In this document: positions 1 to 64,000 of the stretch, piece by piece
How the letters are laid out: each line of letters starts with the position of its first letter
Position numbering within the stretch: the stretch's first letter is position 1
Source: Alphaproteobacteria bacterium
Lineage (GTDB): Bacteria; Pseudomonadota; Alphaproteobacteria; SHVV01
Direction: 5' to 3'
NCBI GenBank assembly: GCA_965261735.1
Contig: OZ253470.1
Location: forward strand, 4,160,001 to 4,224,000
DNA: 64,000 bases
Notes under the pieces: generated by a model
Seen by the model: the letters and a program-made list of their open reading frames with translations, nothing else
Told to the model about the DNA's origin: nothing
The model's database searches: none
Program-made: the position numbers and the translations under genes

Positions 1-175
1 CATAACCGTGACCCCCTCATACAGAACATATTGAGAACATACATCCCCATAGGCGGAGTGTCACGGATAAGCAGGAAATGTTTTGATGACGGACATGCCC
101 ATCCGCCCCTCTCGCGCGCAGATTCGCACATCTGCTTGAACCGAAGGCCATATGCTAATGGCGAGCAGTCAAACA

Positions 176-790
176 CTAAGTTGCTTTTGTGTATGGCCCG
201 AAAACCCAGTAGAAGATTGATACTTTTGTATCGAAAGCCGTTCCTCCAACAATTTCTCCTCCTTCATAGATCGATTGATCGCCAAAATACTTTTTTACGG
301 CATCCGTCAACGCCATTACGCTGTGCGGCATGCAGCGCTCTATTTCACGCCTGTATTTTACGATCCCTCCTAGTTCTTCTGAAGGAACCGAGTAAGGGTG
401 TGTGGCTAATAGCAATGTCATAATTTCTGGACTCACGTGTTTACCTTCCGAATAATCTATCATTTTCTTGACATCTTTCTGCACCTTTGTTGGATATTTA
501 TTTTCCGCTTTATTCGTGAACATATCGAAGGAATACATCGCCTTGGCTTCGACGAGCATGACCGGACTTGAATCTTCAATTATGGCTAAATCAAATCTTT
601 TCCATTCGCGGGCTATTTGAATGTTCTCTTCATCTCTCATTAAGCTCTGCAGGCTATACGCGATACGGTCGCGGATGGTTAGCTCTATTTTACCGGTTAG
701 TGCTAGGTAAGCCAATTCGTTGCAGTCGAAGTCTGTATGTAGGTTCTTCATGGCTGAACAGAATAGTTTCGGCCAGTTATGACGTGTCAT
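176..790 (-). CDS. hypothetical protein, possible PD-(D/E)XK nuclease fold
   Basis: 204 aa low-GC ORF; motif REWKRFDLAI...LVEAK resembles the D...ExK nuclease core. Confidence 0.5.
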   Translation of the reverse strand: MTRHNWPKLFCSAMKNLHTDFDCNELAYLALTGKIELTIRDRIAYSLQSLMRDEENIQIAREWKRFDLAIIEDSSPVMLVEAKAMYSFDMFTNKAENKYPTKVQKDVKKMIDYSEGKHVSPEIMTLLLATHPYSVPSEELGGIVKYRREIERCMPHSVMALTDAVKKYFGDQSIYEGGEIVGGTAFDTKVSIFYWVFGPYTKAT

Positions 791-941
791 ATTTAAATTA
801 CCTTTCTGTTATGCGATCTTACTGCAGCAGTTATCTTAAACACTAAGGGTATCCGTCATCATGAGCTGCGCCTGGTTTGGCGGGGGCCATTTCGCTTGAT
901 TCATGCCGCCATGGCTGACTGCTTGAGCATGGCGTAGTGGC

Positions 942-1085
942 GAGCTATTGTCAAAAGTTGGTGACGCAGGTTTCAGGCGGCGCGTTCGGTTAGCTTTTCT
1001 CCGTCCTTGAATTTGACGCCTTGAATGATGTCGGCGATCTGGTGCGAGCCGTCCAGGCGACGCCACTTCTTGCTGGCCGACTGGC
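942..1085 (-). mobile_element. IS256-family 3' remnant (transposase C-terminus plus terminal IR)
   Basis: Minus-strand translation QSASKKWRRLDGSHQIADIIQGVKFKDGE..RAA* followed by TCACCAACTTTTGACAATAGCTC. Confidence 0.65.
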
Positions 1086-1800
1086 ACAGCGGGCCACGCA
1101 GCGCACCGAGGCGCTGGAGCGTCTCGAAGCCGATCTCGAAACACTGATGCAGGTGGAGGGCCTGGCCATGCGCCCCGGCCCTCGCCAACCAATCGACGCG
1201 GCATTGGTCTCGCTCCTGTGCGAGGCCATTCTGACCCGCTGGACGGTGGAATTCCGCTACCTCGCCCAGTCGACAAGGAGATCAAGCCGCCAGCGTGTCG
1301 AGCCATACGGTTTGCTCTACGGCACCCGCGCCTTTCTGGTCGGGCGGACCGACTGGAGCGAGGAACCGCGCCTCTGGCGCCTTGCCAACATCGGCGATGC
1401 CCGGATCACCGGCGAGCGGTTCGAGCGGGACCCGGAATTCGACCTGCAGCACTACTCCAGACGGTCGTTCGGCACGTTCCAGGAAAAACCCGTTCAGGTG
1501 ACCCTGCGTTTCGATGCCAAGGCAGCGCCGGACGCCTCGGCCTTCCTCTTCCACCCGGACCAGTCCATCGAAAAGCACAGCGACGGCACGCTCACGGTGC
1601 GCTTCAAGGCCGGCGGCATCAACGAGATGTGCTGGCATCTGGTCACTTGGGGCGAGAGCGTCACCGTTGAGAAGCCCGTCCGGCTGCGCCACCGCCTGGC
1701 CAGGATGTGCGCATCGCTCGCTGCGCATCCAGGATGTGCGCATCGCTCGCTGCGCATCATGGGGAAGATGCAAGTCCTTGAATTTCTTGGGCCGATTTAA
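1086..1800 (+). pseudogene. WYL-domain transcriptional regulator, N-terminal HTH lost
   Basis: RVEPYGLLYG..AFLVG...LWRLANI and FHPDQ..EMCWHLVTWG WYL/WCX motifs; 5' end replaced by IS256 remnant; C-terminus shifted by a 29-bp duplication. Confidence 0.8.
1700..1757 (+). repeat. perfect 29-bp tandem duplication
   Basis: CCAGGATGTGCGCATCGCTCGCTGCGCAT at 1700-1728 and 1729-1757. Confidence 0.95.
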
Positions 1801-1875
1801 GGCAATGTCGCGCCGGGCGGATATTCAACATTGCGAACAGAAGAAAATTGTGGGCCCTCCGGAAACGGCGGGAAT

Positions 1876-2110
1876 GAATGGCTCGAACACTACGTTCACG
1901 TGTTGATCGATCCGAGGACCGGCCAGATCTTCTACATCTGCCGGGTGAAGGCGGCAGGGTCTTCGCTCACGCCGATGGCACGGTAACGGAAGACGATAAC
2001 GACGCCGGGGATGGTGACGCGTTGTCTCCCAGGCGCAAGGTCATTCGACCGATAAGAAGCAACAGCCTGGAGCCGATCTACGTCATACACAGGCACGGTA
2101 TGCCGAAGGT
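1876..2110 (+). pseudogene. LEM-3-like GIY-YIG nuclease remnant (frameshifted)
   Basis: Two frames join as HYVHVLIDPRTGQIFYI / GEGGRVFAH ... IYVIHRHGM, matching the YVY.LIDPR....FYVGKG.G.R.F.H ... IHRHG pattern. Confidence 0.65.
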
Positions 2111-2400
2111 CCTTGTCAGCGTTGGATGGACAAGGCCCACCTTGCCCGACAGCGCATCTTGATCAACTGCAGTCCCGGACATTCCGCTTTGTCTTGCGGA
2201 CGATTTTCCGAACAACGCTTCATGTATACGACCGAATATGCCGTATCTATGTGTTAGCGTCCCTCCATTGCATCAATCTGGACTGCGCCATACTGGCCGT
2301 TTGCGAATGAAGCCTGCTCGCCGTTAATCCTGCGAATAAGGCCTCAACTCTTTACTCACAGGCGCTGACGGGAGACGAGGTTGCGACAGGGGGACATCCG

Positions 2401-2949
2401 ATGAATACCGAAGCCGGAAACCCGGACCCAGAACATCCAGGCCCGATCCATGCCGGCTGGAACACATCTGAATTCTTTGAAAATGCCACAGCAGAGGACG
2501 TGGCGCATTGCTTGGGATCCGGCGCGGATGTGCAGGCGCGTGACAAGTACGGATGCTCGCCCCTGCACTTTGCGGCTCGCCTCGGCTCTCTGGAGGTGAT
2601 CGCGGCGTTGCTCGCCGCCGGCGTCGATCCAAAAGCGTCTGCCGAAGATGGACGCATCCCCCTGCATTTTGCGGCTCGCTGGGGCTCCCCGGGGGCAGTC
2701 GCGGCGCTGCTCGCCGCTGGTGCCGACCTGAAAGCATGCGACAGGCGTAGACGCACACCGTTGTTCTGGGCAGCACTTCGCGACTGCTCTTGTGCGGTTA
2801 TGGCGCTGCTCGCCGCCAGCGCCGATCCGAAGGCGTGTGCCGAAGACGGATGCTCGCCCCTGCACGTCGCGGCTCGCTGGGGCTCTCCGGATGCGATCGC
2901 GGCGCTGATCGCCGCGCGTGCTCTTGGTCGTGATGAACGAGGCGTTTGA
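2401..2949 (+). CDS. ankyrin repeat protein
   Basis: Four repeats of G.(S/T)PLH.AA..G....V.ALLAAGAD; N-terminal WNTSEFFENATAEDV..CL..GAD. Confidence 0.9.
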   Translation: MNTEAGNPDPEHPGPIHAGWNTSEFFENATAEDVAHCLGSGADVQARDKYGCSPLHFAARLGSLEVIAALLAAGVDPKASAEDGRIPLHFAARWGSPGAVAALLAAGADLKACDRRRRTPLFWAALRDCSCAVMALLAASADPKACAEDGCSPLHVAARWGSPDAIAALIAARALGRDERGV

Positions 2950-3277
2950 AACCCTGGAGATCTGGGAAGCAGAGCGTAGCGCAGTCGTGGAAGCGCTGAC
3001 TGCGCCGGGAAGCAAGGCACGCAATAGACGCGGCTCCTTGGCCGTCTCTAAGTTCAAGCAAATTGGGAAACGGGTGTGGCCCAGCAATCATAGGACGGGT
3101 ATGCGGCTCGACCCGGAGTTGACGGGACCGTGTGGCTATTCTGGCGGAGTCTGGCCGGTCTGTTGTCCTCTGAGCTCGACGAGACCGATTCCCAAGCCAC
3201 AAACTATCAACGGCGGCGTGATCTTCTCCCGTTGGATTGGTCGATCCTTAGGTTGTGGATTGAGGAGGGCGGGAGAT

Positions 3278-3336
3278 GGCAAGAAACCGTCAATGCACTG
3301 ACATTCAAACCGGACCACTTTTAGGGGGTCACTCCA
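3278..3336 (+). mobile_element. possible IS3-family right-end relic
   Basis: KPSMH* followed by CATTCAAACCGGACCACTTTTAGGGGG resembles IS3-type 3' ends. Confidence 0.35.
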
Positions 3337-3443
3337 AATTTTATCGGGATTACCAACAGTTTTTCCTTGCTTTCAGAAAGAAACAAGAGATGTGTGCGTA
3401 CTATTCGCCGGCTATCTATTCCCTTATTGATCACCGCGGGGAC

Positions 3444-3848
3444 ATGGCCCAATACGGAACGACCGTTGAGGCGTGCCCGGATACTATTGACGAGGTTCTC
3501 AAGGCACGAAACATGGGTGAGACAGTACATGAAGGTTGCTCTCCCTCATCACTTCCCCCGAACAGTCAATCTTTGTCTGATATGATCGCATCGGATGACT
3601 GTACTGCCGCCGCATTACATCTGGCATGTTTTGTCGGTTTCCTTGCCCTCAAATCAGGCTCTGCCACCATTGAGGAAGTACTGGGGGACACCGGCCTCAT
3701 CCATGAGATGGTACACCGCATGTGTAGCGTAGATGAAGAGGATGATTATCCGTTCATCGAGAGCCAGGAGGAATTGGCGGATATGGCTCACCGCATAGAG
3801 CGGACAATACCTGGTTACCCATTCACACCCACTATGTATCGTCCTTGA
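3444..3848 (+). CDS. hypothetical protein (start uncertain)
   Basis: Acidic ORF with protein-like composition. Confidence 0.45.
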   Translation: MAQYGTTVEACPDTIDEVLKARNMGETVHEGCSPSSLPPNSQSLSDMIASDDCTAAALHLACFVGFLALKSGSATIEEVLGDTGLIHEMVHRMCSVDEEDDYPFIESQEELADMAHRIERTIPGYPFTPTMYRP

Positions 3849-3959
3849 CCATCGCAATAGGCGCATTCGTGGTGGTGAGCCAACCACTGGCGGGACCGTG
3901 GCGCATTCGGTGAGGACCATGCACGAGCGCGTGCGTCACCGGAGCCGACAGGCGACGGC

Positions 3960-4316
3960 TTGCCCGAGCACTTCAGCGTGGGGGACCGGGAGAGTCTCGC
4001 CAACCTCGACCCCGGCGCCCGTCAACGGGTACTGGACAAGCACCGGGCCATGGAGGCCGTGCAGAGCGGCGAGATCCTCGAACACCACGCGGACGCCTTT
4101 CAGCATGCAGAGCAGGGACAGATCGCGGCACAGCAGGTGCAATTCGAGCAACAGCGGATCCAGGCCGCGCTCGTCAGCGGGACACCTGCCGCGGCCGCTC
4201 CGCTCACGGGCTATCTGCTCGGCGCGCCCGAGGCCCATTGGAGCGATGCGGTCTCGTTCAGCGTCCGTTTCTTTGCATCGCTCATCCCATGTCCTCCTTT
4301 TCCGCTGTCTGATTAG
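3960..4316 (+). CDS. hypothetical protein or gene fragment
   Basis: 118 aa helical, Gln-rich ORF; no motif recognised. Confidence 0.3.
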   Translation: MPEHFSVGDRESLANLDPGARQRVLDKHRAMEAVQSGEILEHHADAFQHAEQGQIAAQQVQFEQQRIQAALVSGTPAAAAPLTGYLLGAPEAHWSDAVSFSVRFFASLIPCPPFPLSD

Positions 4317-4616
4317 CTGCCGCGCGGGCGGAAAACAGCAGCGCGCAAAGAGGTCTCGCACCTGGAGGCTCGGGTAGACGGGTGTGCCTATTATCGGCAG
4401 GGGGCGGCCTACAAGGAGGGACGAGTGAAGAACCCAGACAAGTTTCGAGAACTCGTGTATGCCCCGCGGATATGTCCAAATATGACGCATCCGCGTGTTA
4501 GTGTCTCTTTTCGCAAATGCCAGCCCCAGATGAATGTGCAGTTGAAGTAACGTCAGGGGTGGACATAGCAAAGTTCGCCGGGCGGCAAGAATCTAAAGCA
4601 CGAAAAGAGGCATGAA

Positions 4617-4877
4617 ATGGATCTAGAAGATACGAAACCTACGCCGGTCCCAGAACCCCATCTCTTCGACAACGACAAATTGCGGCTAGATGCTCCATAT
4701 CGTCTTCTGTCAGTTTCGGGAGTGGACACTCTCCCATCGAAGCAGGCCCTGGCTGTGACTTTGGAATTTTCCGGCCCTCAGGAACCCCTGACTTTTGTCC
4801 TGTCGCTTCCTGCGGCGGCGCAAATGGTGAATCAGCTTCGAATGGCCGTTGACGAGTGTATGTATCAGATTTACTGA
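4617..4877 (+). CDS. hypothetical protein
   Basis: 86 aa ORF preceded by AGAGG. Confidence 0.5.
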   Translation: MDLEDTKPTPVPEPHLFDNDKLRLDAPYRLLSVSGVDTLPSKQALAVTLEFSGPQEPLTFVLSLPAAAQMVNQLRMAVDECMYQIY

Positions 4878-5205
4878 ATGCAGCCCCCGCACCAGGCCCC
4901 TTAAAGCCGTAACAGGTCCTGTTGCGGATGACCCCTCTCTTGCGCAACGCCCTGCAGAACCTTTTCAGGAACAGGCCAGGTCCGGGCGCCGGGTGACTCC
5001 GATTGGCGTCTGCACTCTCGCGATCCCGCCCGCCATATCGTGGGTGATGTGGGAAGCAACACTGCCGTACGTGCTCGGCGTCGAGGCGCTGTGGGCGGGG
5101 GTATGGGCGTTCGCCGGGGCGGGCGCGGCCTGGAGAGTGTTTCAGTGGGGATTGGTTGCCGCGGTAGTGGCAGCGATCTACTGGTTCCTGTCCAACCTCT
5201 CGTGA
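4849..5205 (+). CDS. small membrane protein
   Basis: Two to three hydrophobic segments in the C-terminal half. Confidence 0.35.
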   Translation: MTSVCIRFTECSPRTRPLKAVTGPVADDPSLAQRPAEPFQEQARSGRRVTPIGVCTLAIPPAISWVMWEATLPYVLGVEALWAGVWAFAGAGAAWRVFQWGLVAAVVAAIYWFLSNLS

Positions 5206-5283
5206 GGCCGCGCTCCGCCCCGGCGGGAGGTTGGGGATGCTGCGCGCCTTGGCCGACGGGACTGTTTTTGAAAGGATCAGATT

Positions 5284-5670
5284 ATGAGCGACGAGAAAAT
5301 CATCATCGGGATTGAACACGCGCTTCTGACTCTCGCGCGGGCAGATCAAATTCTTGAGGACATTACCCCGTCCAGAGAGAGTGATGAGGATGATGAGGGT
5401 GATGATGTGATCCCGTGGCAGGCCGCACACGTGTGGATCTTCAGGGCGATGAGCTTGCTGATAGATTCACTGGATGGTATCGAAACGGTGACCTTTTCGT
5501 CGGATGAAAGAATTCCCATTGCAAAAACCACCCAACCCTATGCGTACTTGCCCGCCCGGTATGCAGCGATAGCGGACAGGTACAAGGACCAAGCCCGCGA
5601 GGTTGAGGATCTTTTTGATGAGATTAAGGATGATTTGCGCGAATCTTCTTCTCTCGATGACGATGAGTAG
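5284..5670 (+). CDS. hypothetical acidic protein
   Basis: 128 aa; AAAGGA upstream. Confidence 0.55.
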   Translation: MSDEKIIIGIEHALLTLARADQILEDITPSRESDEDDEGDDVIPWQAAHVWIFRAMSLLIDSLDGIETVTFSSDERIPIAKTTQPYAYLPARYAAIADRYKDQAREVEDLFDEIKDDLRESSSLDDDE

Positions 5671-5701
5671 CCGGCGCCGCGCTCACCAAACTGAGGCGGC
5701 A

Positions 5702-6193
5702 ATGCGGTACGAACAAAGTGGACGGCCACGATTGAAGTCTTCCGTCAGGACCGGGTGCATGTATGCGCTCGCGGCGGTCCTTGTCGCCGGCTTGGCGAGC
5801 CCGTCCTTTGCCGGCAAGCGCCATCGTCATCATCACGGCCACCACCACGGCTATGCTGCGGCAGCCATGGCCGGTTTCGGCATGTTGAGTTTGATGCTGA
5901 GCCGCCCGAGGGCGGACTATTACCGGTATGGAGGGTGGATGCCCACGAGGATCTATGGTCATCCACCAACAGTCCACGTCGTGCCGCAGGTGCGATATGT
6001 CGTTAGGCCAACACCACCATCGCGAATAGCTCCCGTCCGGCAACGCGCAACACTGCCTCCGGGCTGTCTGATGATCCGTGAATATCAGACGCGGATCATC
6101 ATCGGCGGACGAGAGGTTGAGGCCTACGGCGATGCGTGTATGCAGCCCGATGGATCCTGGAGGCGCGGGCCACCCAAGCTTGTGCCTCACTGA
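5702..6193 (+). CDS. secreted protein with 17-kDa-surface-antigen-like C-terminal motif
   Basis: Signal-like LAAVLVAGLASPSFA, His-rich segment, C..IREYQTRIIIGGREVEAYGDACMQPDGSW. Confidence 0.7.
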   Translation: MRYEQSGRPRLKSSVRTGCMYALAAVLVAGLASPSFAGKRHRHHHGHHHGYAAAAMAGFGMLSLMLSRPRADYYRYGGWMPTRIYGHPPTVHVVPQVRYVVRPTPPSRIAPVRQRATLPPGCLMIREYQTRIIIGGREVEAYGDACMQPDGSWRRGPPKLVPH

Positions 6194-6211
6194 CCTCTGG
6201 ATAGTCGTGAG

Positions 6212-7017
6212 GGTGCTGTCAACTTAACGAAGGCAGGTCGCAGTTGAACGTCTGAACTGAGCGGCTCAAGCAGCAGCGGTCACGGTCCGCCACGTGTTCA
6301 TCGCGTCACCGCGGAATTGGCGCATTGTCTTGCGAGTGATCAGATGACGTTGGACATTGAAGGTGTTGTAGATGGCGGCGTGGGTGGAGAGAAACCTTTG
6401 CGCCGATCCTGATGACTTGAAGCCCTGCATCCTGCGTTCTCGTTGTCGAACCGGCAGGTGCGAATTCTCCGCCCGATTATTGCTCCGTCCGCCGGTAACG
6501 TGTTTCCCCGTCATGTTGAGATCACGCAATGCTGCCCCGTAAGATGGCAGTTTATCGGTCACCACCTTATTCGGCGCATACCCCTGCTTCTTGAGCAGTT
6601 TGCGCATCAGCTTGAGTGCTGCTTTCTTGTTCCTCCGGGACTGAACCGGGATATCCAGCACCTCACCCTCGCTGTCCACCGCCCGCCATAGATACATCCG
6701 TTTTCCGTTGATGGAGGAAAACACCTCATCAAGGTGCCACCGGTCGTCTGGTCGAGGGCGTGATTGTCTCAGTTTTCGGGCATAGGCCTGCCCAAACTTT
6801 AAAGACCAGCGCCGTATCGTCTCGTAAGAAACATCGACACCACGTTCAGCGAGCAGATCCTCCACATCGCGGTAACTGAGCGGAAACCGGAAACACAGCC
6901 AGACGGCGCGCTGGATTATCTCTGCAGGAAACCGATGTCGGCGGTAGCTGATCTTGTTCATAACAGGAAGCTACTCGCCACCCGCAGCTGACACCAGCCA
7001 GTTACCGTGACAGCACC
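6212..7017 (-). mobile_element. IS6-family insertion sequence
   Basis: IRs GGTGCTGTCAACTTAAC (6212-6228) and GTTACCGTGACAGCACC (7001-7017); no target duplication. Confidence 0.9.
6266..6961 (-). CDS. IS6-family DDE transposase
   Basis: RHRFPAEII, WHLDE, YLWRAVD, VTDKLPSY, NNRAENSH. Confidence 0.95.
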   Translation of the reverse strand: MNKISYRRHRFPAEIIQRAVWLCFRFPLSYRDVEDLLAERGVDVSYETIRRWSLKFGQAYARKLRQSRPRPDDRWHLDEVFSSINGKRMYLWRAVDSEGEVLDIPVQSRRNKKAALKLMRKLLKKQGYAPNKVVTDKLPSYGAALRDLNMTGKHVTGGRSNNRAENSHLPVRQRERRMQGFKSSGSAQRFLSTHAAIYNTFNVQRHLITRKTMRQFRGDAMNTWRTVTAAA

Positions 7018-7135
7018 GATCGCCGAAGCGGTGCCCGAGGAAGATCCGGCCGAGCTCATCCGTGAAGTGCTGATTCTCGAAAGGGAAATCACAAAGGGAC
7101 TCGAATTACTCTTGGCAGAGGTGGAGGGCCAGTAA
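7018..7135 (+). pseudogene. hsdM: 3' remnant of type I R-M methyltransferase
   Basis: IAEAVPEEDPAELIREVLILEREITKGLELLLAEVEGQ* is a typical HsdM C-terminal helix; cut by IS6; hsdS lies downstream. Confidence 0.6.
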
Positions 7136-8955
7136 TGGGCGAGCAATCTGCTTTCACGATCGAATCGAACGACTTGGCGATCGCCCAGATTTTCAAGGAT
7201 TTCTACGCCGTCCCCGACTTCCAGCGCGAATACGTCTGGGAGCGCGAGCACGTCGAGAAGCTCCTCGAGGACGTGCTCGATGAGTTCTATGACGAAGATG
7301 CTCGGCTGATCGAAGGCCCAGAATACTTCCTGGGCAGCATTGTCTCCTGCCGTGACCATGAAGGGATCTTTCATCTCATCGACGGCCAACAACGGATGAC
7401 GACCATCTACCTTGTTCTGTGCGCTGCGCGTGACGCCTTGAGAGATGCCGACGATAAGCCCACGCGGGTCCTCGAGGCGCAAATTTCCTACACCTACTCC
7501 GATCCCAAAACGGGCGAAGACGTAGAGCGACATCGGCTCACCCTTCAGTACGAGGACAGCGATGGCATCTTGGAAAAACTCGTAAAGGCTGACCAACCAG
7601 TCTCAGGCCTTCCTGAAACCACGGAGTCCGTGAGGAAGATACTCGCCGCCTATCGGACGATTCGAGAGTTTTTCTCGGTAAACCTGAGGGACGAACCAGC
7701 CGCGATCAAGAGATTCCTGGTGGCCTTCACCGGCCGCATCAAGCTGATCCGCATCCTCACACCGACGATCACCAACGCCCTGAAGGTGTTCGAGACCATT
7801 AACGATCGTGGAGTGGGCTTGAACGCCGTGGATCTCCTGAAGAACCTCCTCTTCATGAAGACGTCCACCGAGGATTATCCGAAGCTCAAGGATCGTTGGT
7901 AAATCCTGATCGACGTTCTCGATGACTGTGGCGAAAAGCCGCTGCGGTTTCTTCGTTACTACATCATGTCGCACTACGAGATCGACTATAGCCGCAGCAT
8001 TCGCGAAGACGAAATCTACGACTGGTTCGTCAAGAATACGGAGGTCTGCGGCATCGACCATGATCCACTCGGTTTTGCTGAAGCGTTAACCGAGTGCGCA
8101 CGGGCACACGCCAATTTCCTCTCTTCCAAGGACCGCCAGGGCAACGACAACCGATATCTTCGGAACCTCACCCTGCTCGGCGGCGCGCTTCGCCAGCAGC
8201 ACATCCTCCTCCTTGCCGGTCGCCATCTCGCGCCCGATCTCTTCGACCAGCTGTGTCGCACCATCGAGAGCCTTTTCTTCTGTTACATCATCACGCGCGA
8301 ACCGACCAAGACCTTCGAGCGAAATTTCGCCCGATGGTCGGGGGAGTTGCGCAGCTGCGAATACGCGGCCGCCCTTGATGCCTTCCTGAACAAATATCTC
8401 ATAGCGGACCTACGGGGGCGCACCGAACGGTTCGACTTCGCCTTCCGGGAACTCACACAATGGAACATCCAGCAGTACCGCATGCGGTACATCCTGGCGA
8501 AGCTCACCGAGTACATCGAGGAACAGGCATGGGGCAGCCCCACCTACGCCCAACTGGACCGCTACACGGACAAATCGGTCCACGTCGAGCACATACTGCC
8601 GCAGACACCCACTGCGGAGGTTCGGGAGGCATTCGACAAACCGGGCGAGTATGATGACTACCTCAGCCGGCTCGGTAACCTTACGCTGCTGGAGAAGACC
8701 ATCAACAGCTCGGTCTCCAACGGCAGCTATACCGACAAGGGGCCGGGGTATAGGCAGTCCTCTTTCCTGCTTACCAAGTCGCTAGCCGAGAAGCCGCACG
8801 TCGGGACCAACACTCAGCTGAACCGGGCGGTGGCCGATCTGATTCAGTTCGATTGCTGGAACTCGCAGACGATCGTACAGCGCCAGGAAATGCTGACCGC
8901 GCTGGCGCGAAAGGTATGGGACATGCCGTCGGGCACCAAGGAGGCAACGGGATGA
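7135..8955 (+). pseudogene. GmrSD-type (DUF262 + DUF1524 HNH) restriction nuclease with in-frame TAA at 7900-7902
   Basis: VPDFQREYVW, IDGQQRMTT, FETINDRG; HVEHILPQ, RLGNLTLL..N; both ORFs are in the same frame and separated by one stop. Confidence 0.85.
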
Positions 8956-10250
8956 TTTGGCCCCCAGTGCCCCTTGAGAAGCTCGCGCGTGCTTCTGGCG
9001 GAAGCACACCCAAGCGTAACAACGATTCCTATTGGAATGGCGATGTCCCTTGGGTGACCCCTTCAGACTTGCCAGCACCAGGAGCATCGATCGTCGATGT
9101 GGAGGACACCAAGGACCACATCACACAGGAGGGGCTCAATTCCTGTTCCGCCCTGCTCTTGCCGCCTGAAACGGTGCTCTTCTCCTCCCGCGCGACCATT
9201 GGGAAAATCGGTATTGCCAAGGTTCCTTTAGCGACCAACCAGGGCTTTGCGAATTTCACGCCCAACCTTGGTGTTGAGCCAAAGTATCTTGCATATGCGC
9301 TTCGGTATTTTACGCCACAGATCACCGCACTGGCCGGTTCTACTACCTTCAAGGAAGTGAGCCGGGGCGCGATCCGCAAATTCCAGATCCCTCTCCCGCC
9401 CCCTTCGGAGCAGAAGCGAATCGTCGAAATTCTCGATCAGGCCGATGCGCTCCAGCGTGAATGTGCAGAGGCGGACGCAAAGAAACAGCGTATCCTACCA
9501 GCGCTATTCACGAGAATGTTCGGAGACCCGGCTACCAACCCCATGGGGTGGCCGACCGCACCGATGGGTGATGTTGTTGAGATTGGTACAAAACTTGTTG
9601 ATCCAAACGGGAGTACGTATCTCGATCTGCCGCATATTGGTGGAGAAGAAATCGAAAAGAACACCGGCCGCATCCTTTCTACTAAATTAGTACGCGATAG
9701 CAAACTTCGAAGCAGCAAATTTCATTTCACGCGGGAACATATTCTTTATTCGAAGATTCGTCCTTATCTAAATAAAGTTTCCTATCCCGGTTTCGAAGGA
9801 CTTTGTAGCGCGGACATTTACCCTCTACGTCCAAAAGATAACCACACCACAACATGGTATCTTGTAGCGCTTCTTCGCTCAACGTCCTTCCTCTGCTATG
9901 CAAACTTGCATTCAGAGCGGCTGCGAATGCATAAGTTGAATCGCGAGCAGTTGGGAGCGTTCAAAACACCTTTGCCCGATCCTGAGTTACTGGAGGCTTT
10001 CGAGCAACGGGCACAGTCATTGGCCACATTTGACGTTAGTCGTTTTCACCGAGCTCGTGAAACGAAAACATTGTTCCACGTCATCATTCATCGATCCTTC
10101 TCTGGCGAGCTCACCGCCAAATGGCGCGACAGCCACACCGATGAGCTATTGCGAGAAGCTCAGGAACAAGCGGAGGCGCTGGAGACGGTGTGTGCCGGAA
10201 CCTCGACCGGCCCCCGCCGCGGACGGCCTTTGAAAGCGGTGTCATGTTGA
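8952..10250 (+). CDS. hsdS: type I R-M specificity subunit
   Basis: GGSTPKR..YWNGDVPW, FSSRATIG, TNQGF, IPLPPPSEQKRIV, MFGDPATNPMGW; ATGA overlap with the previous gene. Confidence 0.92.
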   Translation: MIWPPVPLEKLARASGGSTPKRNNDSYWNGDVPWVTPSDLPAPGASIVDVEDTKDHITQEGLNSCSALLLPPETVLFSSRATIGKIGIAKVPLATNQGFANFTPNLGVEPKYLAYALRYFTPQITALAGSTTFKEVSRGAIRKFQIPLPPPSEQKRIVEILDQADALQRECAEADAKKQRILPALFTRMFGDPATNPMGWPTAPMGDVVEIGTKLVDPNGSTYLDLPHIGGEEIEKNTGRILSTKLVRDSKLRSSKFHFTREHILYSKIRPYLNKVSYPGFEGLCSADIYPLRPKDNHTTTWYLVALLRSTSFLCYANLHSERLRMHKLNREQLGAFKTPLPDPELLEAFEQRAQSLATFDVSRFHRARETKTLFHVIIHRSFSGELTAKWRDSHTDELLREAQEQAEALETVCAGTSTGPRRGRPLKAVSC

Positions 10251-11923
10251 CAGCGATTCGCCTCGGCAATTTCAAGGCATTCGGGGCGACCCAACGGGTG
10301 CCTTTGAAGCCCCTCACTCTAGTCTTTGGCCCCAATAGTGCCGGCAAATCGAGCATTATTCACAGTTTGGCGCTCGCACACGAGGCCCGTCGAAGCGGAA
10401 ATCTCGACGCTTTCCGGACCGACGTCGGCGGCACATCGATCGATCTGGGCGGCTTTCGCCAGTATGTGTTTCGCCGCGACCCTTCCCATCGTGTCGAGTT
10501 GGCGATGGAAATCGATGTCTCCAAGCTCTCTGGACGGTTGGCAGAAATACTGGCGCCCATACGCACCGCAGCAGTGTCGGTCAATTTCGGTTTACCTGTG
10601 GATGATCACGGTTATGCGCCAAGCGACGCATTGACTGAATTAGAGAGTTATAAGGTCGAAGGGGATGGGTCCGATCTACTACGTATGAGCAGGCGCCCAG
10701 GCGGCAATCTCCATCTTGATCGTCTGGCGAACGAACATCCAGTGTTTCGCCAAGTCCTCAAGGCGATCGTCGAGACGGGCACTACCACTTCCGAACTCAG
10801 GAACGAAGACCAAAAGGTCCTTGATGAGACCATCGCCGACCTTATTCCGATGCTAAAGGTCAAAGCCGGGCGTTTTCTCCCAGATGGAATAGAGGGCACT
10901 TCGGAACAGGCCGAGAGTGGGGCCGCCGAAGCCATGCTCTTCCCCGTCGGTCGCGGCAGCAGATCAGAGGATCTGGCCGGTGCAGTTCGCTTCTATTTGC
11001 CGCGCATTCTGAATGAGTTGATCGGTGGGCTGGATCATGAGGTCGGTGAACAGATAGAGCGGCTTCAATATCTAGGGCCGCTTCGCTCGTACCCGCCCCG
11101 CCATCTGGCGTTTTCCGAACACGACGACGCGAACTGGCACGCCGGGGGCGGCTATGCGTGGGACGTGCTCCGGCGAGACTGGATGGTCAGGGAGCAAGTC
11201 AACAAGTGGCTTGGGGCTAATTGGCTCAAGACCAACTACCAACTTGTGCTACGGGAATTTGTCGCGATGGATCAACTTGACAAACCGCTTTCAACTGCAT
11301 TCGAGACCTTTGAAGGCGACGACCAAGTCCTTGACCTTGAGGTAGATTACGATCATTCGAGCGGAGAACCTTCAGGTCAATACCCGGTTATTAAAGACGC
11401 TGACGAAGCAATATCTCGCATCCGAACGTGTATCGAAATGTCCGACATCGACAAATTAGCGGAGTTAATCCTTGTCGATCAAAGCACGGAGACCGTGGTT
11501 AGCCACCGGGACGTCGGCATCGGCATCTCGCAGGTTTTGCCGGTCCTTGTCTCGTGCTACGGCCTTCGCGACCAGATCGTCGCGATCGAGCAGCCGGAGA
11601 TCCATCTGCACCCAGCGCTTCAGGCCGAGCTAGGCGATGTCTTTATTCAGTCGGCGCTCGGCGACAATAACAATGCCTTCGTTCTAGAGACCCATTCCGA
11701 ACATTTGATCCTCAGGATCATGCGCCGAATTCGCGACACCGCCGATGATAGACTCCCTTCCGGTGTTCCTGCCGTCAAGCCCGACGACGTTTCGGTGATT
11801 TTTGTTGAACAAACGAAGGTGGGAGCAATCGTTCGGGTGCTCCAACTCGACACCGACGGCGAGTTTACCGATTCCTGGCCAGGCGGTTTCTTTGAAGAGG
11901 GCTTCAGAGAACGGTTCACTTAA
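10244..11923 (+). CDS. ABC/AAA ATPase with C-terminal DUF3696-like region (defence-associated)
   Basis: LGNFKAF, Walker A GPNSAGKSS, DVGIGISQVLPVLV, IEQPEIHLHP, ETHSEH, DGEFTDSWPGGFFEE. Confidence 0.88.
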   Translation: MLTAIRLGNFKAFGATQRVPLKPLTLVFGPNSAGKSSIIHSLALAHEARRSGNLDAFRTDVGGTSIDLGGFRQYVFRRDPSHRVELAMEIDVSKLSGRLAEILAPIRTAAVSVNFGLPVDDHGYAPSDALTELESYKVEGDGSDLLRMSRRPGGNLHLDRLANEHPVFRQVLKAIVETGTTTSELRNEDQKVLDETIADLIPMLKVKAGRFLPDGIEGTSEQAESGAAEAMLFPVGRGSRSEDLAGAVRFYLPRILNELIGGLDHEVGEQIERLQYLGPLRSYPPRHLAFSEHDDANWHAGGGYAWDVLRRDWMVREQVNKWLGANWLKTNYQLVLREFVAMDQLDKPLSTAFETFEGDDQVLDLEVDYDHSSGEPSGQYPVIKDADEAISRIRTCIEMSDIDKLAELILVDQSTETVVSHRDVGIGISQVLPVLVSCYGLRDQIVAIEQPEIHLHPALQAELGDVFIQSALGDNNNAFVLETHSEHLILRIMRRIRDTADDRLPSGVPAVKPDDVSVIFVEQTKVGAIVRVLQLDTDGEFTDSWPGGFFEEGFRERFT

Positions 11924-11925
11924 AG

Positions 11926-12894
11926 GTGTTGGAATTGTTTTACGAATACGCGATCACGCCAGAAGTTTTCGACCCAGCCTTCTTAGCAGAAAACGGGGCG
12001 AACCCTGTGGTTATCACTCAGCTTCTCCGTGGAATTTGCGAAAACGAAATGATCGCCGTCCTGCATAAGAACGGATGGAGCAGAGACATTGCACAACGCA
12101 TTGGTAGTGTGCCTTCACAGAAAAACAGAAACAAGCTCATGACGTTGTTGTCGGGTCTCAAGGACCGAAATCGGTTGGTACGGCACCCAAAAGGACCGAA
12201 CCATCCAAACGACAAATTGGAATGGCTGGTATTAGCTCGCGAAGCTCACAATCGTGCGCCACTTGACGCGCTCATGCTCACCCCTGAATTGCTCAAGATT
12301 AGTGGCATGAATGATGAAATTTTGATTGAAGTTGATAGTGCGTTGGATTCGCGGGCTTGGCTTGCTCGAAAACGATCCGAGACAATCAAACAACGAGAAG
12401 AGGATTATCGAGGCTTGTTTCCGAAAATCCTGCGTCACTCAAAACGGCTTTACCTCATCGACCGCTTCTTCAGGCCCGAACTGCGTCAATGGACTGACAC
12501 GATTAAGATTTGCGACTCATTGATGGGGCAACGTGGCGGAGAACCGCTTCAGGGCATTATCGAGATACACACTGGCGATCCTTCAAAGCGATGTTCGCCT
12601 CAACACGAAGCGGCGGCATGGGAACGTTGGAAGAGAGCGGAGTTCGTTCCAAATTTCCGCCACACGTTGTCAGTCGGGATGTGGAAGAGATGCGACGACG
12701 GCAAACGCGTACATGACCGCTTCCTGATAACGGATCAGGTGGGGTTCTCGATTGCTGGTGGATTGGATTGCCTAAGGCCGCCATTTGGCACTCCGTCCGA
12801 TACGATCTGGACACTGATGGATGAAGAGGAGCGACAGCTTTGGCTGAGCAAGTTTAGGGCGGACACAAGCCCTTACGAGAAAATTGAACCGTAG
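11926..12894 (+). CDS. hypothetical protein with PLD/nuclease-like HDR motif
   Basis: LYLIDRFF and RVHDRFLITDQ..FSIAGGLD; starts 2 nt after the ATPase stop. Confidence 0.75.
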   Translation: MLELFYEYAITPEVFDPAFLAENGANPVVITQLLRGICENEMIAVLHKNGWSRDIAQRIGSVPSQKNRNKLMTLLSGLKDRNRLVRHPKGPNHPNDKLEWLVLAREAHNRAPLDALMLTPELLKISGMNDEILIEVDSALDSRAWLARKRSETIKQREEDYRGLFPKILRHSKRLYLIDRFFRPELRQWTDTIKICDSLMGQRGGEPLQGIIEIHTGDPSKRCSPQHEAAAWERWKRAEFVPNFRHTLSVGMWKRCDDGKRVHDRFLITDQVGFSIAGGLDCLRPPFGTPSDTIWTLMDEEERQLWLSKFRADTSPYEKIEP

Positions 12895-13046
12895 CAGCGG
12901 TGAGCGAAATGTGAGGCGGCCTCGCCTTTTCGGACAGCTTGGCGGCTGAGTTAAGGTGTGACAACTTACAGCCCAAAAGGGCTATCTACACGAACATATA
13001 CAGCGTTGCTCAATCCTCCTGATAATTACGATGTTACAATAGCTTG

Positions 13047-13158
13047 GCCTGTCCGCCATCAAAACAAATGGGACTGTTAACCGTGTTTCATAAGGGAGGA
13101 TCTGGCTCATCTTTGTTTGATGTTAAGCCGCTTGGCGTTGATGGCCCAAGCGGTGGTT
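13047..13158 (+). repeat. ~112-bp inverted repeat, left copy (pairs with 17121-17232)
   Basis: GCCTGTCCGCCATCAAAACAAATGGGACTGTT...AAGCGGTGGTT is near-identical to the reverse complement of 17121-17232. Confidence 0.9.
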
Positions 13159-13320
13159 TTGGGTGGTCAGTTTTTGATCCTTTTTCCCTTTTTGTCAACG
13201 GCGGCGGGAATATGTACCGGGGCGGCGCTGCAAAAATGATGGAGTGGACGCCTCCTCCCGACGGCATCTGCATGTGCCAAGGTGGTGTTGTAGTTCGACC
13301 CCCTGAAGGAGGAGGCATCC

Positions 13321-14343
13321 GTGGAACAGGTTACCATCGTCGGGATTGATTTGGCGAAGCGCAGCTTTCAGCTTCATGGTGCTGGGGCGGACGGCTCTGT
13401 CGTGTTCCGCAGGAAGCTGAGCCGGGAGAGATTGCTGGACTTTCTCGCTTCTCAGCCGCGCTGCGTGGTCGCGATGGAGGCTTGCGCGGGCGCTCACCAA
13501 TGGGGCCGCGAGATCGGAGAGCTCGGCCACGAGGTGAGGTTGCTCCCGCCGGTCTACGTCAAGCCGTTCGTGAAGCGGCATAAGAACGACATGGCGGATG
13601 CAGAGGCGATCTGCGAGGCGGCGCAGCGCCCGACGATGCGCTTCGTGGCGGTGAAGACGAAAGAACAGCAGGCCAGGGGAATGCTGTTCCACACGCGCGA
13701 CCTTCTGGTGCGCCAGCGCACGCAGACGATCAACGCGTTGCGGGGCCACCTGGCGGAGTTTGGCGTTGTCGCGCCGCAGGGACCGGCTCATGTCGATCGG
13801 CTGGCATCGGCCCTCCAGGGTCCAGGTTCAGGGCTGCCAGGATCGGTCCGTGAGCTGGGCGCCCTTCTGCTCGATCGGATCGAGGACCTCGATGCGAAGA
13901 TCGACGGATTGAGGAGGGAGCTCCGCGCCCGCGCGTGTCAGGACGAAGAGGCGGCACGGCTCATGACGATCCCCGGCATTGGGCCGATCACCGCAATGGC
14001 AATCCAGGCCTTCGCACCGCCGATGGAGAGCTTCCGACGCGGCCGCGACTTCGCGGCCTGGCTCGGGCTCGTGCCGCGACAGCACACGACCGGCGGCAAG
14101 CCAAGGCTTGGCAGGATATCGAAGATGGGCCAACGCGATCTGCGGCGGCTGTTGATCACGGGCGCCATGGCTGTGGTCAGCTGGGCGGCTCGGCGTGGCG
14201 CGACGAACGACCCCTGGCTGGCCAGGATGCTGGCCCGCAAGCCGAGAATGCTGGTCGCGGTGGCGCTGGCCAACCGGATGGCACGCATCATCTGGGCGCT
14301 GACAACGAAGAAGGAGAGCTACCGGGCTCCCGCCGCCGCCTGA
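13321..14343 (+). CDS. IS110-family DEDD recombinase/transposase
   Basis: VGIDLAK, VAMEAC, KNDMADAEAI, IPGIGPITA, AAWLGLVP. Confidence 0.96.
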   Translation: MEQVTIVGIDLAKRSFQLHGAGADGSVVFRRKLSRERLLDFLASQPRCVVAMEACAGAHQWGREIGELGHEVRLLPPVYVKPFVKRHKNDMADAEAICEAAQRPTMRFVAVKTKEQQARGMLFHTRDLLVRQRTQTINALRGHLAEFGVVAPQGPAHVDRLASALQGPGSGLPGSVRELGALLLDRIEDLDAKIDGLRRELRARACQDEEAARLMTIPGIGPITAMAIQAFAPPMESFRRGRDFAAWLGLVPRQHTTGGKPRLGRISKMGQRDLRRLLITGAMAVVSWAARRGATNDPWLARMLARKPRMLVAVALANRMARIIWALTTKKESYRAPAAA

Positions 14344-14399
14344 GAGGACGGCGAAAGGCGGAGAGCCGTCGGGGATGTGGGCAGGTCGGAGGACAGGTA

Positions 14400-14590
14400 A
14401 GGGCAAACGGTCAATCGAGACGGGATCGGGAAAACCAGTCGTGGTACACGGAGCTTTCAAGCCCGCAAAAATGATCTTGGACCCGGTCCGCGCATCTCCA
14501 TACAGGCCCGCGGCGTCAAACCAGCCGCATCATGAGGCCGGACAGATGACTGCACCTGACCGCATGTGCCGAACCGTCCGAAGAAAGGCT
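14400..14590 (+). ncRNA. putative seekRNA/bridge RNA of the IS1111-type element (ends approximate)
   Basis: Contains CGTGGTACA and GCAAAAATG (match the two target halves) and CTCCAT and ACAGATGA (match the donor circle junction). Confidence 0.7.
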
Positions 14591-14750
14591 TGCATCAACG
14601 GAGGCGTCCACAGATGTACCACGGGCTCGGTGGTAGCTTGTCCGCATAGTCCATGGGAGGGACCCGCGCGCGGGGCGACGCGCCCTCCGCGCGGCTGGCG
14701 GCGGCCCGCGCGTGAGAGGGGCGTGTGGGCCCACGCGGGCAAGCGGGGGG

Positions 14751-15515
14751 TTATTCGGACGGTTGCCGGCGTCGTGACCGGCTCTGCTTGAGCCGGTAGC
14801 TCTCGCCGTTCATCTCCAGGATATGGACATGGTGGGTGATGCGGTCGAGCAGCGCGCCGGTGAGGCGCTCGCTGGCGAAGACCGTCGTCCATTCCTGGAA
14901 GGGCAGGTTTGAGGTCACGATGGTGGCGCCGTTCTCGTAGCGCCGGCTGAAGACGTCGAACAGCAGCTCGCTTCCGGTCTGCGACAGGGGCACGTAGCCG
15001 AGCTCGTCGACGATCAGGAGATTGACCCTGGCGAGCTGGGCCTGGAGTCGGAGCAGCCTCTTCTCGTCGCGCGCCTCGATCAGCTCGTGGACCAGGTGGG
15101 GGGCGGTGGCGAAGCGCACGCCGAGGCCCTTCTGGCAGGCGGCGAGGCCGAGGGCGAGAGCGACATGGGTCTTTCCGACGCCGCTCGGGCCGAGCAGGAT
15201 TACGTTCTCGCGGCGCGCGATGTACTCGCCGCGGGCGAGATCCAGCACCAGCATCTTGTTGAGCGCCGGGATCGCCTTGAAGTCGAAGCTCTCGAGCTGT
15301 TTGACGACAGGGAACCCGGCCTGCTTGATACGCCGTTCGACGAGGCGGCGCTCGCGGTCGATCAGCTCCAGCTCCACCAGCCGGGCCAGGAACTGCACAT
15401 GATCCAGGCCCTCGGCCGCGCACTGGCGCGCCAGTTTCTCGTATTCCCGCAGGAAGGTCGGCAGCTTCAGCCTCTTCAGGTGATGTTCGAGCAGGATGCG
15501 GGGGGCCTCAGCCAT
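14751..15515 (-). CDS. istB: IS21 helper ATPase IstB
   Basis: GPSGVGKTH, LLIVDELGY, TSNLPF.EW, ALLDRITHH. Confidence 0.95.
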   Translation of the reverse strand: MAEAPRILLEHHLKRLKLPTFLREYEKLARQCAAEGLDHVQFLARLVELELIDRERRLVERRIKQAGFPVVKQLESFDFKAIPALNKMLVLDLARGEYIARRENVILLGPSGVGKTHVALALGLAACQKGLGVRFATAPHLVHELIEARDEKRLLRLQAQLARVNLLIVDELGYVPLSQTGSELLFDVFSRRYENGATIVTSNLPFQEWTTVFASERLTGALLDRITHHVHILEMNGESYRLKQSRSRRRQPSE

Positions 15516-17010
15516 GGCCGGCCCCTCCGGCCAGCAGGATGGCGTAGTCGGCGCTCCGCGTGGCGGCGACGAAGGGCTGGGGCAGGTGCGGATAGCGCGA
15601 CAGGTCGAGATGCACGGGCCGCCTCTCGATGCGCGCCAGCAGGAGATGCTTGACCGCATCGAAGCCGATCAGGCGCCGCTTCACCGCGTCGCGCACCGCG
15701 GCCGCCACCTGCCGTTCCGGGAAGTCTTCGTGCAGGCGCAGCACCTGGATGTATTCGCGCTTGCCGCGCGGGCCGAAGCGGGCTTCGAGGAGGCGGCGCA
15801 GCGTGTCGAAGGCGGGATCGAGCTTCCATCCCCGCAGCGGCGCCGCCTGGTCCAGGGCGCCCGGCTTCTTCTCCAGCAGCGACAGATAGTGCAGCGGGTC
15901 GTAGATGACGTCGCCGCGGACATAGGAGCGCCGATGGCGGGCGACGATCTCGGCGCCGAGCGCGATCTCGACCCGGTCGACATAGCCCTTCACCATGACC
16001 TTCTTGTGGGCGTGCGCCGCCGGCGCCGAGTAGTCCACCAGCCGGTAGCGCACCAGGGCCGTGGACGAGATCTGGCCCGGCACATGCTCGCAAGCCTCGA
16101 AGGGAACCGCCGGCAGATCGCGCAGGGCCTCGAGATCGGCCAGCGCCGCCGCCGCCTGCCCCCCTGCCTCCAGCGCGTCGAGCCGCTCAAGGCAGCGCGC
16201 CAGCAGCCGCTCGTTCAGGACCGACAGGTCATGCACCTTCGGGATCGGCACCATGAACCGGCGCCGTGCCGTCTTCACCAGGGCCTCGACCTTGCCCTTG
16301 TCGTTGCCCTTGCCGGGCCGGCCGAAGCGGTCGCGGAACAGGTAGTGCGATTGCAGATGCGTGAACGCCTGCGTGCGCCGACGCGTGCCGTCGCCCAGGA
16401 TCCTCGCCACCGCAAGCGTCGTGTTGTCATAGAGGATCGATCGCGGCACACCGCCGAGGAAGGCGAAGGCGCTGACATGGCCGTCCAGGAAGGCCTCCGT
16501 CGTCTCCCTCGGATAGGCCTTGACGAACCAGACGTTGGAATGGGGCAGGATCAGGCAGAAGAAGGCAACCTTCTCCCGCCTGCCCCCGACCTCCACCACC
16601 GCCTCGCCGAAGTCGACCTGGGCATGGCCCGGCGGGTGATGCAGCGGCACAAAAGCCTCGCGCGTCGACTGCCGCCGAGCCCGGACATAGTCCTTCACGA
16701 TGGTATAGCCGCCGGTGAACCCGTGCTCGTCCCGTAGCCGCTCGAATATCCGGTGCGCCGTGTGGCGCTGCTTGCGCGGCACGTCCGGATCCGTGTCCGC
16801 CTCCAGGATCGCGTCGACGATGCCGGTGAACCCGTCCAGCTTGGGCCGCCGGACCGGCTTCGTCCGGCGGTAGCCCGGTGGCGCCGAGTAGGTCAGCATC
16901 TTCTTCACCGTGCGACGGTCGATGCCGAACCGCCGGCCCGCCTCGTGATGACTCAGACCCTCGTCGACAACCGCCAGTCGAACCGCCGCATAGAGCTCCA
17001 CGCCGTACAT
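15508..17010 (-). CDS. istA: IS21 transposase IstA
   Basis: KQRHTAHRIFERL, AQVDFGEA, YDNT, KGNDKGKVE. Confidence 0.95.
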   Translation of the reverse strand: MYGVELYAAVRLAVVDEGLSHHEAGRRFGIDRRTVKKMLTYSAPPGYRRTKPVRRPKLDGFTGIVDAILEADTDPDVPRKQRHTAHRIFERLRDEHGFTGGYTIVKDYVRARRQSTREAFVPLHHPPGHAQVDFGEAVVEVGGRREKVAFFCLILPHSNVWFVKAYPRETTEAFLDGHVSAFAFLGGVPRSILYDNTTLAVARILGDGTRRRTQAFTHLQSHYLFRDRFGRPGKGNDKGKVEALVKTARRRFMVPIPKVHDLSVLNERLLARCLERLDALEAGGQAAAALADLEALRDLPAVPFEACEHVPGQISSTALVRYRLVDYSAPAAHAHKKVMVKGYVDRVEIALGAEIVARHRRSYVRGDVIYDPLHYLSLLEKKPGALDQAAPLRGWKLDPAFDTLRRLLEARFGPRGKREYIQVLRLHEDFPERQVAAAVRDAVKRRLIGFDAVKHLLLARIERRPVHLDLSRYPHLPQPFVAATRSADYAILLAGGAGHG

Positions 17011-17120
17011 CTCGTGCCCCTCGTCGCAACCGACAAGGGACCATGAGTGGCACAATTTTGCGCCGCCGCGACCGGACCGCCCGGCCGCCTCGCGTGGAGC
17101 ATTATTCCTCCGCCGTTAAC

Positions 17121-17232
17121 AACCGCCGCTTGAACCATCAAAGCCAAGCGGCTTAACATCAAACAAAGATGAGCCAGATCCTCCCTTATGAAACACGCTC
17201 AACAGTCCCATTTGTTTTGATGACGGACAGGC
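17121..17232 (-). repeat. ~112-bp inverted repeat, right copy
   Basis: Reverse complement of 13047-13158 with a few substitutions. Confidence 0.9.
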
Positions 17233-17292
17233 AGGCCCGCGCGGAAGCACCTTGATCGCCCAGCCGGAAGCGCCTTGTTCGAGTGCGGGGCG

Positions 17293-18621
17293 CTAGGCCG
17301 CGCGCTTATCGAAACGCCGGGTCCGCCTGCGGCGCTTGCGGGGGCTCGGTGCCGGTCGAGGCGCCGCGCCCTTGCCGTTATTGCCCGACGCGGCCACAGT
17401 CTCGTCCGGCGCCTCGCCGACAACCCGCAATGACTCTTTGATCAACCGCTCGATCGCGCGCAGTTGCGGCCGCTCGCTGGCATCGCAGAACGAGATCGCG
17501 ATGCCCGCGGCGCCCGCGCGCGCGGTGCGGCCGATCCGGTGAACGTAGCATTCGGGCTCGTTCGGCAGCTCGTAATTGATGACGTGGGTGACGTCGTCGA
17601 CGTCAAGCCCGCGCGCGGCGACATCGGTGGCCACCAGCACCCGCACTTCTCCGGTGCGGAAGTTTTCGAGCGCCCGTTGGCGCGCATTTTGGGACTTATT
17701 GCCATGCAGCGCATCGGCACTGACCCCGCCAAGGGCGAGCCGTTTGACCACCTGGTTGGCGCCGCGTTTGGTGCGCGTAAATACCAGCACCTTTTTGAGA
17801 TCGGGTGCGGCAAGAAGCTTGGCCAGAAGATCGCGTTTCGAGGCCGTGGCGAGGTGATGGACGTGTTGCTCGACGCGCTCCACCGCCACCCTCTTGGCCG
17901 CGATTTCGACCCGTTCAGGCTCGAACAGGACCTCGCCGGCGAGCTTCGCAACCTCGGCCGGCATGGTCGCCGAAAAGAGCTGTGTCTGCCGCTCATCAGG
18001 CAGCATCGCCACGATCTTACGCACGTCGCGGATGAAGCCCATGTCGAACATGCGGTCGGCCTCGTCGATGATGAGGTATTCGCACTGGCTCAAATCGGCG
18101 CGGCGCTGCTGCGCGAGATCGAGAAGCCGGCCCGGCGTGGCAACCAGAATGTCGACGCTGCGGCGCAGCGCCTCGATCTGGGGCCGCTGGGGGACGCCGC
18201 CCATGACGACCGCCTGGCGAAATTGCAGGTGCCGCCCATAGGTCTTGATGCTGCTGGAGATCTGTAGCGCGAGTTCGCGCGTGGGCGCGAGAATTAGCGC
18301 TCGCGTCGTCCACGGCGAAGCCTTGACGCCGTCTTCGACGAGGTTCTGCAGAAGCGGCAGCGTGAACGCCGCTGTCTTGCCGGTGCCCGTCTGGGCGATA
18401 CCGAGCAGATCCATGCCGTCCAGCAGGTACGGAATGGCGCGACGTTGAATGGGGGTGGGGGTGTCGTACTGCGCGTCTTCAAGCGCGCGTAAAAGCCGCT
18501 CGGAGAGCCCGAGTTCGGCGAAAGCTGAAACTGTCAAAGATACAAATTCCTTGTTACGGAGACCCGGCGCGCGCGGAGGCGAGCGATCAGGGCTAACCGT
18601 GTCCTTCTTTTCCACGCGCAC
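17293..18621 (-). CDS. rhlE: DEAD-box RNA helicase (RhlE-like; start may be ~18536)
   Basis: AQTGTGKT, PTRELA, TPGRLLD, DEADRM, SAT, HGNKSQ, ARGLD, HRIGRTAR. Confidence 0.9.
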   Translation of the reverse strand: MRVEKKDTVSPDRSPPRAPGLRNKEFVSLTVSAFAELGLSERLLRALEDAQYDTPTPIQRRAIPYLLDGMDLLGIAQTGTGKTAAFTLPLLQNLVEDGVKASPWTTRALILAPTRELALQISSSIKTYGRHLQFRQAVVMGGVPQRPQIEALRRSVDILVATPGRLLDLAQQRRADLSQCEYLIIDEADRMFDMGFIRDVRKIVAMLPDERQTQLFSATMPAEVAKLAGEVLFEPERVEIAAKRVAVERVEQHVHHLATASKRDLLAKLLAAPDLKKVLVFTRTKRGANQVVKRLALGGVSADALHGNKSQNARQRALENFRTGEVRVLVATDVAARGLDVDDVTHVINYELPNEPECYVHRIGRTARAGAAGIAISFCDASERPQLRAIERLIKESLRVVGEAPDETVAASGNNGKGAAPRPAPSPRKRRRRTRRFDKRAA

Positions 18622-18842
18622 TTAGATCAGACGGGGATTGGATGAAATATCCTCGCGGTAATAAGCCCGTTTCGACGGGCAGATCGCGCGACCGCGAGGA
18701 ACGCTGCCTTTCAAATGAGCCCTCCCGCCTCGAAAGTCAAGGTGTGGGCCGAAAATCGGATCGTCAAACGTCGAGCACCAGGTCGGTCGTAAGGGGTGCG
18801 AGTCTCGCATGGCAGTGATGTCTGCGGCTTGGTTCGTTGAGT

Positions 18843-20211
18843 TCAGGCAGCGATTGCCATGGCTGCTGCACGTGGACTGATGTTGTCGTTGGCCGGTGTG
18901 TCGGTTGCGCTGATCAGGGCCTTCCATGCGCGCTCGAAGCGGCCGGATTTGATCAGGGCGCGGAAGGTCAGAACAGCCTGTCCGCCGACGATCCGCCAGC
19001 GCATGCCGGAGCGCTTCATTTGCTGTGTCACCAGGGTCTTGTTGGCAGCCTCGACCACGCCTGAGCCGATGGCGATGCCCTCTTCCTTCAGGGCGTGGTA
19101 GCGCATGCGATGGCGATGCTTGCGGAAGAAGGCGAGTTCCCGCTCGGTCTCGGCCCGGTCCGGCGCAGCGGCGGCATCGCGAAGGTGGCGCAGCGCCCGG
19201 ATCACCTTGGCGACGCCACGGGGATCGTGACGGAGGATCTCGCGGTACTTCTCGAACCAGCCGGGCGCCACGGCATGGTCGGACGCGGTTTGCAGATGTT
19301 CGCAAGCATGCCAGAAGTCGATCACCTCGGTTTCGGGCGACAGGGTCTCCAGGAAGGTCCAGTTGTCGGCGGCGCCATCGGCGATAGCGACGATCCCGAT
19401 CTCGGGGCGTGCTCGCCTGATGTGTGCGACTTCGCTTGCAAGCTGCGCCTTCAGCGTGAGCTTGCCGCTCTCCGGCATGCGGCCGGGATAGAGGGTCTTC
19501 AGGCGCTTGCCCTCGGCGTCGTGGAAGGGAGACCGTGCCGCAGGCGGCCTCGCGCAAGGAGGCCTTGGCGCGACCGTCCTCGCCGGGTCTCAGCGGCACC
19601 ATGACGCCGTCGAGGGAGACCGAGGCGGTGGTCGCGTCCTGCGGTATGCCCTCGGCCTCACGGATGCTGCCCAGCGTCTCCGGGCCGAGGCTCTCCCAGC
19701 ATTCGTGCATGCTCAGGGTCAGGCGCTGCAGGGTGCTCACCGACGGCGTCATGGCGCCGGTCTTCGCAAAGAACGCCGCCGCTTCCCGGGCCGTGCAGTG
19801 ACCCATCATCAGCAGACCGAGCTCGGCCGCCGGCCGCGTCAGGTAATCGTCGACGAGGCCCAGGCTCTCGTCGACCGGCACCGGCGATGCCCCGCTCGCG
19901 CCGCTGCGGTAACGCGCTCGCCGGTAGGTCACCGGACCGAGCGAGGTCATGATCGTCTTCGGCGTCACCGCGACCCGGAACCAGCTCTGCCCGTCCCGCT
20001 CGATCCGGGAAGCGCCATCGTCCCGGTTCTCGATGACGGCGCCCATGACATCGCGAGCGAACTCGTTCGTGGCCTCACGCACCCGCAACTCGACCTCCTC
20101 GGGCGCCTCGGGGCGCGGCTCGGAACAACCAGGTGGTGAAGTGCCCGCTCGAGGTTCACAAGCCTTGATGGCGAAACATATCTGACGCCTCCAACCGGTG
20201 CATTTGGGCAA
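18843..20211 (-). pseudogene. ISKra4/ISLre2-like (UPF0236) transposase, frameshifted
   Basis: SLDGVMV, ADGAADNW, DFWHACEHL, IGSGVVEAANK...KRSGMRW; extra C near 19530 breaks the frame. Confidence 0.8.
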
Positions 20212-20331
20212 GGCTGGACTGTTGCGATTATCTTTACGTGGGAGGCTCCGCCGTGAAGCCGCGGTATTGTCGTCCCCGTGTTGGTGTCATGGGGCAGCCT
20301 ATGCCGTGAAGAAGCCCGGCAGCGGTGCCGG

Positions 20332-21696
20332 TCAATTGTCAGGGGCCGCTGCTGTTTCACATCCGGTATGGCTTCCATCGAAATGGCGAATGCCGGGATT
20401 TGGAGTTTCGCCAAGCGGTGCGGCGGGTCCGATGCGCGCCGCCGCCAAGTCCCGCCAGCGAGTGGTGTAGCGCGGGGACAACCGTTCCTGGCGCATTCGC
20501 CACTCTGCATCCCTGGCCGTAAGCCCGAGAGCGATGGAGCCCCGCCCGAAGCGCTCGTTGATCCTGTCCATAGCCTGCATCAACCGGCCGTTCTCCAGCG
20601 GCCCGTCCTGAAACAGCGACCCAACCGCATCGTCGGCCGGCGACAGGTCAAGCAGCATCACGCCGGCCTTGCGGTAGGCAAAGCCCTCGCGCCAGAGGCG
20701 TTCGAATATTCGCAACGCCGCCGCGACGATAACGCGGCTGTCGGCGGTTGGCGCCGGGAACGCTGCAGATGCGGCGGTCGTGTATTGCGGGGCGGCGGTA
20801 TCGAACCTGTCGGTCGCGATGGATACCTGAAGATTGCCACAGACCTGATCGGACTGACGGATCTTCTCCGCCGTCCTTTCCGCGAAGGATACGATGGCGT
20901 CGCGAACCTGTCCCCGATCGGTAATCGCCCGGCTGAAGCTTCGCGAACAGCAGGTGGTCTGTTTGACGGCGGGCTGTGTCTCCAACTCATGACAGGCGAT
21001 GCCGCGCAGCTCGTGCACCGTCCTGAGCCCGGTCACTCCCATGCGCTGGCGCACCCAGCCATCGGGCGCATCGCGCAGGTCCAGCGCGGTCCCGATACCG
21101 CGCCCGGCCAGCATCCTCGACCAACGGCCGCCGATGCCCCAGACATCGCCCGCGGCGGTCCTGGAGAGCGCCGGGCCGACCCAGGCGGGGTTGCCCGACA
21201 GGTCGAGAACCCCTCCCGTCCGTGGCGCGCTTTTCGCGATCCTGTTGGCGATCTTGGCCAGGGTCTTGGTCGGGCCGATCCCGATCGATACCGGGATGCC
21301 GGTCCAGCGGCGGACCCGGGTACGAAGATCGTGGCACCACCGGGTCAGGTCGGGCACCGCCAGGCAGTCGAGATCGAGGAAGCTCTCGTCGATACTGTAG
21401 ACCTCGATGCGCGGCGCCTCGGCGGCCAGGATGCTCATCACCCGTTCCGACAGGTCGCCATAGAGCGCGTAGTTCGAGGACAGCACGGTGACATCGTGGC
21501 GTTCGACGAGGCGCTTCGCCTGGAACAGCGGGACGCCCATGGCGATGCCGAGCGCCTTGGCCTCCTGGGAGCGGGCGACGATGCAGCCATCGTTGTTGGA
21601 CAGCACGACGATGGGGCGGCCGGAGAGCGAAGGTTGGAACACCCGCTCGCACGAGGCATAGAAGTTGTTGCAATCGACCAGGCCGACCGTGGTCAT
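20332..21696 (-). CDS. umuC: Y-family error-prone DNA polymerase UmuC
   Basis: [48 protein letters not shown]. Confidence 0.95.
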
Positions 21697-21700
21697 GGAC

Positions 21701-22150
21701 CTAACGCGCGCAGTGCTTGCGGATGCTGTGGGTAACGACGCCCCAGGCCTCGCAACCGGCATCGTCGAGGGCGATATCGGGAAAATCCGGGTTCTCGGCG
21801 TAGAGGATCAGGGCGCCATTGCTCTTTCTCAGGCGTTTGACCGTCAGCTCGCCATGCAGGACGGCGATGACGATATCGTCGGCCTGGGGCACGATGGCGC
21901 GGTCGACAACGAGAAGGTCGCCGTCGAAAATCCCGGCGTCGCGCATGGACTCGCCCTGCGCGCGGATGAAAAAGGTGGCCGCCGGGCGGCGGATCAGATG
22001 CAGATTGAGATCAAGCTTGCCCTCGATATGGTCGTCGGCGGGGCTTGGAAAACCGGCCGGCACCCTGGAGCCGTAAAGCGGCAGGGCGAGTTCGGAGGGC
22101 TGATCGGTGAAACGATGCAAGGGGACGACCTTCAATATCAATAGGAACAT
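21701..22150 (-). CDS. umuD: UmuD (S24 peptidase); start uncertain
   Basis: [11 protein letters not shown] cleavage site, GESM, ELTVKRL. Confidence 0.92.
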
Positions 22151-22159
22151 AACATGAAT
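22145..22159. promoter_or_regulatory. alphaproteobacterial LexA (SOS) box
   Basis: GAAC-ATAACAT-GAAT, a GAAC-N7-GAAC-type direct repeat at the umuD 5' end. Confidence 0.65.
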
Positions 22160-22444
22160 TTAGTGGCCAATTGTCAAGATGGCGTGGCGTGTTGAGGGCT
22201 CTCGCGATCCAAACGCTCTGGCACATAGGCCATTTGCGATTCCATGAGGCCATCTGGACTTGAAATCGCCCCTAAGAGCGGCGTTTCTCGTCGTGTTCGT
22301 GGCCAGGGCAAGGCCGTGCCGTTTCTATGAGGTCGATGAGAGAGGGTGTTAGTTTTGCCGCACGCGTTGCGGCTATTCGCGGCCCATTTCGCGCACAACC
22401 GGCAACAGCCGCCATATCATGCGGGCCAGAGAGGGAAGAAGACC

Positions 22445-22873
22445 ATGAGGAAACGAATGCATGGCATCCGTGCCGGCGCCGTTCTGGCAATCCTTGTGCT
22501 CGCGATGGCTCCGGCGTCGCGGGCGGGCACGCCGTCCTGCCCGGCCGGGTTTGAAGAGTTCACCGAGTACCGGCTGTTCTTCGGGCGTAGCCGGGCAGAT
22601 GTGGAAGTCGTGAGCGACAAGGCCTGGCGGGGATTTCTCGCCGCGGAGATCACGCCGCGTTTCCCCGGCGGTCTGACCGTTCTGGACGCCGCCGGGCAGT
22701 GGCGCGACGGATCAGGCGCGATCATGCGGGAGAGGACGAAGCTGGTGATTGTCCTGGCCAAGCCGGCTGCTGCGGAGGTGCGGCACACGGTGGAGATTGC
22801 GGAGGCGTACAAGCGTTCATTCGGCCAGGAGGCCGTATTGCGTACGATCACGCCGGCCTGCGTGTCGTTTTAG
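22445..22873 (+). CDS. DUF3574 family exported protein
   Basis: Signal peptide; LFFGR, W..FL..EITPRFP.GLTVLDA.GQWR, YK..FGQEAV. Confidence 0.85.
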   Translation: MRKRMHGIRAGAVLAILVLAMAPASRAGTPSCPAGFEEFTEYRLFFGRSRADVEVVSDKAWRGFLAAEITPRFPGGLTVLDAAGQWRDGSGAIMRERTKLVIVLAKPAAAEVRHTVEIAEAYKRSFGQEAVLRTITPACVSF

Positions 22874-23026
22874 GACTTTGCACCCTTCGACCCCGGACGC
22901 GCTGGTCGGCGCGGGCGAGGCTGAAACGCGAGTGGTGAGCGCTGGAGGATGCCGTGAGGCGGCGGCACGAGGCAGCCAGGTGCCTGCCGTCTCTGCGAGG
23001 CCGGAGAGGAGCTGCGCCCGGAGCCG

Positions 23027-24010
23027 CTAGTTGGCTTTGAAGGCGTCGATTATCGCGGCGCCGCCGGCGCCCGCGGCGGCAGACCATTCGGCCGACATGG
23101 TCGCGCCGATCTCCGCGAGGTCGGCGGCGAGCCGCTCACCCGGCGCCAGCACGCTCATGCCGTTGTCCCTTAGCTGTGCCATATACCAATCGGTCAACTC
23201 GCGTGCTCGCGTCGTGCCGGCCGCTTCCGCCAACAACGACGCCGAACGCAGGCAGTTCCGGGTTTGCGCGTCGAGCGCGTCGAAGGCGTCCATGTTCACG
23301 AACACATAGTTGCGCGGCAGCCAGGCCCGGACGTCGTAGAAATAGCTCATATGCTCCCAGACCTTGTGGTCGTAACCGGTCGAGCTCGACGACATGAAGG
23401 CGTCCGCCACACCGCTCGCCAGCGCCTGCCTGAGCTCTGCCGCCTCGACATGCACCGGCAGCATTTTGGCAAGCTCTGCCAGTCTCGCGGTCGCGGCGTT
23501 GTTGGTGCGGAACCTGATCCCGCCCATGTCGGCGACACCGCCGATCTCACGTTTGAAATACATCCCCTGCGGTGGCCAGGGGACGGCGTAGAGCAGTACC
23601 AGATTCTGCTCGGCGAGGATCTCGGTCAACTTGCCCCTGGCCGCCTGCCAAAGCCGATCGGATGCCTCGAAGGACGATGCCAGGAACGGCACCGAGTCGA
23701 ACCCGAAGACGGCATTCTCATTCTGGTGCGCGCTCAACAACCGCTCACCGATGGGAGCCCGGCCGGTCTGTACGGCGCGTTTGATCTCACCGCCCTTGAA
23801 CAGGGTGCCGCCGCCATGCACTACGATCTCAAGATCGCCCCCGGTGCACACGCCCACTGCCTCGGCAAACAGCTTGCCGTTTTGCGTGTGGTAATTGGAA
23901 TCCACATACGCCGTCGGCATGTCCCATTTGTCGGCCGCGTGGACGGTGCCCGCCGAGAGGGCCAAGCCTGCAGCCAGTCCCGTCAACCATTTCATCGTCA
24001 AGTCTCTCAT
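23027..24010 (-). CDS. dctP: TRAP transporter substrate-binding protein (orphan)
   Basis: KWDMPTAY..NYHT, EIKRAVQTG, DSVPFLA, PWPPQG. Confidence 0.9.
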   Translation of the reverse strand: MRDLTMKWLTGLAAGLALSAGTVHAADKWDMPTAYVDSNYHTQNGKLFAEAVGVCTGGDLEIVVHGGGTLFKGGEIKRAVQTGRAPIGERLLSAHQNENAVFGFDSVPFLASSFEASDRLWQAARGKLTEILAEQNLVLLYAVPWPPQGMYFKREIGGVADMGGIRFRTNNAATARLAELAKMLPVHVEAAELRQALASGVADAFMSSSSTGYDHKVWEHMSYFYDVRAWLPRNYVFVNMDAFDALDAQTRNCLRSASLLAEAAGTTRARELTDWYMAQLRDNGMSVLAPGERLAADLAEIGATMSAEWSAAAGAGGAAIIDAFKAN

Positions 24011-24220
24011 TGTGTGTATGCCGTGCCCGGCGGCGATAACGGCAATCCAAAAGCACTATCGCCGCCTGTAGCGCTCATGGGAACGCCATTCTTGAGCATC
24101 CGAAAGGCCAATTGCGCCACGTTACTGGCGTAATAACCTAAACTTCAACACCTGTCGGATTTTCCGGGGCCACCCCACCATCTGATCAGCAGGGGGGGGT
24201 GCTAGGGTGCGCCGTATTGG

Positions 24221-24233
24221 TAACTGATTGATA
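24221..24233 (-). promoter_or_regulatory. IHF-consensus site at putative island boundary
   Basis: Minus strand TATCAATCAGTTA fits WATCAANNNNTTR. Confidence 0.45.
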
Positions 24234-24311
24234 TAAAGCTAATTTTTGATATACCTCTTAAAGCAGCTGGAATTCCTGGGTTGCTCCCGCATTTTGAGGA
24301 AGGATCGCGAA

Positions 24312-24683
24312 ATGATCGGAAACTTGATTCTAGGTGCAAACGATATTGAACGCGCTGGCCGGTTCTATGATTCGCTTCTCGGGGATATCGGAGCGAAGCG
24401 GACAACGGAAGCAGAAACTTTCATCCGGTGGGAGGCCCCATCGGGTGAAACGACATTCTGCGTAGCCAAGCCCTACGATGGAGACCCGGCTACTGTAGGC
24501 AACGGCACAATGATTGCGCTCAAAGTCGAAAGCGAAGAGCAGGTGAATGCATTACATGCCAAGGCTCTTGAGCTCGGGGGGAAGGACGAGGGGGCACCCG
24601 GCCCGCGTGGCACTAGCGGATTCTACGGCGGGTATTTCAGGGACCTGGATGGAAACAAGCTGGCTTTCTACATCATGAAATAG
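24312..24683 (+). CDS. VOC/glyoxalase family protein
   Basis: PATVGNGTMIAL, GGKDEGAPGPR, YFRDLDGNKL. Confidence 0.9.
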   Translation: MIGNLILGANDIERAGRFYDSLLGDIGAKRTTEAETFIRWEAPSGETTFCVAKPYDGDPATVGNGTMIALKVESEEQVNALHAKALELGGKDEGAPGPRGTSGFYGGYFRDLDGNKLAFYIMK

Positions 24684-25405
24684 GAGTTGTGGGAGACCTC
24701 GCTCGGTGGCTCAAACCGTTTTCCTCTGACAACGCCGGTGCGCCGGAAGGCGTGCCGGGCCGTGGGCGGGGTATAGACCGCGCAGCCCGGCCCGACCGGC
24801 CGTCGATCTTCATCTGCCTGCGGCCGCTGAAGATGCAATAGGTCTCCTAGGGCTCGTGGTGATGAAGCAGGAGCTGTGCTTCAGGCGGGATTTCCGCGCA
24901 CAAAGAACTGGGCGTCTATCATGGCGAGCTGGTTGGCAAGAGCGATGTCATGAGGGCGTTCCTGGCCCAATCCGAGGTGAGCGGTGACTATGATTTCTCG
25001 AGGATTACCGCGGTTGTGGACATGATCGTCTCGGATTGTACGGTCCTCAGGGAGTCAGTGTGGATTGCCGACCCGGAGGCGTCGTAGGCGGTGGCTGCAC
25101 CTTGCAAGATCCGGGATTGTCGTGAGGTTGACGGTTCGAGACAGAAGACATCCTCCGGGCGAAGATGTCCCCGGCCTTCCGGAGTGCGCGGTCATAGGCA
25201 GCAAGAAAACCATAGACGAATGAGCCTGATCCCGCCGTCGATGCCTTCCACCCGCCCCGCGTGCGTTCACGAATCGGGGCGTGGCCTTGACGCAGCGTTG
25301 GCATTGAACCGTTCGGCGGGCTCCGGCCATGATTGCTCCATCGGTCCGATCCGGCCCGGCGCGACCCGTACCCGGCGGCTTATCAATTGCCCGGGGATAT
25401 TCGCC

Positions 25406-26830
25406 ATGACCACGATCCGTTGCCTGGCCGCCGTCGCCGGTCTTCTTGTCCTCGCGTGTTGCACGCGCGTCGAGAACACCCATCTGTCATCGCCCGTCCT
25501 GCCGATGCAGGAGCCCACCCACGCCGCGCAGGCACCGGTTCTCGACCTTGACAATATCCTGCTTGTCGGCGCGGCGGCCGCGCCCGCGGTCGATGCGCTG
25601 CCGCCGGCCGCCCGTCACGGCCGGGCTTCCGTTCACCATGGCGAGCTGCCCAACGCTGTAAGGCGGGCCGAACTGGTCGCCTATCTGCATGAGGACGCGA
25701 TTTCTTACGTACCCACCGGTGCCGAGGCGGGCTTCGACGAGCAGCTGTTTCCCGACGGTCTCCTGCTGCGATTTGCGGCTGACCCGCCGATTGTCCGCGT
25801 CGCAGAAGGCACCCCGCCGGAACTCGTCGACGAGGCCGTACGCATTGTGCAGATCCTGAACATGGCCCTGCCGCGTGACTGGCAGATCGGCTTCGGCGAC
25901 GAGCCCGGACCAGCCGGGACGGCCGAGCCGGGCCCCTCGGAGGTCATTATAGCGTTCGCAGCGCAGGAGGATTGGCCGGAAGAGGTCCGGCCCCCTGAGG
26001 GCGAGGACATCGGCCTCGCCCTGCCGCGTTATGAGCTTTATGCAACCGGCGATCCGGATCGGCCCTTTAACCTCGAGATCACGGGCGGGCGAATTTGGAT
26101 CGATCCGACGCGCACCGAGGGCGACGAGCGGCTGGGCGTCATTGCCCACGAGCTCATTCATGTCCTCGGGCGCGCCCATCCCGACCCGGCACGGTTCCCC
26201 GACAGCATCATGGTCGCAGGCGGTGGCGACGGTCCGACGGAGCACATCCTCCACCCGCTCGACCGCGCGGCGCTGCTCGCGGTCTACAGCCGTGTCGAGC
26301 CTGGCGGTACGCCGGACGCCATCGACCTCGGGCCGTGGGCCGACACCTCCACGCATATCTATGGCGTGCTCGGCCTGCCCACGGGCGAGGTCGCCTTCGG
26401 GGCGGCTTTCTCGAACGGCCTCCTACGGCCCTGGGCTTCCGGCCCAGCGCCCGACACCGCACTTGCGGAGAACCCGAGCCTTGCCGGAACCGCGCGCTGG
26501 TCTGGACGTCTACTCGGGCTTACCCCCGCGGCGGAGATTGTCGCCGGGGTCGCCGACCTCGCCGTCCACCTTGAATCCCTCGATGGCGACTTGAATTTCA
26601 CCGGACTGGAATACTGGCCCGAGGGCGCCGCGCCCGGCGCCGTCGGCACGGGGTCGATGTGGCGGGACGGCGATCTCGGCTACCGCGTCGAAGTACGGGG
26701 CAACACCTTCCTCCGGGCCGGGGGAGACGCCGGAACGGTGACCGGTGCGTTCTTCGGACCGGAGCACGAGGGCATGGGCGGCGTCATCGCGCGCGAGGAC
26801 CTCGCGGCCGGGTTCGGCGGTATCCGCTGA
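25406..26830 (+). CDS. putative lipoprotein: metzincin-like zinc peptidase plus TbpB-like C-terminal barrel
   Basis: Lipobox-like LVLACC; IAHELIHVLGRAH and SIM Met-turn; GTVTGAFFGPEHEGMGG. Confidence 0.75.
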   Translation: MTTIRCLAAVAGLLVLACCTRVENTHLSSPVLPMQEPTHAAQAPVLDLDNILLVGAAAAPAVDALPPAARHGRASVHHGELPNAVRRAELVAYLHEDAISYVPTGAEAGFDEQLFPDGLLLRFAADPPIVRVAEGTPPELVDEAVRIVQILNMALPRDWQIGFGDEPGPAGTAEPGPSEVIIAFAAQEDWPEEVRPPEGEDIGLALPRYELYATGDPDRPFNLEITGGRIWIDPTRTEGDERLGVIAHELIHVLGRAHPDPARFPDSIMVAGGGDGPTEHILHPLDRAALLAVYSRVEPGGTPDAIDLGPWADTSTHIYGVLGLPTGEVAFGAAFSNGLLRPWASGPAPDTALAENPSLAGTARWSGRLLGLTPAAEIVAGVADLAVHLESLDGDLNFTGLEYWPEGAAPGAVGTGSMWRDGDLGYRVEVRGNTFLRAGGDAGTVTGAFFGPEHEGMGGVIAREDLAAGFGGIR

Positions 26831-27120
26831 TCCTTTCGGTCTCGGCGGTGCGACGCTCGCTGCTTTGTCAGGGCAGGGCCTTCGCCCCTTCTCGCACGCT
26901 ATCCGCCTAAAGTCCGGCCCGGACACACGAACTGAAGTGGCTGAGACGACCGCCGAGGCAAGACGCGTAGGTCGGACGCCGTGCTACGCGTCAGCAGTCA
27001 CCGTGTAGGGTGATGCGACGCTAAACAATGAAGCGGCCACCGGGAGGGGAGGATGAGGTCCGAACCCGCCCAACAGCCTGGGCACCTGAAGGCACTGATG
27101 GCGCATGGTGTTTGCGGCCC

Positions 27121-27600
27121 TCAGGCGCCTTCCGTGGTCAGGTCGATTAATGTGTCCACGCAGAACTCGGTGTGGGTCCACCCGGTCCAATCCTCAACAG
27201 GTCGGAATTTGTGGTCATATTTCATGGGCCAGACCAACCAAGGACCCTGTTCCAGGTCGGTTTCGATAAAGTAAATCTCGTCCGGAAACTGCAGCTCGTC
27301 CGCGAGCTCCTCCTGTAAGCCAGCAAGCGCCTTTCCTACACCGCTATCTTCTGTGAGCGCGATATCATCGCTCTCCAGCACCAAGACGGTTCGTGCTCCT
27401 TCTTCCTTGCAGTCCTGGAGCTTCGGACACTTTTTGCGAAGCGCCTGTTCCAGTCGCTCCGAGCGCAAATTTTCTATGTCGTCCGGCGCCCGACGCTTGG
27501 CTCCAAGCATCCCCGGTTTCCGCCCGGAAGTAGATGACAGCACTAGGCATTGCAATGTGATTTCATATGGGAACCCCGGCGGCTTCGCTGTGATGGAATC
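27121..27600 (-). pseudogene. 3' fragment of hypothetical gene truncated by IS1380
   Basis: KCPKLQDCKEEGARTVLVLESDDIAL reads as protein; 5' end runs into the IS end. Confidence 0.4.
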
Positions 27601-27876
27601 CTGTCCGTGCAGGTGTTGAGCGTTCTTGCAAACCCACTTAATCCCGCATTTCCCACGTGACTGATCCATCTGATGCGATCCTGGTCTGATTCTGGTATAA
27701 GAATCAGCGGCTTATATCAGGTGGAGGTGGCTCGGATGCGGAACCCGGAGGGTGAATCGGATCGCAGCCCACTTCGGCCCTGTTTCGACCGAAGGCTGAA
27801 GCTGGAGTTCCACGGTTCGCGGGTCACATCCGACGCCGGCCTGCTCGCCTACCGCGAACTCGACGATGCCCTGGGC

Positions 27877-29325
27877 GGTCGTGTCCCAGGACGTGGTGTA
27901 GGAGTTGTTGGAGCCTCTGTTAGCTGTGGGTAGGCGGCTTGCCGTAGCGACCGCCGAGAGTCTGGCGTAGGCAAGCCGGCTATCCACAGCGGAGGCCATC
28001 GCGGTTCCGGTTTAGGGTTGGGCTAGTGCAAACCAACCTGACCCGAAGGAGAACCACGATGACCCAGGACATGATGACCCTGCGCGCGCTTTTGGAGAAG
28101 AGCTCCGATGCCGATCTGCTTTGCGAGATGATCGGCTTCACGGCCGAGCGGCTGATGGCACTGGAGGTTGAGGGCCTGACCGGCGCCGGGCACGGCGAGC
28201 GCTCGGCGGATCGTATCACCCATCGCAACGGCTACCGCGACCGGTCCTGGGAGACGCGGGCCGGCACGGTCGAGCTGAAGATCCCGAAGCTGAGGAAGGG
28301 AAGCTACTTCCCGGGCTTCCTGGAGCCGCGGCGGATGGCCGAGAAGGCGCTGGCTGCGGTGATCCAGGAGGCCTACATCCAGGGGGTGTCGACCCGCTCG
28401 GTCGACGATCTGGTTCAGGCGATGGGGATGTCGGGCGCCTCCAAGAGCCAGGTCTCCAGGCTGTGCGGCGAGATCGACGATAAGGTCACCGGCTTCCTCG
28501 ATCGACCGCTGGAGGGCGACTGGCCCTATCTGTGGCTCGACGCCACCTACGTGAAGGTGCGCCAGACCGGACGCATCGTCTCGGTCGCGGTGACCGTGGC
28601 TGTGGCCGTCAACGACCAAGGCCGCCGCGAGGTCCTGGGCGTGGCGATCGGCGCGTCGGAGGCCGAGACCTTCTGGACCGAGTTCCTGCGCTCGCTGGCC
28701 CGGCGCGGGCTGCGCGGCGTGAAGCTGGTGATCTCCGACGACCACAAGGGCCTGAAGGCCGCCGCGACCCGGATCCTCGGCGCCACATGGCAGCGCTGCC
28801 GCGTACACTTCGCCCGCAACCTGCTGGCCCATGCCGGCCGCCAGGGCCGGCGCGTCGTCTCCGCCTTCGTCGCCACCGCCTTCGCCCAGGAGGACGCCGA
28901 CAGCGCGAAGGTCCAGTGGCGCCAGGTCGCCGACCAGCTCAGGCCCAAGGTGCCCAAGCTGGCAGTTCTCATGGACGAAGCCGAGCACGACGTCCTCGCC
29001 TACATGAGCTTCCCCAGGGAGCACCGCCAGAAATTGCACTCCACAAACCCGATCGAACGGCTCCATGCCGAGGTCAAGCGTCGCACCAACGTCGTCGGTA
29101 TCTTTCCCAACGAAGCCGCCATCACACGGCTCGTCGGCGCCATCCTTCTCGAGCAGAACGACGAGTGGGCCGTCTCAAGGAGATACATGACGCTGGAATC
29201 CATCGCTCCGCTGAGCGATGGTGTCCCCATCACGCTGCCCACCGTGGCAGCCTGAACGTCCCGGCCCTACACGCCGGGAGCCGCGTAGAGCGCAACGCTC
29301 TTACACCACTCCGCGGGACACGATC
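27877..29325 (+). mobile_element. IS256-family insertion sequence
   Basis: IRs GGTCGTGTCCCAGGACGTGGTGTA and TACACCACTCCGCGGGACACGATC; no TSD. Confidence 0.9.
28059..29255 (+). CDS. IS256-family transposase
   Basis: [44 protein letters not shown]. Confidence 0.96.
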
Positions 29326-29461
29326 GATTATCCGGATCGGCGCGAAGATGGCCGTCATTCGAAGACGAATTGCACGTCGCGCGGTTTCGAGCCACACTCA
29401 ACGGGCTGGGAAGGTTCCATATGGGGAATCCAGATCACATAGGAACGAAAGATAAATTGTT

Positions 29462-29956
29462 ATGTGGAACGCGATAAAGAGAGCCGGCCGTGCGATAGAA
29501 CGCGAGACAAAGAAAGCGGGCCGCTGGGTCGCAAGGCAGGATCAAAAAAGTTTGGCGCTGGCAGGGATGGGTCCTTTGGCAGTGTGGATTACTGCGTCTC
29601 GCGGTGCGACGATGGGTGCAGGTGTTAGACCGATACCTTCAGCAATGAGGACAATTTTGGTACCGTACTTTTCACCTCAGTTGCTTGATGGCGTACGTTT
29701 CAGGGTGGGGAAAGGTCCTTGGCTCGCGTTGCCAAGACTAGGATTCGTGTTTGGTGATGCGAAGGCAATGACCTTGGATTACGTCATTGTATTCAAAGAG
29801 CAGGATGGCGCAGCGAATCCTAGGATGTGGGCCCATGAATGTGTGCACGTGCGGCAGTTTCGCGAATGGGGGATTCCGATGTATTCGTACTATTATATTT
29901 TCGACAAGAACAGTGTAGAGAGAGAAGCTCGAGATTTTGCGAATCAGCATTTCTAA
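29462..29956 (+). CDS. DUF4157-like zinc-binding protein
   Basis: AKAMTLDYVIVF, WAHECVHVRQ, VEREA; lower GC. Confidence 0.75.
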   Translation: MWNAIKRAGRAIERETKKAGRWVARQDQKSLALAGMGPLAVWITASRGATMGAGVRPIPSAMRTILVPYFSPQLLDGVRFRVGKGPWLALPRLGFVFGDAKAMTLDYVIVFKEQDGAANPRMWAHECVHVRQFREWGIPMYSYYYIFDKNSVEREARDFANQHF

Positions 29957-30185
29957 GGGATAGAAATTGGATGTCTGCGAGGGTATTAGAGTGTGGGTTA
30001 GCGCGAGTTCCAGTGGGCAAGTAATTCGACGCGGTGAGGGCAAACCGGATCGGTGGATGAATATGGGCTAAAGGCTCAGACGGAGACAATACCCTTGTGC
30101 AGACGATGGCGGGCCGGCTGAGCAGCTACGCGGCCCGCCTCCGGTTCAGTGCCAGGAATCGTCGCCGGGCTCGGGGGTCTCGGCC

Positions 30186-30223
30186 CGCATGGACTGGGCG
30201 GCGAGCGCCGTCCAGTCCATGCG
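30186..30223. repeat. near-perfect 38-nt palindrome
   Basis: CGCATGGACTGGGCGGCG-AG-CGCCGTCCAGTCCATGCG, 17 of 18 positions complementary. Confidence 0.85.
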
Positions 30224-31185
30224 CGCTAGGTCTTTCCGAGCTTAGGAACCGACTTCCGACCTCTCGAAGTGAGTGCTCCTCTTACGTAAGCCTCATCCGG
30301 CCCGGAACAATGCATCGAGGTCCTTTTCGGTGACCGCGTTCCCCTCGGTCGACATATCGGATTGCATCTCTGACGCCCGGTACCATGGAGAGGCGCGTCT
30401 GCCGAATTCCGCCAAGATGCTGGCCAAGCACTGAATGCTGTTTGAACGCTGTCGAGCATTTGCACCAAGACCGAAAAAGCGCTGTTCCTGCCTTTTTTGC
30501 CTAGCGGCGCGCACCGACCCGAAGCAGACCTGCCCAACCCGTTGCGTTCCTTCGATTCGCTGCCCCGTCCCAAGAAGCTCCCGCCAGCGCCCGTCATCGC
30601 ATCGCAACCGCATGATTTCAACATCCCGGACCTCACAGGCACCGTCTGTCCAGATTCCTCGGCCGGATCGGAATCAGGACACTCCGCAGCCGTCCGCCAG
30701 TTCCTGACTAGCACGCTACGGTGCCCGGCATCGGCACGAAGGGCGTGCCCCAAGCCTTAGTTGGCGCGGGGTGGCACGACGTTGACGAAGGGAATGAGCG
30801 ACAATCTTTCAAGGTGATAATTCACGAAAATTTTAGTGAAATTTTTCTTCGCCCCACGGGGACCCATCCGGGCTGGACTCTCCCCGCAAACCATAGAGCC
30901 CCAAACCATTTTCGGTTTTCCGCCAGAATAGCCAGGTGCATTGCAGTCATAGGGGGTACCGGGGGGCTGCCTTCATGGTGGGGGGTGGGGTCGCGTGTCA
31001 GTGCGCGTTCGTGCTGTATGGCGCGGAGGCCCTCATCATCGATGTGCTGGTGCACTGCTCGCCGAGATGGGTAACACGCTGCTGCGCAGCGGCCGCTCGA
31101 CGGCGCTCCGCCCGACCGGGCCGTTTCCGGTGCCCACAGGCGTACAGGGTTTGGCAAAGAGCACGTTAATGCTGTCAGGACGCTC

Positions 31186-31616
31186 ATGGAGGAGCAGGAG
31201 GGCAAGACGTGGAAAGGTACGGCGAGCGATCTCTACAACAGGCTGAAAGAGATCATCGGTGAGGCTACAGGTGCTGAGCCGACGGATGAACAGCTCGCCT
31301 CGACATTGTGGCCCTTCGGGATCGAGATCACCCGCCACAAGAGAAGCGGTGGCAGCCCACACTTAAAGATATACGCGCGGCCCGAGAGCGCTCGCAGAAT
31401 TGCGCCCATTGCGCCCATTGCGCCCAATGCAGCGGTGGCCGCGGAAAACGTGACGACGGATTGCGCCACAACACGCCCTATTGCGCCCGGCGCATCCGAG
31501 GGTGGAGGCGGAAGAGGGCGCAATGGGCGCAATGGGCGCAATTCCACGGCCTCTTTCCGGGAGACAGATGAAGGTACAAGCCCTCCACCCGCCACTAGCA
31601 ACGCGACCGGCGGGCA
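31186..31616 (+). pseudogene. possible phage/ICE replication-protein C-terminal remnant with iteron-like repeats
   Basis: WKGTASDLYNRL winged-helix-like motif followed by inverted (ATTGCGCCC)3 arrays. Confidence 0.4.
31397..31544. repeat. 29-bp perfect inverted repeat built from 9-bp units
   Basis: GAATTGCGCCCATTGCGCCCATTGCGCCC (31397-31425) versus GGGCGCAATGGGCGCAATGGGCGCAATTC (31516-31544). Confidence 0.9.
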
Positions 31617-32322
31617 TTCATGGGCGGGGTGGGGTCGCGTGTCCGTGTGCGTTCGTGCTGTATGGCGAGGAGGCCTTCATCATCGACGTGCTGGTGCACT
31701 GCTCGCCGATCGCGAGCCACCAAAAACTCGACAAGACGATCGATGACGAACAAGGTCGGCGGCGAGGGCGGGCGATGGTGATCACCAATGGGATCGAGCA
31801 TGCGCTCCGGTACTTCCACGTGATCCGCAACTAGCTGGTGGCACCCAAGAGTCGGTATCGAGCCATCTCGCCCTGGGGCTTGCCGCCTGCCAGAGAGCGT
31901 CCAGAATCGCGCGATAGCACCGTTCACAGGGCGTCGTCCACAGGAGTACACATAGTCTCGCCGGATAGCCGGACGACCGGCTTAGCGCAAACCCGTCGCG
32001 TCGTGGAGGCGGTCGAGGTGCGTAGCGCGGATTAAGAGCCGCGGGCAGGAAGCGCACGGGCTGCCCGGTCTCCTCCCGCCCGTTCTAGTTCGCGCTCGTG
32101 CACCGGCCATAGGTCGAGGCGGGTGCGTCGAGGGGGCACGGCAGACGTGCAACGGTTTCCTGCTTGAGCGTGGCGGCGATCAGGGGCGCGAACCCGTAGC
32201 GCACGCGAGTTCAGCCGCGCGAGTGTGTTCCTGTTCGTGCCCGAGGATTATCGTCCATTCCTCGTCCACCTGATGGGGTTGAAGGTGGGAATGATAATTC
32301 AATATCACGAAATAATAAATAA

Positions 32323-32335
32323 TATCAATATGTTA
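32323..32335 (+). promoter_or_regulatory. IHF-consensus site in AT-rich junction
   Basis: TATCAATATGTTA fits WATCAANNNNTTR, at the flagellin breakpoint. Confidence 0.5.
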
Positions 32336-32908
32336 TAAGGGAACGAAGGCGGACAGCGCGACCGCCGCGCCAGAGCTCGTGTTGATGACGCTGGACGCGA
32401 TTCCGAGCGAGAAGGTATCGAGCGTTTGCGCGCTCACGTTGATGACGCTGCCGTCGACGGTGCTTAGTACGGTGAGGTCGGTCGCGGCCGAGGTGATCAG
32501 ATTCTTGCCGTTGAACTCCGCGGTCTCGACGATCGTCGTAATCTGATCGCGCAGGGACAGGAAGTCGTTGTGCAGCGCGGTACGCGACGCGGAATCGAGA
32601 CCCGACTGGTTGGCCTGAACGATTTTGGCCTTCATCTCGATGAGCAGGGAGGCAACCGACTTGCCGGCGGTGATCGCCACGTTGACAGTCGATTCGCCGG
32701 TCGCCAGCGCGATCTTTACCGCCTGCATGCCGGCGATGTCACCGCGCATGTTCTGGGCGATGGCAAAGGTCGAGGGGTCGTCCTTCGGGCCGTTGACTTT
32801 GAGGCCCGTGGTGACTCTAAGCTGCGTCTGGTTGAGTTGCCGGTTGGTTGCGTTGAGGTTCTGCAGCGCGACCATCGCCGCTGCGTTCGTATTTACGGAC
32901 ATAACCAT
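32333..32908 (-). pseudogene. flagellin, C-terminally truncated
   Basis: SVNTNAAAMVALQNL..TGLKVNGPKDD, AEFNGKNL; the conserved C-terminal D0/D1 helix is missing and the ORF ends in the AT-rich junction. Confidence 0.85.
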
Positions 32909-32936
32909 GGCGTCAATTCCTCTCGCGCCCAACAAC

Positions 32937-32951
32937 GCAATGAACGTGCCA
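32937..32951 (-). promoter_or_regulatory. sigma-54 (-24/-12) promoter of flagellin
   Basis: TGGCAC-GTTCA-TTGC about 30 nt upstream of the flagellin start. Confidence 0.8.
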
Positions 32952-33186
32952 GCGCGGAGCTACCGCCGCGTAACGCGCCAAGTGTTTGAGATTGGTTAAC
33001 TGTCCGTGTCCACCCCGTCGAAGGGCCGGGCTTTCGCCGCGCTGCGGCAACATTTGCCGGGCCGTATCTTCGTGCCGCGGCTAGCGCCGGGGCCGGCGCG
33101 TGCGACCGGAATCGCCGGCTGGAGGCTTAGGCACTCACTCGCTGTGGTTGAAAACGTCGAGTTTCAGCGCGAGCTTCGGAGTGCGC

Positions 33187-34098
33187 CTAGGCTGCCATGA
33201 AGCGCGCGGCCGTTCGATGAAGGAGGGCGTGACGCCTCGCCAACCGATCGACGTCGCGGCCGTAGCCGCCGCCGGTGACGCCCGCCACCGGCACCGCGGC
33301 CGTGTGGCATGCCTGAAGGACCCGGCGCTCGCGCTCCGCGAGTCCGGAGTCGGTGAGCGCGAGGCGGCCGAGCCTGTCCTCGGCATGCGGGTCGACACCG
33401 GCGTTGAAGAACACAAGGTCGGGGCGCGCCAGAGCGATGAGGTCGTCGAGCCGGCCGCTGAGCGCCTCGAGATAGACCGAGTCGCCGGTGCCTGGGGGCA
33501 GGGCGATGTCGAGGTCGCTGCGCTGCTTGTGCGGTGGGTAGTTGGTCGCGCAATGCATCGAGAAGGTGAATACGGAGTCGTCGCCGGCAAAGATCTCGGC
33601 GGTGCCGTCACCGTGGTGCACGTCGAGATCGACGACCAGCGCGCGGCCGATTCGTCCCTCAGCCTGAAGCACGCGGATGGCGACCGCGACATCGTTGAAG
33701 ACGCAGAAGCCGGCGCCGTGGTCCGAGAATGCGTGGTGGCCACCGCCGGCCGTGCTGCAGGCGATGCCGTGATCGAGGGCGAGGCGTGCGGCCAGCACGG
33801 TTCCGCCCACCGAGGTCTCCGCGCGGAGGGTCATCGCGGGCGACAGGGGAATGCCAATGCGCCGGGACGTCGCGGGCGGCAGCGCCTGGCCGAGCACACC
33901 CTCGACGTAGCTGCGATCGTGAACGCGCTCGAGCCAGGCCTGCGGCGCCGGCTCGGGCTCGATCACCCGGTCGCGGGACGTCAGGCCGTCCTCGATCAGC
34001 ACCTCGATCAGGCGGGCAAACTTGGCAGTGGGGAAGCGACGCGCCGTGTGTAGCGACGCAACGTGGACCGGATTGTGAACGATGGGGAGGTATGGCAC
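33187..34098 (-). CDS. histone deacetylase family amidohydrolase
   Basis: AGGGHHA, GFCVFNDVA, DLDVHHGDGT, AGVDPH..DRLG, GGGY. Confidence 0.92.
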   Translation of the reverse strand: MPYLPIVHNPVHVASLHTARRFPTAKFARLIEVLIEDGLTSRDRVIEPEPAPQAWLERVHDRSYVEGVLGQALPPATSRRIGIPLSPAMTLRAETSVGGTVLAARLALDHGIACSTAGGGHHAFSDHGAGFCVFNDVAVAIRVLQAEGRIGRALVVDLDVHHGDGTAEIFAGDDSVFTFSMHCATNYPPHKQRSDLDIALPPGTGDSVYLEALSGRLDDLIALARPDLVFFNAGVDPHAEDRLGRLALTDSGLAERERRVLQACHTAAVPVAGVTGGGYGRDVDRLARRHALLHRTAARFMAA

Positions 34099-34366
34099 CG
34101 GCCCAGGATCGTCAGAACGACGAATTCGGCTCTTTGAGGAAGGCCATCTCCTCAGGCGTACTCTCTCGACCCAGCACGGTATTACGATGGGGAAACCGGC
34201 CGAACCTTTCGATGATCTCGAGGTGTCGGTGCGCCGACTGCACCGACCGCTCGGCGTTCTCGAAATCGCCCAGGCCCTCCATGAGCGCCACGGACCGGCG
34301 CTGCGCGTCAAGGCTTTCGCTGTGCTCGAAGGGGAGGTACAGAAACAGGCGCTCGAGCGCGTCTAG

Positions 34367-36013
34367 GAGCGTGCGCCGTAGAAGTTTTGATGTTGGGCGA
34401 TTGGCGCGCGGCCGCCGGAGAGGTGGGATTTTGGCCCGAGTGTGGATATCTGGCCCGCCCGACTCTGGGATGGAAATCCCAGACCGGAAGGCCGGAAGGG
34501 AAGAGATTCGCGTTTCATACGCGGTCGATGGGCACTGCGCGCCCCGGATCAAGTGCGTTGGCAGGCCAGCACCTGCCTCAGCACGTGGCCACCGTCCCCA
34601 TCCGCTTGATGTTCAACGCCAAGCACACGAGGTCCCACTCGCCGCGCACCTTCGCCAAGCCTCGCAGGCTGAATCGTCGGAATCCGAGCACCTCCTTGAT
34701 CCACCCGTTCGGCGCCTCCGAGAGCCACTTGCGTTGCGCGTACCGGGCTTTGCCCGCGGGGCTCGCCAGTTTCTCACCCATGCGGTGCGTGGCAGGGAGC
34801 CGGGCCGGGTCGACCGCCACCTGGGACTTGCCTTCACGCCCCAGCGCTACGTGCGCGTCGATGCCGCGATCTTCCAGCTCCAACAGATCCGGCTCGTTGC
34901 AGTAGCCCGCATCGGCCAGTACCACCGCAGGCTCGACCCCAAACGTCTCGTTGATCTCGTCGAGCATCCCCACCAGCTGACCCTGGTCGCTGGCCTGTGG
35001 CCCCACCTGAGTCGCGACGATGATCTGGTGCTCCCCATCGACCGCCATCTGCGCGTTGTAGCACTGCTGGAACCCCTCGCTGCTGGTCTTCATGATCTGG
35101 CTCTCGGGATCGGTGAAATTGCTCTGCGCCTTCGGCTCGGGCTCGCCGTAGGCCCGCTTGTAAGGCCGCCCGCCCCGGGGATTGCGGTCCTGCCCCGGCT
35201 CGCGCCCGCGCTCATCGTCGCGCCCGCGTTGCGCCGCCTCCAAACGCGCTTTGGCTGCCTGGATCGCCGCCAGGCGCTTCTCCCTGCGTTGCAACTCCTC
35301 GGGCAACTCGTCGCCCCGGAAATCCTCGCCCCAACGCTCGTCTTCTTCGGCGTCCACCATCCCCGCCGTCGTCAGCAGCGCCTCGATCTCCGCCTGCAAG
35401 CGAGCCGCCTCTTTGCCCATCCGCTCATAGCTCATCGCCTTGCGCTTGCTCGCGTTCGCTCGCACCTTCGTCCCGTCGACCGAGAGCTTGCCGAACCGCG
35501 CCAGTCCCATCTCGCGCGCCACCTGCACCACCCCCACAAACAGCTCGCTGAACTCCGCCAGATGTCGGCGTCGGAACTCACATACCGTGCGATGTTGCGG
35601 GAAGTTGCCCGCCGCGAGCATCCTAAACGCTACATCCTCCTCCAGCTTCCTCGCCACCGCGCGCGAGGAGAATGTGCCCGTCGCGTAGGCATAGATCAGC
35701 ACCTTGACCATCATCGACGGCTCGTAGGGGGCGTTGCGTCGACCGTCCCCCTCGTAGGGCGCATAGAACGCCGTCAAGTCCAGTGCATCGACCACATCGC
35801 TGACGTGATGAGCCAGGTGCCCTGGGGAAACCCACTCCTGCAAGTCCGGCGGCAAAAGCAAGGGTTGGTCCGGCTGGTAGGCACGAAACGTGGTCGGCAT
35901 CGGGAGTTCCCACACGCAACTGGCGTATCGGATCATACTTCCCCCTGCGCAAATCCACCCACAACCCGTCCGCTATCAACTTTGCCGCGCGGACCTTTCT
36001 GCGGCGCACGCTC
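34367..36013 (-). mobile_element. IS1182-family insertion sequence
   Basis: IRs GAGCGTGCGCCGTAGAA and TTCTGCGGCGCACGCTC; CTAG duplicated at 34363-34366 and 36014-36017. Confidence 0.92.
34578..35900 (-). CDS. IS1182-family transposase
   Basis: LLLPPDL, YAYATG.FSSR, VDGTKV.ANAS, NFTDPES, LADAGY. Confidence 0.93.
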   Translation of the reverse strand: MPTTFRAYQPDQPLLLPPDLQEWVSPGHLAHHVSDVVDALDLTAFYAPYEGDGRRNAPYEPSMMVKVLIYAYATGTFSSRAVARKLEEDVAFRMLAAGNFPQHRTVCEFRRRHLAEFSELFVGVVQVAREMGLARFGKLSVDGTKVRANASKRKAMSYERMGKEAARLQAEIEALLTTAGMVDAEEDERWGEDFRGDELPEELQRREKRLAAIQAAKARLEAAQRGRDDERGREPGQDRNPRGGRPYKRAYGEPEPKAQSNFTDPESQIMKTSSEGFQQCYNAQMAVDGEHQIIVATQVGPQASDQGQLVGMLDEINETFGVEPAVVLADAGYCNEPDLLELEDRGIDAHVALGREGKSQVAVDPARLPATHRMGEKLASPAGKARYAQRKWLSEAPNGWIKEVLGFRRFSLRGLAKVRGEWDLVCLALNIKRMGTVATC

Positions 36014-36369
36014 CTAGGTCGCGGTCGAGGCCACGCGAGAGCGCCCCGTCCGCCACCGCCGCCGCCTGCGGATCGGTCGCGAACGCGCGCGCATCACCTC
36101 GGAACATGTTGCGCGGGAACTGATCGAGCAGAAGCACCAGCGCCAGCGAGCCGCGCGCCGTCTCGCGAACGGCGTCGAGAGCCCCAGTGGCGGCCGCCTC
36201 GTGGTCGGCGAGGAAGCGCTCCCGTATCTCGGAGTCGAGATCGGGCGGGCCACGAAACCAGAACTCGCGAAAGCGACCATAATCGGCGTCGCCGAAGCGG
36301 CCAAACCAGAATAAGAGAACGTCGTCCGCGAGCCTCGCGGGTGAACCCTTCTCGGCCTCAGACATCGAC

Positions 36370-36579
36370 CTACTTTACGTCGACGATGACGAAACCCCGG
36401 TTCGCCGGTAGGCGTACATTGACCTTGCTGCGCGCCTGCTCGGGCGTTTTGGCCTCGATCTCTTCGTAGTGGATGTCGGACCAGCTGTCGTCGAAATGCT
36501 TGTGGTGTTCCCCGCGCTCGACACGCTCACGCACGACCGAGTTGTAGACCCCGACCTCGTATTTGCGGATTCGTGCCAT
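36370..36579 (-). CDS. small hypothetical protein
   Basis: MARIRKYEVGVYN...WSDIHYEEI; typical codon usage. Confidence 0.7.
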   Translation of the reverse strand: MARIRKYEVGVYNSVVRERVERGEHHKHFDDSWSDIHYEEIEAKTPEQARSKVNVRLPANRGFVIVDVK

Positions 36580-36891
36580 CGAATTCTCTTTACTGGCCCT
36601 CGCGACTGGCCCGATGCGGCGTCCCCCGACCACGACCCGCGCCGCTAACCGACGCTCGGCTCGGGGGAGCGAGGTTCGCTCCCGCCGTCATGCGGCTGCG
36701 GCTGCACGCCATCATGCGATGGCGCGAGCCGCCTGCATAGTGCACATGAACCCGCCTCGCGCTTCATGCGGCGCTCCATTCCGGCGCCGCCGCCTTTAAC
36801 AGCCAACCACCCGCCAATATACTCAGCGCAATAAGCTCCGTCGATAGGCCACGCCGCGACGGGGCTCCTTGCCGCGGCAACGAGGTGTGAG

Positions 36892-37422
36892 GTGGCCAGT
36901 CGCATCGATAGGGCCTCGGCGTTCATCGCCGGTATCGCCGTCATAAGCGGCGGCGCCTGCTACGCACTCGCCGGTACGGCCGGTGTAGCCCGCGCGTTCG
37001 CGAACGCGTTCGAACTCTTCACGCGAATCTTTCCGCTGCTCCTGATCGGCGTCGTCATGGCGGGGCTGATTCAGGTGCTGGTCTCGCACGATTTCATCAC
37101 CCGCAGGCTCGGCCGCAATTCGGGATTTGGCGGCATCCTGCTGGCGTCCGTGGCCGGGGTGGTAACGCCGGGCGGCGTGTGGTCGGCGATGCCCATGCTC
37201 GCCGCGCTCGGCGCCAGCGGCGCGGACGCCGGCGCGATGGTCGCCTATGCGACCGCCTGGTCTCTCATCGGCGTCCACCGGGTGGTGGTGTGGGAGATTC
37301 CCCTGATGGGCGCGGACTTCAGCTTGCTACGGGTGTCCGCCTCGCTGCTGTTGCCGATTGTTGCCGGGCTCATTGCCCGCCAGCTTATGCGGATCGCTCC
37401 CGCCTTGCGTCGCGGCGGCTGA
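36892..37422 (+). CDS. permease (DUF318/ArsP-like half)
   Basis: Multiple TM segments; GVVTPGG, WEIPLMG. Confidence 0.8.
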   Translation: MASRIDRASAFIAGIAVISGGACYALAGTAGVARAFANAFELFTRIFPLLLIGVVMAGLIQVLVSHDFITRRLGRNSGFGGILLASVAGVVTPGGVWSAMPMLAALGASGADAGAMVAYATAWSLIGVHRVVVWEIPLMGADFSLLRVSASLLLPIVAGLIARQLMRIAPALRRGG

Positions 37423-37425
37423 GCC

Positions 37426-37926
37426 GTGCCCCCGACCCTCGGCCTCCTCTTGCTCGCGCTCGTGGTATTGGTTGCGACCGCGGCCCTGAAGCCGGGGCGG
37501 CTGGTCGAAAAGGGGCTGGCCCTCGCTTGGCGGCAGGGGCGGATGCTGCTCGTGCGCATGCCCCTCAGCTTTGTCGCCGCGGGGTTCCTTATCGAGATCA
37601 TGCCACGCGAGACCGTGGGCGCATGGCTGGGGGCCGAAAGCGGGTTGACGGGCATTCTCGTCGCGGTCGGATTGGGCATCCTGATTCCGTCGGGACCCAT
37701 GGTGATGTTTCCCGTCGCGCTGGTCTTCCTGCAAGTCGGAGCCGGTACGCCACAAATCGTGGCTTTCATCACCGGTTGGGCGCTGCTCGCCGTCCACCGC
37801 GTCCTGCTCTGGGAGGTGCCCATGGTTGGCGCCAATTTCGCCATGGTTCGTGTTGCCTCGAGTATCGCGCTACCGCCTCTCGCGGCGATCGCCGCCGGCA
37901 TCATAGCCGCGGCCTTTCGCCCGTAA
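37426..37926 (+). CDS. permease (DUF318/ArsP-like half), paralog of the previous gene
   Basis: WLGAESG, IPSGPM, WEVPMVG. Confidence 0.8.
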   Translation: MPPTLGLLLLALVVLVATAALKPGRLVEKGLALAWRQGRMLLVRMPLSFVAAGFLIEIMPRETVGAWLGAESGLTGILVAVGLGILIPSGPMVMFPVALVFLQVGAGTPQIVAFITGWALLAVHRVLLWEVPMVGANFAMVRVASSIALPPLAAIAAGIIAAAFRP

Positions 37927-37937
37927 TGCACGAGGCG

Positions 37938-38737
37938 CTAGGCGAAGAGGCGGAGAATGGGCCCACCGGCCGCCGCCGATCCGCCGGCAGCTCCAACGTC
38001 GGGGTTTGCCGCCGCCGCCGACGGCTGTGCGGCGCGCTGGTAGGCGGCGATGGCCCGGCGCGCCCGTGGTGGTGGTGTCGACGATGGCGAGGCGGTCTCG
38101 GGGTCCCCGCGGCCAGGCTCGCCAATCCCGAGAGATTCGGCCCGCTCCGCTGCCCGTTCCTGCGCGAGTTCGGTCTGGGCGCGGGTCCGCTCGGCGGCGG
38201 CCTGGCCCGCCACCGCCCGATCCTGCCCGGATGGATCGGCCGGGGCCAGGGCGGCGCGCTTTACCATCTCCATTTTGCGTATGGTGGCGGCGGGATTGCC
38301 GCTCACCGGGCTCGCATCGACGGGAGTGGTGCCGGCGACGGCGTAGAGATGGCGGTCGGGCCCGCGCTCGGTCGAATAGGAGGGGACGCCAGCGTAGGGG
38401 CCGCCCGCGTTCGCGTGCGCCTGCTCGTGGCGGCGCACCTCGCGGTCGCGGGCCTTCATCTGGGCGACGATCCTCTTTTCCTCTTCACTGAGCTCGCCGA
38501 GCCCAGGGCCCGCCCGGGAGGAGTCGCCGAGCGCCACGATGGCCGCTGGGCCGCGTCCGTCTCTTTCTGGCGGGGTCGACAGCGTGGACGCCGCCGATCG
38601 ACTCTCGCGGCCGAAGTCCGCGCGCGATTCGGATGTAGCGCCGAGCGTCGGCGGAAGAACCGGCGCGCTGCCGAGGGGGGAGGGGATCATGGCACGATGA
38701 GGATGTGTTCGAGGGCGAGCGCCGCCGTTGTGTTCAT
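37938..38737 (-). CDS. SprA/SrpA-related putative metalloprotease (start uncertain)
   Basis: RDREVRRHEQAH, GPD..LYAVAG, RAALAPADPSGQDRAVA. Confidence 0.75.
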
Positions 38738-38849
38738 GTCCACGCCGTTGCAGTCTGGCGAAATGGGGTAAAAAATTCGTGTGTGGCCGCGACAGCAGCG
38801 GCAACGCGCGCGATTGGCTGCCGCCAAGGCGTCAGGGAATGAGGGCGCA

Positions 38850-39767
38850 ATGGGTGACAAGATCGTCGTTAACGAAGTGGGCCTTAGGGACGGGCTCCAG
38901 ATACACCCCACGTTCGTTCCCACCGCCGACAAGCTCGCGCTACTCGACGCGCTGATGGCCGCGGGGCTGCGCTCGTTCGAAGTCAGCAGCTTCGTGTCGC
39001 CCAAGGCGGTCCCGCAAATGGCCGACGCGGCGGCACTGTTCGCCGGTCTGCCGCGGCGCGCCGACGTTACCTACGCGGCTCTGGTGCCGAACGAGCGCGG
39101 TTATGAGCGGGCCGCAGAGGCGGGCGTCACCTCTGTCGCCCTGGTTCTCGCGACGACCGACACTTTCAACCGCCGCAACATCAACATGACGCTTAATCGC
39201 GCCACCGAGGTTTGCAGGCGCGTCATCGGCCGGGCTCGGACGGACGGCCTGCATGTACGGGCCTATCTCTCGGCGGCATTCGCTTGCCCCTACGAGGGCC
39301 CGACCCCGCCCGCGGTCGTCTATCGACTCGCCGCGGAGCTGTTCGATGCGGGGGCGCACGAGCTTGCGATCGGCGATACCATCGGCGCCGGAAATCCGAG
39401 CCAGGCCTCGGAGGTGTTCGGCTTTCTCGCCGGCGAGTATGGGCCCGAGCGCCTCGCTGCCCACTTCCATGACACCCGCGCGATGGGACTCGTGCTGGCT
39501 TGGGCCGCACTCGAGGCGGGCGTCCGCAAGTTCGATAGTTCGGTAGGCGGGCTCGGCGGCTGTCCCTTCGCACCAGGTGCATCGGGGAATCTTGCGACCG
39601 AGGACCTCGTCCTGATGTTGAACGAGTCGGGTTACGAGACGGGGATCGACGTGGCCGGCCTGCGCCGGGCGGTCGGTATCGCCGAAGAAATCACCGGCGC
39701 CACCCTCGGCGGGCGGGTCAGCACCTGGCTGCTGGCGCAGGAACGGCGTCGTGCCGCCGGCGCGTAG
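38850..39767 (+). CDS. hydroxymethylglutaryl-CoA lyase
   Basis: EVGLRDGLQ, SFVSPKAVPQMAD, HFHDTR, GGLGGCPFAPGASGNLATED. Confidence 0.93.
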   Translation: MGDKIVVNEVGLRDGLQIHPTFVPTADKLALLDALMAAGLRSFEVSSFVSPKAVPQMADAAALFAGLPRRADVTYAALVPNERGYERAAEAGVTSVALVLATTDTFNRRNINMTLNRATEVCRRVIGRARTDGLHVRAYLSAAFACPYEGPTPPAVVYRLAAELFDAGAHELAIGDTIGAGNPSQASEVFGFLAGEYGPERLAAHFHDTRAMGLVLAWAALEAGVRKFDSSVGGLGGCPFAPGASGNLATEDLVLMLNESGYETGIDVAGLRRAVGIAEEITGATLGGRVSTWLLAQERRRAAGA

Positions 39768-39853
39768 CAGCCCGCGCCGCGGTTAGAGTTGGGGCACCCG
39801 CCCGCGATCTGAGTCTTGCAGAAATGAAGAGCGCGTGATTTTCTTCCGCGCGC

Positions 39854-40735
39854 ATGCCCAGGCCCACGACTTCCCTCTCGCCCGCATCCACCGATGCAAC
39901 CGGCGCCACTTCCCGCAGGCCGCGCTTGAGAGCTTGGCTCGTCGCGACGACGGCGTGCCTCCTGGTCGGCGTCGCCGTACAACCCGCGCCGGCGCAGGTC
40001 GGCGCCCCCGAGACTTACGGCGACGCGATGCGCTGGTACCGAGCGGCCGCCGAGGCGGGCCAGCCGAGGGCGCAATTCTATTTGGGCCTCAAATACCAGA
40101 CCGGCCTCGGGGTCGACCGTGACCCCGCGACAGCTGTTCGCTGGTATCGGCAAGCCGCCCGTCAGGGACACCTGCAGGCGCAATTCAACCTCGCGAAGAT
40201 GCTCGTCGGTGGGGAGGGGCTCGCGCGCGACTACGGAGAGGCGAGGACGTGGTTCGAAAAGGCGGCCGAAAAGGGCTCGGCGGAGGCCGCCCATCGGCTC
40301 GCGACCCTCTATGAGGCAGGGCTCGGCGGCGAGCGCGATACCGGCAGGGCTGTGGCCTGGTACGAGCGCGCGGCCGGCGCGGGCCTTGCCGTCGCGCAAA
40401 ACAATCTCGCGATACTGCTGGCTAACGGGGACGGCGCCGAGCCGGACGCGGTGCGGGCTCTGGTGCTATTCCACAAGGCCGCGATGCAGGGCCTGGGCGA
40501 TGCCCAATTCAACCTCGGCATCATGTACGCGGGTCACGAGGGGGTCGCCCCCGATCTTGTCCAGGCGCACGTGTGGTTGAGCCTCGCCGCGGAACGGGCC
40601 AGCGACGATACGAAACCGCTCGCCAAGCAGGCGATCGATGACATCGAGCCGCTGTTGACGCCCGAGCAGCTCGACCAGGCGCGCCGCCGCGCGAGCCCCA
40701 ATCCGTGGTTGAAGGTGCCGAGCTCTGGGGACTGA
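39854..40735 (+). CDS. Sel1-like repeat secreted protein
   Basis: Five AQF.LG..Y..G.GV..D...A..WY..AA.QG repeats after a signal-like segment. Confidence 0.92.
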   Translation: MPRPTTSLSPASTDATGATSRRPRLRAWLVATTACLLVGVAVQPAPAQVGAPETYGDAMRWYRAAAEAGQPRAQFYLGLKYQTGLGVDRDPATAVRWYRQAARQGHLQAQFNLAKMLVGGEGLARDYGEARTWFEKAAEKGSAEAAHRLATLYEAGLGGERDTGRAVAWYERAAGAGLAVAQNNLAILLANGDGAEPDAVRALVLFHKAAMQGLGDAQFNLGIMYAGHEGVAPDLVQAHVWLSLAAERASDDTKPLAKQAIDDIEPLLTPEQLDQARRRASPNPWLKVPSSGD

Positions 40736-40782
40736 AGCACTTCGACGGCAGGCGTCGTCCGCCGCGTGTTCGCCCGGCGCTC

Positions 40783-41618
40783 CTACTCCAGCCGCTCGCG
40801 TTCCAGAATCCGCCACCTCGAGAGCCTGGTCTCGGCGAACTGCACGAGCTGCGTCATCAACACGCCGACGAGGCCGATCACGAGAATCGGCACGAACAGC
40901 TTGGCGGTAGCGAAGACGTTCGCGTACTTGATAATCAGGCCGCCGAGCCCGGTGATGGCGGTGAAGAACTCGGCCACGACCATGCCAATAATGGCAAGGC
41001 CGACCGACAGCCGGACTCCGGCCATGATGAAAGGCACCGACGCCGGTAGCGTGATCTTGAAGAAGATCTCTCGTTCGGAGGCGCCGAAGGCCTTGCCGAT
41101 CTCTAGGAAGGATCCGCGGACGTCTTTAATGCCGGCGTAGGTATTGATCATAACCGGGAAGATGGCGATCGAGACGAGGATCGTTACTTTTCCCGTCGTC
41201 TCCAGCCCCGCCCACAGGATCACAAGCGGAACGAGAGCGATACGCGGGATGGCATACAGCGCATTGATGAACGGATCGAGCGTGTACTCGAAAAACCACC
41301 ATTGACCGATCATCACGCCGATGATGATGCCGCCGACGATAGAGATGAACATGCCGAGGAAGAACGGAAACATGCTGGCGGCGAAGCCCTCGACGAGGTC
41401 GCCGTTGAGCAGAATCTCCCAAAACGCCGCGAAAATGGCGCTGGGGGGGGCCATGAACAGCGGGTTCGCCTGCCGGCCCGCGTACTCCCAGAAGATGAAG
41501 AAGATGGCGACCGAGACCGTTCGGATCAGATTCGGCCTATCGCGCAAGTAAGCGATGATAGCTGAGGCCGTGCTCCGCCCTTGTTTGGCGGGGGTGACGA
41601 GCTTGGTCGTCTCGAGGC

Positions 41619-41622
<4 letters not shown>
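40783..41622 (-). CDS. ABC transporter permease (SsuC/TauC type)
   Basis: IPRIALVPL, EAA-like FGASEREIF.KITLP, MVVAEFF. Confidence 0.93.
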
Positions 41623-42452
<830 letters not shown>

Positions 42453-42528
42453 CGCTTCCCGCCGTTCAGGGCTGTACTGGCAATAGGATCGGGCAAACGC
42501 CCGAGTCCCCCCTTTTGACCCGGCTGCG

Positions 42529-43227
42529 TTACTGCAGCGTCTTCATGTAGCTCCATATATCATCGTACATGAGGAACATCATATCAACCGTCTTGCCGAC
42601 GGTCTTCAACACGAGTTCGAGTTCCGCCTGGCCGCGAGCGAAATCGTGGAGGAGTTCGCGCCCGGCGTCGGAGTGGTCCTCGTCGGCCTTGTCGTGGACG
42701 TACCAGTAGGCCAGCCCCTCGTCGTCGAGGCCGAATTTCTCGCGCAGCTTGTCGGCAATACGCCCGTAGAGGCCTGGTATCTGGGCCTCGCCCGCGAGCA
42801 TGTGGGCGGATACGCCCTCGAGAAAGCTGCGCCCGCAGATGTCGCTGAAATAGGCCTTGAACGCGAGCGCGCCGGCGCAGTAATCCGTCCCGTACATGTC
42901 CTCGCGATCAAGGCCGAGGGCCTTGCCGTAGGCGAGGTAGAGCTTGTGGTGCGAAACCCCGTTGGCGAAGAGGCGCCCGGTCGCCTCCTCATAGGAAACT
43001 TCGGCAATGCGCTCGCGCCATTCCGGGTCCGGGCACACGACGTAGAGCCGGCCGTGATAGTTGTGATTGTGCAAGGTGATGATGCTGTGCTGGCGGCAGA
43101 AATACCGCACCTGCTCAAGATTGTGGGTGCCCGTGACCATGCCGCTCCACAGTGGATGGTCGTAGTTGGACCTTTGCTTGTGCAATTGCGCGATCAGTTC
43201 GAGCACGCGGTCTGCAGAAAGGCTCAT
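42529..43227 (-). CDS. heme-oxygenase-like dimetal protein (CADD/PqqC/TenA fold), paralog 5
   Basis: HPLW, HNHNYH, EE.TG..SH..LY, E(AQ), VH..ADEDH ligand pattern. Confidence 0.85.
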   Translation of the reverse strand: MSLSADRVLELIAQLHKQRSNYDHPLWSGMVTGTHNLEQVRYFCRQHSIITLHNHNYHGRLYVVCPDPEWRERIAEVSYEEATGRLFANGVSHHKLYLAYGKALGLDREDMYGTDYCAGALAFKAYFSDICGRSFLEGVSAHMLAGEAQIPGLYGRIADKLREKFGLDDEGLAYWYVHDKADEDHSDAGRELLHDFARGQAELELVLKTVGKTVDMMFLMYDDIWSYMKTLQ

Positions 43228-43274
43228 GTCGGGACTCCACCGCCTGGGGCGCGCTTGCGCGATCGAGGCCGGCG

Positions 43275-43973
43275 TCAGTGGATGGCTTGAACCCGGCGAT
43301 AGATGTCGTAGTACATGAGCAGCATCATGTCGAGCGTCTGATCCACCGTGCGCAAGACGAGACGGAAATCATCGTCGCCCTTGGCGAACTCCTGGAGCAG
43401 CTCGCGACCGATGTTGGAGTGGTCCTCGTCCGCCGTCTGATGGACGCTGAAGAACAGCAAGTCCTCATCGGTCAGGCCGTAGTGATTGCGGAGCGCGTCG
43501 GCGCGGCGGCTGCCGTGACCCGGGACCGGCGCTTCGCCGGCGAGCATGTGGGCCGAAACGCCTTCCATGAAATTGCGGCCGCACACGTCGCTGAAATACG
43601 CCTTGAAGGCGAGCGCACCGGCGCAGTAGTCGGTGTTGAACATCTCCTCGCGGCTGATGCCGAGAGCCTCGCCGTAGCGCAGATAGAGCTCGTTGTGCGA
43701 GATGCCGCCCGCGTGGAGGCGGCCGGTGCCTTCCTCGTAACACACCTCCGCGATGCGGGCCCGCCACTTCGGGTCGGGACAGGAGATGTAGAGCCGGCCA
43801 TGGTAGTTGTGGTTGTGCAGCGGAATGATCCCGTTCTGCCTGACCAGCTCTTTGAGCTGCTCCTTGCTCAGCTTGCCGTCCTCCATGTCCAACCACACGG
43901 GGCAGCCGAACAGCGGCTTGCGCTTGTGAATCTCGCCGATCTCCTCGAGCACGCTGTCGACCGTGAGTGCCAT
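43275..43973 (-). CDS. heme-oxygenase-like dimetal protein, paralog 4
   Basis: HNHNYH, EEGTG, SHNELY, AGEA, VHQTADEDH. Confidence 0.85.
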   Translation of the reverse strand: MALTVDSVLEEIGEIHKRKPLFGCPVWLDMEDGKLSKEQLKELVRQNGIIPLHNHNYHGRLYISCPDPKWRARIAEVCYEEGTGRLHAGGISHNELYLRYGEALGISREEMFNTDYCAGALAFKAYFSDVCGRNFMEGVSAHMLAGEAPVPGHGSRRADALRNHYGLTDEDLLFFSVHQTADEDHSNIGRELLQEFAKGDDDFRLVLRTVDQTLDMMLLMYYDIYRRVQAIH

Positions 43974-44020
43974 GTCGTCCTCCTGTCTTGGGGCCGCCGC
44001 GCCCGACCGTTTCCGGCCCG

Positions 44021-45520
44021 TCAGCCCGACCCCCGACCACTGCTTGCCGCGCGACCCGCGGCCGTTCCCGCGATCTTACCAAACACCGCGCCCGAGGTCA
44101 GGCCGGTGCCGCCGGGATAGTTGAAATAGAAGAGGCCGCCGACCATCTCGCCCGCCGCGTAGAGGCCGGGCATGGGCTTGCCATCGGTATCGATGACCTG
44201 CGCGTCGTTACCGACCCGGACTCCGCCGAAGGTAAAGGTGATGCCGCACCCGACGCCGTACGCCTCGAAGGGGGGCGTATCGAGGGCGTTGGCCCAGTTT
44301 GATTTCGCGATGTCGAGGCCAGCGGTCCCGCGGCCATCCTTGATTGTCGGGTTGAACGGCACGTCCTCGGCGACCGCGGCGTTGAATGCCGCCACCGTCT
44401 CCAGAAACCGCCCCGCATCGACGCCTTCGAGCTTGGTGGCCAGCTCTTCCAGCGTGTCGGCCTTGGCACGGGTTACCTGGCGTATCCTGTACTCGTCCCT
44501 AAGGAGATGGGTCACGCGCGAATCGAAGACCTGCCACGCGAACTGGCCCGGCTGTTCGAGGATCGCGCGACCGTACTTGGCGTAGGTGTAGTTGCGAAAG
44601 TCGGCACCCTCGTCGACGAAACGCCGGCCTTCGGCGTTGACCATGATGCCGAAGGGATAGCTGTGTTTCTGAAAGCCGTCGCCGACCGCAAGATCGCCGA
44701 ATTCCGGGGCGTTCATGTCCCACCCTACCGAATGGCAGCCCGACCAGTTGCCGTAGGGCATGGCCCCGGCCTCGAGCGCCATGCGCAGGCCGTCTCCGGT
44801 GTTGAACCGCGTCCCGCGTACCCGGGCGAGCTCCCAGCCGGGGCCGAGATAGCGTGTGCGCCATTCGGTGTTGGCCTCGAAGCCGCCGCACGACAGAACC
44901 ACCGCCTTGGCCTCGAGGTCCTGGGTCGTGCTCTCGCTGCGCAGGCGCACGCCGTGGACGCCGCCATCGTTGCACAGCAGGGCCTGCGCCCGTCCTTCAT
45001 ACAAGATGCGAATGCCGCGCTTTTCAGCCTGCGCGTAGAGGGCCTCGATGAGCCCCGGGCCGCCACCCCACGCCTCGACGGTGAGGCCGCCCCAGAACTT
45101 GAAGCGACCGTCCACCTTGAACGCCTGGCGCCCATACATCGGCGCGAATCGCACGCCGTTTGCGCGCATCCATTTCAGGGTCGAGAGACTTCGCGTGACC
45201 AGCAGTTCGGTGAGATCGGGATCGCACCGGAATTGCGTCACCCTCGACATGTCGTCGTAATACTGGTCGCTGGTGTAGGCGCCGAAGTCCGAGTTCTTCT
45301 GCTCCTCCTCGGAGAGATCGGGCATCAGCGCGAGCAGGTCCTCCACCCCCTCGTAGACGACCCGCATCGCGCCGGCGGTGAACCGGCTGTTACCGCCGCG
45401 CTCCTCTTCCGGCGCGCGCTCCAGCACAACCACCTCGGCGCCATGCTCGCGCGCAGCCAGGGCCGCGCAGAGGGCGGCGTTGCCGCCGCCAATGACCACG
45501 ACGTCGCAGGCTTGAGACAT
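44021..45520 (-). CDS. FAD-dependent dehydrogenase, TcuA/CobZ-like
   Basis: VIGGGNAALCAA, RGGNSRF, GGFEAN, NTGDG, ITFTFGG, YPGGTGLTSGAVFG. Confidence 0.88.
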   Translation of the reverse strand: MSQACDVVVIGGGNAALCAALAAREHGAEVVVLERAPEEERGGNSRFTAGAMRVVYEGVEDLLALMPDLSEEEQKNSDFGAYTSDQYYDDMSRVTQFRCDPDLTELLVTRSLSTLKWMRANGVRFAPMYGRQAFKVDGRFKFWGGLTVEAWGGGPGLIEALYAQAEKRGIRILYEGRAQALLCNDGGVHGVRLRSESTTQDLEAKAVVLSCGGFEANTEWRTRYLGPGWELARVRGTRFNTGDGLRMALEAGAMPYGNWSGCHSVGWDMNAPEFGDLAVGDGFQKHSYPFGIMVNAEGRRFVDEGADFRNYTYAKYGRAILEQPGQFAWQVFDSRVTHLLRDEYRIRQVTRAKADTLEELATKLEGVDAGRFLETVAAFNAAVAEDVPFNPTIKDGRGTAGLDIAKSNWANALDTPPFEAYGVGCGITFTFGGVRVGNDAQVIDTDGKPMPGLYAAGEMVGGLFYFNYPGGTGLTSGAVFGKIAGTAAGRAASSGRGSG

Positions 45521-45556
45521 GATGTGCTATGCGCCGGGGCGAGCGGCCGGCAGCGC

Positions 45557-46390
45557 CTACCGCGCGCGCTCGCGCTCGAGCGTGCGCCAGTGCGACAGCC
45601 TGCGTTCGATCCACCCCGTGACTTCCGTCAGCACGATGCCGATGAAGCCGATAATGACGATCGCAATGTAGAGTTCCGCCATGTAGAAGGCATCGCCCGA
45701 ATCGCGGATCATCCCCCCGAAACCGGTCGTCGCCGTGAAGAACTCGGCGACCACCATGCCGATGATCGCCAGGCCCACGCACAGGCGGACGCCGGCCATG
45801 ACGTAAGGAACCGCCCCCGGCAGCGTGATCTTGAAAAAGATCTGCGACTCGCTGGCACCGAACACTCGTCCGATGTCGAGCATGGCGCCCCGCGTGTCTT
45901 TAATTCCCGTGTAGGTATTGATGATTACGGGGAAGATGGCGATGGAGACGAGGATCACCACCTTGACCGTGGTCTCAAGGCCGAACCACATGATGAACAG
46001 AGGGATGAACGCGATACGCGGCATGACGTAGAACCCGTTGATGAACGGGTCCATCGTGTACTCGAAGAACCACCACTGGCCGATCATCACGCCGATGGCG
46101 ATGCCGCCGAAAATGGAAATCCCCAGGCCGATCAGGAAATGTTCCATGCTCTCGGCGAAGGCATTGCCCATCGCGCCCGTATTAAAGATGTCGACTCCGG
46201 CCCAAAACACGTCGATGGGGCCGACGAGGAACAACTGGTTGGCGTCCCTCGCGGAGATGTGCCAGAAGATGAAAAAAGCGATGACCGCGACGGTGCGGAC
46301 CGTGTTGGGGACCGAGCGGACGGCGGCCATAGCGCGGCCGAAATCGTTCTTTTCTCCGCGTCCGCGTGCGCTGATTTGTTGCACGGCCAT
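45557..46390 (-). CDS. ABC transporter permease (SsuC/TauC type), second copy
   Basis: MPRIAFIPL, FGASESQIFFKITLP, MVVAEFF. Confidence 0.93.
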   Translation of the reverse strand: MAVQQISARGRGEKNDFGRAMAAVRSVPNTVRTVAVIAFFIFWHISARDANQLFLVGPIDVFWAGVDIFNTGAMGNAFAESMEHFLIGLGISIFGGIAIGVMIGQWWFFEYTMDPFINGFYVMPRIAFIPLFIMWFGLETTVKVVILVSIAIFPVIINTYTGIKDTRGAMLDIGRVFGASESQIFFKITLPGAVPYVMAGVRLCVGLAIIGMVVAEFFTATTGFGGMIRDSGDAFYMAELYIAIVIIGFIGIVLTEVTGWIERRLSHWRTLERERAR

Positions 46391-46419
46391 CGGCGTAGCG
46401 TCGGGCTAGAGTCCGGCGT

Positions 46420-47124
46420 TCACTGGATCGCCTTAACCAGGCGATACATGTCGTCGTACATGAGGAGCATCATGTCGATCGTCTCCTCGACGGTCCTGAG
46501 AACGCGCCGTACGTCGTCGTCGGTCTTGGCAAACTGGCCCAAGAGCTCCTCGCCGATGCCGGAGTGGTCCTTGTCGGCCGTTTGGTGGACCGTGAAGAAG
46601 CGCACGTCCTCGTCCGACAGTCCGTAATACTTGCGCAGCGCATCGGCGCGGCGGCTGCCGTGGGCCGGGACCGGTCCCTCGGCCGCCAGCATGTGGGCCG
46701 AGACGCCCTCGAGAAAATCGCGTCCGCAAACATCGCTGAAGTACGCCTTGAACGCCAGCGCGCCGGCGCAGTAATCGGCGTTCCACATCTCGTCGCGGCT
46801 GATGCCGAGCGCCTCGCCGTAGCGCAGATACAGTTCGTTGTGCCCGACTCCGTCCGCGTAGAGGCGACCTGTGGCCTCTTCGTAGCATACCTCGACAATG
46901 CGGGCGCGCCATTGCGGGTCCGGGCAGACCACGTAGAGCCGCCCGTGGAAGTTGTGGTTGTACAGCGGAATGATGCCGTTCTGCTTGGCGAACGCCTTGA
47001 CTTGCTCCTTGCTCAGCTCGCCGTCGCACAACTCGGTCCACAGGGAGTGCCCGAAGCGCGGCTTGCGCCGGTGAATCGCCTCGATTTCCTCAAGCACGCT
47101 TTCGGCAGAAATCGTCATCGTCAA
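46420..47124 (-). CDS. heme-oxygenase-like dimetal protein, paralog 3
   Basis: YNHNFH variant, EEATG, GHNELY, AAEG, VHQTADKDH. Confidence 0.85.
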   Translation of the reverse strand: MTMTISAESVLEEIEAIHRRKPRFGHSLWTELCDGELSKEQVKAFAKQNGIIPLYNHNFHGRLYVVCPDPQWRARIVEVCYEEATGRLYADGVGHNELYLRYGEALGISRDEMWNADYCAGALAFKAYFSDVCGRDFLEGVSAHMLAAEGPVPAHGSRRADALRKYYGLSDEDVRFFTVHQTADKDHSGIGEELLGQFAKTDDDVRRVLRTVEETIDMMLLMYDDMYRLVKAIQ

Positions 47125-47153
47125 CCCCTCGAACGCTTGCGCAAAATGGAGAA

Positions 47154-47184
47154 GCGCGGACCGCCCGATGGTGGCGGTCCGCGC
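47154..47184 (-). other. intergenic GC stem-loop after SBP gene (mRNA stabiliser or attenuator)
   Basis: 12-bp stem GCGCGGACCGCC / GGCGGTCCGCGC. Confidence 0.6.
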
Positions 47185-47197
47185 CTTCCGGGCTGAG

Positions 47198-48214
47198 CTA
47201 GAACGAGCCCAGTTCCTTGATGATCGGCTCCACGATCGAGGTGTCGAGCACCTGGTCGGTAGAGATCGCTTTCTTCAGTACGCCGTATTCGAGGTACCTG
47301 CTGGCCGTGAAATCGGTGACCTCGTTGGGAACGCCGCCGTCGACGCCCCATACCGGAATCGCATTGAGCTGGCCGACGACCGTCTTGATGAGGGCGAGGT
47401 CGATGTCGGGCGTGCGTTTGTGCATCGCCGCCGCCGCCTCGTCGGGATGCTGGATGGCGTAACGCGCCCCCATGATCGAGCCCTTCATGAACTTGGTGAA
47501 GGCTTCGCGCTTGACCGGATCTTTCAGGTCTTCGGCCTTGACGGCAAGGTAGACATAACCCAGGGAGCCGAGTTCCTTGGCCACCGGGGTGATCCAGTTG
47601 ATCTGGTCACTCGCCCTGGAGGCGGTTAGGGTATTGACCAGCGTGAAGTCCGCCTTGCCCGAGAGCACCGCCGCGATGCGATCGGCGTGGCCGCCCACGG
47701 GAAGGTATTTGAGCCGCTTTTGGACATGGCCGTGTTTCTTCAGGATCATCGTCGTCATGTGGTTGATCATGCCGACGCCGCCGCCGCCGGCCAACGTCTT
47801 GCCGAGCAGGTCTGCGATCTTGGTGATCTTGCCTTTCTTGCTGCTGATCAACTGGTAGTCCACGCGCGGCTGCCACGAGCCGATGACCTTGATATCGGCG
47901 CCGCCGAGAATGCTAAGCATGGTCGTCGACGGGGCGAGAAGCGTGACGTCGCCGGTGCCCGAAACCATCGCGCGTATCGCGTTGGGGCTACTGGTCAGGT
48001 AAATGTCCTCGACCTCGAGGTCCATGTCCTTGAACCAGCCCTTGTCGGTGGCGATGTAGTAGGGGATGCCGTACGTCGTGGGCGCCGTCGAAAAGATCAT
48101 CTTGAGCTTGGACATCGCCGCACCGGCCGGGGTCGCGCCAGCGAGCACGGACGCCGCAGCGAAAACCGCCGCGATGAAGAGCGTGTGGCATGAGGCTAGC
48201 AATGATTTATTCAC
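47198..48214 (-). CDS. ABC substrate-binding protein (SsuA/NMT1-THI5 type), copy 2
   Basis: Signal peptide; PYYIA.DKGWFKD..LEVE, RIAAVLSGKAD, YAIQHPDEAA. Confidence 0.9.
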   Translation of the reverse strand: MNKSLLASCHTLFIAAVFAAASVLAGATPAGAAMSKLKMIFSTAPTTYGIPYYIATDKGWFKDMDLEVEDIYLTSSPNAIRAMVSGTGDVTLLAPSTTMLSILGGADIKVIGSWQPRVDYQLISSKKGKITKIADLLGKTLAGGGGVGMINHMTTMILKKHGHVQKRLKYLPVGGHADRIAAVLSGKADFTLVNTLTASRASDQINWITPVAKELGSLGYVYLAVKAEDLKDPVKREAFTKFMKGSIMGARYAIQHPDEAAAAMHKRTPDIDLALIKTVVGQLNAIPVWGVDGGVPNEVTDFTASRYLEYGVLKKAISTDQVLDTSIVEPIIKELGSF

Positions 48215-48445
48215 CGGTAATTCCTCCCATTTTGATTGTATGACATTCGTCTTGTTTGCATGACGTTGGTCGTTGCAATACCATCCCATACCATCTCTGC
48301 CTCGTCAACGCGCCGCAACCACAGCACATCCCCCCGCTCAGGCCGATTACGTTCGCAACCAAGCAGGCGAAAGCCGGAGCGCGGCTCGAATAGCCGTCGT
48401 CCAGCATCCCGGCGCCTGGGCCGGGCATCGAGCCAGCGCCGGCGG

Positions 48446-49150
48446 TTACTGAATCGCGGTAACCCGGCGGTACATGTCGTCGTACATGAGGAGCATCATG
48501 TCGATCGTCTCCTCGACCGTCCTGAGGACGCGCCGTACGTCGTCCTCGGTCTTGGCGAACTCGCCTAAGAGCTCCTTGCCGATGCTCGTGTGGTCCTCGT
48601 CGGCCGTTTGGTGGACGGTGAAGAAGCGCACGTCTTCGTCCGTCAGTCTGTAATACTTGCGCAGCGCATCGGCGCGGCGGCTGCCGTGGGCCGGGACCGG
48701 TCCTTCTGCCGCCAGCATGTGGGCCGAGACGCCCTCGAGAAAATCGCGGCCGCAAACGTCGCTGAAGTAGGCCTTGAACGCCAGGGCGCCGGCGCAGTAG
48801 TCGGCGTTCCACATCTCGTCGCGGCTGATGCCGAGCCCCTCGGCGAAACGCAGGTACAGCTCGTTGTGGGAGACGCCGTCCGCATAGAGGCGGCCGGTGC
48901 CCTCTTCGTAGCACACCTCGGCGATGCGCGCGCGCCACTTGGGGTCGGGGCAGACCACATAGAGACGGCCGTGATAGTTGTGGTTGTGAAGCGGAATGAT
49001 GCCGAGTTGGCGGACCGTTTCTCGGACCTGGTCCAAGCTCAACGCCCCGTCGCAAAACTCGGTCCAGAGTCGGTGGCCAAACAACGCCTTGCGCTCATGA
49101 ATGGCCTCGATCTCCCGGAGCACGCCTTCGGCGGCTATCGCCATCGCCAT
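48446..49150 (-). CDS. heme-oxygenase-like dimetal protein, paralog 2
   Basis: HNHNYH, EEGTG, SHNELY, AAEG, VHQTADEDH. Confidence 0.85.
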   Translation of the reverse strand: MAMAIAAEGVLREIEAIHERKALFGHRLWTEFCDGALSLDQVRETVRQLGIIPLHNHNYHGRLYVVCPDPKWRARIAEVCYEEGTGRLYADGVSHNELYLRFAEGLGISRDEMWNADYCAGALAFKAYFSDVCGRDFLEGVSAHMLAAEGPVPAHGSRRADALRKYYRLTDEDVRFFTVHQTADEDHTSIGKELLGEFAKTEDDVRRVLRTVEETIDMMLLMYDDMYRRVTAIQ

Positions 49151-49182
49151 CCTCCCCAACCCGTTCAAAAACTAAAGCGAAA

Positions 49183-49212
49183 CGCGGGCCGCCCACCGCC
49201 GGTCGGCCCGCG
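49183..49212 (-). other. intergenic GC stem-loop after SBP gene
   Basis: CGCGGGCCG / CGGCCCGCG; same position as the 47154 hairpin. Confidence 0.5.
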
Positions 49213-49226
49213 CCGTCCGGGCTAGT

Positions 49227-50240
49227 CTAGAAGCTGCCTAGCTCCTTGATGATCGGCTCGACGATCGAGGTGTCGAGCACCTGGTCGCGAGAGATCGCCT
49301 TCTTGAGTACGCCGTATTCGAGGTACTTCTCGGAGGTGAACTCGGTGACCTCGTTCGGAATGCCGCCATTGACGCCCCACACCGGAATGGAGTTGAGCAC
49401 GGCGACGACCTTTTTGATAAGGCCGAGGTCGACGTCGGGCGTGCGTTTGTGCAGCGCCGCTGCCGCCTCGTCCGGATGCTGTATGGCGTAGCGCGCCCCC
49501 ATGATCGAGCCCTTCATGAACTTGGCGAAGGCTTCGCGCTGGGCGGGATCTTTCAGATCGTCGCCCCTGACGGCAAGGTAGACGTAGCCCAGGCCGCCCA
49601 GTTGCTTGGCCACCGGCGTGATCCAGTTGATCTGCTCAGCCGCCATGGTCGCATGCAAGGTATTGACGAGCGAGTAGTCCGCCTTGCCCGCGATCACCGC
49701 CGCCAGCCGATCGGCGTGGCCGCCCACCGGGACGAATTCGACCTTGGGGTCGAAGCCGTTTTTCTTCAGGATCATCGACGTCATGTGGTTGAGCATGCTG
49801 ACGCCGCCGCCGCCGGCCATCTTCTTGCCAACGATGTCGCCAATCTTGGTGATATTCATATCCCGGTTGCCGACCAGCTGATAGTCCACCCGCGGCTGCC
49901 ATGAGCCGATGGCCTTGATGCCGCTGCCGCCCTGGATGCTCAGTATGGTCGTCGAGGGGCCGACCAGCACGACGTCGCCGCCGCCCGAAACCAGCGCGCG
50001 GACCGAGTTCGCGTCACCGATCAGGTGCAGGTCCTCGAGTTCCAGGTCCATGTCCTTGAACCAGCCTTTGTCGTGGGCGATGTAGTAGGGGATGCCGTAC
50101 GTCGTGGGCGGGGTCGGAAAGATGATTTTCAGCTTGGATGTTGCAGCTTCCGCCGGCGTGACGCCAGCTATCATGGCCGCCGCGGCTATTGTTGCCCCGA
50201 GGATCAGGGCGCGGCGTGAGAGTCTCAAAAGTTCGCTCAT
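49227..50240 (-). CDS. ABC substrate-binding protein (SsuA/NMT1-THI5 type), copy 1
   Basis: SRRALIL Tat-like signal; close paralog of 47198-48214. Confidence 0.9.
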   Translation of the reverse strand: MSELLRLSRRALILGATIAAAAMIAGVTPAEAATSKLKIIFPTPPTTYGIPYYIAHDKGWFKDMDLELEDLHLIGDANSVRALVSGGGDVVLVGPSTTILSIQGGSGIKAIGSWQPRVDYQLVGNRDMNITKIGDIVGKKMAGGGGVSMLNHMTSMILKKNGFDPKVEFVPVGGHADRLAAVIAGKADYSLVNTLHATMAAEQINWITPVAKQLGGLGYVYLAVRGDDLKDPAQREAFAKFMKGSIMGARYAIQHPDEAAAALHKRTPDVDLGLIKKVVAVLNSIPVWGVNGGIPNEVTEFTSEKYLEYGVLKKAISRDQVLDTSIVEPIIKELGSF

Positions 50241-50341
50241 GGTATTCCTCCCGGTTGTTATGCGACGAGCGTGTAGGCCGCAACATCCCACAGGGCCGGC
50301 GCCCCGTCAATGCACCGAAATACCGTCGAAAAACGGCGGTA

Positions 50342-51163
50342 TCAGCGGACGAAATCGGCGATCGTTTTGCTCACGAATTCGGGATGTTCGACGTGCGCAA
50401 GATGGCCGCACTCCTCGACGATGACGAGTTGCACGTCGGGGATGCGCCGGTAGCCCGCCTCGACGACATCGATGTCGGCGCGAATGTCCTGGCGCCCCGT
50501 CAGCACCAGCGTGGGCACCTTGATGTTCTCGGGAATTACGCGGGCGGCGTCGGAGTCGATGGTCGCCAACATGCCGTCGGCCAGGCGCTGGTAGGAGGTC
50601 AGCCGGTCGGGAATGGCGTACGACGTGAGCTGCGCCATGACGATGTCGCCCGGCACCACGGCCGGATCGTGGACAATGTTGCCGAGCCGCGCGCGGCAGG
50701 CCGCGAAGGTCGCTTCCTTCATCGCCTTAGAACCGTTCGCGTTGGCCGCCCTGAGTACCTCGGGGTCCATCGCGCCGGTTTCCGAGAACGGCGTCGCGAT
50801 GCCCATGAGGACGAGCTTCTCGACCTGCTGGGGGCGCTCGAAATACAGCAGTGGCGCAATAACGCCGCCCAACGAGTTGCCGACGACGCCGGCCCGCTCG
50901 ATCCCGAGGCAATCGAGAAAGCGAGCGAGATGCCGGGCCAAGTGGACTTGCGGTGGCACATCGCCGAAATCCTCGAAGTCGGTGAAACCGTGCCCCAACA
51001 GGTCGGGCGCATAGACGGCGAAGTCCCGGGCTAGAAGGTCGATCGTCTTCGACCACATGTCGGCGCACGAGCCGTAGCCGTGGACCAGCAGGAGCGCCGG
51101 CCCGTCGCCCTCGTGGTAGTACCGCGTATTGACCCCGTCGACGTCGATGAAGCTTATGCGCAT
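50342..51163 (-). CDS. alpha/beta hydrolase (MhpC/BphD-like)
   Basis: LLLVHG, PDLLGHG, GNSLGG, GRQD, CGHLAHVEHP. Confidence 0.9.
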   Translation of the reverse strand: MRISFIDVDGVNTRYYHEGDGPALLLVHGYGSCADMWSKTIDLLARDFAVYAPDLLGHGFTDFEDFGDVPPQVHLARHLARFLDCLGIERAGVVGNSLGGVIAPLLYFERPQQVEKLVLMGIATPFSETGAMDPEVLRAANANGSKAMKEATFAACRARLGNIVHDPAVVPGDIVMAQLTSYAIPDRLTSYQRLADGMLATIDSDAARVIPENIKVPTLVLTGRQDIRADIDVVEAGYRRIPDVQLVIVEECGHLAHVEHPEFVSKTIADFVR

Positions 51164-51187
51164 GGTTGGCCTCCCCGCCCCATGGCG

Positions 51188-51886
51188 CTAGTGGATCGCC
51201 TTGACGTGGCGATAGATGTCGTCGTTCATCAGAATCATGACGTCGAGCGTTTGTTCGACCGTCTTGAGCACCAAACGCAGGTCGTCCTCGGTGCGGGCGA
51301 ACTCGTCGAGTAGTTCGCGGCCGATGTTGGAGTGATCGGTGTCGGCCTCCACGTGGACCGTGAAGAACATCACGTCGTCCTGCGAGAGCCCGTAGTGCTC
51401 GCACAGGGCGTCGCCCCGGCTGCCGACATGCGCCGGCGCCGGCGCCTCTCCGGCCAGCATATGGGCTGAGACGCCCTCGAGAAAGCTGCGCCCGCAGATC
51501 TCGCTAAAGTAGGTCCTGAACCCGAGCGCACCGGCGCAATAGGGCGTGCTCCACATCACCTCGCGACTGATCCCGAGGGCTTCCCCGAAGCGCAAGTAAA
51601 GCTCGTTGTGCGAGAACCCATTCGCGTACAGGCGCCCCGTCCCTTCCTCGAAGCACACCTCGGCGATCCGAGCGCGCCATCTCGGATCGGGGCACACGAC
51701 GTAGAGCCGGCCGTGATAATTGTGGTTGTGCAGCGGGATGATGCCCTCCTGGCGGACCTCCTCCTTGAGCTGCTCGCGGCTGAGGCTGCCCTCCATGATG
51801 TCGTTGAAGAGCGCGTGCCCATAGAGCGGCTTGCGCCGATGGATCTCTTCGATTTCGGCTAACGTATCCTCGACTGTCAGGGCCAT
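51188..51886 (-). CDS. heme-oxygenase-like dimetal protein, paralog 1
   Basis: HNHNYH, EEGTG, SHNELY, AGEA, VHVEADTDH. Confidence 0.85.
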   Translation of the reverse strand: MALTVEDTLAEIEEIHRRKPLYGHALFNDIMEGSLSREQLKEEVRQEGIIPLHNHNYHGRLYVVCPDPRWRARIAEVCFEEGTGRLYANGFSHNELYLRFGEALGISREVMWSTPYCAGALGFRTYFSEICGRSFLEGVSAHMLAGEAPAPAHVGSRGDALCEHYGLSQDDVMFFTVHVEADTDHSNIGRELLDEFARTEDDLRLVLKTVEQTLDVMILMNDDIYRHVKAIH

Positions 51887-51916
51887 CGCCTCCTCCTTCA
51901 ATGGTTCCGCGCGCGC

Positions 51917-52744
51917 TCAGCGCCGCAGGAAGTCCTCCACGACTTGGTTGAACTTTTCGGGGTGCTCGCTCTGCGGCAAATGGCCGCATTCCTCGAAGAC
52001 GACCAGCTCGGCGTTGGGCATGCGCGCTACGCCCTTTTCGTGCCAGCGCCAGTCCGCCCGGATGTCGTTGCGCCCGACGATGACGAGCGTCGGCGCGGCG
52101 ATCTCCTCGAGTCGCGTGAATACGCGCAGCGTGTCCGATTCGGCGGCGCCCTTCAGGCCCGTGAGCGCCTGGCGGTAGCCGTCCAGGCGGTCGGGGATGG
52201 CGTAGGACGTGAGTTCGGCCAGCAAGATCTCGTCAGGCACCGTCGCCGGATCGTGAACGATCGTGGCGAAGCGTTCGTGGCACGTCTCCCAGGTCGGGTT
52301 GAGGAACGCTCGCGACGCATTCTCGTAAGCCGCGTCGAGTGTCCTGACGACGTCCTCTGGCGGATTGAAGGTCGAGCCGCTGCCGATGATGACGAGCTTC
52401 TCGATGCCCTCGGGCCGATGGAAGTAAAGGAGCGCCGACAGGATACCGCCGTAGGAGCTGCCTCCGGCCGAGTAGCTGTCGTGCCCCACCAGCTCCATGA
52501 AGCGGTCGAGATGTTTGACGACGTGAGGCTGCGGCGGCTCGTCGCCGAAGTCGACGTGGTCGGTGAAGCCGTGGCCGAGTACGTCGGGGGCGTAAACGGC
52601 GAACTCGCGCGCGAGCACGTCGATGTTGCGCACGAACATATCGCCCGAGGTGCCGACTGGATGGGTGAGGAGGAGCGGCCTGCCGCTCCCCTCGTGCAGG
52701 TAGCGGGTGCGCACCCCGTCGACGTCAATAAAACTGACCTTCAT
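51917..52744 (-). CDS. alpha/beta hydrolase (MhpC/BphD-like), paralog
   Basis: PDVLGHG, GSSYGG, GRND, CGHLPQSEHP. Confidence 0.9.
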   Translation of the reverse strand: MKVSFIDVDGVRTRYLHEGSGRPLLLTHPVGTSGDMFVRNIDVLAREFAVYAPDVLGHGFTDHVDFGDEPPQPHVVKHLDRFMELVGHDSYSAGGSSYGGILSALLYFHRPEGIEKLVIIGSGSTFNPPEDVVRTLDAAYENASRAFLNPTWETCHERFATIVHDPATVPDEILLAELTSYAIPDRLDGYRQALTGLKGAAESDTLRVFTRLEEIAAPTLVIVGRNDIRADWRWHEKGVARMPNAELVVFEECGHLPQSEHPEKFNQVVEDFLRR

Positions 52745-52874
52745 GGACCGGGCTCCCGGACGCCTCCGCAAAGTGAGGCGGCTCTGCAGTGCCTAGCTGC
52801 GGGCGCCCGGCGCGGCGCAGTCGGGCGAGCCCGCCGGGGGAAGAACCCCCGGCGAAACTTACATGATGGCGCGC

Positions 52875-53885
52875 TCAGGCGAGGAAGGGGCGCTTCTCCG
52901 GCGCTTCGTTCGCCAGGGCCGCAAAGTCAGGACCGCGGGTGTAGTAGAACTCGAGCAGCAGCTCGTCGGGATCGCGCAGGAAGAAGGCCCGCTTGGCGAC
53001 ATTGTCGACCGACATCTCGATGGTGACGCCTTGCTTGGTGAGCGCGGCCTCGGCTTGCTCGACCGATGCCTCGTCGGGCATTTCCAGTCCCACGTGGTGG
53101 TAGCCGACCTCGAGACCCGGCGCCTGCGTGAAGACCGCGCAATGGTAGTCGCGCGTCGATGCCTGGCCACGCAGGAAGGCGTAGCTCTTGTCGGGCGCGG
53201 CGTAGGCCACGTCGAAACCGGCGATCTGGGTGTAGAAATCCAGGAGCCGGTCGAAGTCACTGACGATGAAGACGCCGCGTCCGGCCCGCAACGGGTGGAC
53301 GGGCGCTTCCTCGACCACGTCGAACTTCGGGTCGGGGTCCCACAGCGCCTCGGTCAGCGGGGGCGGATCGCCCGGCGTCCATTGGCTCGTGATCAGCCCG
53401 AGGTCGCCGTTGCCATGGAATATCGCGCGCCAGTCGCGCGTCATGTCGGCATAGAACTCGTGGATGTTGCCGTCGGGGTCGAACACGTAAATGGCGTGCG
53501 AGCCGCCGTGATCGAGGCAGCGGCTGATCTCGTAGCCGGAATCCATGGCGCGCCCGTAGGCCTCGACCAGATGCGCCTCGTTGTCGGTCTCCCAGCCAAA
53601 ATGGTTGAGCCCCGGGCCCTTCCAGTGGCCCTGGATCGACTGCACCTTGCCGTCCTTGCCGACGCGCGGCTTCTCGCTCGCCTCGACGAGGCCGAAATCA
53701 TGGTGCGAGTTGCCGTTCGACAGGAACCCGGCCTTGATCGAAGCCTCGCGGCCGACCGGCGCGAAACCGCAGACCTTGTTGTAGAACTCGATCGAGCGGA
53801 CATGGTCGCTGACGTATAAATTGGCGTGGCCGAGCCGGCGTGGCTCGAACCGAACCGCCTGCTTCGCCTGTTCTTGCACGCTCAT
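52875..53885 (-). CDS. two-domain VOC protein, extradiol-dioxygenase-like
   Basis: RRLGHANL, HHDFGL, LNHFGWE, DHGGSHAIYVFDPDGNIHEFY; second domain YHHVGLE, RDPDELLLEFY. Confidence 0.85.
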   Translation of the reverse strand: MSVQEQAKQAVRFEPRRLGHANLYVSDHVRSIEFYNKVCGFAPVGREASIKAGFLSNGNSHHDFGLVEASEKPRVGKDGKVQSIQGHWKGPGLNHFGWETDNEAHLVEAYGRAMDSGYEISRCLDHGGSHAIYVFDPDGNIHEFYADMTRDWRAIFHGNGDLGLITSQWTPGDPPPLTEALWDPDPKFDVVEEAPVHPLRAGRGVFIVSDFDRLLDFYTQIAGFDVAYAAPDKSYAFLRGQASTRDYHCAVFTQAPGLEVGYHHVGLEMPDEASVEQAEAALTKQGVTIEMSVDNVAKRAFFLRDPDELLLEFYYTRGPDFAALANEAPEKRPFLA

Positions 53886-54949
53886 GATTTCACCCCATGT
53901 TTGGTTCGCGCGGTGGCGAACACCGCAGCTCCCGCGCATCCCGTTGGGCGCGCCGGCAAATCTCTACACCGCCATTTCTAGCCGGTTCTCCGACCCTCCG
54001 CAAGAATGCCGGGCGTTCGGTGGTGTTTCCGTTTGGCATCTCTAACAAGCCGACTTGCTTAAGGCGCCGCAGTTCTCGACACCCGCGCACCGGCCGAACA
54101 ACGAGTTCAAGCTGAGAGCAAGCGCTCGATCGGCATTTCAGCTGCATCGCTTATCGGGCGGGACAGGTAGAACTCTGCGAGAAGATGGCCCTCGGCCTCG
54201 GCACCGGTCGGGTCGATACCCCGGCCGCGCAGCTGTTCGGGCACTTGCTCCTGTTCATCCGCCGAGGCGAACCGACGCTGAAAGAAGGTTTGGCCGTCGA
54301 GCTTTTCGGTCACGTAGCCCCATTCGTTCAAGGTCTCCTCGATCGCGTCGAAGCGAAACAACCGCAGCACGAAATTGGCTATCCACGGCGGCCGACCTTG
54401 CGTCACCGCCGGCAACAAGCGGTCGAAACTCCTCTCGGTCACGTAGCCGACGCACCGGTCGATGTCACCAAATCGACCGGCGCCAGATCTTCCTTCGCCG
54501 ACGCTGAAAGCGGCTCGGTTTCGAGGTTCACAGCGAGACCCTCATCCAACAGGCCGACCTCCTCGGCAAATGCGATGGCGTTTTCGGCCTGGTCGAGCCC
54601 GATCACCTCGATGCCTCCAGATTCGTCAAGATCGGCAAAAAGACTCTGGTTGTGCGCGACGAACTCCTCCGGCGCGGCGTCCGCCAGGTCCTGCTGGCCC
54701 CAATGTTCGTATAGGTCCTCCATCGACAGGTCATGCTTGAGGAGCGCCGCGTTGACGCCGTAGGAACAACCCAAGTCAAGGAGGTGGACCGTGTCGTCCC
54801 GGCGTCGGCGCAGGTGGCGGATCAGTTTTTGGAAGATGGGCTTGGCCCTGCCGGGTATTGCGTAGCCGAGCTTTTTCAGTTCGCGGAAATAAACCCTTGG
54901 GTCGGACTGATTATAGATCGAATCCATGTTGGCTTTGGCTTCATTGATC

Positions 54950-56054
54950 CTTTCCTATCCGGTTTACACCCACACCCACTAGGGCTAGAATGGGCGCAAC
55001 CCGGATATAGGGGAGCGCGCCATGGATGTTCTCGACCGCGCCGATCTCCCATTCCCGCATTCGCTACCCGAGTTCCAGCGACTTTTCCCCGATGATGCGG
55101 CCTGCGCCGCCTACCTGGAGAAAGCCCGCTGGGGAGACGGCTTTGCCTGCCCGCACTGCGGCACGGCGGGAGAGCCGTTCCACTTTGAAAACCGCCCTGG
55201 CGTCCTGCGCTGCCGCAAGTGCCGCCAGAACACCGGGTTGACGGTGGGAACAGTGATGGAGCGTAGCCACACTCCGCTGAACGTCTGGTTCTGGGCCGCT
55301 TATCTGGTCGCCAGTCAGACGCCCGGCATGTCCGCCGTGCAGTTTCAGCGGCAACTTGGTCTTTCGCGCTACGAGACGGCCTTTCAAATTCTCCACAAGC
55401 TCCGCTCGGGCATGGTGCGGCCCAACCAAGACAGGATCGGTGGACAGCCCAAGAACCATGTTGAGGTGGACGAAACCTGGGTTGGCGGGCGAACGCGTGG
55501 GGAAGGCCGTGGTGTTCACCACAAGGTTCCCGTCTCCTGTGCCATCGAGGTGCGTCATCGAAAGCCGGGCACCAAGCTCGACAACCGGAAAGACGGACGC
55601 TATGCCGGACGCGTTCGGCTCGCCGTCGTGCTCGACCGTAGCGCCGAGTCGCTCTGTGGGTTCGTCGAGAGCACCGTCGCGCCGGGATCGCTGATCGTTA
55701 CTGACGATTGGAGCGGCTATGCTGGCCTCGGTAAGCGCGGCTATGAGCACTTCGCTGTTGCCGAGTGTGGTGATCCAGAGGTTGCCGAGCAATACCTGCC
55801 GATCATCCATCTGGTTTTCGCCAACCTGAAGACGTGGCTGATCGGTATCCACCACGGCGTTAGCCACCAGCACCTACAAGCCTACCTCAACGAGTTCACC
55901 TTCCGCTTCAACAGGCGGTTCTACCCGTTCAACGCCTTCCGCTCATTGCTCGGCATCGCGGGCGACACCTCTGCTCCAACCTATGCCGAGCTTTACTCGG
56001 GAGAGTGGCGGCACCCTACATGTAGCGGTCATGGGCGTTAACCGGATAGGCAAG
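54950..56054 (+). mobile_element. IS1595-family insertion sequence
   Basis: IRs CTTTCCTATCCGGTTTACACCC and GGGCGTTAACCGGATAGGCAAG; 8-bp TSD CATTGATC at 54942-54949 and 56055-56062. Confidence 0.93.
55022..56041 (+). CDS. IS1595-family transposase
   Basis: CPHC...CRKC zinc ribbon, VEVDETW, TDDW.GY, YLNEFTFRFNRR. Confidence 0.95.
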   Translation: MDVLDRADLPFPHSLPEFQRLFPDDAACAAYLEKARWGDGFACPHCGTAGEPFHFENRPGVLRCRKCRQNTGLTVGTVMERSHTPLNVWFWAAYLVASQTPGMSAVQFQRQLGLSRYETAFQILHKLRSGMVRPNQDRIGGQPKNHVEVDETWVGGRTRGEGRGVHHKVPVSCAIEVRHRKPGTKLDNRKDGRYAGRVRLAVVLDRSAESLCGFVESTVAPGSLIVTDDWSGYAGLGKRGYEHFAVAECGDPEVAEQYLPIIHLVFANLKTWLIGIHHGVSHQHLQAYLNEFTFRFNRRFYPFNAFRSLLGIAGDTSAPTYAELYSGEWRHPTCSGHGR

Positions 56055-56288
56055 CATTGATCTCCTCAAAGGCGGTATCGCCCGTCATTGGCACTCTCCG
56101 TGGTGTCCTCCATCGTCGCCCTTTGCTGTACCCGGGATGGCCGCACAGCGGCCTTCGACCGCCACCCGGCACACCGGCCAGACAACACGAGACCGCTGCG
56201 CGGATGCGGCGCGAGACAAAATTTCGCACTTTGGGCTTGTCTCAGGGAGACTAGCACCATCGTCGGCAAGGTGAAACCGGAGCCCGGG

Positions 56289-57398
56289 CTACGAACGGTT
56301 CCTCGCCAGCTTCCTGAATGACTCTACGTCCAATTCGCGCCGCAATGCCGTGGAGGTGGCCTCCTTTTCCTCTTCAAGCTCGACGCCACATGAATCGGCG
56401 ACCAACCCGAGCGCATTGAAGGCACCAACGACTGCCGCGGCATCGACGAGGGCTTCGGCCCCGAGAGTCGAGGCAACCGCCTGTCGCGCGCCGGCGAGGC
56501 GGTCGTCGTCGGTGTTGATTACTGCGTCTGCGAATTCGAGCAACGTCTCGCTGCCCCGAATATGCTGCTCCCTGCGACCATCCCGTATGGCCCGCATGTC
56601 GTAGGAGGTTCCGGTTGGTTCACCGCTCGCACGGAGCCGTATGGCATGCGTGACCGTTCAGTAGAAGCATTGGTTGAGGGCCGCGACCCGGCTTGCCAGT
56701 AGCTCGATCTGGGGATGGGTTAGGGCGCGGTGCTCATGTTCGAAATCGAACATCGCCCACCCCGGCAGGTACTGGCTGTTGATGACGTCGAAGAAACTCC
56801 GCATCTCGTCGGGGACGAGCGACAGCGCACACCAGATGTTGGAACTGCCGCCGCCCTCGAACAGGTCGGCTTCCTCGGGGCCGTGATCGCCTGGCACGAT
56901 GGTCGCGACCCAAGACCCATTGTCCTTGACGCCGCTCGGCCGGCGCCGCGACGGCACGCCCTGTCGAGGCTCGGGAATCGGGTACGGTGTGATGCCGAGA
57001 CCGCGGGCAAAGGTATCGATGGCGACGACGTGCGCCACGACACTCACGACTTCGACATATTCCTCGTCGCTCAGCCCGCCGGCGATCACACCGTCAAACC
57101 ACTGACGCGTAAGTCGGGCTGGATCGGTGACCATGCGGTGAACAAGGTCGACCATATTGGCGGGCAGCGAGCCGACGCTGTCGTGCTCACCCTCGACAGC
57201 GGTGGGCGATAGGGCCTCGTTGCGGCGGCCGCAGAGGTCGCAGCGTTGTGCATTTCGGGCCTCGGCGGCGATGGCGCCCCGCGTATCGGCCTGCCACCAC
57301 GTGCCGGGCACGCCAAGCCGCTCCCACGCGCGATGGTAAGCGTCGGACAGATCCGCACGGATCGATAGCGACGATGACTCAGGGGGAGGCGTTTTCAT
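56289..57398 (-). CDS. AhpD/CMD-like protein, probable selenoprotein read through UGA at 56658-56660 (369 aa)
   Basis: QIELLASRVAALNQCFY*TVTH continues in frame into the 56289-56597 ORF; CxxU plus His; hairpin at 56625-56637. Confidence 0.7.
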
Positions 57399-58391
57399 CT
57401 AGTCGGCGCGAACGGCGTCCAGCGCGGCGTTAAGATCGGCCGGTAGATCGAGCTCTGCGCTGGCGACCAGGCTGTCGAGTTGCGCCAACGTGCGGCAGCT
57501 CGAGAGCACCGTGGCCACGCCCGGCCGCTCGCGCACCCAGGCGAGCGCCATGCGCGCTGGATCGAGCCCCGCCGCTCGGGCCAGGCCTGCGTAGCGGTCG
57601 GCGGCGGTGAGGTGGCGCTCGGTGCCCCAGCGCGGGCGGTACCTAGAAAAGCGTGACAGGCGCGAGCCGCGCGGTAAGACGCCGCCCGAATACTTGCCGG
57701 TGAGCACCCCCATCGCGAGCGGTGAGAACGCCATCAGGCCGACGTCCTCGCGCACGCAGACCTCTTGCATGCTGGCCTCGAACCCCCGATCGAGCAGGTT
57801 GTAGACGTTCTGCAACGATACCATGCACGGTAGCCCGGTGGTCTCGGCGAGGGCGACGAATCGCGTCAGACCCCACGGCGTTTCGTTGCTCACGCCGGCG
57901 TAGCGCACCTTGCCTGCCTCGATCAGGCGGGCGAGGCATTCGAGCTGTTCGACCATCGGAATCGCGCGGTCGGGCCAATGGAGTTGGTAGAGATCGACGT
58001 AGTCGGTGCCGAGGCGCTTGAGCGAGCCGTCGAGGGCGCGCTCGATGTGGAAGCGGTCGAGCGCGGTGTTGCTGCTCCGGATGTGGGGAACGAGATTGCC
58101 GACCGCCTCGTTGGGGCCGCACACCTTAGTGGTGATAATCAGCGCGTCGCGGCCACGCCGGCGCTTGAGCCAGCGGCCGAGCAGCGCCTCGGACGTACCG
58201 TAGGTCACGCGCACGTTCTTCGCCAGGCCGTCGGCCATCTCCGACAGGTCGAGGAAATTGATCCCGCCGTCGACGGCGCAGTCGAGCAGCGGGAAGCTCG
58301 CGCGGTCGTCTAGCGTGCCGCCGAAGGTCATGGTCCCGAGGCTGACGCTCGACACCCGCAGGCCACTGCGCCCCAACCGGCGATACCTCAT
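57399..58391 (-). CDS. aldo/keto reductase (Tas-like)
   Basis: LGTMTFG, SLKRLGTDYVDLYQLHWP, GVSNET, FSPLAMGVLTGKY; the usual D..E.Y reads DLSEMA, so the catalytic Tyr may be altered. Confidence 0.9.
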   Translation of the reverse strand: MRYRRLGRSGLRVSSVSLGTMTFGGTLDDRASFPLLDCAVDGGINFLDLSEMADGLAKNVRVTYGTSEALLGRWLKRRRGRDALIITTKVCGPNEAVGNLVPHIRSSNTALDRFHIERALDGSLKRLGTDYVDLYQLHWPDRAIPMVEQLECLARLIEAGKVRYAGVSNETPWGLTRFVALAETTGLPCMVSLQNVYNLLDRGFEASMQEVCVREDVGLMAFSPLAMGVLTGKYSGGVLPRGSRLSRFSRYRPRWGTERHLTAADRYAGLARAAGLDPARMALAWVRERPGVATVLSSCRTLAQLDSLVASAELDLPADLNAALDAVRAD

Positions 58392-58474
58392 GGCCGTGCA
58401 CTCAAGCACCGGGCTCCCGGGGGGTCAAGCGGGGCTGGGCTCGCGCGGGCCCGGGCGGCGCGCTAGGGTAGGGC

Positions 58475-59314
58475 GTGGAGCTCTTCCTGCGGATCGCCCT
58501 TATCGCCCTTGTCGGCTACGCCCTGCTCGTAGGCGGGATGTATGTGTTTCAGCGCTCGCTGATGTACTTCCCGGCGCCTGGCGCGGGAGCGCCCGCAGCG
58601 GCCGCGGTCCCCGAGATGGCGGTCCATAAGCTGGTCGCCGCCGATGGGGTAGTGCTCGTCGCCTGGTACGCTCATGCGGCGTCAGGTCAGCCGACGCTCG
58701 TCTACTTCCACGGCAATGGCGGCAACATCGCCGACCGCGGCCCTCGGGTGCGACCGTTCATCAACGCCGGCCACGGCGTGCTTCTCCTGAGCTACCGCGG
58801 ATACGGAGGCAGTAAGGGCCGGCCGAGCGAGGACGGCCTCTACGCCGACGGCCGGGCCGCCTTGGATTTTCTCGCCGGGGCGGGCGTGCTACCCGACCGG
58901 GTGGTACTGTTGGGTGAATCGCTGGGATCGGCCATCGCGGTGCGGCTGGCCAGCGAGCGCCGCGTGGCCGCCGTGATCCTCGAGGCGCCGTTCACCTCGG
59001 CGGCCGACGTGGCGGCGAGCGCCTATCCCTTCGTTCCCGCTCGCTGGCTGGTCAAGGACCGCTATGCCTCGATCGAGCGCATCGCCGATATTGGAGTGCC
59101 GCTGCTCATCGTGCATGGCGAAGCCGACCGCATCGTGCCGGCCCGCTTCGGGCGCGCGCTGCTCGCCGTGGCACGCGAGCCCAAGCGCGGCGTCTTCCTG
59201 GTAGGGGCCGGCCACAACGATCTGCCCTCGTTCGGATCGACCGACGCGGAGCTCGCGTTCCTGGCCGAGCTGTTTGCAGGCCTCAGTCGGGCGTCGTCGT
59301 CCGGTCCCCCGTGA
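58475..59314 (+). CDS. alpha/beta hydrolase (ABHD13/Bem46-like)
   Basis: N-terminal TM, YFHGNGGN, YRGYG.S.G.PSE.G, GESLG, GHND. Confidence 0.92.
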   Translation: MELFLRIALIALVGYALLVGGMYVFQRSLMYFPAPGAGAPAAAAVPEMAVHKLVAADGVVLVAWYAHAASGQPTLVYFHGNGGNIADRGPRVRPFINAGHGVLLLSYRGYGGSKGRPSEDGLYADGRAALDFLAGAGVLPDRVVLLGESLGSAIAVRLASERRVAAVILEAPFTSAADVAASAYPFVPARWLVKDRYASIERIADIGVPLLIVHGEADRIVPARFGRALLAVAREPKRGVFLVGAGHNDLPSFGSTDAELAFLAELFAGLSRASSSGPP

Positions 59315-59720
59315 GCGCCATCGCGAGCGCATCGAACGGCAACAGCACGCAGGCGTGACGGCTACGGTGGTCGGCCACCGGCACGAACGCTGCGAGATCG
59401 GCCCACTCGCCAGCCGGCGGCGGGCCGTTTGCCTCAAGCATGGCCCTGAGTTCGTCCGCGGCGGCCGCCGCCTCTGCGCCGGTGGTACCAACGGCTCGCT
59501 CCGCAAGGATCGCCGCCGCGGCCTTGCACAGCACGCACCCGCGGGTGTGGTGGGCGATGTCGGCGATGCGGCCAGCGGCGATACGGACGTCGAAGGTGAC
59601 GCGATCGCCGCAGAGTGGGTTGTCCGCCGTCGCCGTTGCATCCGGGTCCGCCAACCGGCCGGCGCGAAGCTCGGAGCGGGCGTGGCCGAGGATGGCCTCC
59701 TGATAGAGGTTGTCGTTCAT
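59283..59720 (-). CDS. SufU/IscU-like sulfur acceptor
   Basis: LYQEAIL.H, NPLCGD, GCVLC, RHACVLLP. Confidence 0.88.
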   Translation of the reverse strand: MNDNLYQEAILGHARSELRAGRLADPDATATADNPLCGDRVTFDVRIAAGRIADIAHHTRGCVLCKAAAAILAERAVGTTGAEAAAAADELRAMLEANGPPPAGEWADLAAFVPVADHRSRHACVLLPFDALAMALTGDRTTTPD

Positions 59721-60952
59721 GACAGCCGCCTGATGGCATCATCCAGTCCGGTGAGGAAGGCGTCGATGTCGCGCTCATCGTTATACACGGCAATGCTCGC
59801 ACGCGTCGTTCCGGCCAGACCGAGATGGTCCATGAGCGGTTGCGCGCAGTGGTGGCCACCGCGCAGCGCCACCCCGTGTCCGTCGAGCACTTGGCAGATG
59901 TCGTGCGGGTGGACACCGCGGACATCGAACGACACGACCGGAAGGCGCGCCTGAAGCCCCAAGGGCCCGATGACACGCAGCCGGGCATGGCCCGGATCGA
60001 GCGCCGCCAGGCCATCGAGGAGGCGCCCCGTCAGCCCCCGCAGGTGGCTCTCGGCGCCGGCACCATCGAGCGCCCCGATCCACTCCATCGCCGCGGCCAG
60101 GCCGACGGCCTGCGCGATCGGCGGCGTGCCGGCCTCGAACCGGTGGGGCGGCGGCGCATAGGTCGTGTGATCGAGGGTCACGCGGCGGATCATTTCGCCG
60201 CCGCCGAGAAATGGTGGCAGATCGGCGAGCAGTTCGGCCCGCCCCCACAGCACGCCGATCCCGTTGGGGCCGAACATCTTATGTCCCGAGAAGGCGCAGA
60301 AATCGATTTCGAGGGCCTGGACGTCGAGGGCGCCGTGCGGGGCGCGCTGGGCGGCATCCAGCAATACCCGCGCGCCAGCGCCACGCGCGGCCTCGACGAT
60401 CGGGGCCACGTCAGAGAGCGCTCCCGTCACGTTCGAGGCGAGGGTAAGCGCGATCAGCCGGCAGCGCTCGGTCACGACGGAGTCGAGGCGGGAGAGGTCG
60501 AGCCGACCATCGTCCGTCACTGGCAGGACCTTGAGCACGATCCCCTTACGCTCACGCAGCATCTGCCAGGGCACCACATTGCTGTGGTGTTCGAGTAGCG
60601 AGATCACCACCTCGTCGCCCTCCGCCAGCCCGCCGCCGAAGGCATGCGCGACGAGGTTGATTCCGGCGGTCGTGCCCGAGGTGAAGATGACCTCATCGGC
60701 GCTGCGTGCATTGAGGTACCGCCCGGCCGTGCGGCGCGCCTCGGCGTAGGCCTCGGTTGCGGCTTCGGCGAGGCGGTGCACGCCGCGCAGGACGTTGGCC
60801 CGGCGCTGCGTCTCGTGCCGCGTCATCGCCGCGATTACGTCGTCGGGGGTCTGGCTGGTGGCGGCATTGTCGAGATAGTGCAACGTGGCGCCGTCGGCGC
60901 CTGGGGCGAGGATCCGGAACTGGCGGCGGATGGCCGCGACGTCGAACGCCAC
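59717..60952 (-). CDS. sufS: SufS-type cysteine desulfurase/selenocysteine lyase
   Basis: YLDNAATSQ, EHHSN.VPW, SGHKMFGP, RGGHHCAQPL. Confidence 0.93.
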   Translation of the reverse strand: MAFDVAAIRRQFRILAPGADGATLHYLDNAATSQTPDDVIAAMTRHETQRRANVLRGVHRLAEAATEAYAEARRTAGRYLNARSADEVIFTSGTTAGINLVAHAFGGGLAEGDEVVISLLEHHSNVVPWQMLRERKGIVLKVLPVTDDGRLDLSRLDSVVTERCRLIALTLASNVTGALSDVAPIVEAARGAGARVLLDAAQRAPHGALDVQALEIDFCAFSGHKMFGPNGIGVLWGRAELLADLPPFLGGGEMIRRVTLDHTTYAPPPHRFEAGTPPIAQAVGLAAAMEWIGALDGAGAESHLRGLTGRLLDGLAALDPGHARLRVIGPLGLQARLPVVSFDVRGVHPHDICQVLDGHGVALRGGHHCAQPLMDHLGLAGTTRASIAVYNDERDIDAFLTGLDDAIRRLS

Positions 60953-60953
60953 T

Positions 60954-62564
60954 TCAGCCCCGCGCCGCCTCGAGCGCCGCTAGTGCCCGGGGCGTGTCGA
61001 CATCTACGAAGATCGCATCGTCCTCGAACACGACTTCACACACGGCGTCGCGGTTCTCATCGATCAGGTGTCGCGCGCCGGTATCGCCGCTGAGCCCGCG
61101 CATTTGGGCGAAGTACCGCGCTCCCCACAGGACGGGATTGCCGCGCCGACCGTCGCGGGTGGGGACGCAGATAGCCTGACTGGCCGCCGGATCGAACGCC
61201 GCGATCAGGTGGTCGAGGTGCGGCGCGGTAATGCGCGGCATGTCGCCAAGGCAGATGAGGGCGCCGTCGACGCCGTCCGGCAGTGCCGCGAGCCCGGCCG
61301 CGAGCGAGGTACTCAACCCCTCCCGGTAATTCGGATTGTGAACGAGGCTGACGGGGCACCCGGCCAAGGCCGTGTCGATACGCCCCGCCTGGAAACCCGT
61401 CACCACGACCACGGGATGCGCCCGCGAGGCCAGCGCCGCCTCGACAACGCGGCGCACCATGGCCACGCCGCCTGTCTCGGCCGTGAGCTTGTTCGCACGG
61501 CCCATCCGCCGTGATTCGCCGGCCGCCAGCACGAGCGCCGCAATCGCCGCGGGCTTCGGTCTCGCGGGCTCGCGAGGCTGTGGTCGCCCCGGCATTTCCT
61601 TGAGCAGGCCGCCGACGCCGAGGCCGGCGAGATCTTGCGCGCTCACCGCAACGCCGGCGAGAAGGCAGCGCAGCACGTAGTCGAAGCCGTTGAGCCGGAG
61701 CGAGCGGGCGGAGCCGGGCAGGCCGAGGATCGGTACTTCGTCGCGGTAGGCGAGCAGCAGCAGGTTGCCAGGATCGACCGGCATGCCGAGGCGCTCGATG
61801 CGCCCGCCGATTCGCTCGATGGCCCCCGGTACAACGTCGCGGCGATCGATGATCGCGGAGGCGCCGAACACGAGAACGGGCGCACAGCCGTCGGCGATGA
61901 GGTCCGCCACCGCTTCGGCCACCGCCTCCTCGGTGTGGGCGCACCGTGTCTCGCGCGTAATCTCGCTGCCGAGATTGTCGAGCCGCGTGGCCAGAGTCGC
62001 CGCGGTCTTGTCGAGGACGCTCTCCTTGAGGCCCGGCAGGCGCGTCATCACCAGCCCCGCCGGCCGCGGCCGGAGCGCGGCGACCGAGACTGCCGCGGGA
62101 GCGCGCGCGCGCCGCTCGCATTTCTCCAGCAGCGACCCCGGCACGGCTAGCGGAATGACCTTGACCGTGGCCACGAGCTGCCCGGCCTCGACCACCTCGT
62201 AGGGCGCCACAGTCGCGACGGTCAGCGCCTCATCGATGCCGTTGACGGCGTCCACCTGCGAGCGGTCGATCAGGGCCACGCCACGGGACGTGGCGTGCAG
62301 GTTGCACCGGCCGGTGAACGGCTTTGCGAAGCGCAGGTGCGCGCCCGCGAGACAGCGCGCGATGCGCTCGGCCGCCTCGTCCTCGCGCACATCGCCCGCC
62401 GCGAGCCGCGCGCCGATGATATCCGCGTGCCCAACACGCCGCAGCAACGCGATGTCCGCGGCGGTCAGCCGTCGCCCCTTCTTCAGGCGCTCTTTCTTGA
62501 CCGTGACGCTGTGCCCGAGGAGGGCGCCTTCGGCGTCCTCGAGCGCGATGCGGCCGAACCTCAT
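60954..62564 (-). CDS. molybdopterin-binding domain fused to MocA-like cytidylyltransferase
   Basis: GMPVDPGNLL; LAAGESRRMG.NKL, LGDMP, GNPVLW, GDTGAR, DVDTP. Confidence 0.9.
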   Translation of the reverse strand: MRFGRIALEDAEGALLGHSVTVKKERLKKGRRLTAADIALLRRVGHADIIGARLAAGDVREDEAAERIARCLAGAHLRFAKPFTGRCNLHATSRGVALIDRSQVDAVNGIDEALTVATVAPYEVVEAGQLVATVKVIPLAVPGSLLEKCERRARAPAAVSVAALRPRPAGLVMTRLPGLKESVLDKTAATLATRLDNLGSEITRETRCAHTEEAVAEAVADLIADGCAPVLVFGASAIIDRRDVVPGAIERIGGRIERLGMPVDPGNLLLLAYRDEVPILGLPGSARSLRLNGFDYVLRCLLAGVAVSAQDLAGLGVGGLLKEMPGRPQPREPARPKPAAIAALVLAAGESRRMGRANKLTAETGGVAMVRRVVEAALASRAHPVVVVTGFQAGRIDTALAGCPVSLVHNPNYREGLSTSLAAGLAALPDGVDGALICLGDMPRITAPHLDHLIAAFDPAASQAICVPTRDGRRGNPVLWGARYFAQMRGLSGDTGARHLIDENRDAVCEVVFEDDAIFVDVDTPRALAALEAARG

Positions 62565-63310
62565 GCCGGGCCCGCGACCGCCTCCCTGGAGGCGGGGGCC
62601 GATGCACCGGCCTGTGCCGCGGGGCGCCGCAACAGCGCGGTCATCTGGGCGAGGATAGAGACCGCGATCTCGGCCGGCGAGCGGGCCCCGAGGTCGAGCC
62701 CGATGGGGCCGTGGACGCGCGCCGTCGCGACCTCGTCGAAGCCCTCGCGAGCCAGGCGCGCGAGTCGCGAGGCGTGCGTCTTACGGCTGCCGAGGGCGCC
62801 GATGTAGAAGGCAGGGGAACGCAACGCCATCGCCAGCGCCGGGTCGTCTATCTTGGGGTCGTGGGTGAGCGTGGCCACGGCGGTGCGGTGATCGGGGGCG
62901 AGATCGCGGAGTGCGTCGTCGGGCCAGTCGTCGAGCAGGGTGACGCCGGGGAAGCGCTCTTCGCTGGCGAACGCCCGCCGCGGATCGACGATGACCACAT
63001 CGTAGCCGGTGAGCACCGCCATACGGGCGAGCGGCTGCGCGATGTGCACCGCACCGACGATAAGTAGGCGCAGCGGCGGATTGAACGCGTTCAGAAACAT
63101 CCGCCCCTCGGGCAACTCGATACTCGAGCATCGGTCCTCGTGCACGGACGAGGCGATAGCCCGGGCAAGGGCCGGCGGCAGTGCGGCGAGGCTCGCTTCA
63201 TCGGAGGGATGAACGAGCCGCGCCTCGCCATTGTCGAGGTTCGTCACCAGAACGACCGCGCGCTTGGCGGCGCGGTCGGCGACGAGCTGATCCAGGAGGG
63301 CCCGCTTCAT
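62561..63310 (-). CDS. xdhC: XdhC family protein, C-terminal (Rossmann) part
   Basis: IVGAVHIA, LTHDPKIDD, YIGALGSRKT, GPIGLDLGARSPAEIA. Confidence 0.9.
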   Translation of the reverse strand: MKRALLDQLVADRAAKRAVVLVTNLDNGEARLVHPSDEASLAALPPALARAIASSVHEDRCSSIELPEGRMFLNAFNPPLRLLIVGAVHIAQPLARMAVLTGYDVVIVDPRRAFASEERFPGVTLLDDWPDDALRDLAPDHRTAVATLTHDPKIDDPALAMALRSPAFYIGALGSRKTHASRLARLAREGFDEVATARVHGPIGLDLGARSPAEIAVSILAQMTALLRRPAAQAGASAPASREAVAGPA

Positions 63311-63633
63311 TCGATGCGCTCGACATACACTTCGACCCGACCCCCGCACGCCAAGCCCACCTCCCAGGCACGCGAGTTGCTCACGCCGAACGCGAGCAGG
63401 CGGGGTTCACCGCCGGTGATGACGTCGAGTGCCTCATGGACCACCGCGCCCTCGATGCAGCCGCCGGACACAGAGCCCACGAACGAGCCCGTCTCATCGA
63501 CCGCGAGCTGGCTGCCGACGGGCCGCGGCGAGGAGCCCCATGTGCTGACGACGGTGGCCAAGGCCACGCCCTTGTCCGCGGCCCTCCAGGCGGCCGCCGC
63601 TTCGAGGATGTCTTCGCCTGCCACGTCGGTCAT
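63307..63633 (-). CDS. XdhC/CoxI family protein, N-terminal part
   Basis: ATVVSTWGSSPR, GSVSGGCIE, VGLACGG. Confidence 0.9.
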   Translation of the reverse strand: MTDVAGEDILEAAAAWRAADKGVALATVVSTWGSSPRPVGSQLAVDETGSFVGSVSGGCIEGAVVHEALDVITGGEPRLLAFGVSNSRAWEVGLACGGRVEVYVERIE

Positions 63634-64000
63634 GCCGGTACCCCGACCAACGCGCCCGGCGTTGCCGCATCGGCCGGTAGGAACGCCTCCACCCCACGGT
63701 CTCGCTCGCGCTCCGACGCCAATGCGTCCGCGAGGTCGGTGAGGCTCGCGAGATTGTGCACCGGCCGGAAATCGTCGACGTGGCAAATCATGGCACGGAT
63801 GCCCGAGGCGCGGGCCTCGAAGGCATCGTAACGCAGCAGCGGATTGAGCCAGATGAGGCGCCGGCAGGACTTGTGCAGGCGCTCGATCTGGGCCTCGAGT
63901 CCGGCCCCCGCATCGCGGTCGAGCCCGTCCGACACCAACAAGACGAGCGCGCCCTGGCCGAGCACGCGCCGCGACCAGCGGTTGTTGAACTCCTCGAGGA
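63630..64000 (-). CDS. coxE: CoxE-like VWA protein (partial, runs off the window)
   Basis: VLLVSDGLD, RLIWLNPLL, VDDFRPVHNLASL. Confidence 0.85.
   Translation of the reverse strand, partial: LEEFNNRWSRRVLGQGALVLLVSDGLDRDAGAGLEAQIERLHKSCRRLIWLNPLLRYDAFEARASGIRAMICHVDDFRPVHNLASLTDLADALASERERDRGVEAFLPADAATPGALVGVPA

Follow-up and report, generated by a model that had tools for sequence, protein, structure and literature searches.

Insertion sequences of the IS1111 type belong to an RNA-guided family that, like its mechanism, has been known since 2024, and they are less studied than IS621. Their transposases carry SG or TG at the catalytic position within a C-terminal Tnp motif defined as GL-P----S(t)G (Siddiquee et al. 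2024, PMC11187229), and for many of them the donor-binding nucleotides of the RNA are described as lying in a multiloop (Durrant et al. 2024, PMC11208160). The ends of IS21-family elements are described as terminal inverted repeats that start with TG and are built of two direct repeats (L1/L2 and R1/R2), and in vitro IstA of IS5376 requires that both direct repeats of an end are complete (PMC10122671). In the literature covered, including PMC11187229, PMC11208160, and PMC11208158, no report of an IS1111-type element in an IS21 end was found, although supplementary target tables may list such insertions. It is this target, a repeat of an IS21 end, that is new in the case described here.

The window, i.e., the whole 64,000-nucleotide stretch of DNA analyzed, contains an intact IS1111-family insertion sequence of 1378 bp (guide type A), which is inserted in an IS21-family element, where it interrupts R2, the inner of the two right-end repeats (Table 1). 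All evidence taken together, the inserted element is very probably active or was so recently, and RNA-guided as a previous sequence-only reading had proposed. The host extends from 13193 to 17121 on the minus strand and carries istA, encoding an rve DDE transposase, followed by istB, encoding an AAA+ helper, which is the gene order of IS21; the presence of IstA and IstB bears out the earlier identification of the host. R1 and R2 share AA[TA]ATGTACC at a distance of 24 bp, the first repeat reading GGGAATATGTACCGG (13206-13220), and L1 and L2 are similar to each other. L2 of the left end reads GCAAAATTGTGCCAC and is unoccupied in this host. No IS21 target duplication of 4-8 bp was found, the flanking sequences tccctttt (before 13193) and accgccg (after 17121) being different.

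Table 1. Features of the IS1111-family element and its IS21-family host (window positions).
Feature	Position	Strand	Basis
Outer 46 bp of IS21 right end: TGTCAAC terminus, R1, left half of R2	13193..13238	-	Homology among the genome's five IS21-like ends begins at TGTCAAC
Repeat R1, AATATGTACC	13209-13218	-	Part of IS21 right end
IS1111-family insertion sequence, type A	13239..14616	+	Genome copies, flanks, public contigs skipping exactly 1378 bp
Left subterminal inverted repeat, GTGGACGCCTCC	13244..13255	+	5 nt from left terminus; direct reading
Recombinase gene, 340 aa, GTG start	13321..14343	+	PF01548 (1.7e-14), PF02371 (1.1e-24)
Predicted bridge/seekRNA core, 153 nt	14409..14561	+	RNAalifold, 42 sequences
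Guide segment 1, CGTGGTACA	14440..14448	+	5' side of internal loop
Guide segment 2, GCAAAAATG	14465..14473	+	3' side of internal loop
Donor segment 3, CTCCAT	14496..14501	+	Unpaired in consensus fold
Donor segment 4, ACAGATGA	14542..14549	+	Covaries with right end
TTGCAT, putative -35 completed only in circular form (N17, then GATG+AT)	14590..14595	+	Direct reading
Right subterminal inverted repeat, GGAGGCGTCCAC	14600..14611	+	Direct reading; relatives
Inner IS21 right end: right half of R2 (TACCACGG) and spacer to istB	14617..14750	-	Direct reading; IS21-end comparison
istB, helper ATPase	14751..15659	-	PF01695 (1.1e-74)
istA, transposase	15508..17055	-	PF00665, PF22483
IS21 left end: TGTTAAC terminus at 17121, L1, L2	17040..17121	-	Sequence reading

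The assignment of the inserted element to the IS1111 type, also made in the sequence-only reading, rests on its Pfam domains, its subterminal repeats, and its 3' non-coding region. The recombinase consists of a DEDD RuvC-like domain (PF01548, DEDD_Tnp_IS110) and a Tnp domain (PF02371, Transposase_20), the latter with the sequence GLVPRQHTTGG, in which GLVPRQHTTG corresponds to the Tnp motif given above. Its D, E, D, and D residues and the S/T-G loop could be aligned to the structures of IS621 and ISCro4. Five clusters of close homologues included no named member. The subterminal inverted repeats are perfect over 12 bp and lie 5 nt from either terminus, in agreement with the repeats of 7-17 bp and the short extensions beyond them that are typical of IS1111, and the geometry of the left one recurs in relatives. 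As in other IS1111 elements the longer non-coding part is located downstream of the gene (273 nt, compared to 82 nt upstream).

Removal of the 1378 bp was predicted earlier to restore the IS21 repeat, and this was confirmed by direct reading: excision fuses the sequence ending in GCTGCAAAAATG with that starting with TACCACGG. The presence of ATG at both junctions, as part of a shared ATG/TG core, leaves an uncertainty of 3 nt in the placement of the boundary. Empty sites were found both in the same genome, where an uninterrupted IS21-like end at genome position 2249772-2249788 reads GCAAAATTG directly followed by TACCACGG, and in contigs from the public runs X3 and X16, which join 13235 to 14614 and thus skip exactly 1378 bp, with the 3 ambiguous letters. 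Loose ends of public contigs showed the same right end of the element joined to an L2-like left-end repeat.

All four motifs that had been proposed as guide and donor sequences are present in the 3' non-coding region, at the positions named in the sequence-only reading. Guide segment 1 is the complement of the top strand across the core TG and the right target half TACCACG. Guide segment 2 has the sequence of the left target half and the core and therefore pairs with the bottom strand. Donor segment 3 is the reverse complement of the first 6 nt of the element (ATGGAG), and donor segment 4 is identical to its last 7 nt followed by its first nucleotide. In mononucleotide shuffling of the 237-nt non-coding region (200000 rounds), the words of segments 1-4 appeared 156, 219, 4274, and 748 times, respectively, and segments 1 and 2 never occurred together. 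Segment 4 tracks the right end (ACAGATG in types A and B versus ACACACG in type C, with more variants in relatives), a covariation seen in all three types of this genome and in most families. The match of segment 3 covers ATGG; beyond that, G:U pairs or one mismatch are tolerated, as it pairs with type C left ends only via G:U, and variants reading CACCAT have a single mismatch to ATGGAG.

In the predicted RNA core, a base stem (GGTCA/TGACC) encloses stem-loop 1 with the target loop and stem-loop 2 with the donor segments. The consensus fold of 42 relatives comprised 28 pairs (98.2% paired), 12 of them with compensatory changes, and the observed values were reached in none of 500 shuffles. Folding of the single sequence gave a z-score of only -2.1 and a different structure, which is why we relied on the alignment-based fold; the inner hairpin of the type A RNA contains an A:C mismatch. 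The expectation that the four motifs lie in two internal loops held insofar as all of them are unpaired and located between covarying helices, but the donor motifs are part of a multiloop. No Rfam family matched the non-coding region; the only hit, to Ms_AS-4 (23.7 bits, E 0.65), fell within the gene but in antisense to it, and was dismissed as chance.

The genome harbors 19 full-length copies of this family with three guide types (A, four copies; B, one; C, 14), and the targets change along with the guides. Type A, represented by three identical copies and one at 97%, has the guides CGTGGTACA/GCAAAAATG and the target GCAAAAATG^TACC[A/G]CGG, and all four copies are located in IS21-like ends, which supports the interpretation in the sequence-only reading of a hyperparasite of IS21 ends. 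The type B copy (guides GGGTCAA/GCAAAATTG, target CAAAATTG^ACCCC), from a type about 85% identical to type A, adjoins an IstB of 36% identity, and the end it occupies belongs to a different IS21-family element. Type C (guides ATCCGAACGG/GCGTAACCG, donor segment ACACACGA, right end CCACACACG) is inserted in sites resembling GTAACCG^TTCGG ([N]AACCG^TTCG). A further subfamily (D) of about 10 copies and 51% identity was considered as another inhabitant of IS21 ends and rejected because its flanks are not IS21 ends; the position of two of its copies beside istA is therefore probably coincidental. Type A was detected in none of seven other genomes of the order, and a degenerate guide pattern retrieved no metagenome contig, so that this type is known from one genome and partial public contigs.

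To extend the comparison to relatives, 63 of 80 related loci were parsed and three dropped, which together with the copies of this genome gave 74 distinct insertions and 45 guide families. In a position-anchored test over these families, the longest exact match between guide and target averaged 6.64 nt for segment 1 and 6.42 nt for segment 2 in cognate pairs, compared to 3.27 and 2.95 nt in non-cognate ones, and the observed sum was reached in none of 2000 permutations. The anchored test replaced a search for the best-matching 9-mer anywhere in the non-coding regions, which proved too noisy (cognate 7.0/7.25 versus control 6.5). Thus, the proposed covariation of motifs and targets was found both in the sister copies and across families. 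Eight type B elements from five genomes were all located in IS21-family ends with the IS21 terminus on the element's left, four in right and four in left ends; R1, R2, and L2 were occupied in different genomes, GCAAAATTG and GCAATATTG being guide variants for different repeats. In 4/4 type A and 8/8 type B cases, position and orientation with respect to the IS21 terminus were the same, and only the core was repeated.

The distribution of type A over four IS21-like ends could also have arisen from a single insertion that was carried along by transposition of the IS21 host, whose copies decayed later, rather than from four targeting events. This would fit the fact that the element in the window is located in the only full-length IS21 of its type while the other three type A copies lie in truncated remnants, and it has a parallel in three type B loci (L032, L034, L035) of one assembly with identical IS21 flanks; several type B loci of that assembly may indeed have moved jointly with their host. 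However, the copies A1-A3 show 0/1378 differences although the IS21 sequences flanking them show 4-8 differences over 104 positions, so that, homogenisation by gene conversion aside, insertion took place after the hosts had diverged. Furthermore, the public contigs contain both the empty end and an element end fused to a left-end repeat, type B elements occupy three different repeats across genomes, and an interrupted IS21 should not move if IstA needs R2. We therefore regard joint transport as improbable for type A, whose copies are independent recent insertions.

Even less probable, in our opinion, is a choice of target by the protein alone, in which case the matching words in the non-coding region would be due to chance or represent remnants of captured target DNA. 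The family was long regarded as protein-directed, and in about half of the type C insertions the matches of the right-half guide are poor, so that the guide match explains targeting only in part. Such a reading is difficult to reconcile with the absence of the combined 9-mers from the shuffles, the covariation across 45 families, the location of the words in variable, unpaired parts of an otherwise conserved, covarying fold, and the experiments reported for ISEc11 and IS621 (PMC11187229; PMC11208160). Just as remote is the idea that the element is catalytically dead and persists as a relic because Thr replaces the nucleophilic Ser. The second Thr of GLVPRQHTTGG is indeed placed opposite the catalytic Ser by the alignment to the IS621 and ISCro4 structures, in HMMER opposite Ser241 of IS621 (Ser243 in the numbering of chain 8wt6_A). 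Yet TG is present at this position in 119 of 121 close homologues, IS5075 reads STGG, and both SG and TG are given for IS1111 transposases in the study of Siddiquee et al. cited above; in addition, three type A copies are identical, and the reading frame is intact in 18 of the 19 copies of the genome. The Thr that the sequence-only reading had pointed out is thus real, but it is a published IS1111 feature and no peculiarity of this element, and presumably it serves as the nucleophile. Since the clade uniformly has Thr at this position, it is a convenient place to test that role.

By analogy to ISEc11 and IS621, the RNA-guided IS1111 element would leave its site as a circle in which the right end CCACAGATG abuts the left end ATGGAGTGG. 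An RNA of about 150 nt transcribed from the 3' non-coding region (14409-14561) would bind the recombinase; its two donor segments would hold the circle junction, and each side of the internal loop would bind one strand of the target GCAAAAATG^TACCACG, with an overlap at the TG core. The DEDD/Thr-Gly active site would then swap strands after the core, resulting in position- and orientation-specific insertion without duplication. Direct reading confirmed that circularisation would create TTGCAT-N17-GATGAT, as had been noted before. This putative junction promoter matches the consensus at only 7/12 positions. Across 42 relatives, CTTGC shows a conservation of 90% or more; a promoter scan found no sigma-70-like promoter in the integrated element. 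Contigs of four public runs, which drop rare forms, contained no circle-junction (go-back) joint. Contigs of two RNA libraries cover 14409-14643, which is no proof of transcription because a contig of a DNA run starts almost at the same place (14410); for the same reason, the contig starts at 14409/14410 were rejected as the 5' end of the RNA. Depth in the RNA libraries is likewise no measure of expression.

In view of the requirements of IS5376 IstA, splitting of R2 probably disables this IS21 end; IS21-end targeting would imply the disabling of one insertion sequence by another. As sister lineages carry guide variants for R1, R2, and L2 of other IS21-family ends, the lineage can be considered a parasite of such ends. 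A more far-reaching view is possible, though we put it forward only tentatively: types A and B might form a dedicated RNA-guided 'IS21 killer' whose guides diversify after variants of the IstA-binding repeats (R1, R2, L2), splitting these repeats and immobilising the host, and which is itself attacked by a sibling (locus L038) with a guide against the conserved scaffold of the guide RNA of this family. If this is true, insertion sequences would be engaged in an arms race on three levels that can be read from their guides. In either case, the repeated transposase-binding motifs of IS21-family ends represent a new natural target class. The designation as a candidate programmable recombinase was correct, but it applies to the whole family and to nothing specific in this element. 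The family constitutes a natural reprogramming series, with recombinases of 66-86% identity, at least 45 guide pairs, and one conserved RNA scaffold, in which single-base changes of the guide follow single-base changes of the target (AAAAATG versus AAAATTG; AAAATTG versus AATATTG). It provides a ground truth for rules of guide design, for the choice of the core (TG or CG), and for the tolerance of mismatches in the half-sites.

Among the known systems, IS5075 shares family and architecture with the element (the proteins being 40% identical across 99% of their length), a related catalytic loop (STGG in IS5075, TTGG here), and the lifestyle of position- and orientation-specific insertion into a terminal repeat of another transposable element. 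It differs in its target, the inverted repeats of the Tn3 family instead of the IstA-binding-type direct repeat R2 (R1 and L2 in relatives) of IS21, and in its occurrence on enterobacterial plasmids instead of in uncultured Alphaproteobacteria and other environmental assemblies. ISEc11, according to its description in PMC11187229, likewise encodes the guide in the 3' non-coding region, with the top-strand segment 5' of the bottom-strand segment and both overlapping in the target, and has subterminal repeats; the promoter that arises at its circle junction has a putative counterpart here. The long form of its seekRNA (154 nt) is close in length to the predicted core of 153 nt, but its target is different. 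With IS621 (Durrant et al. 2024, PMC11208160; Hiraizumi et al. 2024, PMC11208158) the element has in common a bispecific RNA, here predicted, that combines a target loop with nucleotides for donor binding; a core of two nucleotides present in both target and donor; and a DEDD active site plus Ser/Thr-Gly loop. However, IS621 is of the IS110 type, with the RNA 5' of the gene, subterminal repeats of 2-3 bp, the core CT, and Ser as nucleophile. In the element described here, the donor segments belong to a multiloop, the core is TG (type C: CG), and the position of the nucleophile is occupied by Thr. ISEc21 (PMC11187229) is also an RNA-guided insertion sequence that naturally targets another insertion sequence, but it is of the IS110 type, and its target is a conserved coding stretch in transposase genes of the IS3 family and not an IS21 end repeat. 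The element is thus a clear natural example of a known RNA-guided family rather than a new kind of system.

Removing positions 13239-14616 (1378 bp) fused GCTGCAAAAATG with TACCACGG and restored R2, the second direct repeat in the right end of an IS21-family element, as the sequence-only reading had proposed. Since ATG is present at both junctions, the insertion boundary is ambiguous by 3 nt. By direct reading, the first repeat, R1 (GGGAATATGTACCGG), lies at 13206-13220; R1 and R2 share AA[T/A]ATGTACC and start 24 bp apart. All four motifs previously assigned to the 3' non-coding region, two target guides (segments 1 and 2) and two donor segments matching the element's own ends (segments 3 and 4), were confirmed in place. 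The recombinase gene is flanked by 82 nt of non-coding DNA upstream and 273 nt downstream, and its product aligns with the recombinases of ISCro4 and IS621, whose structures are solved. Shuffling the non-coding region 200000 times produced the 9-mer of segment 1 in 156 cases and that of segment 2 in 219, and the two never occurred jointly. Each testable feature that defines the IS1111 family and its guide RNA was present, and the element is a well-supported, ordinary-in-kind member of this known RNA-guided family.

Features of the IS1111-family element and its IS21-family host in window coordinates
Feature	Position	Strand	Basis or remark
IS21-family termini	TGTCAAC at 13193, TGTTAAC at 17121	minus	host element on minus strand
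istB	14751-15659	minus	
istA	15508-17055	minus	
Subterminal inverted repeats, 12 bp, perfect	13244-13255 and 14600-14611		5 nt between each and its terminus
Recombinase ORF, 340 aa	13321-14343		Pfam DEDD_Tnp_IS110 + Transposase_20
Base stem GGTCA/TGACC	14409-14413 with 14557-14561		RNAalifold consensus
Stem-loop 1	14423-14489		RNAalifold; internal loop with segment 1 on 5' side, segment 2 on 3' side
Guide segment 1, CGTGGTACA	14440-14448		direct reading of 12900-14900
Guide segment 2, GCAAAAATG	14465-14473		direct reading of 12900-14900
Donor segment 3, CTCCAT	14496-14501		direct reading of 12900-14900
Stem-loop 2	14505-14539		RNAalifold; segment 3 at 5' side, segment 4 at 3' side
Donor segment 4, ACAGATGA	14542-14549		direct reading of 12900-14900

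Without the insertion, the IS21-family host is 2551 bp long. Each of its ends carries two direct repeats, the second one of the left end (L2) being GCAAAATTGTGCCAC, and TGTCAAC marks the start of homology among IS21 ends. Integration by IstA of IS5376 in vitro requires two complete direct repeats per end (PMC10122671). Because R2 is split and its inner half shifted by 1378 bp, the insertion should, by analogy, disable the IS21 right end. No matching target duplication was found at the flanks of the IS21 element in the window. A repeat of about 110 bp (13047-13158 and 17121-17232) lies on both sides of it in inverted orientation, directly against the left terminus and 34 bp off the right one, and at least eight more solo copies, 90-100% identical, occur at other genomic positions. 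As other IS21 ends are without it, this repeat is not part of IS21 and could be MITE-like or REP-like, or else a site that IS21 prefers as target.

The genome contains 19 full-length copies of the element: the window copy, two identical ones, one each at 97% and 86% identity, and 14 at 81-82%. Their flanks and an alignment of their 3' regions showed that the four short segments covary with the target and the element's own ends, and three guide types were distinguished.

Guide types among the own-genome copies
Type	Copies	Segment 1	Segment 2	Target
A	4	CGTGGTACA	GCAAAAATG	GCAAAAATG^TACC[A/G]CGG
B	1	GGGTCAA	GCAAAATTG	CAAAATTG^ACCCC
C	14	ATCCGAACGG	GCGTAACCG	[N]AACCG^TTCG-like

Types A and B have ACAGATGA as donor segment 4, CCACAGATG as right end and TG as common core; the corresponding sequences of type C are ACACACGA, CCACACACG and CG. 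The four type-A copies, including that of the window, are each located 46 bp inside an IS21-like terminus, and the type-B copy lies just past a 36%-identical istB, with the relative orientation seen in the window. In type C (e.g., G000:C1:656364-657733), the left guide has a good fit, with [N]AACCG at 11 of the 13 distinct sites. The right guide fits in about half, the right flank starting with TTCG in six, shifted by one base in three and unrelated in four. This pattern looks like half-site-tolerant insertion. The gene of one type-C copy (3602213-3603581) is frameshifted. Three copies (C5, C10, C13) have a common left flank; C10 and C13 agree in the right flank as well, suggesting that a segment near 3.60-3.64 Mb was duplicated. 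A second IS1111-type subfamily of about ten copies (51% identical; e.g., G000:C1:1963934-1964932) has subterminal repeats of 14 bp (GTATGGACGCCCCC); AATG[CT]C[CG]GCA-like sequences begin its right flanks, which are not IS21 ends.

For relatives in other genomes, we used the best 80 of 555 loci found in genome contigs (66-86% identity). Ends were parsed via the subterminal repeat in 63 of these, the remaining 17 being short contigs or lacking the motif, and L037, L061 and L092 were excluded due to mis-parsed or truncated ends. Together with the 19 own copies this gave 79 records; these represent 74 distinct insertions, which fall into 45 guide families. The position-anchored test took the word expected from the flanks and scored the longest stretch of it that recurs exactly in the aligned guide window. 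Across the 45 families, cognate matches averaged 6.64 nt for segment 1 and 6.42 nt for segment 2, compared to 3.27 and 2.95 nt for non-cognate ones, and none of 2000 permutations of the family-to-target assignment reached the observed sum. Guides and targets covary beyond the own genome as well.

In 11 of the 80 loci, the 3-kb flanks encode IstA or IstB homologues; all seven loci with type-B guides are among them. These seven and the own-genome copy B1, from five genomes, all lie in IS21-family ends, four right and four left, the terminus lying to the left of the element. Together with the four type-A copies, they support the description of the element as a hyperparasite of IS21 ends. Repeats in ends occupied by type B have the form CGGCGT[GC]CAA[AT]ATTGACCCCC. 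The site is the terminal repeat in L033 (guide GCAAAATTG), L2 in L032, L034 and L035, and the second repeat in L042 (guide GCAATATTG, 9/9); L032-L035 come from one assembly, so that their independence is not assured. Another relative (L065:2886-4319, 77% identical) is located between the istA-like and istB-like genes of a distant IS21-family element, hence inside it and not in an end. In L038, a type-B element that itself occupies an IS21-family right end carries a sibling IS1111-type element of 1377 bp (2919-4295) in its 3' non-coding region, forming a three-level nest. The insertion point, AAGGGCAAACG^GTCAATCGAGA, is the foot of the guide RNA base stem, and the sibling's own guides fit this conserved scaffold with 8/9 and 7 nt.

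Over 1378 positions, the type-A copies A1-A3 are identical, and 4-8 of 104 positions differ between their IS21 flanks. Only one uninterrupted end of the window's IS21 type is present in the genome (GCAAAATTG joined to TACCACGG, with a single mismatch against the guide of type A), so four of five such ends are occupied. In the public sequencing runs X3 and X16, contigs join 13235 to 14614, an exact 1378-bp skip with three ambiguous letters, and loose contig ends of run X1 read the empty site from either side. In X3, one loose end continues from the right end of the element into CGCCACTCATGG, a sequence similar to L2 of the left end. Loose ends of X1, X3 and X15 carry a different IS1111-type element's right end (...GGGAGGCGTCCATAT), attached at 14717, a point that separates the IS21 right end from istB; a further relative thus appears to target a second site of the same IS21 in other samples. 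No circle junction was seen in the public contigs, a form of data that drops rare forms. As predicted earlier, circularization would create TTGCAT and GATG+AT separated by 17 nt. This predicted promoter agrees with the consensus at only 7 of 12 positions, CTTGC is conserved to at least 90% among 42 relatives, and no sigma-70-like site was found in the integrated element. By analogy with ISEc11, a junction promoter in the circular form is plausible.

A consensus fold was derived from 42 non-coding regions (types A, B and C and 39 loci); of 44 locus representatives, L044 was left out as a near-duplicate and L093, L059, L060 and L087 for their longer, atypical regions. All four segments are unpaired, and stem-loop 1 contains a small covarying hairpin between segments 1 and 2. 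The 28 core pairs are paired in 98.2% of cells, with compensatory changes in 12, and sliding the partners by 1-3 columns lowered pairing to 19-45%. None of five fold measures was reached in 500 shuffles. The expectation of two internal loops held for the target guides; the donor segments border stem-loop 2 and therefore lie in a multiloop. In type A, the small hairpin has an A:C mismatch (14452 and 14463) at a position that is A-U or G-C in relatives and fully paired in types B and C.

The sequence-only reading had also noted a Thr at the position of the catalytic Ser. In the HMMER alignment, the second Thr of HTTGG is indeed opposite the Ser of the IS621 YESG motif, Ser243 of chain 8wt6_A, which we infer to correspond to Ser241, the catalytic residue in PMC11208158, with an offset of two residues. 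TTGG is present in all 18 intact own copies, and T precedes G in 119 of 121 close homologues; the residue ahead of this T is T in 77 of them, S in 41 and R in one. The IS5075 motif is STGG, and IS1111 transposases are described as having SG or TG here (Siddiquee et al., PMC11187229). The Thr is a family trait rather than a defect.

The family is already known to be RNA-guided; the informative point of the window element is its target. A literature search that included look-ups in PMC11187229, PMC11208160 and PMC11208158 revealed no IS1111 elements whose target is an end repeat of the IS21 family, and we provisionally consider this target new. The segment order fits the seekRNA, with the top-strand-matching segment 5' of the bottom-strand one and an overlap in the target (Siddiquee et al., PMC11187229), and donor segments likewise lie in a multiloop in many IS1111 orthologues (Durrant et al., PMC11208160). 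Unlike the window element, ISEc21 targets IS3 transposase genes (PMC11187229). The closest studied relatives in lifestyle are IS4321 and IS5075, which are 40% identical to the window element and target the inverted repeats of the Tn21 family.
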